In this document: in pieces, positions 1 to 8,480 of the stretch
How positions within the stretch are numbered: position 1 is the stretch's first letter
Layout: the number at the start of each line of letters is the position of its first letter
Source of the DNA: a virus
Lineage: Duplodnaviria; Heunggongvirae; Uroviricota; Caudoviricetes
IMG/VR virus record: IMGVR_UViG_648276668_000009
Span: 1-8,480 of that record
Reading direction: 5' to 3' (one strand)
DNA length: 8,480 bases
The notes under the pieces: generated by a model
What the model saw: the letters and a program-made list of their open reading frames with translations, nothing else
Told to the model about the DNA's origin: nothing
Databases searched by the model: none
Position numbers and translations under genes: made by a program

Positions 1-56
1 ACACCGTTTCGTTACCGGACAGTGCGATCCCGCCAGGCTTCAGGGGGTAACTGACC

Positions 57-803
57 ATGAAAAATATTGCGACAGGCGGCGTTCTTGAACGTATCCGCAG
101 ACTGGCTCCGTCACATGTAACCGCGCCATTCAAGACGGTGGCGGAGTGGCGTGAGTGGCAACTTTCCGAAGGCCAGAAACGTTGTGAGGAGATCAACCGT
201 CAGAATCGTCAGTTGCGGGTGGAAAAAATTCTGAATCGCTCTGGCATCCAGCCATTGCACCGCAAATGCTCGTTTTCGAATTACCAGGTGCAGAACGACG
301 GTCAGCGATACGCGTTGAGCCAGGCGAAATTCATCGCCGATGAACTGATGGTCGGGTGTACAAATTTTGCGTTCAGTGGAAAACCTGGTACCGGAAAAAA
401 CCATCTGGCGGCGGCTATCGGGAATCGCCTGCTGAAAGACGGTCAGACAGTGATTGTGGTTACCGTGGCTGATGTTATGAGCGCCCTGCACGCCAGCTAT
501 GACGACGGGCAGTCAGGCGAAAAATTTTTGCGGGAACTGTGCGAAGTTGATCTGCTGGTTCTTGATGAAATTGGTATTCAGCGCGAGACGAAAAACGAGC
601 AGGTGGTACTGCACCAGATTGTTGATCGCCGGACAGCGTCGATGCGCGGCGTGGGAATGCTGACAAACCTGAACTATGAGGCCATGAAAACATTGCTCGG
701 CGCGCGGATTATGGATCGCATGACCATGAACGGCGGACGCTGGGTGAATTTTAACTGGGAGAGCTGGCGTCCGAATGTCGTCCAGCCAGGAATTGCGAAG
801 TAA
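57..803 (+). CDS. ydaV: DnaC-like replicative helicase loader (IstB-like AAA+ ATPase), phage replication protein
   Basis: Seen: 248-aa ORF, ATG at 57 preceded by GGGGG (44-48). Walker A '[15 protein letters not shown]' and Walker B 'DLLVLDEIG' in DnaC/IstB arrangement. From memory it closely resembles Rac prophage YdaV; the symbol is recalled, not verified. Confidence 0.85.
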
Positions 804-825
804 TTTTTACCGGGAGAAAAATTTA

Positions 826-1587
826 ATGGAGACTGTTTTTGACGCACTGAAAGCAATGGGAATAGCCACATCCATAGAACTTGCTGCGCGACTTGATATC
901 AGTCGTGAAGAAGTGCTGAACGAACTATGGGAACTGAAAAAGGCTGGTTTTGTTGATAAAAGCGCGTACACCTGGCGTGTGGCTGATAACAACGTTCAGC
1001 AGGAACAGCCAGCGCAGGCAGAACTGCCGGAAGAAACCACCACAGCAACAGTAGCGAAAATCTCAGAGTGCGATTTAACCGCGACGATTGAACAACGCGG
1101 ACCACAAACGGCTGATGAGCTGGCTACATTGTTTGGTACCACATCACGCAAAGTGGCTTCAACGCTGGCAATGGCAATCAGCAAAGGTCGTCTGATTCGC
1201 GTAAATCAGGGCGGTAAATTTCGTTACTGCATACCGGGCGATAATTTACCAGCAGAGCCGAAAGCAGCATCGGTAGCGGAAACTGATGGTAAGGCCTTTC
1301 CTCAGACCGCAGGTGTCGCGTTACCAGTACAGGAGGCTGCAACACAGGAAGAAATTAAAACAGATACTATGGGGGACATTGTGCAGTCACTACCATCGTT
1401 CACTGAAACGCGAGCCAATGACCTGATTTTACCATCGCTGCATATGGCAAACCGCGAACTGCGCCGGGCGAAAAGTCATGTCCAGAAGTGGGAGCGAGTC
1501 TGCGCCGCGCTGCGTGAGCTGAACAAGCACCAGGATATTGTTCGACAGATTACGGATTCTTACCGCCGTGTTGCATCGGAAAAGTGA
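826..1587 (+). CDS. Prophage DNA-binding protein with two tandem winged-helix-like repeats (DUF1627-like, YdaW-like position)
   Basis: Seen: ORF track frame 775-1587; I prefer ATG at 826 (METVF...) because GGAGA at 813-817 sits 8 nt upstream and 775-825 overlaps the preceding gene. Two similar segments, '[32 protein letters not shown]' and '[33 protein letters not shown]', suggest duplicated wHTH domains. Family assignment is from memory. Confidence 0.6.
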
Positions 1588-1602
1588 TTGCCGGAGGCGC
1601 TT

Positions 1603-2025
1603 ATGGCAAAAGTATTTACACAAGAAGAGCGGGAAAAAATTAAAGGGCAGGTGGTTGAACTCGTGCGCCAGAGCGGTCGTGAGATGTTACGGCAACTGGA
1701 AGCTAAAACAGGCGCGACAAGATATCTGATGAGTGTTCTCGCCAGAGAGCTGGTTGCCAGTGGCGATGTATATAACTCCGGCTACGGGTTATTCCCGTCA
1801 GAACAGGCTCGTAAGGATTGGCAAAATGCCCGCAAAAAACTATCCAGGGCAAAGGTGAAGAAACCATCTGTGGTTGATCCTGACCTTATCTGGTCATTAC
1901 CTGACGGAGAAATACGTCGCTACGACAGGAGTATGAACATAATCTGTCACGAGTGCCGGAAGAGTGAAGTTATGCAGCGTGTATTAGCATTTTATCAGGG
2001 AAATGTTCGGTATTTATTGAAGTGA
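1603..2025 (+). CDS. Hypothetical prophage protein (about 140 aa), function unknown
   Basis: Seen: ORF frame 1588-2025; ATG at 1603 preferred, with GGAGG at 1593-1597 and a 5-nt spacer, just after the upstream stop at 1585-1587. Basic C-terminal half with a CxxC motif. E. coli-like codon usage and GC. Confidence 0.55.
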   Translation: MAKVFTQEEREKIKGQVVELVRQSGREMLRQLEAKTGATRYLMSVLARELVASGDVYNSGYGLFPSEQARKDWQNARKKLSRAKVKKPSVVDPDLIWSLPDGEIRRYDRSMNIICHECRKSEVMQRVLAFYQGNVRYLLK

Positions 2026-2243
2026 TGATATTAGAGTGGATCAGTTCATATGAGAATTGACATTTCTGCGTCATAGAGTGAACCACTAGTGGGGCTATTA
2101 GTTTTATCCCTCAAGCCGAAGTTGAAAATCTGACCATACGTTTATCTTAAGAAAGTATTTCACCTCTAATCGCCAACCAAAAATCTTGTTAAATTTCGCG
2201 CCGTTTAGAGGTGAGGTTAATAGATTTTGATTACCTGACCACC

Positions 2244-3122
2244 CTAGAGTGTAGATATAAAACGTTGATAGTGCCTAAGCACCTTAGAAGACATAAATAA
2301 ATTTGGGTTAGTCATGAAGCAAGTCATGGCAATATTTTTTAATGCATTAAAATCAATATTGCTCTTGGCATTAGAGTGTTTTTTGCTCATTGTGAGTGTT
2401 AATTTAAGCACTAAATACTCCAAAAAATGGCCCTGGATTATAGAGAAACTTTCGAACTTGTTATTTTTGATATAATCAATTGCTTCCTCCTTGGTCACTA
2501 TTCCATTAGCTTTTTGCACTAAACGTTCAAATTCTATTTTGGAAATGCAGTGTGGGAGTGATGTATCAACATTGATTCCAAGTTTTCCTCCTTTGTCCGA
2601 TATCTTAAATAAAAAACTTCCTTTTTTTAACATCAATATGTTAAGCTTATAAAGTAGTGATAATCTTCTTACACTTTTGCGAAGTGTTTTTATCAAATCA
2701 TCATTCGCGGAAGCATTATTCATTGTAAGTAATGAAATCAAGTGCACACATAATTTTTTGCTCCAGAAATCATTTTCCCAACTGTATCCTTTAGTGAAAA
2801 AAATATTTCTAGAATTAATTCTATTTCCAAGTATATCTACATAGTCCCTGTCGACAATAACAAATTGATTACCTATGTTTTCAGCGACTATTTTGTCATG
2901 GTAATTAAGAGCATCTCTTTTGCTTCCTGCAATGTTAATTTTTACTTTTTTGCTAGAAAAAATATTAAACAGCGTTCTATAGAACTTTATGTCGTAGAGA
3001 TCATTATCTGGAGTGGCCGCTTCAGTTAAATCACTCACTTTCCCCTCAATGTAAATGATTAGATCTACATCATGGAAATGATGAATGGATGACAAACCAC
3101 TATTAGTCCTTGTAAAGGTCAT
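2244..3122 (-). CDS. TOPRIM/DUF4435-like nuclease effector, candidate AriB-like partner
   Basis: Seen: 292-aa ORF, ATG at 3120-3122 overlapping the upstream stop; GAGGA SD inside the upstream gene's 3' end. N-terminal '..DLIIYIEGKVSD..' (Glu26) and 'FVIVDRDY' (D91-x-D93) fit a TOPRIM Glu + DxD signature. Size, order and coupling to the ATPase match AriA-AriB as I recall it. Confidence 0.7.
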   Translation of the reverse strand: MTFTRTNSGLSSIHHFHDVDLIIYIEGKVSDLTEAATPDNDLYDIKFYRTLFNIFSSKKVKINIAGSKRDALNYHDKIVAENIGNQFVIVDRDYVDILGNRINSRNIFFTKGYSWENDFWSKKLCVHLISLLTMNNASANDDLIKTLRKSVRRLSLLYKLNILMLKKGSFLFKISDKGGKLGINVDTSLPHCISKIEFERLVQKANGIVTKEEAIDYIKNNKFESFSIIQGHFLEYLVLKLTLTMSKKHSNAKSNIDFNALKNIAMTCFMTNPNLFMSSKVLRHYQRFISTL

Positions 3123-4402
3123 TTGAGAAATTCCTCTATTTTTATAAGGTATTCTTGTCTTTTTCCTACAATATCAGGAGAGTGTGTTGCAAATATTATT
3201 TGGGCATTTGGGTTTATTTTTGATATTGATTCTATTAGCCCCTCTTGCCAGTTTACATGAAGAGATAACTCTGGTTCATCTGCTATGTAGATTGTATGAT
3301 GCATCTCTTGTAATAAAGCCTCGCCAAGTATTATTATCATTTGTTTCTCGCCGGATGAAAGGTCTTTTAAAACAACAGATCTCCCATCACGATTTCTTAT
3401 TGATAGTTCATTCTCTTCAGAAACAAAAAAGGTTTTCCTTCCATCAAATAATGTGTTTAGCAATTCAATAAAGTTATCTCTCGGACTGAATATTACTAAT
3501 TTGCTGTTCTGTAATGAACCATATGCACTTACCAACTCATGAGCTCTAATAGAATTAAATAAGACCATGAATTCATCAAAGGAAAGTTCTTCACTGGAAT
3601 CTCTTTTTTTGAGTATGTGCTCAACTCTTTGATAGAGTTCGTTTATTTTTCTGTCATATCTACGCTTTTCTAAGCCTAAAGTTCTAAATACATCACTTAA
3701 AGTTGACTTATCTTCATCAACATTTATTGCTATTGAATTGGTCGGCGAAATGCCTTTATTATCAATGACCGATAAAAAAACGTTTTTTTGAAAATCAATT
3801 GTTTGCTCTGCAAACCTTTGGTCTAGTAAAGAAAAATAGCGAACCATCTTGTTGTTTAATTCAAAAAGCTTAACATCGATAAGCGAGTTGTTTTTGTAGT
3901 TGCCTGCGTTATCATTTGAGAAATTATCTGCTCTGTGGACTGATAGCCACGATAGTTTAAACATTTCTGAAAATATTACATTCAATTCTCTAGAATGCAA
4001 TATATGATTTTTTATATACAGTTTTTTTTCATCGTCGTAATATCTACGAGGAGATTTATTGAACGAGTCGTGAAAAAAATATTCTGCTGGGCTTTGATCT
4101 GTAGTGCTTTTTTTTATAATGTACTTTATGACATTATTACTAATGTCCACTCCTTGTTTGTATACTTCAATTATAGGTTTTTTATTCTTCCCAACTTCTT
4201 TCATTACAATTCTAGCTGAAATGAAATCAATTCTATCTATTTTCTCTATATCACACATTAAAATAGCGGATATGAGGTCAATAATAGTTGTTTTGCCTGT
4301 ACCATTGACACCTATGATGAAATTGAAGTTTTCATTTACTTTAATATTAACATCCTTTTTTCCCCAAAGCCCCTGGATAGCAATGCTGCTGACTATGTTC
4401 AC
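3119..4402 (-). CDS. ABC/OLD-family ATPase, candidate AriA-like sensor of a PARIS-like anti-phage system
   Basis: Seen: 427-aa ORF with GTG start at 4402 and AGGA SD (rc of 4410-4413) 7 nt upstream. N-terminal Walker A 'GVNGTGKT' (aa 31-38); C-terminal ABC-signature-like 'LSSGEKQ', Walker B 'IYIADEPE' and H-loop-like 'ATHSP'. Strongly AT-rich relative to flanks. Stop overlaps the next gene's start by 4 bp (ATGA). Confidence 0.8.
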   Translation of the reverse strand: MNIVSSIAIQGLWGKKDVNIKVNENFNFIIGVNGTGKTTIIDLISAILMCDIEKIDRIDFISARIVMKEVGKNKKPIIEVYKQGVDISNNVIKYIIKKSTTDQSPAEYFFHDSFNKSPRRYYDDEKKLYIKNHILHSRELNVIFSEMFKLSWLSVHRADNFSNDNAGNYKNNSLIDVKLFELNNKMVRYFSLLDQRFAEQTIDFQKNVFLSVIDNKGISPTNSIAINVDEDKSTLSDVFRTLGLEKRRYDRKINELYQRVEHILKKRDSSEELSFDEFMVLFNSIRAHELVSAYGSLQNSKLVIFSPRDNFIELLNTLFDGRKTFFVSEENELSIRNRDGRSVVLKDLSSGEKQMIIILGEALLQEMHHTIYIADEPELSLHVNWQEGLIESISKINPNAQIIFATHSPDIVGKRQEYLIKIEEFLK

Positions 4403-4893
4403 ATTATTTTCCTTGTTTTATAAATGCAGTGATGAATGTGATTTATTCATTTTCGGTTTGAGACTTTTATCAGTTGCATAATTTAAACAATAAACAATAA
4501 CTTTACAAGCACTTAACATAATTTGGTGGAAATATTAGGCGGTTAGATTTCAATTAACAATTAACCTGACGGTAACATCATGATATTGTTGACTTTTGGA
4601 GGTGGGGGGTATCAGAGGCCTGTCTATCTCATTGCTCCATTATAATCAAACGTTTGTTAGTTAGATCGTTATCTACTTTTGCTCATCACTCAAAGCGGAT
4701 TGTCAAAGCTAAATGCACACTGCCTACACAAAGTGTTGGCTTGCGTCTGACTTAGCGTCTTTAAAGAAGTGCTGGTGGTGACGGGTTGTTGTGTCCCATT
4801 TCCACAGAAAAATCAGAGAAACTATAGCGGCTGTAATGGCAATTTATTGTCTTGCTGTTGTTCTTATGGACCGCCTTTCTGATTGATTTCATA

Positions 4894-4922
4894 TTGGCGA
4901 GGTAACGGGAGTTAAGTAGAAT
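4894..4922 (+). promoter_or_regulatory. Candidate hok/mok mRNA promoter (-35 TTGGCG, 17-bp spacer, -10 TAGAAT)
   Basis: Seen: TTGGCG at 4894-4899 and TAGAAT at 4917-4922. Predicted transcript start near 4930 ('GGTGCTTGAGGCTGTCTGCCTC') resembles the 5' end of plasmid R1 hok mRNA as I remember it. Confidence 0.35.
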
Positions 4923-4984
4923 GGCTGCGGGTGCTTGAGGCTGTCTGCCTCGGGCATGAACACCAAAGGCAGATAGAGAAAAGC

Positions 4985-5049
4985 CCCAGTTAACATTATG
5001 CGTCCTGCAAGACGCTTAACATTAATCTGAGGCCACATCTATGCTTTGC
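4985..5049 (-). ncRNA. sok: Candidate Sok-like antisense RNA (antitoxin) covering the mok start region
   Basis: Inferred from the minus-strand promoter at 5056-5085 and analogy to R1 sok (about 64 nt, antisense to the mok translation initiation region). The 3' end is approximate. Confidence 0.4.
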
Positions 5050-5247
5050 ATACGTAGATTAGCCTCTTACGGACCGAAAGGTCAAGGAGAAGCAGGCTAT
5101 GAAGCAGCAAAAGGCGATGTTAATCGCCTTGATCGTCATCTGTTTAACCGTCATAGTGACGGCACTGGTAACGAGGAAAGACCTCTGCGAGGTACGAATC
5201 CGAACCGGCCAGACGGAGGTCGCTGTCTTCGTAGACTACGAATCTAG
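5041..5247 (+). CDS. mok: mok-like overlapping reading frame (modulator of hok translation)
   Basis: Seen: 68-codon ORF starting 58 nt upstream of hok, overlapping it in another frame and ending just before the hok stop. This is the mok/hok arrangement of R1-type loci. Functional translation not provable from sequence. Confidence 0.4.
   Translation: MLCIRRLASYGPKGQGEAGYEAAKGDVNRLDRHLFNRHSDGTGNEERPLRGTNPNRPDGGRCLRRLRI
5056..5085 (-). promoter_or_regulatory. Candidate Psok promoter (minus strand: -35 TTGACC, 18-bp spacer, -10 TAATCT)
   Basis: Seen: rc of 5080-5085 is TTGACC and rc of 5056-5061 is TAATCT. It points leftward across the mok start codon at 5041, as the R1 sok promoter does. Confidence 0.4.
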
Positions 5248-5254
5248 AGAGTAA
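5099..5254 (+). CDS. hok: Hok/Gef-family membrane toxin (type I toxin), HokD/RelF-like
   Basis: Seen: 51-codon ORF, hand-translated as MKQQKAMLIALIVICLTVIVTALVTRKDLCEVRIRTGQTEVAVFVDYESRE, stop TAA at 5252-5254. Hydrophobic N-terminal transmembrane segment and conserved 'RKxLCEV/IR' core typical of Hok. Absent from the ORF track only because it is short. Confidence 0.85.
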   Translation: MKQQKAMLIALIVICLTVIVTALVTRKDLCEVRIRTGQTEVAVFVDYESRE

Positions 5255-5263
5255 GAGTGACCA

Positions 5264-5285
5264 GGCGAGGGATTTCTCCCTCGCC
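5264..5285 (+). promoter_or_regulatory. Stable hairpin in hok 3' UTR (9-bp stem GGCGAGGGA / TCCCTCGCC, loop TTTC), possible fbi-like fold-back element
   Basis: Seen: perfect 9-bp inverted repeat at 5264-5272 and 5277-5285, just after the hok stop. R1-type hok mRNAs carry a 3' fold-back inhibitory element. Confidence 0.4.
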
Positions 5286-5326
5286 ACCTCTGATGAGTCA
5301 GGCATCCTCAATGTACCCACACTTAA

Positions 5327-5349
5327 CCCGCTTCGGCGGGTATATTTTA
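5327..5349 (+). terminator. Rho-independent terminator of hok mRNA
   Basis: Seen: CCCGC-TTCG-GCGGG hairpin (5327-5340) followed by the T-rich run TATATTTTAT. Confidence 0.55.
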
Positions 5350-5722
5350 TCTGTGAATATTTTTATAAAAATAATGCCCACGCACAGCATAAAACAAAAA
5401 GTATTACAGATAAAAAAGGAACGTAATGTGCAGATTTGTTGTTTTCCATATTTACTCACCTTAATATGATTAACACTGATAGGGTTGTTATTTCAGCGGT
5501 TTTCAAATGAGATATTATGGTGATCTGACAAATTTGCATAACATTAAAATTTAATTTGTTTAACCGCTTTTAATAATAAGCGTTGTTTGTATCCCAGCAA
5601 TCTGTTGTTTGGTTTTTATTCCATTAAGGTGGGGGCTTTACACTGGAACCAGTTTATTTATACTTTATACGTCAGCCTGAACAACTGGCATCTGCTGCAC
5701 TGCGCCATCGAGAGATTGAGAA

Positions 5723-6322
5723 ATGGCGCATATACAACTGGTCAAACAAACTTCTTCTGGTTTACTTCTCCCGGCGACGCCGGAGAGTTGCGATTTTCTG
5801 CATCAAATCAAAATAGGTGAGTGGATACACGCAGACTTTAAGCGTGTGCGTAACTACGCATTCCACAAGCGTTTTTTCAAACTCCTGCAACTGGGATTCG
5901 ATTACTGGACTCCGGTCGGTGGGGCGATCACGCCTCGCGAACGAGAACTGCTGTCTGGTTTCGTTGATTACCTGTGCGAATCAGTTGGTCGGGAACACAC
6001 GCCAGCCCTGAGTGATGCCGCAGAGCAATATCTGAATACAGTTGCGACACGCAGAACCCGGGATACGGCATTGCTAAAGTCGTTTGAGACTTTTCGCGAG
6101 TGGGTAACCATTCAGGCTGGATTTTACACCGAACATTTTTATCCGGACGGTAGCCATGGGCGTCGGGCGAAATCCATCGCTTTTGCGAATATGGACGAAA
6201 CCGAGTTTCAGCAGGTTTATAAATCTGTTCTGAATGTGCTGTGGAACTGGATTCTGTTCCGTAAATTTTCCTCTCCGGAACAAGTCGAAAATGTAACCGC
6301 GCAGCTGCTGGAGTTTGCGTAA
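5723..6322 (+). CDS. DUF1367-like prophage nin-region protein (199 aa)
   Basis: Seen: ORF with ATG at 5723 preceded by a GAGA-rich stretch. Its stop overlaps the next start by 1 nt (TAATG at 6319-6324). Sits directly upstream of a YbcO-like gene as in lambdoid nin regions. Family name is from memory. Confidence 0.7.
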   Translation: MAHIQLVKQTSSGLLLPATPESCDFLHQIKIGEWIHADFKRVRNYAFHKRFFKLLQLGFDYWTPVGGAITPRERELLSGFVDYLCESVGREHTPALSDAAEQYLNTVATRRTRDTALLKSFETFREWVTIQAGFYTEHFYPDGSHGRRAKSIAFANMDETEFQQVYKSVLNVLWNWILFRKFSSPEQVENVTAQLLEFA

Positions 6323-6612
6323 TGGTGGATTTACGTAAAGCGGCGCGGGGGCAGATGTGCACCGTCAGAATTCCTGGCTACTGCAATCACGATCCGGAAA
6401 CGTCTGTGCTGGCGCATTACCGACTGGCGGGAACGTGCGGAATAGCGACAAAACCACACGATATGCAGGCGGCGATTGCCTGTAGCTCATGCCACGATCT
6501 AATCGACGGGCGGGTAAAAACCAGCGATTACACCAAAGAAGAATTACGCCTGATGCATGCAGAAGGTGTTTTTCGCACACAAGAAATCTGGAGAAAGGAG
6601 GGATATTTGTGA
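6322..6612 (+). CDS. YbcO-like DUF1364 protein (putative Zn-binding nuclease of lambdoid nin region)
   Basis: Seen: 96-aa ORF 'MVDLRKAARGQMCTVRIPGYCNHDPETSVLAHYRLAGTCGIATKPHDMQAAIACSSCHDLIDGR...' with Cys/His spacing typical of a Zn site. From memory it closely resembles DLP12 YbcO. Confidence 0.8.
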   Translation: MVDLRKAARGQMCTVRIPGYCNHDPETSVLAHYRLAGTCGIATKPHDMQAAIACSSCHDLIDGRVKTSDYTKEELRLMHAEGVFRTQEIWRKEGYL

Positions 6613-7151
6613 TTTACCCAACGAATACAGGAAAAAGCGGAGAACACCTTCGTCTCGCCACGCTGGAAAGTGTCTGGATTCAGGGCAAACTGCGTATGTG
6701 GGGGCGCTGGTCGTATATTGGCGGTGGCAGGTCAGGAAATATGTTCAATCAGTTGTTGGCATCCCAAAAATTGACGAAAACAGCCATCAATGAAGCCCTG
6801 CGCAGAATGAAAAAAGCGGGAATAGAGAAAGCTGAGCTGGAAGCGTTTTTGAGAGAGATGATCAACGGCAAGCAAAAGAGCTGGCTGGCGCATTGTACTG
6901 ATGCAGAGGCGTTATGTATTGATCGAGTCATAAGTGAGGTGCTGGCAGAGCATCCAGGATTGATTTGCATTCTCCGGCAACGCTATGAAGGGCGGGGGAT
7001 GACTAAGCGTAAAATGGCTGAATTGCTACATGATGCACACCCAGAGTGGTGTTTTAGCACATGCGAAAAACGGATTGCTAATTGGTTAGCTGTTGCTGAG
7101 TATGTCCTATATATTCCCATGCGTGAATCATTTGCTGAGAAAATGGCTTGA
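6609..7151 (+). CDS. Putative late-gene antiterminator (Q-like)
   Basis: Seen: GTG at 6609-6611 overlapping the YbcO-like TGA stop (GTGA) with a strong AGGAGG SD at 6595-6600. This start is preferred over the in-frame ATG at 6489, which lies inside the upstream gene. Function is inferred mainly from synteny (hok, DUF1367/DUF1364, then Q, as in Qin), not from a recognised motif. Confidence 0.5.
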   Translation: MIYPTNTGKSGEHLRLATLESVWIQGKLRMWGRWSYIGGGRSGNMFNQLLASQKLTKTAINEALRRMKKAGIEKAELEAFLREMINGKQKSWLAHCTDAEALCIDRVISEVLAEHPGLICILRQRYEGRGMTKRKMAELLHDAHPEWCFSTCEKRIANWLAVAEYVLYIPMRESFAEKMA

Positions 7152-7182
7152 TTTCTTACGTATAAACTGCTTCAATTTCGCT

Positions 7183-7186
7183 ATGC
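7183..7186. repeat. Left copy of 4-bp direct repeat (ATGC) flanking the IS, putative target-site duplication
   Basis: Seen: ATGC immediately left of the IS end (7183-7186) and ATGC immediately right of it (8436-8439). Confidence 0.5.
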
Positions 7187-7194
7187 TGAAGTGG

Positions 7195-8363
<1,169 letters not shown>

Positions 8364-8435
8364 TGGAGCACCTGTGTTGTTCTGAGGTGAGCATATCACC
8401 TCTGTTCAGGTGGCCAAATTCAGTGTGCCACTTCA

Positions 8436-8439
8436 ATGC
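8436..8439. repeat. Right copy of 4-bp direct repeat (ATGC) flanking the IS
   Basis: Seen: see left copy. Confidence 0.5.
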
Positions 8440-8480
8440 TTCGCAAAGCTGTATCGCGAGGCGAACAATCCCACGGATAC

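Follow-up and report, generated by a model that had tools for sequence, protein, structure and literature searches.

The locus raises the question of which part of the AT-rich DNA between two conserved phage genes has been acquired, and what the acquired genes would do. The window, meaning the whole analyzed stretch of 8,480 nt, belongs to an E. coli Rac prophage: positions 1–7187 match strain HYM1 nearly exactly, and an IS3-family element (7187–8435), 36 bp past the Q-like gene, is extra relative to that strain. The left conserved anchor is a DUF977/Ren-like gene (1588..2025, plus strand, RefSeq start 1603; Pfam DUF977, E = 4.4e-29; PHROG 142 'Ren-like exclusion protein', E = 1.7e-45). A DUF1367/NinB-like gene (5723..6322, plus strand; Pfam DUF1367, E = 3.5e-95; PHROG 319 'NinB/Orf homologous recombination mediator', E = 1.9e-68) opens the nin/Q module. 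We consider it very probable that positions 2135–4678 are a self-contained, horizontally mobile PARIS-type cassette, whose function we infer, in a Rac recombination hotspot that reaches from the Ren-like DUF977 gene to hok/mok/sok, before the NinB-like gene.

Composition and gene content of the interval

A sequence-only reading had proposed that base composition drops throughout 2026–5722. Windowed analysis (200 bp) showed that composition is indeed not uniform, the cassette having a mean GC content of 0.317 (sd 0.020) compared to 0.503 (sd 0.041) for the backbone (Mann–Whitney p = 7e-6). The drop was thus real, its claimed extent was not: hok/sok (4822–5341) is backbone-like at 0.498, with a GC3 of 0.673 for hok. 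The backbone genes at 1–2025 have 0.508 and the nin/Q genes at 5723–7151 have 0.491; ariB and ariA have 0.319 each (GC3 0.317 and 0.285), and the segments 2026–2243, 4403–4821 and 5342–5722 have 0.381, 0.36 and 0.328. As had been noted, the cassette genes are very AT-rich with long A/T runs: runs of at least 6 A or T occur 7.5 times per kb in the cassette, compared to 1.4–2.0 per kb in the flanks and 0 in hok/sok. Both genes lie on the minus strand, antiparallel to the plus-strand phage genes around them as described earlier; this orientation is not tied to the site, where other cargo is found on the plus strand. The reported gene content was also confirmed, the only ORFs in 2026–5722 with a family match of known function being the ATPase, the DUF4435-like nuclease and hok/mok (plus the sok/hok leader RNA). 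No tRNA gene was found in this interval.

The ATPase and nuclease genes of the cassette

The cassette (2135..4678, minus strand, GC 0.32) consists of a promoter region, ariA, ariB and a 3' hairpin. ariA (3119..4402, minus strand) starts with GTG and encodes a predicted ABC/SMC-type ATPase sensor of 427 aa; ariB (2244..3122, minus strand) encodes a predicted TOPRIM/DUF4435-type nuclease effector of 292 aa, and direct reading shows that the ariA stop and the ariB start overlap by 4 nt (ATGA). AriA matches the PADLOC AriA model with E = 1.2e-39 and 134 bits, compared to 81 for the best PtuA model, and with Pfam scores of 60.1 bits (AAA_21) and 58.7 bits (AAA_15) it clears the thresholds that define PARIS (PMC9122126). 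Its top PDB sequence match is AriA 8ux9_B (E = 1.2e-14), and its central part gave no sequence alignment with B185 AriA. We located a Walker A motif at G31–T38 (K37), LSSGE at 348–352, a Walker B motif at 371–376 (E376) and THSP at 406–409. When the AlphaFold model (pLDDT 83.2) was used for a fold search, the top 15 matches were all AriA chains (E = 1e-17 to 1e-12, TM 0.50–0.68), followed by PtuA chains with TM 0.3–0.46.

For AriB the sole PADLOC match is the AriB model (E = 1.8e-12, profile positions 12–230 of 236). In a family of 88 sequences E26, D91 and E116 are invariant and D93 is nearly so (at least 90%); their counterparts in B185 are E26, D88, E90 and E122 (PMC11464382). The only significant PDB matches (E ≤ 0.001) of the AlphaFold model (pLDDT 92.1) are the AriB chains 8ux9_A (9.5e-7) and 8v46_D (3.2e-6), at 12–14% identity and a TM of about 0.5. 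The protein itself matches no Pfam family, DUF4435 included, and the family profile reaches PDB AriB with E = 0.033 only. Because of this low identity, the lacking DUF4435 match and the weak profile match, we regard AriB as divergent, and its substrate and trigger could differ from those of B185.

The same divergence leaves some room, though little, for the view that the two genes form an ABC-ATPase/TOPRIM system of another type (OLD-, AbiL- or Septu-like), which resembles PARIS in its domains only and differs from it in effector chemistry, e.g. by nicking DNA, or in the logic of its activation. PtuA, MADS3 and AbiLi models also match AriA, as do retron PtuA structures. However, AriA and AriB are the best PADLOC models for both proteins, AriA chains rank above every other ATPase in the fold search, and no fold other than AriB is significantly matched by the nuclease. 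Moreover, the genes are split, ATPase then nuclease, with PARIS-like sizes, and 39 of the 88 AriB family members do match Pfam DUF4435. Profile, motifs and fold together assign both proteins to the PARIS families.

For the PARIS-type cassette a course of action can be proposed by analogy with the B185 system (PMC11464382, PMC12409363), from which we infer expression, complex formation, trigger and RNA target. In a lysogen, ariAB would be read from their own promoter against early phage transcription, and an oligomer of the AriA ATPase would hold AriB inactive. When a phage infects, one of its proteins, e.g. an Ocr-like anti-restriction protein, would bind AriA in an ATP-dependent manner and thereby release AriB, which would dimerize and cut host tRNAs via its TOPRIM site (E26, D91, D93, E116), so that translation would stop and the infection abort.

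Regulatory signals and distribution of the cassette

A sigma-70-like promoter candidate for ariAB (4480..4508, minus strand; TTGTAA, 17 nt, TAAATT) is largely kept in an alignment of three cassette copies, with one substitution per hexamer in the copy of a P2-like prophage (L010). This candidate lies below the threshold of our consensus scan, which found no strong consensus promoter there. Downstream of ariB there is a hairpin (2160..2214, minus strand; 13-nt arms, 29-nt loop; inverted repeat I13), possibly a terminator or stabilizer, which shows a compensatory A–T to G–C change in a Pantoea-type copy (L011).

The nearest copies of the cassette are found in a Pantoea island and a P2-like prophage. 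The Pantoea-type loci (L011, L021–23) have 85% nucleotide identity to it over 2,550 bp, and L010, where the copy sits between tail-fibre and sheath genes, has 80% over 2252–4516. GC content is about 32% in these settings too, with 46% in the rest of the Pantoea-type contig and 54% in the flanks within the P2-like prophage. The ATPase-then-nuclease architecture is kept in distant bacteria, occurring in the P2-like prophage, Pantoea, Enterobacter, Pseudomonas aeruginosa and Marinomonas. The cassette DNA had no match among 50,697 phage records, and in plasmids only a 121-bp match was found.

DNA of 30% GC is often silenced by H-NS in E. coli, and for this reason the cassette may be poorly expressed. 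One could go further and regard it as an inert passenger: xenogeneic, AT-rich DNA that is either decaying or silenced by H-NS and plays no present role in defence. A GC content of 0.32 is typical of H-NS targets, the scan gave no strong promoter, and Rac is often defective, the window itself carrying the IS3-family insertion after the Q-like gene. Nevertheless, we consider this unlikely: both ORFs are intact with their 4-nt overlap, the catalytic and ATPase motifs are all preserved, and the protein homologues are 80–94% identical across species with no frameshift seen. In addition, the promoter-like block and the 3' hairpin are kept between copies differing by 15–20%, one compensatory change included.

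The hok/mok/sok module and the exchange of cargo

The hok/mok/sok type I toxin–antitoxin module (4822..5341, plus strand, GC 0.50) forms the conserved right anchor of the hotspot, and many loci share homology with it from 4822 up to 5341. The sok Rfam model matches 4929–5101 with 104.9 bits (gathering score 59 bits) and Pfam HOK_GEF matches Hok with 81.1 bits. A promoter candidate from the consensus scan (4894..4922, plus strand; TTGGCG, 17 nt, TAGAAT) puts the transcript start at 4929, the first position of the Rfam model. The predicted full-length hok mRNA (4929..5347, plus strand) contains mok (5041–5247), hok (5099–5254) and a terminator hairpin (5326–5341), the last also recovered as a terminator-like site by the scan, which detected no Sok promoter. 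Its minimum free energy is -173.2 kcal/mol (z = -8.28), and its 5' end is predicted to pair with the 3' region CCUCAAUGUACCC. The module is intact and is part of the backbone. It probably stabilizes its part of the prophage, and once host transcription has been shut off by a phage, the module itself may bring about cell death, since hok/sok of plasmid R1 excludes T4.

In a set of 5,426 complete E. coli genomes, 3,936 contain the Ren-like gene and 3,833 the hok module, each with a coverage of at least 80%, while the cassette (2026–4700) occurs in 2. The ATPase/TOPRIM pair is therefore, as had been proposed, acquired cargo of a lambdoid prophage and not conserved core; other Rac prophages carry other cargo at the same junctions. 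We counted at least 20 other gene sets there, a number that rests partly on RefSeq product names under BLAST matches, with eight other Rac loci inspected directly. Together with the window these make nine loci, six of which have PADLOC-recognized defence genes (our own cassette counted). The cargo verified at this site includes Menshen NsnABC, HEC-06, a methyltransferase with HEC-04, IetAS, a BstA-like gene, NACHT and a Sll1717-family ATPase, besides unknown genes. In this slot, phage genes that are conserved flank cargo that varies widely, is rich in defence genes and is common to unrelated elements, and the reading of the slot as a defence hotspot is supported. The earlier suggestion of an unusual position did not hold, the site being the Ren-like/NinB-like gene junction of lambdoid phages; the pairing of a defence operon with hok/sok, likewise thought unusual, is the rule here, since most E. 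coli genomes and many lambdoid phages have hok/sok as the conserved right flank of this slot. Our literature search found no paper describing the Ren-like/hok–NinB slot of Rac/Qin-type lambdoids, with a type I toxin–antitoxin module at one edge, as a defence hotspot.

The edges of the slot are ragged. Homology to other Rac loci breaks off at 1541, 1920, about 2000–2010 and 2065 on the left and at 4822, 4920, 5072 and 5325 on the right. By local BLAST, positions 2026–2065 of the left junction (2026..2134) are common to two Rac variants, and 2066–2134 has no match in the compared Rac loci or the other cassette copies. At the right junction (4679..4821), two other Rac variants have a sequence preceding their hok module that is 88% identical to 4730–4826. 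Compared with other Rac loci, identity varies in a mosaic manner between 100% at 5422–6021 and 67–72% at 5222–5321, and no direct repeats were found bordering the cassette. Given these ragged breakpoints and this mosaic, homologous recombination between conserved flanks, together with illegitimate joins, probably accounts for the exchange of cargo. The AT-rich spacer at 5342..5722 (GC 0.33) contains no supported gene, and its ORFs have no PHROG match. It is 97–99% identical in five other Rac loci (L002–L004, L006, L007) and, judged by this comparison, is backbone in most Rac relatives and not cargo. In some it is a second variable site: phage Rac MN652886 has rem in its place, and L009 a DUF1971 gene.

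The island should accordingly be bounded at about 2026–4821, with 2135–4678 as the mobile unit. That 2026–5722 arrived as one island with hok/mok/sok among its cargo, as the sequence-only reading held, might be argued from the adjacency of operon and module, the AT-rich DNA on either side of hok/sok, and a minority of swaps that took hok (IetAS locus L008, breakpoint 5325) or extended into its leader (L007, breakpoint 5072), yet it is refuted by the genome counts and the GC contrast, and the many unrelated cargos flanked by hok/sok, the Pantoea and P2-like copies without hok and the conserved 5342–5722 backbone leave it next to no credibility.

Comparison with known systems

The closest known system is PARIS (AriA/AriB) of E. 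coli B185, which lies in a P4-satellite hotspot (PMC9122126) and for which structures are available (8UX9, 8V45–8V49; PMC11464382). Both are cargo of a mobile-element hotspot, and in both two-gene systems the ABC ATPase precedes the DUF4435/TOPRIM nuclease; they share the Walker A lysine, Walker B glutamate and ABC signature of AriA and the acidic site E, DxD, E of AriB, and the predicted folds match the cryo-EM chains best (AriA) or exclusively (AriB). In contrast to B185, the host element is a lambdoid prophage instead of a P4 satellite, AriA has 427 aa instead of 464, and identity to the solved chains in structural alignment is 16–17% for AriA and 12–14% for AriB. Pfam DUF4435 does not recognize AriB here, and therefore the original PARIS detection rule misses the system. 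ABC ATPases of the OLD family, Septu and retron PtuA also have an ABC/SMC-type head with a helical insertion and sense for or regulate a nuclease, but both profile and fold searches place them behind AriA, and their partner is an HNH nuclease or a fused TOPRIM domain and not a separate DUF4435 protein.

For the slot, the counterpart is the relB–relE–hokD locus of the related lambdoid prophage Qin in E. coli K-12, where relBE, ydfV and flxA lie directly upstream of hokD (PMC6379469); it shows that the slot accepts toxin–antitoxin or defence cargo. The relBE insertion in K-12 truncated the mok/sok part (PMC6379469), whereas the locus here still has an intact hok, mok and leader/sok region. With hok/mok/sok of plasmid R1 (Rfam RF01794, Pfam PF01848) our module shares a 51-aa Hok toxin, a mok frame that overlaps hok, a conserved leader recognized by the sok model, and a predicted 5'–3' closing helix and terminator; it differs in being chromosomal, prophage-borne and the conserved anchor of a variable locus. 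The ATPase/nuclease system, the hotspot cargo and hok/sok are all of already known kinds.

Gene map and base composition of the Rac early-right region

The window represents the early-right region of an E. coli Rac prophage. Positions 1-7187 match the strains HYM1 and T-HYM1, both duck isolates, almost exactly (99.8% in one search with the hok module as query), and in these strains the matching region lies inside a prophage adjoining ttcA that carries intR, xisR, ralR, recET, kilR, sieB, racR and ydaS through ydaV. In the window the DnaC-like gene ydaV (57-803) is followed by a DUF1627 gene and by a DUF977 gene that ends at 2025 and is described in PHROG as ‘Ren-like exclusion protein’. Two minus-strand genes, ariB (2244-3122) and ariA (3119-4402), come next, and then the hok/mok/sok module (4822-5341), a NinB-like DUF1367 gene (5723-6322), a DUF1364/YbcO gene and a DUF1133 gene for a Q-like antiterminator, ending at 7151. 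The stop codon of the Q-like gene is followed after 36 bp by an IS3-family element (7187-8435) with 94% identity to ISEc52. It carries terminal repeats (TGAAGTGG...) and is bordered by a 4-bp target duplication, ATGC, at 7183-7186 and 8436-8439. The element is absent from HYM1, where the insertion site is empty. Such an insertion could separate Q from the late promoter and help to immobilise the prophage.

A reading made from the sequence alone had described 2026-5722 as one AT-rich island, set off by a sharp drop in base composition. By calculating the mean GC content in 200-bp windows, we observed 0.317 for the ariA/ariB cassette and 0.503 for the backbone (Mann–Whitney p = 7e-6), and the drop is thus real and far beyond noise. 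Both ariA and ariB have a GC content of 0.319 (GC3 0.285 and 0.317, respectively) compared to 0.47-0.53 in the backbone genes, and the density of A/T runs of at least 6 in the cassette is about 4-5 times that of the flanks. However, the interval is not a single block. The hok/sok module, which had been counted as part of the island, has a GC content of 0.498 and has to be taken out of it. The spacer between the module and the DUF1367 gene (5342-5722) is indeed AT-rich (0.328), but we assign it to the backbone because five other Rac loci share it at 97-99% identity. The view that the interval holds no functional genes other than the ATPase/TOPRIM pair and hok/mok/sok was borne out: no tRNA genes were found in 2026-5722, and none of its ORFs beyond the cassette pair and hok/mok matched a family of known function.

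A variable slot between the DUF977 gene and hok/sok

Among 5426 complete E. coli genomes the cassette occurs in only 2 (0.04%), while the genes bordering it are found in about 70% (the DUF977 gene in 3936 and the hok module in 3833 genomes, counted at a coverage of at least 80%). At least 20 distinct gene sets were observed between the two flanks in rows sampled across the ranking, so that in related prophages the cassette is replaced by other cargo at the same junctions. These numbers support the proposal that defence genes were acquired horizontally as cargo of a hotspot in the prophage; on the other hand, neither the position nor the combination with hok/sok is unusual, a possibility that had been raised. 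For a direct comparison we fetched eight other Rac loci (L002-L009). Counting the window itself, nine loci were thus inspected, and PADLOC recognised a system in six of them. Besides the cassette, the slot holds Menshen NsnABC (L002), a DUF262 HEC-06 protein with a TPR protein (L003), a cytosine methyltransferase with an OLD-like HEC-04 nuclease (L007), IetAS (L008) or a BstA-like KilA-N protein (L009). In the other three loci the cargo has no or only a weak PADLOC match and consists of a NACHT protein of 752 aa (L004, 2534-4792), a Sll1717-family ATPase of 689 aa (L005, 2329-4398) and an extra Q-family antiterminator with three minus-strand genes of no known function, one of which is annotated as nucleoid-associated (L006, 2686-5698); these three cargo sets could be candidates for new defence systems. 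The opposite orientation of the cassette relative to its neighbours holds for this locus, but it was rejected as a property of the slot, as in four of the loci that we fetched the cargo reads in the plus direction.

The same arrangement extends beyond Rac. In Qin-type prophages flxA, ydfV and relBE occupy the slot, and the insertion of relBE beside hokD has already been described (PMC6379469). Deposited phage records with the same backbone include Rac, Rac-SA53, mEp460, Tritos and HannyBb, and PPompW prophage records carrying the Paa adhesin share it as well. The slot thus combines conserved flanks, variable cargo and an enrichment of defence genes, which characterise a defence hotspot. We found no description of it as such in the searchable literature, whose incomplete coverage does not allow absence to be established, and we put forward only tentatively, as the less probable case, that the DUF977–hok/sok junction of Rac/Qin-type lambdoid prophages is a species-wide and hitherto undescribed defence hotspot.

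Both borders of the slot are ragged. Left breakpoints were observed at 1541, 1920, about 2000-2010 and 2065, and right breakpoints at 4822 (the commonest), about 4915, 5072 and 5325; some swaps truncate the C-terminus of DUF977 and a few delete hok. Because left breakpoints fall into the last 20-100 nt of the DUF977 gene, its C-terminus and length change with the cargo; among L003, L004, L007 and L008 the gene measures 378, 423 or 432 nt and is truncated in L004. Regarding 4822-7187, the identity to L002-L004 and L006 varies along the sequence in a mosaic manner: three of these loci are 100% identical over 5422-6021, the adjacent 100-bp windows are 83-96% identical, and 5222-5321 in the hok 3' region reaches only 66-72%. 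This pattern suggests that recombination has recently left tracts around the hotspot. From the ragged breakpoints and the mosaic identity, together with the frequencies and the range of cargo, we infer that cargo is exchanged by homologous recombination in the flanks with occasional illegitimate joins.

The high identity of the spacer 5342-5722 had raised the suspicion of a conserved regulatory element or gene, which we rejected: the identity results from the 100%-identical tract, which runs on into the DUF1367 gene, the spacer ORFs have no PHROG match, rem was absent by tblastn, and a search of Rfam gave only a weak P24 match far below threshold. Just past the hok terminator this spacer, in which no gene is supported, forms a second variable site: phage Rac MN652886 has the antirepressor gene rem in its place (L012, 5806-6293), and strain 222 a DUF1971 gene (L009, 4760-5657).

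The hok/mok/sok module that forms the right edge of the slot looks intact as judged from its sequence. It comprises a promoter-like site for hok on the plus strand (4894-4922, by consensus scan), a sok/hok leader matching the full-length Rfam model RF01794 (4929-5101, 104.9 bits compared to a gathering score of 59 bits), a 68-aa mok ORF overlapping the start of hok (5041-5247, PHROG 37205, E = 1.2e-21), whose homologue bears the name mok in records of phage Rac, and a 51-aa hok ORF (5099-5254, Pfam HOK_GEF, 81.1 bits compared to a cut-off of 22 bits). A terminator-like hairpin (5326-5341) marks the exact end of homology to many loci. In the minimum free energy structure predicted for the hok mRNA, the 12 nt at the 5' end are paired with the 3' region (z = -8.28). 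The consensus scan found no site for a Sok promoter at threshold on the minus strand in 5040-5120; by eye, we noted a TTGACC / TAATCT pair at the position of the Sok promoter in plasmid R1, a putative site that serves as a lead only. An Rfam match to ceN48 (4942-5040) was rejected as noise over the hok leader. A 49-aa ORF antisense to the leader (4889-5038, minus strand) gave matches to PHROG families without an assigned function (phrog_7511, E = 6.8e-28); it is probably a recurrent gene call over the conserved sok/hok-leader and not a real protein. The hok/sok system of plasmid R1 excludes T4, and the module in the window may itself kill cells in which a phage has shut off host transcription. 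As an intact module at the edge of the slot, it could also serve as an addiction anchor and guard the slot against deletion.

A mobile ariA/ariB cassette and its assignment to PARIS

Homology to other copies of the cassette covers 2135-4678, and these limits define a unit that includes about 275 bp upstream of ariA and about 110 bp downstream of ariB. The cassette is 85% identical over 2550 bp to an island of Pantoea stewartii, which is located near smpB, has a Pox_D5 primase-like gene and encodes an AriA protein with 94% identity. Over 2252-4516 it is 80% identical to a copy in a P2-like prophage, inserted between the tail-fibre and sheath genes, where P2 has its Z/fun gene. The GC content of the cassette is about 32% in all three hosts, compared to 54% in the flanks of the P2-like prophage and 46% in those of the Pantoea-type contig. 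In the part upstream of ariA, a block consisting of TTGTAA, 17 nt and TAAATT (4480-4508, minus strand), a candidate promoter, is largely conserved in the three cassette copies. Downstream of ariB we observed a hairpin with 13-nt arms (2160-2214) that is kept in the Pantoea-type copy with one compensatory change of A-T to G-C; a terminator or mRNA stabiliser belonging to the cassette is a possible role. Around the cassette no direct repeats, att-like sites or target duplications were found, and the repeats that had been listed were rejected as boundaries, being short AT-rich chance matches. A comparison of the cassette DNA with 50 697 phage records gave no match, and one with 72 556 plasmid records no meaningful match, only 121 bp of a Nostoc ATPase.

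The two genes are adjacent on the minus strand and overlap by 4 nt (ATGA), which suggests translational coupling. PADLOC assigned the 427-aa protein to AriA (E = 1.2e-39, 134 bits; the best PtuA model scored 81 bits) and the 292-aa protein to AriB (E = 1.8e-12, 45.9 bits), the sole match for that protein. The original PARIS detection rule demands at least 32 bits for AAA_15 or at least 27 bits for AAA_21 in AriA, and at least 27 bits for DUF4435 (PF14491) in AriB (PMC9122126). With 60.1 bits for AAA_21 and 58.7 bits for AAA_15, our AriA exceeds both thresholds. Its motifs GVNGTGKT (31-38, Walker A with K37), LSSGE (348-352), IYIADE (371-376, Walker B with E376) and THSP (406-409, H-loop) are invariant in 65 homologues and align with their counterparts in the AriA of structure 8ux9, where the reference system of E. 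coli, B185 PARIS, has Walker A K39 and Walker B E393. Solved AriA is also its best sequence match in the PDB (E = 1.2e-14). In a fold search with its AlphaFold model (pLDDT 83.2) AriA chains took the first 15 places (E = 1.3e-17 to 1.1e-12; TM 0.50-0.68), with retron and Septu PtuA chains ranking lower.

The assignment of AriB required more effort. Although its RefSeq name is DUF4435 domain-containing protein, it falls outside the DUF4435 part of the PARIS rule: no Pfam match was obtained even at E = 10, and no NCBIfam match either. Against PDB sequences a single-sequence search and a 7-sequence profile gave nothing relevant. For this reason we built the family, retrieving 7 homologues by a first search and 120 by profile search, and aligned 88 sequences. 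Of these 88 members, 39 do match Pfam DUF4435. E26, D91 and the motif YSWEN (113-117, including E116) are invariant in the alignment and D93 is conserved in at least 90%; E26, D91, D93 and E116 correspond to the TOPRIM acidic site of B185 AriB, whose metal ligands are E26, D88, E90 and E122 (PMC11464382). The 88-sequence profile reached AriB in the PDB at E = 0.033 at best, pairing GYSWENDFW with GHSLENYFF of 8ux9 AriB. As these sequence searches fell short, the identity was settled by a fold search with the AlphaFold model (pLDDT 92.1, pTM 0.89): at E of at most 0.001 the only PDB matches are 8ux9_A (9.5e-7) and 8v46_D (3.2e-6), both AriB chains, and the model compares with the AriB cryo-EM chains at a TM of about 0.5 and an identity of 12-14%. 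The AriB homologue is immediately preceded by an ATPase of 425-437 aa in all the other contexts that we inspected, namely a P2-like prophage, Pantoea, Enterobacter, Pseudomonas aeruginosa and Marinomonas. We class the pair as a divergent PARIS system that escapes the Pfam DUF4435 criterion of the original rule.

Predicted mode of action and comparison with known systems

As judged by homology to B185 PARIS (PMC11464382, PMC12409363), AriA would most probably assemble as an ATPase scaffold that holds AriB inactive until a phage protein, the model being anti-restriction proteins of the Ocr type, binds AriA and sets AriB free. Freed AriB would dimerise and cut particular host tRNAs, which would stop translation and abort the infection; phages bringing their own resistant tRNAs could escape. 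On the same basis (PMC11464382, PMC12409363) we infer cleavage of the host tRNAs for Lys, Thr and Asn by AriB and protection against phages. Because AriB and the central part of AriA are divergent, trigger and target may differ from those of B185 PARIS, and the AriB clade missed by Pfam DUF4435 may be distinct in its trigger or its tRNA specificity. At residues 114-120 of AriA (window about 4043-4063, minus strand) the model shows a disordered, low-confidence basic loop, FNKSPRR, where the family consensus is arginine-rich. This loop may be a counterpart of the basic loops that line the pore in B185 AriA (PMC11464382), although its sharing of residue numbers with the Ocr-binding pore arginines R116 and R119 is a coincidence of numbering only. 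Two of the fetched loci carry genes for tRNA-Thr and tRNA-Gly about 300 bp past the Q-like gene (L006, 8453-8606; L008, 8317-8470), unlike the window, which has no tRNA genes. As tRNA-Thr(UGU) is a reported target of AriB, prophage tRNAs at this site might matter for PARIS-type defences.

Taken together, what looked like an odd AT-rich island can now be described as a clearly delimited PARIS-type cassette for abortive infection in a recombination slot. Since surveys using the Pfam-based rule miss this AriB clade, they may undercount PARIS. Rac is one of the commonest E. coli prophages, and the DUF977 and hok/sok flanks offer easy, near-universal handles to mine E. coli for defence cargo, several sets of which lack a known defence annotation. 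The 80-85% identical copies in a lambdoid prophage, a P2-like prophage and a Pantoea island indicate that defence genes shuttle between unrelated mobile elements. Compared with known systems, all of the kinds involved, namely PARIS, hok/sok and defence hotspots of mobile elements, have been described before and current concepts are unchanged; the points of interest are modest and consist of a PARIS clade invisible to DUF4435, one cassette in three types of element and a slot with very common flanks.

Follow-up and report, generated by a model that had tools for sequence, protein, structure and literature searches.

The stretch of DNA analysed here (the window, that is, 8,480 nucleotides corresponding to positions 1 to 8,480 of IMG/VR virus record IMGVR_UViG_648276668_000009) carries two adjacent minus-strand genes: an ariA-like gene (3119–4402) that encodes a 427-aa, 49.5-kDa ABC/Rad50-type ATPase from a GTG start, followed by an ariB-like gene (2244–3122) that encodes a 292-aa, 33.6-kDa DUF4435-type TOPRIM nuclease with a pI of 9.5. 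The genes share four nucleotides, ATGA, in which the ATG of the second gene (3122–3120) overlaps the TGA of the first (3121–3119), and the open reading frames confirm the coupled pair that an earlier note, made from the letters of the sequence, had described. Each gene is preceded by a Shine–Dalgarno sequence (AAGGA, 7 nt upstream of the GTG, and GAGGA, 9 nt upstream of the ATG). The GTG corrects an ATG start for the 427-aa gene and is also the start assigned by PGAP. Given two long open reading frames in DNA of 32% GC, many homologues and a retained architecture, the two-gene cassette is not a product of chance.

On the basis of blastn comparison between copies and GC content (0.32 in the cassette and 0.51 and 0.46, that is, around 50%, in the flanking prophage genes), the portable unit spans 2135–4678 (as a unit it was given no strand) and comprises a promoter region, both genes and, 3′ of them, a hairpin. 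Scans for consensus promoters and for terminators around the cassette returned nothing convincing, and both elements were derived from cross-copy conservation and folding. A block at 4480–4508 on the minus strand (TTGTAA at 4508–4503, a 17-nt spacer and TAAATT at 4485–4480) is kept in all three cassette copies compared and weakly suggests a sigma-70 promoter; it matches the consensus at 8 of 12 positions, which is under the threshold of the consensus scanner, and the scanner did not list it. On the same strand, 30–84 nt 3′ of the ariB-like stop codon, an inverted repeat with 13-nt arms (2160–2214) folds as RNA with a dG of −20.6 kcal/mol (z = −3.9; none of 200 shuffles was equally stable), and the Pantoea copy described below preserves the stem by changes on both sides (CTCTAA/TTAGAG to CTCTAG/CTAGAG). 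We regard this hairpin as the probable transcription terminator of the cassette, although its U-tract is weak and the site was not called by the terminator scanner. No direct or inverted repeats bordering the cassette were found at its flanks.

The motifs that the earlier note had listed were all recovered in place in both proteins. In the 427-aa protein these are a Walker A (GVNGTGKT, residues 31–38, with K37), an ABC signature (LSSGEKQ, 348–354), a Walker B (IYIADEPE, 371–378, with D375/E376) and an H-loop (ATHSP, 405–409, with H407), and a D-loop (SLH) is found at 380–382; K37, the signature, D375/E376 and H407 are invariant across 67 homologues, and homologues of this protein number in the thousands. 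Both AAA_21 (60.1 bits) and AAA_15 (58.7 bits) match above their Pfam cut-offs, alongside SMC_N/RecF-type similarity, and the top defence model is PADLOC AriA (PDLC04164; 134.4 bits, E = 1.2e-39). A phmmer search of the PDB likewise ranked AriA first (8ux9_B, E = 1.2e-14), and a Foldseek search with the AF2 model (pLDDT 83.8) returned AriA chains as its first 15 PDB matches (E = 7e-19 to 1e-13; TM 0.57–0.69 for the best 14). The protein is an AAA_15/AAA_21 ABC ATPase for which AriA is the closest match among both models and solved structures, which upholds the OLD/ABC-type assignment proposed earlier; its predicted AriA fold and its intact ATPase site are together what is expected of a PARIS ATPase. 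At the sequence level the likeness to AriA of Escherichia coli B185 is confined to one part of the protein: the alignment spans just ~125 C-terminal residues, and when the ATPase family was compared by hhalign with the first 399 residues of B185 AriA, the C-terminal lobe alone aligned. The Walker B E376 aligns with B185 AriA E393, mutation of which abolishes ATP hydrolysis. A loop at 114–120, predicted to be disordered, contains K116, R119 and R120 and has an Arg-rich family consensus; because the alignment is limited to the C-terminal lobe, we claim no equivalence between these residues and the pore residues R116/R119 of B185 AriA.

The 292-aa protein, which carries IIYIEG (22–27, with E26) and VDRD (90–93, with D91 and D93), matched nothing in Pfam (DUF4435, PF14491, was absent even at E values up to 10) or in NCBIfam. 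The PADLOC AriB model (PDLC02983) matched it at 45.9 bits (E = 1.8e-12), and the same model gave 34.7 bits for B185 AriB and 56 bits for the AriB of E. coli O42; the 292-aa protein thus outscores the validated B185 AriB on this profile. Foldseek with its AF2 model (pLDDT 83.5, pTM 0.81) aligned AriB over the full length (8ux9_A and 8v46_D; E = 1.5e-6, probability 1.00, TM 0.45–0.51) as the sole PDB match with E < 0.001, the next being an OLD TOPRIM at E = 0.36. The structural comparison with AriA and AriB that the earlier note had suggested thus placed AriA chains at the top for the ATPase and AriB as the only significant match for its partner. By this match the protein has the predicted fold of AriB, in which an N-terminal TOPRIM domain precedes a helical DUF4435 dimerization region; given the moderate TM, the relative orientation of the domains may differ from that in AriB.

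Simple sequence searches of the PDB (phmmer and a 7-sequence profile) did not detect AriB; what they returned, a CBS domain and a glucosidase, was noise. A 143-sequence family profile found AriB as its sole, weak match (E = 0.02), aligning GYSWEN (E116) with GHSLEN (E122), and hhalign connected the family to B185 AriB (E = 2.6e-5; D91/D93 on D88/E90 and K68 on K64) and to O42 AriB (E = 2.2e-4 across ~90 columns). Among 143 diverse representatives, E26, D44, D91 and E116 show no variation, with D93 conserved at 90% or more. These five residues correspond to the two-metal acidic set of the B185 AriB TOPRIM domain (E26, D30, D88, E90 and E122), in which E26A abolishes defence; K68 corresponds to B185 AriB K64, an anticodon-loop ‘tweezer’ lysine that is required for defence. 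Two features set the protein apart: an N-terminal peptide, MTFTRTxSGL, that is conserved family-wide and predicted to be disordered, and an insertion of ~14 residues between E26 and D44.

The missing PF14491 match reflects the sensitivity of that model at the edge of the DUF4435 family, to whose periphery the protein belongs. PF14491 is matched by 92 of the 143 family representatives (best E = 5e-16) and by two of seven close relatives, an 80%-identical copy has a precomputed PF14491 match on record, and the PGAP product name is ‘DUF4435 domain-containing’. The earlier TOPRIM/DUF4435 assignment is therefore sustained by the AriB model, the fold, the acidic residues and these relatives and lacks a Pfam match of the protein’s own; in the same way, the HMM searches that had been proposed returned AAA_15/AAA_21 and the PADLOC AriA and AriB models, and Pfam DUF4435 failed to appear for the 292-aa protein. 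The family is also not small: a word-indexed homologue search retrieved only seven nuclease relatives and had suggested rarity, an impression dispelled by an exhaustive HMM search that yielded 967 cluster representatives (~970 clusters at 50% identity).

The cassette is cargo of a Rac-like (lambdoid) E. coli prophage, as the earlier description of a prophage moron had implied. It lies antisense in a variable slot that runs from a DUF977 gene to hokD, adjoining the hok/sok addiction module; in 527 genomes this slot is occupied by queH, and in another strain by a methyltransferase cluster. The cassette was found in 2 of 5,426 genomes and its flanks in thousands. By blastn, an island of Pantoea stewartii matches window positions 2135–4678 at 85% nucleotide identity and a P2-like prophage matches 2252–4516 at 80%; the former adjoins smpB and has a D5-type primase gene, and the latter copy sits in a tail hotspot with a tail-fibre gene on one side and a sheath gene on the other. 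A unit of 2.3–2.5 kb thus hops among the lambdoid prophage, the P2-like tail hotspot and the Pantoea island, and the DUF977–hokD slot is a new travel site for a PARIS-type system. Searches of sequenced phage genomes by DNA and by protein did not find the cassette, and a plasmid search gave one distant copy only. Close relatives (ATPase 87–94% and partner 80–87% identical) have the same two-gene arrangement, and relatives with a 48%-identical ATPase have a 38%-identical partner and retain both the ATPase-then-partner order and the 4-bp overlap. Such a co-oriented, co-evolving pair of adjacent genes is what is expected of PARIS.

Taken together, the top AriA and AriB models, the folds and the catalytic residues identify the cassette as a member of a divergent clade of PARIS (AriA/AriB), that is, of a known family and not a new kind of system, and bear out the PARIS-like identity put forward earlier. 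We further consider it likely that the two genes form an abortive-infection defence system of the PARIS family (class 4 OLD-like), carried as Rac-like prophage cargo. The rule by which PARIS was originally recognized (Rousset et al. 2022) calls for an AAA_15 match of at least 32 bits or an AAA_21 match of at least 27 bits next to a DUF4435 (PF14491) match of at least 27 bits; the ATPase passes its half, and the rule fails on the cassette because the 292-aa protein has no DUF4435 match. Compared with PARIS-2 of E. coli B185 (AriA 464 aa, AriB 308 aa; PDB 8UX9 and 8V45–8V49), the cassette shares the order of ATPase then nuclease, carriage by a mobile element, AriA as the top fold match of the ATPase, AriB as the only significant PDB fold of the nuclease, and equivalents of E393 (E376), of the five TOPRIM acidic residues and of K64 (K68). 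It differs in that structural-alignment identity is only about 13–17% for the two proteins, the ATPase is shorter by 37 aa, with only its C-terminal lobe alignable by sequence, the nuclease has the insertion between its first Glu and Asp (14 residues) and the clade-specific N-terminal peptide, and the cassette is carried by a lambdoid Rac-like prophage rather than a P4 satellite. PARIS-1 of E. coli O42 (P4 satellite; Rousset et al. 2022), in which defence is visible only with artificial induction, is likewise a pair of an ATPase and a DUF4435 protein that has an AriB model in common with the cassette, yet it is distant (hhalign E = 2.2e-4 to O42 AriB). The earlier suggestion of a possibly divergent subtype is thus substantiated, with B185 AriB undetected by phmmer and the 7-sequence profile and a structural-alignment identity of ~13–15%.

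An origin in another family that pairs an ATPase with a nuclease, such as AbiL (AbiLi/AbiLii), RloAB, MADS3–4, Septu/PtuAB or an OLD/Gabija-type system, appears very improbable. Lactococcal AbiL, RloAB and MADS3–4 also combine an ABC ATPase with a separate TOPRIM-type nuclease, Septu and retron PtuA belong to the same ABC ATPase superfamily and rank second in both HMM and fold searches, and the 427-aa protein, through the shared AAA_15/AAA_21 domain, scores against PtuA (81 bits), mad3 (63.7 bits) and AbiLi (48.7 bits); AriA is far ahead of these at 134 bits, and its TM of 0.6–0.69 compares with ~0.4 for retron PtuA, the Foldseek runner-up (E = 6e-12). The partner is more discriminating still: it and 110 of its 143 relatives match only AriB or AriAB models, and no relative matches any other defence nuclease model. 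AbiL, which the earlier note had kept as an alternative, is not supported, given the lack of any AbiLii match in the 292-aa protein and all 143 relatives, and AbiLii and AriB are published as having no sequence similarity and superposing poorly. Septu is set aside because PtuA works with the HNH nuclease PtuB, whereas the partner here is TOPRIM/DUF4435 and has no HNH or PtuB match; a Pfam search of the relatives for RloB, DUF4276 and HNH found none, and the one further Pfam match beside DUF4435 was a single DUF3226. For MADS, mad4 is unmatched and the neighbourhood has no methyltransferase or other mad genes. The class 1 OLD and GajA proteins are fusions, unlike the two reading frames here, and no helicase gene is present in the window.

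A role outside defence, whether as a prophage module for housekeeping, recombination or repair or as a selfish addiction cassette of the toxin–antitoxin type, also seems improbable to us. The SMC_N/RecF-type similarity of the ATPase, the published description of PARIS as toxin–antitoxin-like and the neighbouring hok/sok module would fit such a role. Against it stand the rarity of the cassette relative to its widespread flanks (it is not a phage core function, since nearly all related Rac-like prophages lack it), its movement among unrelated mobile elements at cargo slots and the fact that its nearest characterized relatives are all defence proteins.

For the PARIS reading, four elements would follow from homology to B185 PARIS: a complex of the two proteins, what triggers it, which RNA is cut and a defence phenotype. 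In B185 PARIS, an AriA hexamer sequesters AriB and releases it upon binding of a DNA-mimic anti-restriction protein (for example, T7 Ocr), after which AriB cleaves the anticodon loop of tRNA (Lys/Thr/Asn). By analogy, an oligomer of the AriA-like ATPase may serve as a scaffold that keeps the AriB-like nuclease inactive until an early phage protein binds the scaffold and an ATP-dependent step frees the nuclease; the latter would dimerize through its helical C-terminal half and cut host tRNA anticodon loops with a two-metal site composed of E26, D44, D91, D93 and E116, and this cutting would stop translation and phage production. Cleavage at the anticodon loop is suggested indirectly, by one residue (K68, the equivalent of B185 K64). 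Published phylogeny divides AriA/AriB into 11 clades among which pore residues are poorly conserved and differing triggers have been proposed, so that Ocr cannot safely be transferred to the cassette as its trigger; in addition, the ATPase is 37 residues shorter than B185 AriA, and its trigger-binding insertions and pores may differ. The literature searched contained no experimental work on this clade.

We can also envision, more tentatively, that the cassette keeps the architecture and release logic of PARIS and differs in its input and output, responding to a phage product that is not a DNA-mimic anti-restriction protein and perhaps cutting different tRNAs or another nucleic acid, in which case it would be an ATPase–TOPRIM abortive-infection module that is PARIS in fold only. 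The confinement of ATPase similarity to the C-terminal lobe, the reported variability of pore residues by clade, the already differing defence profiles of O42 and B185 PARIS and the clade-specific peptide and insertion of the nuclease would agree with this; the conserved catalytic residues and ‘tweezer’ lysine speak against it, as does the basic loop of the ATPase (K116, R119 and R120), which would suit an acidic, DNA-mimic-like ligand. In a similar vein, and with the same reserve, the clade as a whole (~970 clusters, marked by the peptide, the insertion and the shorter ATPase) might differ from B185 PARIS in docking and release, in phage trigger and in the set of RNAs cut.

The cassette leaves the current understanding of PARIS unchanged and carries a lesson for annotation, that is, Pfam DUF4435 alone misses the 292-aa protein; since the original rule fails on it, members of this clade may be missing from censuses based on Pfam rules. 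As the clade is distant from both tested PARIS systems, it could help to separate the universal parts of PARIS, for which the ATPase site, the TOPRIM site and the anticodon-loop lysine are candidates, from the determinants of trigger and target.

The cassette comprises two translationally coupled minus-strand genes, an ATPase gene (427 aa; positions 3119–4402, GTG start) and a nuclease gene (292 aa; positions 2244–3122, ATG start), which overlap by four bases (ATGA) and are each preceded by a Shine–Dalgarno sequence (AAGGA, 7 nt from the ATPase start codon; GAGGA, 9 nt from that of the nuclease). This confirms what had been observed of the gene pair from the sequence alone, the sole correction being the GTG start of the first gene, and every motif listed at the time was found in place, that is, GVNGTGKT (residues 31–38), LSSGEKQ (348–354), IYIADEPE (371–378) and ATHSP (405–409) in the ATPase, and IIYIEG (22–27, with E26) and VDRD (90–93) in the nuclease. 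We regard a PARIS-type abortive-infection system (that is, an AriA ATPase with an AriB TOPRIM nuclease) as the best-supported reading of this cassette.

The assignment of the first gene in the earlier note to the AriA-like ABC ATPases (AAA_15/AAA_21) was borne out by Pfam (AAA_21, 60.1 bits; AAA_15, 58.7 bits; both above cut-offs), PADLOC (top model AriA, PDLC04164; 134.4 bits, E = 1.2e-39), PDB sequence (top match Escherichia coli B185 AriA, 8ux9_B; E = 1.2e-14) and Foldseek searches. The PDB sequence alignment spans essentially the C-terminal lobe alone (residues 300–423), as does that obtained with a profile of 67 homologues, and places Walker B residue E376 opposite E393 of B185 AriA, whose mutation kills ATP hydrolysis according to the published B185 PARIS work. 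When an AF2 model based on the 67 homologues (pLDDT 83.8, pTM 0.78) was compared with the PDB, the top 15 Foldseek matches were AriA chains (E = 7e-19 to 1e-13; TM 0.57–0.69 for the top 14), followed by retron PtuA (E = 6e-12, TM about 0.4). A loop predicted to be disordered (residues 114–120) carries K116, R119 and R120, and the family consensus at this place is rich in arginine, which fits an acidic ligand; the 67-homologue profile gave no alignment linking this loop to R116/R119 of B185.

For the partner, Pfam and NCBIfam scans of the 292-aa protein gave no match, nor did PDB searches by phmmer or with a 7-sequence profile, such that the proposal of a TOPRIM/DUF4435 nuclease found no support from Pfam DUF4435 on the exact protein and was upheld by the AriB model, the fold and the DUF4435 matches of its family. 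The PADLOC AriB model (PDLC02983) matched it at 45.9 bits (E = 1.8e-12); given that the AriB proteins of two experimentally validated systems (sequences from Table S2A, Rousset et al. 2022) scored 34.7 (B185) and 56 bits (O42), this generic profile fits the 292-aa protein better than it does the archetype B185 AriB. An exhaustive HMM search (E up to 1e-3) recovered 967 cluster representatives, nearly all of 285–305 aa, and among 143 full-length family representatives 92 matched Pfam DUF4435 and 110 AriB models; the exact sequence does not reach the original Pfam DUF4435 threshold for PARIS, which most of its family passes. The 143-sequence profile matched AriB alone in the PDB (E = 0.02; TyGYSWEN opposite TLGHSLEN), and hhalign related the family to B185 AriB (E = 2.6e-5) and O42 AriB (E = 2.2e-4). 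Foldseek searches of the PDB with an AF2 model (pLDDT 83.5, pTM 0.81) returned two significant matches, both AriB (8ux9_A and 8v46_D; E = 1.5e-6), aligned over the full length (TM 0.45–0.51, 13–15% identity); an OLD TOPRIM domain ranked third (E = 0.36).

The catalytic site is intact. In profile and hhalign alignments, the acidic residues of B185 AriB (E26, D30, D88, E90 and E122, with E26A abolishing defence in published work) map to E26, D44, D91, D93 and E116, of which D93 is at least 90% conserved and the others invariant across the 143 representatives. By hhalign, K68 lies opposite B185 K64, one of two lysines proposed to grip the anticodon loop and needed for defence (published). The evidence from AriB-specific models, from the fold and from the catalytic residues is in full agreement. 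Specific to this clade are an insertion of about 14 residues between E26 and D44 (low pLDDT), a conserved block (GYSWENDxW) and an N-terminal peptide, MTFTRTxSGL (residues 1–10; window 3093–3122, minus strand), which is conserved family-wide (F3, R5 and G9 at least 90% in the 143 diverse representatives) yet predicted to be disordered (pLDDT below 50 for residues 1–16). The peptide is absent from the B185 and O42 AriB sequences, and may serve to dock the nuclease on the ATPase.

An AbiL-like pair had been kept as an alternative, and the ATPase does match AbiLi, at 49 bits versus 134.4 for AriA; PtuA (81 bits) and mad3 (64 bits) also ranked below AriA. The partner decides against these readings: the AbiLii, mad4 and PtuB models were matched by none of the 143 representatives. 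AbiL, Septu, MADS and OLD/Gabija were rejected on partner identity or architecture. We class the pair as a member of PARIS, nearest to B185 PARIS-2 and more remote from O42 PARIS-1, and the suspicion of a divergent subtype proved correct, as its clade is distant from both tested systems; a literature search for experimental work on this clade found none.

A match to the cassette at 100% identity lies in the chromosomes of E. coli HYM1 and T-HYM1, isolated from ducks in China; among the 5,426 complete E. coli genomes searched, no others carry it. The matching region is a Rac-like prophage (intR, xisR, recET, kilR, sieB, racR and ydaSTUV) integrated beside ttcA, in which PGAP labels WP_001028550.1 as ‘AAA family ATPase’ and WP_000144745.1 as ‘DUF4435 domain-containing protein’. 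Placed antisense, the cassette separates replication-module genes (ydaV, DUF1627 and DUF977) from hokD with nin-like genes, and has a GC content of 32% (flanks, 51% and 46%). Between the DUF977 gene and hokD (window 2026–5098, compared with genomic loci L010 and L011), Rac-like prophages have a variable cargo slot, which is occupied by queH in 527 complete genomes of E. coli and by a cluster of a Dcm-type cytosine methyltransferase, an O-methyltransferase and an ATPase (ATP-binding protein) in strain ST2747; the view of the cassette as prophage cargo (a ‘moron’) thus holds.

Two further elements were observed in the window. A complete hok/mok/sok type I toxin–antitoxin module (4929–5254, plus strand) adjoins the cassette, with a Hok/Gef ORF (5099–5254; Pfam HOK_GEF, 81 bits), a mok-like ORF overlapping it (5041–5247) and a match to sok (4929–5101; Rfam, 104.9 bits). 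Just downstream of a DUF1133 (Q-like) gene lies an IS3-family insertion sequence (7195–8399, minus strand), in which orfA (8061–8399, HTH_Tnp_1) and orfB (7195–8034, rve integrase core) are in the usual frameshift arrangement. No CDS is annotated across this stretch in the RefSeq record.

Citrobacter, Klebsiella, E. coli and others encode ATPase homologues of 46–49% identity, each of them followed, with the identical 4-bp overlap, by a 298–302 aa partner that is 38% identical to the window nuclease and also matches AriB, a pattern that indicates co-evolution of the two proteins. In Citrobacter and E. coli, related systems about 48% identical (L002–L009, about 4127–4722) consistently have a small serine resolvase/invertase gene (185–191 aa) about 280 bp away and, in many cases, a phage-type integrase on the opposite side; the window’s own copy has no such resolvase/invertase gene.

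Closer copies occur in Pantoea stewartii, within a smpB-adjacent island that carries a D5-type (Pox_D5-type) primase gene (L012:6838–11643; 85% nucleotide identity over window 2135–4678) and in a P2-like prophage (L016:7707–10683; 80% over 2252–4516), where it separates the tail-fibre genes from the sheath gene, at what we take to be the P2 Z/fun cargo position. These identities point to recent transfer of the cassette between unrelated mobile elements, and the alignment extents define a portable unit of the two genes with about 115–275 bp upstream and about 110 bp downstream. An upstream TTGTAA-17-TAAATT block (4508–4480) is conserved in all three copies. A hairpin 3′ of the nuclease gene (2160–2214, minus strand; dG −20.6 kcal/mol, z −3.9) shows a long internal loop and a weak U-tract; its stem is preserved in the Pantoea copy through a two-sided change, and the hairpin may be a terminator or other structured 3′ element.

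Following the mechanism published for B185 PARIS, we infer an ATPase–nuclease complex, trigger, target and defence phenotype as follows: the ATPase oligomer would sequester the nuclease, a phage early protein would elicit its ATP-dependent release, and the freed nuclease dimer would cut tRNA anticodon loops, leading to translation arrest. Given that the ATPase aligns with B185 AriA in its C-terminal lobe alone and that the pores are poorly conserved between PARIS clades (published), the trigger may be other than Ocr. Existing tools would call the cassette PARIS, and its annotation already reads ATPase plus DUF4435 protein; its remaining value is comparative, for trigger and target specificity and the conserved N-terminal peptide, and it documents another prophage cargo slot.

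Follow-up and report, generated by a model that had tools for sequence, protein, structure and literature searches.

Sequence anatomy of an intact hok/mok/sok type I toxin-antitoxin cassette of the hokW/hokD subgroup in a Rac/Qin-like prophage of Escherichia coli

Location, integrity and coding content of the cassette

The DNA analysed (a stretch of 8,480 nt from a virus of the Caudoviricetes, hereafter the window) carries at positions 4894-5349 what reads as a full type I toxin-antitoxin cassette with hok, mok and sok, belonging to the hokW/hokD subgroup found in prophages. The element hosting the cassette is a lambdoid prophage of E. coli that resembles Rac and Qin. Descriptions of the hok/sok family date from the 1980s and 1990s. 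Rfam, Pfam and RefSeq all list the family, and a recent survey of it covered tens of thousands of genomes. The cassette is interrupted by no IS, stop codon or frameshift, and strains T-HYM1 and HYM1 carry a copy that agrees with it at 480 of 481 positions. The initial annotation of this DNA had set the undisrupted copy against the inactivated hok loci of E. coli K-12; many K-12 loci are indeed inactivated according to the literature (PMC12214031) and the present copy is undisrupted, but its intactness is unremarkable because at least 80% of the 481-nt region is covered at one place in 3925 of 5426 complete E. coli genomes (any match to the region: 4726 of 5426). Judged by sequence, the locus is real but ordinary and already known, and it differs little from the hokW-sokW and hokD loci already described in print.

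The toxin gene hok (5099-5254, plus strand) is an intact ORF of 51 codons encoding MKQQKAMLIALIVICLTVIVTALVTRKDLCEVRIRTGQTEVAVFVDYESRE. Its product matched the Pfam model PF01848 (HOK_GEF) over profile positions 1-42 of 42 with 81.1 bits (E = 4.3e-23; cut-off 22 bits), which bears out the Hok-family ORF that had been proposed from the letters of the sequence. E. coli T-HYM1 encodes the same protein, annotated there under the RefSeq accession WP_000813259.1, and HokW of phage 933W shares 49 of the 51 residues. The conserved positions of the published Hok logo (C16, T18, L30, C31, E32, E41, and Y/C48 followed by Glu; bioRxiv 10.1101/2025.08.07.668861) are all occupied as expected, here by C15, T17, L29, C30, E31, E40 and Y47-E48, the numbering used for the window being that of the logo shifted by one.

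The codons for Tyr47-Glu48 (UAC GAA, 5237-5242, plus strand) hold the UACG motif that is used by TadA for A-to-I editing, and UACGAA is invariant in all 32 family members aligned. In the window the base concerned would be A5238. Editing at this Tyr codon has been reported for the hokC, hokD and hokE mRNAs (PMC12214031; bioRxiv 10.1101/2025.08.07.668861), with a level of only 6% for hokD in K-12 (PMC12214031). A mimic of the tRNA-Arg anticodon arm at Tyr47 (stem UAGA/UCUA, loop CUACGAA) was considered and rejected, as the local minimum free energy (MFE) structure favours another hairpin of 6 bp that buries UACG and the region sits in long-range pairing in the full-length fold. Because the folds disfavour this mimic, editing of Tyr47 to Cys in the hok of the window is plausible from the conserved UACGAA motif and not from structure.

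The overlapping mok frame that the initial annotation had also recognised is present (5041-5247, plus strand). Its 68 codons lie in the +1 frame with respect to hok, and it stops 7 nt short of the hok end. A Shine-Dalgarno sequence GAGG (5029-5032) lies 8 nt upstream of the mok ATG at 5041, which itself is located 58 nt upstream of the hok ATG and out of frame with it, and the predicted frame runs through the ribosome-binding site of hok; in most relatives the offset is 57 nt and mok is in frame with hok. Two short minus-strand ORFs (4889-5038 and 5144-5320), one of them antisense to hok, had no family matches and were discarded as by-products of a highly structured region.

The hok mRNA and its folding

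The predicted full-length hok mRNA extends over about 421 nt (4929-5349, plus strand), with a start (+1 at 4929/4930) set where the R1-type mRNA and the Rfam model begin when aligned to the window. Upstream of it the consensus scan called a putative hok/mok promoter (4894-4922, plus strand) with TTGGCG (4894-4899) and TAGAAT (4917-4922) separated by a 17-nt spacer (9 of 12 consensus matches), in agreement with the plus-strand promoter candidate of the initial annotation; the -10 hexamer TAGAAT is common to the window, 933W and the hokD-type loci. Two further features that had been picked out by eye were recovered at the other end of the transcript. The first is a GC-rich 3'-UTR hairpin of 9 bp in the MFE structure (5264-5285, plus strand; GGCGAGGGA-UUUC-UCCCUCGCC), kept in 94.6% of family cells as helix 17 with three pairs altered on both sides, and the second is an intrinsic terminator (5326-5349, plus strand) consisting of ACCCGC-UUCG-GCGGGU (5326-5341) and the T-run AUAUUUUA, which was supported by both the terminator scan and the MFE structure.

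The RNA signal is far beyond chance, because the Rfam model RF01794 (hok leader) aligned over its full length (positions 1-157) to 4929-5101, scoring 104.9 bits (E = 1.2e-23; gathering score 59), the 421-nt mRNA had an MFE of -173.2 kcal/mol (z = -8.28 vs. shuffles), and the predicted Sok RNA of 71 nt had one of -28.7 kcal/mol (z = -5.07 vs. shuffles). A permissive Rfam search of 4400-5750 returned for the flanks sub-threshold noise alone (ceN48, P24 and CsrC, far below their gathering scores). The MFE structure of the window is kept in 86.4% of cells across the 32 family members, compared with 37-47% when the partners are slid, and 41 of its pairs are altered on both sides within the family.

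The 5' end of the mRNA forms the tac element (4929-4940, plus strand; GGGUGCUUGAGG), whose predicted partner is fbi in the full-length RNA and ucb in the 3'-trimmed RNA. In the full-length MFE structure tac pairs with fbi (5306-5318, plus strand; CCUCAAUGUACCC) through 12 pairs and one bulge, and these pairs are retained in 88.8% of family cells, as against 35-53% with slid partners. Alignment columns 33/456 of this helix covary (U-A in 18 sequences, C-G in 12), and columns 34/455 hold a G-U pair in the window alone (4933/5314) and G-C in the other 31 sequences, a difference that would slightly weaken the lock between the two ends. The ucb element (4979-4987, plus strand; AAAAGCCCC) is predicted to pair with the mok Shine-Dalgarno region as long as the mRNA is untrimmed and with tac after trimming, and its columns are almost invariant in the family alignment. 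When RNAs trimmed to 5300 or 5295 were folded in silico, 4929-4936 paired with 4981-4987 to give the tac-ucb stem, which was still absent from an RNA ending at 5305; across the family this stem is paired in 94.8% of cells, well above the slid controls, and like tac-fbi it shows compensatory changes.

The predicted target hairpin of Sok, sokT (5029-5066, plus strand; local fold -13.5 kcal/mol), contains both the GAGG (5029-5032) and the ATG (5041-5043) of mok and has the shape of the Rfam consensus hairpin. Its loop is CUUUGCAUA (5044-5052), the UUUG of which we take to fit the YUNR U-turn motif. It is followed in the MFE structure by the small hairpin GACC-GAAA-GGUC (5062-5093, plus strand), in whose outer helix CCUCUU pairs with the hok Shine-Dalgarno sequence AAGGAG (5084-5089); this helix (helix 8) is paired in 95.3% of family cells.

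The Sok antisense RNA

The convergent minus-strand promoter that had been suggested from the sequence, with TTGACC (5085-5080), an 18-nt spacer and TAATCT (5061-5056), lies at the Sok promoter position of the relatives and is the predicted Sok promoter (5056-5085, minus strand). It was absent from the calls of the consensus promoter scan, which missed it because just three of the six bases in its -10 hexamer agree with the consensus. The miss was not taken as absence of the promoter because the hexamers sit at a conserved family position: the position is the same in 32 relatives, the -10 hexamer found most often in the family set is TAATCT (16 of 32), and 12 of the 32 combine TTGACC with an 18-nt spacer.

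The predicted Sok RNA runs from 5049 to 4979 on the minus strand (71 nt), matching the coordinates of sokW in 933W (1571-1641 of that locus, L002), and consists of a single-stranded 5' tail of 15 nt, a long hairpin and a terminal UUUU. Its 5' end, GCAAAG, is complementary to the sokT loop bases 5044-5049. In Sp5, sokW RNA has been seen on Northern blots and acts as the antitoxin (PMC8621323).

One position accounts for two differences from the relatives. Compared with 933W and hokD, the window has an additional T at 5082. This insertion changes the Sok promoter from TTGCCT with a 17-nt spacer (933W) to TTGACC with an 18-nt spacer (window), and it also shifts mok from in frame at 57 nt to out of frame at 58 nt. 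As this indel toggles between a separate, R1-like Mok and an N-terminally extended Hok, the family seems to tolerate two coupling architectures.

Comparison with hokW, hokD and R1-type loci

The nearest relatives of the cassette are the prophage loci hokW/sokW and hokD (91-93% nucleotide identity). The hokW/mokW/sokW locus of 933W and Sp5 (= VT2-Sakai) is about 91% identical over 4909-5328, and in the leader, the position and 71-nt length of Sok, tac, ucb, fbi and the 3'-UTR hairpin the 933W copy agrees with the window. The two loci differ in the C-terminus of Hok (RE in the window, EK in HokW), in the G-U pair of fbi, which is particular to the window, and in the annotation of MokW as an N-terminally extended HokW (57 nt, in frame), whereas mok of the window is offset by 58 nt and out of frame. 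They also differ in location, the 933W cassette lying between L0139 and L0136 near 58 kb of a 61.7-kb genome and that of the window between replication and nin-type genes.

Intact hokD (relF)-type loci in Qin/Rac-like prophages of non-K-12 E. coli are 92-93% identical over the whole 481-nt region including the flanks, and are placed in the same way, with a variable cargo slot immediately before them and antitermination/nin-type genes after them. Their Hok ends in FTAYEPEE, whereas that of the window ends in FVDYESRE, and their mok is in frame with an offset of 57 nt. Two hokD-type loci of the comparison set (L013 and L038) have no homologous 5' leader, an arrangement that is presumably the situation of K-12 hokD downstream of relBE.

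The parB hok/mok/sok locus of plasmid R1 and related IncF plasmids has the same elements in the same order and the same predicted pairing of the 5' and 3' ends. The sequence used as the R1-type reference is what we take to be the canonical parB sequence and may not be that of R1 itself; it is 100% identical over 433 nt to p1658/97 and at least seven other plasmids. It has the 58-nt offset and a 70-codon mok, and it was preferred to the locus of an IncF plasmid (L003) that encodes R1 Hok exactly but has mok in frame at 57 nt. The R1-type locus and the window have the same mok-hok offset of 58 nt and the same frame, Mok having 70 codons in the former and 68 in the latter, and the blocks GCTTGAGGCT, GGCAGA, AGCCCC, TAGCCTCTTAC, CAAGGAGAAG and TTACGAATC are common to both. 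The R1-like organisation claimed by the initial annotation thus holds for the out-of-frame mok offset, the end pairing and the layout, but not for the sequence as such, since the R1-type locus is only about 50% identical overall and hokW and hokD are the nearest loci. In addition, the Sok hairpin is longer in the window, and the R1 locus resides on a plasmid whereas that of the window resides in a prophage. HokW itself is 44% identical to R1 Hok (PMC8621323).

Beyond correct annotation the locus is of small consequence, a toxin of 96% identity having already been characterised experimentally. The comparisons do allow mok, sok and the regulatory elements to be added to the RefSeq annotation, which omits all three. 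The finding itself illustrates that careful reading of raw sequence can recover every part of a type I toxin-antitoxin locus.

Proposed control mechanism

Transcription, processing and toxicity of the present copy, and with them its mechanism of control, we infer from the R1 paradigm together with the sequence features of 4894-5349. A weak constitutive promoter would give rise to a stable mRNA of about 421 nt, in which tac would be locked to fbi and the Shine-Dalgarno sites of mok and hok hidden, such that the full-length mRNA would be neither translated nor bound by Sok. Slow trimming from the 3' end would remove fbi, upon which the 5' end would pair with ucb and the hairpin with the mok ribosome-binding site would become exposed. 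The short-lived Sok RNA of 71 nt, transcribed convergently from about 5049, would bind the loop of the exposed hairpin by its free 5' tail; the duplex would block translation of mok, and hence of the coupled hok, and would be cut by RNase III. Were the supply of Sok to end, possibly through loss of the element, shut-off of transcription or induction of the prophage, the trimmed mRNA would be translated and the 51-aa Hok would harm the inner membrane.

Biological role

As a whole, the locus is best explained as an intact cassette of the hokW/hokD subgroup under R1-style RNA control with a role in induction and lysis as the likeliest one, a reading to which we assign a probability of roughly 0.88. 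By likeness to the 96%-identical HokW, the cassette would most likely serve for quicker death and lysis of the host upon prophage induction. HokW is toxic, and sokW counters it in a manner partly dependent on RNase III and Hfq; after mitomycin C treatment sokW RNA vanishes and HokW appears (PMC8621323). With hokW-sokW present, lysis is faster and phage release about twofold higher after prophage induction (deletion of the locus correspondingly halving the release), this lysis effect being the only role shown experimentally for the closest relative (PMC8621323).

The same experiments bear on whether the cassette, although intact, is physiologically silent, i.e., a selfish passenger that does not kill under natural conditions. 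This was concluded for native chromosomal hokA, hokB and hokC, which gave neither post-segregational killing nor rifampicin-induced killing as summarised in bioRxiv 10.1101/2025.08.07.668861, and the weak -10 hexamer of the Sok promoter would be consistent with it, as would the possibility that Tyr47 requires low-efficiency editing to Cys by TadA for full toxicity (6% for hokD in K-12; PMC12214031). The 96%-identical HokW is nonetheless toxic, a phenotype of its native locus could be measured in a lysogen (PMC8621323), 42 of 45 diverse Hok peptides tried were toxic (bioRxiv 10.1101/2025.08.07.668861), and all regulatory RNA elements of the cassette are preserved by compensatory changes, which argues for ongoing selection. 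Silence of the cassette is on these grounds quite improbable.

Prophage stabilisation, in which excision and loss of the element would kill the cell by post-segregational killing, is possible as an additional effect to the favoured role in induction and lysis, but unlikely as the main one. It is the defining function of plasmid hok/sok, and the survey found hok about four times enriched in prophages (23% vs. 5% expected). Deletion of hokW-sokW, however, had no effect on lysogen growth, the phenotype concerning induction and lysis rather than retention (PMC8621323), and native chromosomal loci did not cause post-segregational killing (summarised in bioRxiv 10.1101/2025.08.07.668861).

Phage exclusion may likewise be an additional effect. 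As a principal role, defence by abortive infection would imply that a lytic phage shuts down host transcription, so that Sok disappears and Hok is freed, perhaps alongside a PARIS-like neighbour. Pecota and Wood reportedly dealt with R1 hok/sok and phage T4 in 1996. The exclusion of T4 mentioned in the initial annotation can be traced in the literature, where R1 hok/sok on a high-copy plasmid is described as protective (bioRxiv 10.1101/2025.08.07.668861), and both in the window and in the four further strains inspected the cassette adjoins a variable slot of defence-type genes. The T4 effect, however, required high copy number, such a role is not known for hokW or hokD, no PADLOC model matches Hok, and in the genome-wide survey hok occurred within 20 kb of defence systems no more often than chance predicts (12% of cases compared with 9.4% at random). 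We therefore regard abortive infection as a doubtful explanation and retain induction and lysis as the likeliest role.

Genomic context and the cargo slot

In the window the Q-like gene is followed, at a distance of 36 bp, by an IS3-family element (7188-8435); if this element cripples late gene expression, a lysis-assisting role would be moot in the source strain.

On the practical side, the cassette can serve as an edge marker of the variable defence-gene slot in Rac/Qin-type prophages. That hok/sok forms a constant right-hand boundary to a slot for exchangeable defence cargo in these prophages and is co-selected with it seems rather unlikely; if it were so, the co-selection might concern, for example, a backup killer responding to transcription shut-off or an anchor for cassette exchange. 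A literature search turned up nothing specific on a hok-adjacent defence hotspot in lambdoid phages, and the one survey that addressed hok near defence systems found no genome-wide enrichment. In the four other strains the slot is occupied by AbiH, by DUF262 and an ATPase, by DUF262 and a TPR protein, and by a Sll1717-type ATPase.

In the window, the slot just upstream of the cassette holds a PARIS-like defence pair (2244-4402). An ABC-type ATPase, AriA (PADLOC 1.2e-39), adjoins a DUF4435/TOPRIM protein, AriB (PADLOC 1.8e-12), and RefSeq labels the two genes as AAA family ATPase and DUF4435 protein; Pfam gave no match for the 292-aa protein of the pair. The AriA and AriB ORFs overlap by 4 nt.

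Components of the hok/mok/sok cassette

All sequence elements expected of a hok/mok/sok type I toxin-antitoxin locus are present and intact at 4894-5349 of the window. The two overlapping plus-strand frames proposed in the initial annotation, hok (5099-5254, 51 aa) and mok (5041-5247, 68 aa), were both found in the ORF list, and the Hok peptide was matched by the Pfam model HOK_GEF over the entire profile (81.1 bits, cut-off 22, E=4.3e-23). The corresponding Shine-Dalgarno sequences on the plus strand are GAGG for mok (5029-5032) and AAGGAG for hok (5084-5089). The consensus scan called both the claimed plus-strand promoter candidate (TTGGCG-17-TAGAAT, 4894-4922) and the terminator (5326-5341, plus strand), and fold prediction located the 9-bp hairpin at 5264-5285 on the same strand. 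The candidate minus-strand Sok promoter, TTGACC (5085-5080) and TAATCT (5061-5056) separated by an 18-nt spacer, was read from the sequence as had been described; it was absent from the output of the consensus promoter scan, though its hexamers are present, because the -10 agrees at just three of six positions. The Rfam model RF01794, which is named "sok" but actually models the hok leader, matched the plus strand at 4929-5101 over its full length (104.9 bits, gathering score 59) and was the sole above-threshold Rfam match across the 8.5-kb window.

Predicted RNA folds

The full-length mRNA (4929-5349) has a minimum free energy (MFE) of -173.2 kcal/mol (z=-8.3). In its predicted fold the 5' end, tac (first 12 nt, GGGUGCUUGAGG), pairs with its 3' partner fbi (CCUCAAUGUACCC, 5306-5318), which carries a G-U pair, while the ucb region (4979-4987) pairs with the mok Shine-Dalgarno sequence and a conserved CCUCUU with that of hok. 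Trimming of the mRNA to 5300 or 5295 is predicted to switch the pairing of its 5' end to AAGCCCC (4981-4987), and the tac stem so formed is the stem shown in the Rfam consensus. A possible local fold at 5029-5066 (-13.5 kcal/mol), the Sok target hairpin, holds the mok Shine-Dalgarno sequence and ATG, and its 9-nt loop (CUUUGCAUA) is complementary to the first six Sok bases. The predicted Sok RNA (minus strand, start about 5049, end about 4979) is in its coordinates the exact counterpart of the annotated 71-nt sokW, and folds into a long hairpin that has a free 5' tail of 15 nt before it and UUUU after it (z=-5.1). We infer that control proceeds as in the R1 scheme, in each of its steps: the full-length mRNA would be inert, 3' trimming would activate it, Sok would bind the mok initiation region, and translation of hok would be coupled to that of mok.

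Conservation among related loci

Related loci (n = 47) were gathered from one-genome-per-species contigs, and the 32 with intact ends were aligned. Across this alignment the share of paired cells is 88.8% for the tac-fbi helix, compared with 35-53% when the partners were slid, and 94.8% for the tac-ucb stem; one position of the tac-fbi helix covaries (U-A in 18 sequences, C-G in 12). The whole MFE structure of the window is kept in 86.4% of cells (37-47% in slid controls), with 41 pairs altered on both sides. The Sok promoter is conserved in position, TAATCT being the commonest -10 (16/32), and TTGACC with an 18-nt spacer was found again in 12 of the 32 loci. The tac/fbi covariation (GGGCGC with GCGCCC) comes mostly from the Photorhabdus loci (L027-L043). 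Many closely related hok cassettes occur per genome in this genus, with at least three separate hok loci each in P. temperata, P. cinerea and P. tasmaniensis.

Damaged copies exist among the gathered loci, so "intact" is meaningful as a label: L012 has a degenerate tac, the 3' end of L016 is replaced, and L013, L038 and L043 are without a homologous leader. The window cassette shows no such damage, as the initial annotation had stated, but intactness holds for most copies and is not special to the window.

The Tyr47-Glu48 codons UACGAA (5237-5242), which contain the TadA motif UACG, are invariant in 32/32 family members. The 7-nt CUACGAA of the window allele presumably equals the anticodon loop of tRNA-Arg(ACG), and a possible 4-bp stem flanks it; a tRNA-Arg(ACG)-like arm at Tyr47 was considered and rejected, as the local MFE gives another hairpin. 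A-to-I editing that converts Tyr to Cys was reported for hokC, hokD and hokE (PMC12214031; bioRxiv 10.1101/2025.08.07.668861).

Nearest relatives and mok architecture

A canonical parB sequence, which we take to be R1-type, served as reference; among the plasmids listed, p1658/97 and at least seven more contain it at 100% identity over 433 nt. In the R1-type locus mok (70 codons) starts 58 nt before the hok ATG and is read in a different frame from hok; offset and frame are identical in the window, where mok has 68 codons. The earlier description as R1-like in organisation is thus literally correct. Nucleotide identity to the R1-type is only about 50% overall, concentrated in functional blocks, whereas hokW/hokD-type loci are much closer (91-93%).

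Most close relatives (among them 933W, hokD-type, hokC-type and Photorhabdus loci) have a 57-nt offset, and "Mok" is therefore an in-frame N-terminal extension of Hok. The 58-nt out-of-frame layout was found in the window, the R1-type locus and comparison loci L012, L014, L015, L026 and L028, the last two with shorter mok frames; within the hokW/hokD group this layout is a minority one, shared by the window, L012, L014 and L015. The two architectures are separated by a 1-nt indel, in the window an extra T at 5082, which also alters the Sok -35 hexamer and spacer length; a small hairpin takes up the extra base through compensatory changes (GACC-GAAA-GGUC replacing UGCC-GAAA-GGCA).

Of 5426 complete E. 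coli genomes, 4726 contain a match to the 481-nt region that holds the cassette (over at least 80% of its length in 3925), at a median of two places per genome. Nearly all matches are 90-95% identical and annotated "Hok/Gef family protein" or "hokD"; HYM1 and T-HYM1, a pair of duck-derived sister strains, are alone in reaching 99.8% identity. Many lambdoid phages carry similar cassettes, among them hokW/mokW/sokW of 933W and VT2-Sakai (Sp5), 91% identical to that of the window. HokW differs from the window Hok solely in the last two residues (RE in the window), and the T-HYM1 Hok (WP_000813259.1 in RefSeq) is identical to the window Hok. Within the cassette T-HYM1 differs only at 5006 (T in the window, G in T-HYM1); this position is a loop base of the Sok terminator hairpin, which is also a leader hairpin of the hok mRNA, and the SNP is therefore probably neutral.

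The hok/sok family, the hokW/hokD subgroup, the RNA elements and their prevalence are already known (Rfam, Pfam, RefSeq, the 933W annotation, PMC8621323, a 2026 survey preprint); the allele-specific details (out-of-frame mok, fbi G-U pair, RE C-terminus, SNP 5006) are minor.

Putative function

In Sp5, HokW arrests growth, and sokW expressed from its own promoter prevents this, in part via RNase III and Hfq (PMC8621323). After mitomycin C, loss of sokW RNA is accompanied by the appearance of HokW in the inner membrane, RecA-dependently and about an hour before endolysin; when hokW-sokW is deleted, growth arrest comes about 40 minutes later and half as much phage is released (PMC8621323). Since this role in phage induction is the best supported for the subgroup, it would also be the most likely one for the window cassette. 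Stabilisation and T4 exclusion may be considered possible roles, on the basis of plasmid hok/sok and of high-copy R1 hok/sok, respectively. Native chromosomal hokA, hokB and hokC reportedly gave no post-segregational killing (bioRxiv 10.1101/2025.08.07.668861). In a genome-wide survey hok was enriched in prophages (23%, 5% expected) and not enriched near defence systems (12% versus 9.4%).

Genomic context

A Rac-like prophage segment of T-HYM1 matches the whole window, the IS3-family insertion excepted, at 99.97% identity (2 mismatches in 7187 nt), in the order ydaU, ydaV, DUF1627, DUF977, DUF4435, AAA ATPase, hok, DUF1367, DUF1364, DUF1133. Directly upstream of hok, PADLOC identified a PARIS-like defence pair (2244-4402, minus strand) of a 427-aa ABC/AAA ATPase (AriA, 1.2e-39) and a 292-aa partner (AriB, 1.8e-12; DUF4435 in RefSeq, no Pfam match), whose ORFs overlap by 4 nt. 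Comparison with L004, L053, L054 and L055 showed that Rac/Qin-type prophages, although otherwise collinear, carry different cargo in a slot between the DUF977 gene and the hok promoter (about 2030-4890): the pair in the window is replaced by AbiH and a hypothetical protein in 382634_2f, DUF262, an AAA ATPase and a hypothetical protein in E62, DUF262 and a TPR protein in NCTC9699, and a Sll1717-type P-loop ATPase in PCP06022. The homology of phage hok cassettes starts at about 4909, and hok therefore forms the right edge of the slot. In PCP06022 (L055, 4016-5279) hok, at the same prophage position, is truncated by an ISEc52 insertion, a natural case of an IS-inactivated prophage hok.

The IS3-family element of the window (7188-8435, minus strand, 1248 bp; orfA 8061-8399, orfB 7195-8034), similar copies of which are named ISEc52 in RefSeq, is flanked by a 5-bp duplication and is missing from the otherwise identical T-HYM1 prophage. 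It lies 36 bp past the DUF1133/Q-like gene (end 7151), so that the late promoter and the lysis genes may be cut off from the antiterminator.

Follow-up and report, generated by a model that had tools for sequence, protein, structure and literature searches.

In the window, the whole 8,480-nucleotide stretch of viral DNA that we analysed (IMG/VR record IMGVR_UViG_648276668_000009), positions 5723 to 7151 are the ordinary, already annotated DUF1367–YbcO–Q cassette of a Rac/Gifsy-type E. coli prophage. The third, Q-like gene of this cassette starts at GTG 6609, and the longer product from ATG 6489 is effectively refuted by comparison with related loci. Judged by its sequence, the window as a whole is part of a Rac/Gifsy-type lambdoid prophage. 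We consider it likely that the full reading holds, namely a conserved cassette, the GTG start at 6609, a product of the Q21 lineage, and a proposed mechanism of one mRNA with coupled translation. The finding is ordinary and already known, as the gene model is in RefSeq and the operon has been described experimentally in Gifsy-1. Only two features were not expected, a conserved RNA structure preceding DUF1367 and an IS911 that separates the antiterminator from its target. The genes and their junctions, the latter read directly from the sequence, are as follows.

5723..6322, + strand: DUF1367 (IrsA-like) gene, 199 aa, ATG start (Pfam PF07105)
6320..6324, + strand: TAATG junction, with one base common to the DUF1367 stop and the YbcO start
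6322..6612, + strand: YbcO / DUF1364 gene, 96 aa, ATG start (Pfam PF07102)
6609..6612, + strand: GTGA junction, where the Q-like start lies over the YbcO stop
6609..7151, + strand: DUF1133 gene for a Q-like (AntQ-type) antiterminator, 180 aa, GTG start (PF06576)

The cassette has no intergenic space: adjacent genes overlap by 1 nt at the first junction (TAATG) and by 4 nt at the second (GTGA). The one-base overlap that an earlier note on this DNA had reported at the first junction is present, but its coordinates, 6319-6324, need correction: TAA occupies 6320-6322 and ATG 6322-6324, the shared base is A6322, and base 6319 is the last G of the Ala codon preceding TAA. A GGAG at 6310-6313 lies 8 nt 5' of the YbcO ATG, with a duplex energy of -5.9 kcal/mol. 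At the second junction the overlap is exactly as claimed, with GTG at 6609-6611 and TGA at 6610-6612. Bacterial operons show overlaps of 1 and 4 nt more often than any other kind, and finding them here is in itself unremarkable. Their conservation, as seen in the aligned loci, exceeds chance: the first junction reads TAATG in 78 of 80 IMG/VR relatives and TGATG in the other two, and an xTGA overlap occurs in all 79 relatives having a Q gene. The 4-nt overlap also recurs at loci with an unrelated gene before Q (L014-16, L019, L027), for example one encoding a RusA-like protein. Exactly the same coordinates are annotated in RefSeq/GenBank for three near-identical E. coli Rac prophages (L001, L002, L003).

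For the first two genes, family assignment is straightforward. The DUF1367 protein matches PF07105 over its full length (E 3.5e-95, residues 1-198 on profile positions 1-198) and is 99.5% identical to RefSeq WP_085438227.1, which is annotated at the corresponding coordinates; a search for a solved relative returned none. YbcO matches PF07102 (E 3.1e-45) and the prophage YbcO structure PDB 3G27 (E 1.3e-30, residues 1-95 on 1-93), is 100% identical to WP_000228023.1, and is a putative small nuclease. NCBIfam profiles matched none of the three cassette proteins. The earlier note had spoken of a nin-region operon, and the positional part of this description stands: the cassette lies where the nin region and Q gene of phage lambda lie, between replication genes and the late promoter, and the lambda nin region likewise contains small DNA-metabolism genes and ends in a late-gene antiterminator. 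DUF1367 also matches PHROG 319, which is labelled NinB/Orf. However, the analogy goes no further than position, because the Q-like protein of the window has no detectable homology to lambda Q (PF03589) and the cassette has no Pfam match to NinB; we therefore use "nin" as a positional label only. As to the operon, the three genes are on the same strand without gaps, and a candidate promoter-like site precedes them. Two weak terminator-like matches inside DUF1367 were set aside, their number being no higher than chance.

5637..5664, + strand: promoter-like site, TTTACA-16 nt-TATACT, about 58 nt upstream of the DUF1367 start (10/12 consensus match)

Sites of this kind are no more numerous in the region than expected by chance, while the -10 hexamer (TATACT, TATAAT or TACAAT) is kept in place even where the rest of a relative's upstream sequence is unrelated. 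DUF1367 is preceded by a hok/sok module and a 470-nt spacer, and no homologue of the Rac antirepressor gene rem lies between hok and DUF1367. An Rfam search of the whole window at a permissive threshold returned sok only, leaving the DUF1367 leader and the post-Q region without a match. A PARIS defence pair is present as well.

The earlier note had placed the start of the Q-like gene at a non-ATG codon, GTG 6609, and had regarded the longer open reading frame from 6489 as an over-extension. Both statements are borne out by comparison.

6596..6601, + strand: Shine-Dalgarno AGGAGG of the Q-like gene, inside the YbcO coding sequence (16S pairing)
6489..6608, + strand: spurious 5' extension of the Q-like open reading frame, which codes only in the YbcO frame

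Position 1 of the DUF1133 profile falls on the GTG codon, and the same coordinates are used in RefSeq. The strong AGGAGG described as 8 nt upstream is found at 6596-6601, leaving a gap of 7 nt (6602-6608), or 8 if counted from its last G; its predicted pairing with the 3' end of 16S rRNA gives -12.1 kcal/mol for the start at 6609, as compared to -2.1 for 6489. Among 19 homologues, down to 51% identity, the N-terminus is conserved and its Met-Ile is invariant. Of 79 IMG/VR loci, 68 have ATG and 11 have GTG as the homologous start codon; among 27 species-representative loci, 23 have an intact homologous start, which is ATG in 22 and GTG in one (L005). All 11 GTG alleles carry AGGAGGG, whereas most ATG alleles have the weaker AGGAAGG or AGAAAGG. 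We do not claim that the strong Shine-Dalgarno sequence compensates for GTG, as shared ancestry may explain the association.

The alternative, a 220-aa Q-like protein made from ATG 6489 by reading the last 40 codons of ybcO in a second frame, deserves practically no credence. The frame is indeed open from 6489 with an in-frame ATG at its beginning, overlapping the YbcO gene by 120 nt much as the earlier note had estimated, and several close relatives have ATG, GTG or TTG at the equivalent position. However, 6489 has no Shine-Dalgarno sequence, and the Pfam and PHROG profiles as well as the homologues leave the extension uncovered. Over these 120 nt, synonymous and non-synonymous changes number 7 and 207 in the extension frame, as compared to 147 and 51 in the YbcO frame. 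Of 93 loci, 21 have a stop in the extension frame, and many relatives, among them the 97%-identical L004, have in-frame stops 3-48 nt before the Q-like start. In addition, alignment to the phage 21 protein Q21 sets in at residue 6-13 of Q21 and at residue 14-21 of the 180-aa form. On this comparative evidence, ATG 6489 is not used as a conserved start.

The third gene had been called Q-like in the earlier note, and profile searches, fold prediction and genomic context agree with this identity. Residues 1-175 of the 180-aa product align to positions 1-175 of the 176 in PF06576 (DUF1133; E 1e-106, 354 bits, cut-off 23.1), and PHROG 753, "anti-termination protein Q-like", is matched with E 3e-78. 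The match to PF06530, the Q21/Q933W family (10.1101/651190), is marginal at 26.5 bits, just above the cut-off of 26.0, and the 220-aa version falls below it (25.7). A single DUF1133 sequence reached Q21 only with E 0.34, whereas a profile of 19 DUF1133 sequences searched against PDB found Q21 (6P18/6JNX) with E 2.2e-5 in two stretches, colinear over most of Q21, the next match being at E 0.27. With an AlphaFold model as query (mean pLDDT 69.7; N-terminal half below 70, C-terminal half 84-96), the top 11 Foldseek matches in PDB were all Q21 chains with a probability of 1.00 and TM-scores of 0.60-0.68 by target length and 0.49-0.54 by query; the next match had E 2.5, which leaves Q21 (PDB 6P18, 6P19, 6JNX; PF06530) as the only significant fold match. 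The Q-like protein is 100% identical to WP_000640108.1, and its C-terminal sequence covaries with the downstream leader type. The genomic logic is that of Q21: a Q gene, a late promoter, a short leader, a terminator, and lysis genes. Homology, fold prediction and gene context thus point to the DUF1133 protein as a divergent member of the lineage of the phage 21 antiterminator Q, to which its homology is remote.

On the same grounds, the DUF1133 protein is probably the positional equivalent of Gifsy-1 AntQ. In Salmonella Gifsy-1, the four genes of the antQ operon (SL2582-SL2581-SL2580-SL2579) are reported from experiments to be co-transcribed, with a transcription start mapped 1,600 nt upstream (Hershko-Shalev et al. 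2016, PMC4825925). This operon appears homologous to the window cassette. The Salmonella and E. coli isrK-type loci (L009 and L006) share the order DUF1367/IrsA, YbcO, Q-like with the window, have the same 1-nt and 4-nt overlaps, and encode Q-like proteins 82-86% identical to that of the window; in both, the DUF1133 gene is followed after 33 nt by isrK (RF01394), which is the arrangement published for antQ and isrK. The equation with AntQ was drawn from this adjacency and identity. The upstream partners dinI and the antirepressor of Gifsy-1 are absent from the window, where hok/sok and the spacer stand instead; the region after Q has no isrK, carries a different leader block and contains the IS911 insertion; Q begins with GTG in place of ATG; and the mapped Gifsy-1 transcription start is further upstream than the promoter-like site of the window. 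Gifsy prophages have an irsA-containing operon controlled by LexA (Lemire et al. 2011, PMC3121763). A search for a LexA box (CTGT-N8-ACAG, one mismatch allowed) found none near the window cassette, so LexA control is not transferable here.

Rac prophages show the same cassette, coordinates and start choices, for example MN652886 (irsA-ybcO-q), KU052037 (Rac-SA53), and RefSeq genomes such as NZ_CP141767, whose DNA is 99.9% identical to the window and whose YbcO and Q proteins are 100% identical. Unlike the window, MN652886 has the rem antirepressor gene upstream, an ATG start for q, and a Q protein that is 76% identical.

The region after Q was compared with relatives in the same way.

7148..7187, + strand: remains of a late-promoter region, TTGATT (over the Q stop), 17 nt, TTCAAT, then TATGCT (from comparison with relatives)
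7187..8436, - strand: IS911 (IS3 family), full length, with transposase genes and ends TGAAGTGG...CCACTTCA
8437..8480, + strand: displaced continuation of the late leader with the conserved block GCTTCGCAAAGCTGTATCGCGAGGCG, identical to L001 7585-7629

Nearly all relatives have a promoter-like element over the Q stop and, within about 60-110 nt after it, a strong terminator. In the intact L001 and L002, holin and lysozyme genes are downstream of Q, and the order of Q gene, promoter-like element, leader, terminator and lysis genes is found in these two and in most of the 27 loci. The isrK-type loci L006 and L009 have TTGACT-18-TATATT in the same geometry, with the Rfam isrK match starting 7 nt after the -10. 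A TANGCT hexamer after the Q gene is conserved in most subtypes examined, and the candidate -10 hexamers of the window are TTCAAT and TATGCT, one or the other of which would serve. The Q-like protein would load onto RNA polymerase at the promoter directly after its own stop codon, and the loaded polymerase would pass the nearby terminator into the lysis genes.

In the window, IS911 begins 35 nt after the Q stop. Over 1250 bp it shares 98.2% identity with the IS911 annotated in phage Sf6, and it has duplicated its target, (A)TGC, at 7183-7186 and 8436-8439; the uninterrupted insertion site is found in L001, and none of 5,426 complete E. coli genomes contains the IS911 junction. L001 has a strong intrinsic terminator hairpin at 7621-7664, and folding of its positions 7585-7665 gives -39.9 kcal/mol as the minimum free energy (z-score -9.2). 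This hairpin escaped the consensus terminator scan because its stem extends into A/U runs, and was recovered by folding. The window ends just before the terminator. In this genome IS911 thus lies between the candidate late-promoter region and what should follow it, the leader and the terminator, and has probably disconnected Q from its late operon.

Expression of the Q-like gene had been proposed in the earlier note to be translationally coupled to the upstream genes, and we find this plausible. Both overlapping stop/start pairs have a Shine-Dalgarno sequence inside the upstream gene (6310-6313 and 6596-6601), and folding predicts a further element at the second.

6563..6650, + strand: predicted long-range stem around the Shine-Dalgarno sequence and start codon of Q, in which 6563-6576 pairs with 6637-6650 (folding)

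This stem has a minimum free energy of -22.5 kcal/mol (z-score -3.3), and in the GTG allele the GUG is itself paired within an inner helix. Its outer part (13-14 bp) is predicted in 22 of 22 distinct relatives, including the distant L025. Across the alignment 94.8% of cells are paired, as compared to 42-62% in slid registers; the former value is not above that of shuffles, and no pair has changed on both sides in the 22 variants, which show one-sided transitions only. The pattern is consistent with a real structure. In the mechanism we propose, the three genes would be carried on one mRNA, made from the promoter just upstream (about 5637-5664) or from one further upstream. Ribosomes ending ybcO at UGA 6610-6612 would melt the stem enclosing the Q start site and would re-initiate, or allow initiation, at the overlapping GUG. 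The output of Q would then depend on how much the upstream genes are translated, which would also set its upper limit. Two features would keep the dose of the Q-like protein lower still, the weak GUG and the sequestration of the first gene's start codon. In the Gifsy-1 system, AntQ is toxic when over-made (PMC4825925).

Two other readings bear on this mechanism and on the identity of its product. The overlaps may be compact packing only, each gene being initiated from its own Shine-Dalgarno sequence with no functional coupling, which we regard as possible if somewhat unlikely. A perfect AGGAGG at the optimal spacing of 7 nt could initiate without upstream ribosomes, such overlaps are common throughout bacterial genomes, and the start-site stem lacks covariation; moreover, a Met-Ile N-terminus gives ATGA automatically, which may make the recurrence of xTGA partly a by-product. 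However, the xTGA register is exact even where the upstream gene is unrelated, the 13-14-bp stem covers the start site in all 22 variants, and AUGA coupling has been shown experimentally for orf45-anrP, a neighbouring pair of the related Gifsy-1 prophage. Coupling is the reading we prefer. It is also conceivable, although very improbable, that the DUF1133 protein is no late-gene antiterminator but a DNA-binding regulator of another kind, which has the sigma-region-4-like fold in common with Q21. Its similarity to Q21 is remote, with about 16-18% identity and a separate Pfam family; compared with Q21, about 30 additional residues separate its first conserved helix from the core, and the loop that Q21 has near residues 115-128 is missing. 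The PF06530 cut-off is passed only marginally, and the Pfam and RefSeq label is still a domain of unknown function. Against this, the gene occupies the canonical Q position in most relatives examined, the C-terminal sequence of the protein changes with the type of leader that follows, and AntQ of Gifsy-1 promotes transcription elongation, with Rho relieving its toxicity (PMC4825925). All of these favor an antiterminator.

Upstream of DUF1367, we found two predicted leader hairpins that are conserved among relatives.

5671..5689, + strand: leader hairpin 1, GUCAG-CCUGAACAA-CUGGC, with a 5-bp stem and a conserved UGAAC-containing loop (predicted; covariation)
5700..5730, + strand: leader hairpin 2, in which a CUGCGCCAU box pairs with AUGGCGCA (predicted fold and compensatory changes)

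Across 24 distinct leaders, four of the five stem pairs of hairpin 1 have changed on both sides, and 88.6% of cells are paired. A boxB-like reading of this hairpin was rejected, as the register of its stem does not fit. The loop motif CCTGAACAA, with one mismatch allowed, has 9 matches in the window against 2.3 expected, but a repeated RNA site was likewise rejected: none of the other copies sits in a comparable hairpin, and IS911 accounts for four of them. In hairpin 2, AUGGCGCA comprises the DUF1367 start codon and the next five bases, and the Shine-Dalgarno region lies in the loop. The predicted free energy is -13.1 kcal/mol, the AUG region has an unpaired probability of 0.12, and a 6-bp core was independently predicted by RNAalifold. 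Two compensatory changes were seen: the Rac-442/2 type has U-A in place of C-G, and L008 has A-U in place of G-C. The leader element matched no Rfam family, and no description of it was found in the literature searched.

We tentatively suggest, as a rather doubtful idea, that this conserved 5' leader is a translational gate for the coupled operon, and hence for the dose of a potentially toxic AntQ-type antiterminator. Opening of hairpin 2, perhaps triggered by an RNA or protein recognizing hairpin 1, would permit translation of DUF1367, which in turn would license synthesis of YbcO and Q via the 1-nt and 4-nt overlaps. The leader structure is the only element here that might yield something new.

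As it is written, the finding is of little consequence, since it confirms a gene model already in RefSeq for over a thousand E. coli genomes. The comparative argument for the start is clean, and open reading frame callers that give the 220-aa product are wrong. Tying DUF1133 to the Q21 fold and to AntQ helps the annotation of Rac/Gifsy-type prophages. As for the prophage itself, it is probably unable to switch on its lysis genes normally, yet it keeps a potentially toxic Q-like gene.

We found that the three genes at 5723–7151 encode DUF1367, YbcO (DUF1364) and the Q-like DUF1133 protein, with Pfam E values of 3.5e-95, 3.1e-45 and 1e-106, respectively, and that the alignment of YbcO with 3G27, a solved structure of prophage YbcO, begins at residue 1. 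The Rac prophage of E. coli T-HYM1 is 99.9% identical over the 1.65-kb region around the cassette, and the three RefSeq coding sequences there correspond exactly to 5723–6322, 6322–6612 and 6609–7151 of the window. The same genes with the same start choices are present in induced E. coli phages and in a deposited "phage Rac" fragment, where the third gene is named "antitermination protein Q" or "prophage antiterminator; DUF1133 family protein". The gene model of the cassette is firm.

Features of the window
2244–4402, minus strand: AAA/ABC-type ATPase (427 aa) and DUF4435 protein (292 aa) genes, with a 4-nt start/stop overlap at 3119–3122
4929–5254: hok/sok type I toxin–antitoxin module (Rfam sok, 105 bits; Hok/Gef peptide of 51 aa at 5099–5254)
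5326–5341: GC-rich hairpin with a T-rich tail, after hok and before an AT-rich spacer
5637–5664: promoter-like site TTTACA-16-TATACT, between hok and DUF1367
5659–5730: conserved leader; box CUGCGCCAU (5700–5708) pairs with AUGGCGCA (5723–5730), the region of the start codon
6320–6324, plus strand: DUF1367/YbcO junction (TAA 6320–6322, ATG 6322–6324), read from the sequence
6596–6601, plus strand: Shine-Dalgarno AGGAGG of the Q-like gene, with a 7-nt spacer to the GTG
6609–6612, plus strand: YbcO/Q-like junction (GTG 6609–6611, TGA 6610–6612), read from the sequence
7187 to 8435/8436, minus strand: full-length IS911, 35 nt past the Q stop, 98.2% identical to the annotated phage Sf6 copy

The earlier note had described a three-gene operon with overlapping stop and start codons, and both its observation and its interpretation are essentially correct. 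The TAATG overlap is present, with its left edge at 6320 and not at 6319, which was one base too wide; the GTGA overlap at 6609–6612 and the AGGAGG ahead of the GTG were read accurately, and a longer Q-like ORF from ATG 6489 (220 aa) does exist.

The start of the Q-like gene was evaluated in 27 loci from one-genome-per-species contigs (52–97% protein identity) and in 80 IMG/VR contigs, 79 of them with a Q gene. Position 1 of the Pfam DUF1133 profile falls on residue 1 of the 180-aa form, which is residue 41 of the 220-aa form. Of the 23 species-representative loci in which the homologous start is intact, 22 have ATG where the window has GTG 6609, and locus L005 alone has GTG; in the relatives an invariant Ile comes next, and the N-terminal region is strongly conserved. 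The 79 viral contigs with a Q gene split into 68 with ATG and 11 with GTG, so GTG is the less common allele of a conserved start and the call is not in doubt. Many relatives, including a 97%-identical Shigella locus, carry an in-frame stop 3–48 nt upstream of the start codon. Across 36 distinct sequences, codon differences in 6489–6608 were 147 synonymous versus 51 non-synonymous in the YbcO frame and 7 versus 207 in the extension frame, which has a stop codon in 21 of 93 loci. The 16S rRNA 3' end pairs at −12.1 kcal/mol before 6609 versus −2.1 before 6489. These results uphold the earlier view that the 6489 start is an over-extension, and the 120-nt extension is non-coding. All 11 viral GTG alleles have AGGAGGG, the strongest Shine-Dalgarno, with the weaker AGGAAGG or AGAAAGG in most ATG alleles, which may reflect compensation or simply common ancestry.

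The assignment of the 180-aa product as an antiterminator is well supported. An HMM search against antiterminator Q families bore out the name given in the earlier note: the product scored 26.5 bits with PF06530, the Q21/Q933W family (Yin, Kaelber and Ebright, 10.1101/651190), just above the gathering score of 26.0, and matched PHROG 753, "anti-termination protein Q-like", at 3e-78. Searched against PDB as a single sequence, it found chains of the phage 21 antiterminator Q21 best, at only E 0.34, and a 19-member family profile matched them at E 2.2e-5 (next match 0.27) in two colinear stretches spanning most of Q21. An AlphaFold2 model built with 60 homologues as input had a mean pLDDT of 69.7, with 84–96 in the C-terminal half; in Foldseek against PDB its top 11 matches were all Q21 chains (probability 1.00, TM-score by target 0.60–0.68), and all other matches had E >2. 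DUF1133 has already been labelled "Q antiterminator (HHPred)" in a published survey (PMC8136144). Genomic context supports the same reading, as in nearly all relatives a −35-like TTGAnn overlaps the Q stop codon and is followed by a conserved TANGCT hexamer, a conserved leader block and a strong intrinsic terminator within ~60–110 nt; the terminator-containing stretch of L001, a locus with the uninterrupted IS911 site, folds at −39.9 kcal/mol (z-score −9.2). The C-terminal ~25 residues vary together with the downstream leader type among relatives, from which we infer that this part of the protein would be expected to read the adjacent DNA.

The operon reading is experimentally supported in a close relative, Gifsy-1, whose antQ operon comprises SL2582, SL2581, SL2580 and SL2579 and has its transcription start 1,600 nt before antQ (PMC4825925). 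AntQ, which Rho counters, is toxic if over-expressed and promotes transcription elongation genome-wide (PMC4825925). In L009 (Salmonella) and L006 (E. coli), isrK (Rfam) starts 33 nt after the DUF1133 stop and 7 nt past a TTGACT-18-TATATT promoter whose −35 overlaps that stop codon, exactly the antQ–isrK arrangement of Gifsy-1 (Hershko-Shalev et al., PMC4825925). The putative identity of DUF1133 with AntQ rests on this position and on the 82–86% identity of the L006 and L009 proteins to the window Q-like protein. Directly after isrK, L006 (3075–3276) and L009 (3088–3268) match C4 antisense RNA (RF01695), in L006 also overlapping a c4-a1b1 target match (RF03163). This places the short "late leader" RNA of isrK-type prophages in the P1/P7 C4-type antisense clan. 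L009 also has an in-frame stop inside its DUF1367 gene (1615–2211), probably a pseudogene, with intact YbcO and Q-like genes 3' of it.

Functional translational coupling into Q is plausible yet unproven, and we consider it more probable than not. The 1-nt overlap is kept in 80/80 viral contigs and the 4-nt overlap in 79/79, and the xTGA register of the upstream stop persists even when Q follows another gene (a 122-aa RusA-like protein, a 219-aa protein or a 61-aa ORF); AUGA coupling has been demonstrated for the orf45–anrP pair of the related Gifsy-1 prophage. Ribosomes could also be recruited directly by the perfect AGGAGG at optimal spacing. The 6565–6650 region folds with a z-score of −3.3, and a predicted stem joins 6563–6576, within ybcO, to 6637–6650 (Q codons 10–14), its loop holding the Shine-Dalgarno and start codon; an inner helix is predicted to pair the GUG as well in the GTG allele. 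This outer stem is predicted in 22/22 distinct variants, even in L025, a distant Citrobacter locus, and 94.8% of its alignment cells are paired versus 42–62% in shifted registers. In the alignment it has no two-sided changes, all variation being one-sided with counts not above shuffles, and the stem is a predicted, unproven structure.

Upstream of DUF1367, we compared 46 distinct leaders; the conserved leader of the window also lies ahead of the DUF1367 genes of loci L002–L017 and L025 and viral contigs L031–L110. Three features are conserved amid otherwise unrelated sequence: the −10 hexamer, a hairpin at 5671–5689 and the box CTGCGCCAT at 5700–5708. In the hairpin, the UGAAC-containing loop is constant, and two-sided changes occur at four of the five stem pairs. 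The DUF1367 start codon and the five bases after it, ATGGCGCA, are complementary to the box; the helix, independently predicted by RNAalifold, has −13.1 kcal/mol and leaves the AUG an unpaired probability of 0.12. Compensatory changes occur in 442/2-type Rac (GCG to GCA with GCGCC to GTGCC) and in locus L008 (ATGGCG to GTGGTG with GCGCC to GCACC). On this comparative evidence, the leader structure looks real and would limit initiation at DUF1367; no Rfam family matched it. An irsA (DUF1367) homologue sits in the LexA-controlled dinI–antirepressor–irsA operon of Gifsy prophages (Lemire et al., PMC3121763). Neither a rem-like gene nor a LexA box was found between hok and DUF1367 in the window. 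The hairpin at 5326–5341 could be the terminator of hok mRNA, which would set the hok/sok module apart from the cassette.

The ATPase/DUF4435 pair matched the PADLOC models AriA (E 1.2e-39) and AriB (E 1.8e-12) and is therefore a PARIS-type anti-phage defence carried as prophage cargo. T-HYM1 has the gene order ydaU, ydaV, DUF1627, DUF977, the ATPase and DUF4435 genes on the opposite strand, hok, DUF1367, DUF1364 and DUF1133, then ~1.2 kb of non-coding DNA and holin, lysozyme and Rz-type genes (RefSeq). Matches to the 1.65-kb region with a query coverage of 80% or more occurred in 1,296 of 5,426 complete E. coli genomes. A 98%-identical Enterobacteriaceae prophage cassette on a contig labelled as a Candidatus Nanosynbacter MAG (L010, JARKOR010000130.1) is most likely a binning contaminant.

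IS911 is flanked by its duplicated target, (A)TGC, at 7183–7186 and 8436–8439, and the 44 nt past it continue the conserved leader block of L001, the window stopping just short of the terminator. This junction was found in 0 of the 5,426 genomes. The insertion falls near +3/+4 of the late transcript or right at the −10 edge, depending on the hexamer taken as −10. IS911 also lies within the Q-like gene at residue 35 in loci L012 and L013 (about 2501), and L029 and L030 (about 2614) have a truncated gene that ends after residue 38 beside IS3-family transposase sequence; the broken copies come from one Shigella flexneri and one E. coli genome.

The three-gene cassette is ordinary, already annotated and described, and only the leader structure and the IS911 insertion go beyond existing database content. 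The conserved leader may gate translation of the entire cassette. Whichever −10 holds, the late promoter is cut off from its leader, terminator and late genes by a 1.25-kb antisense-read IS. The broken Q-like copies in the other loci suggest that the antiterminator module is repeatedly inactivated by IS elements.
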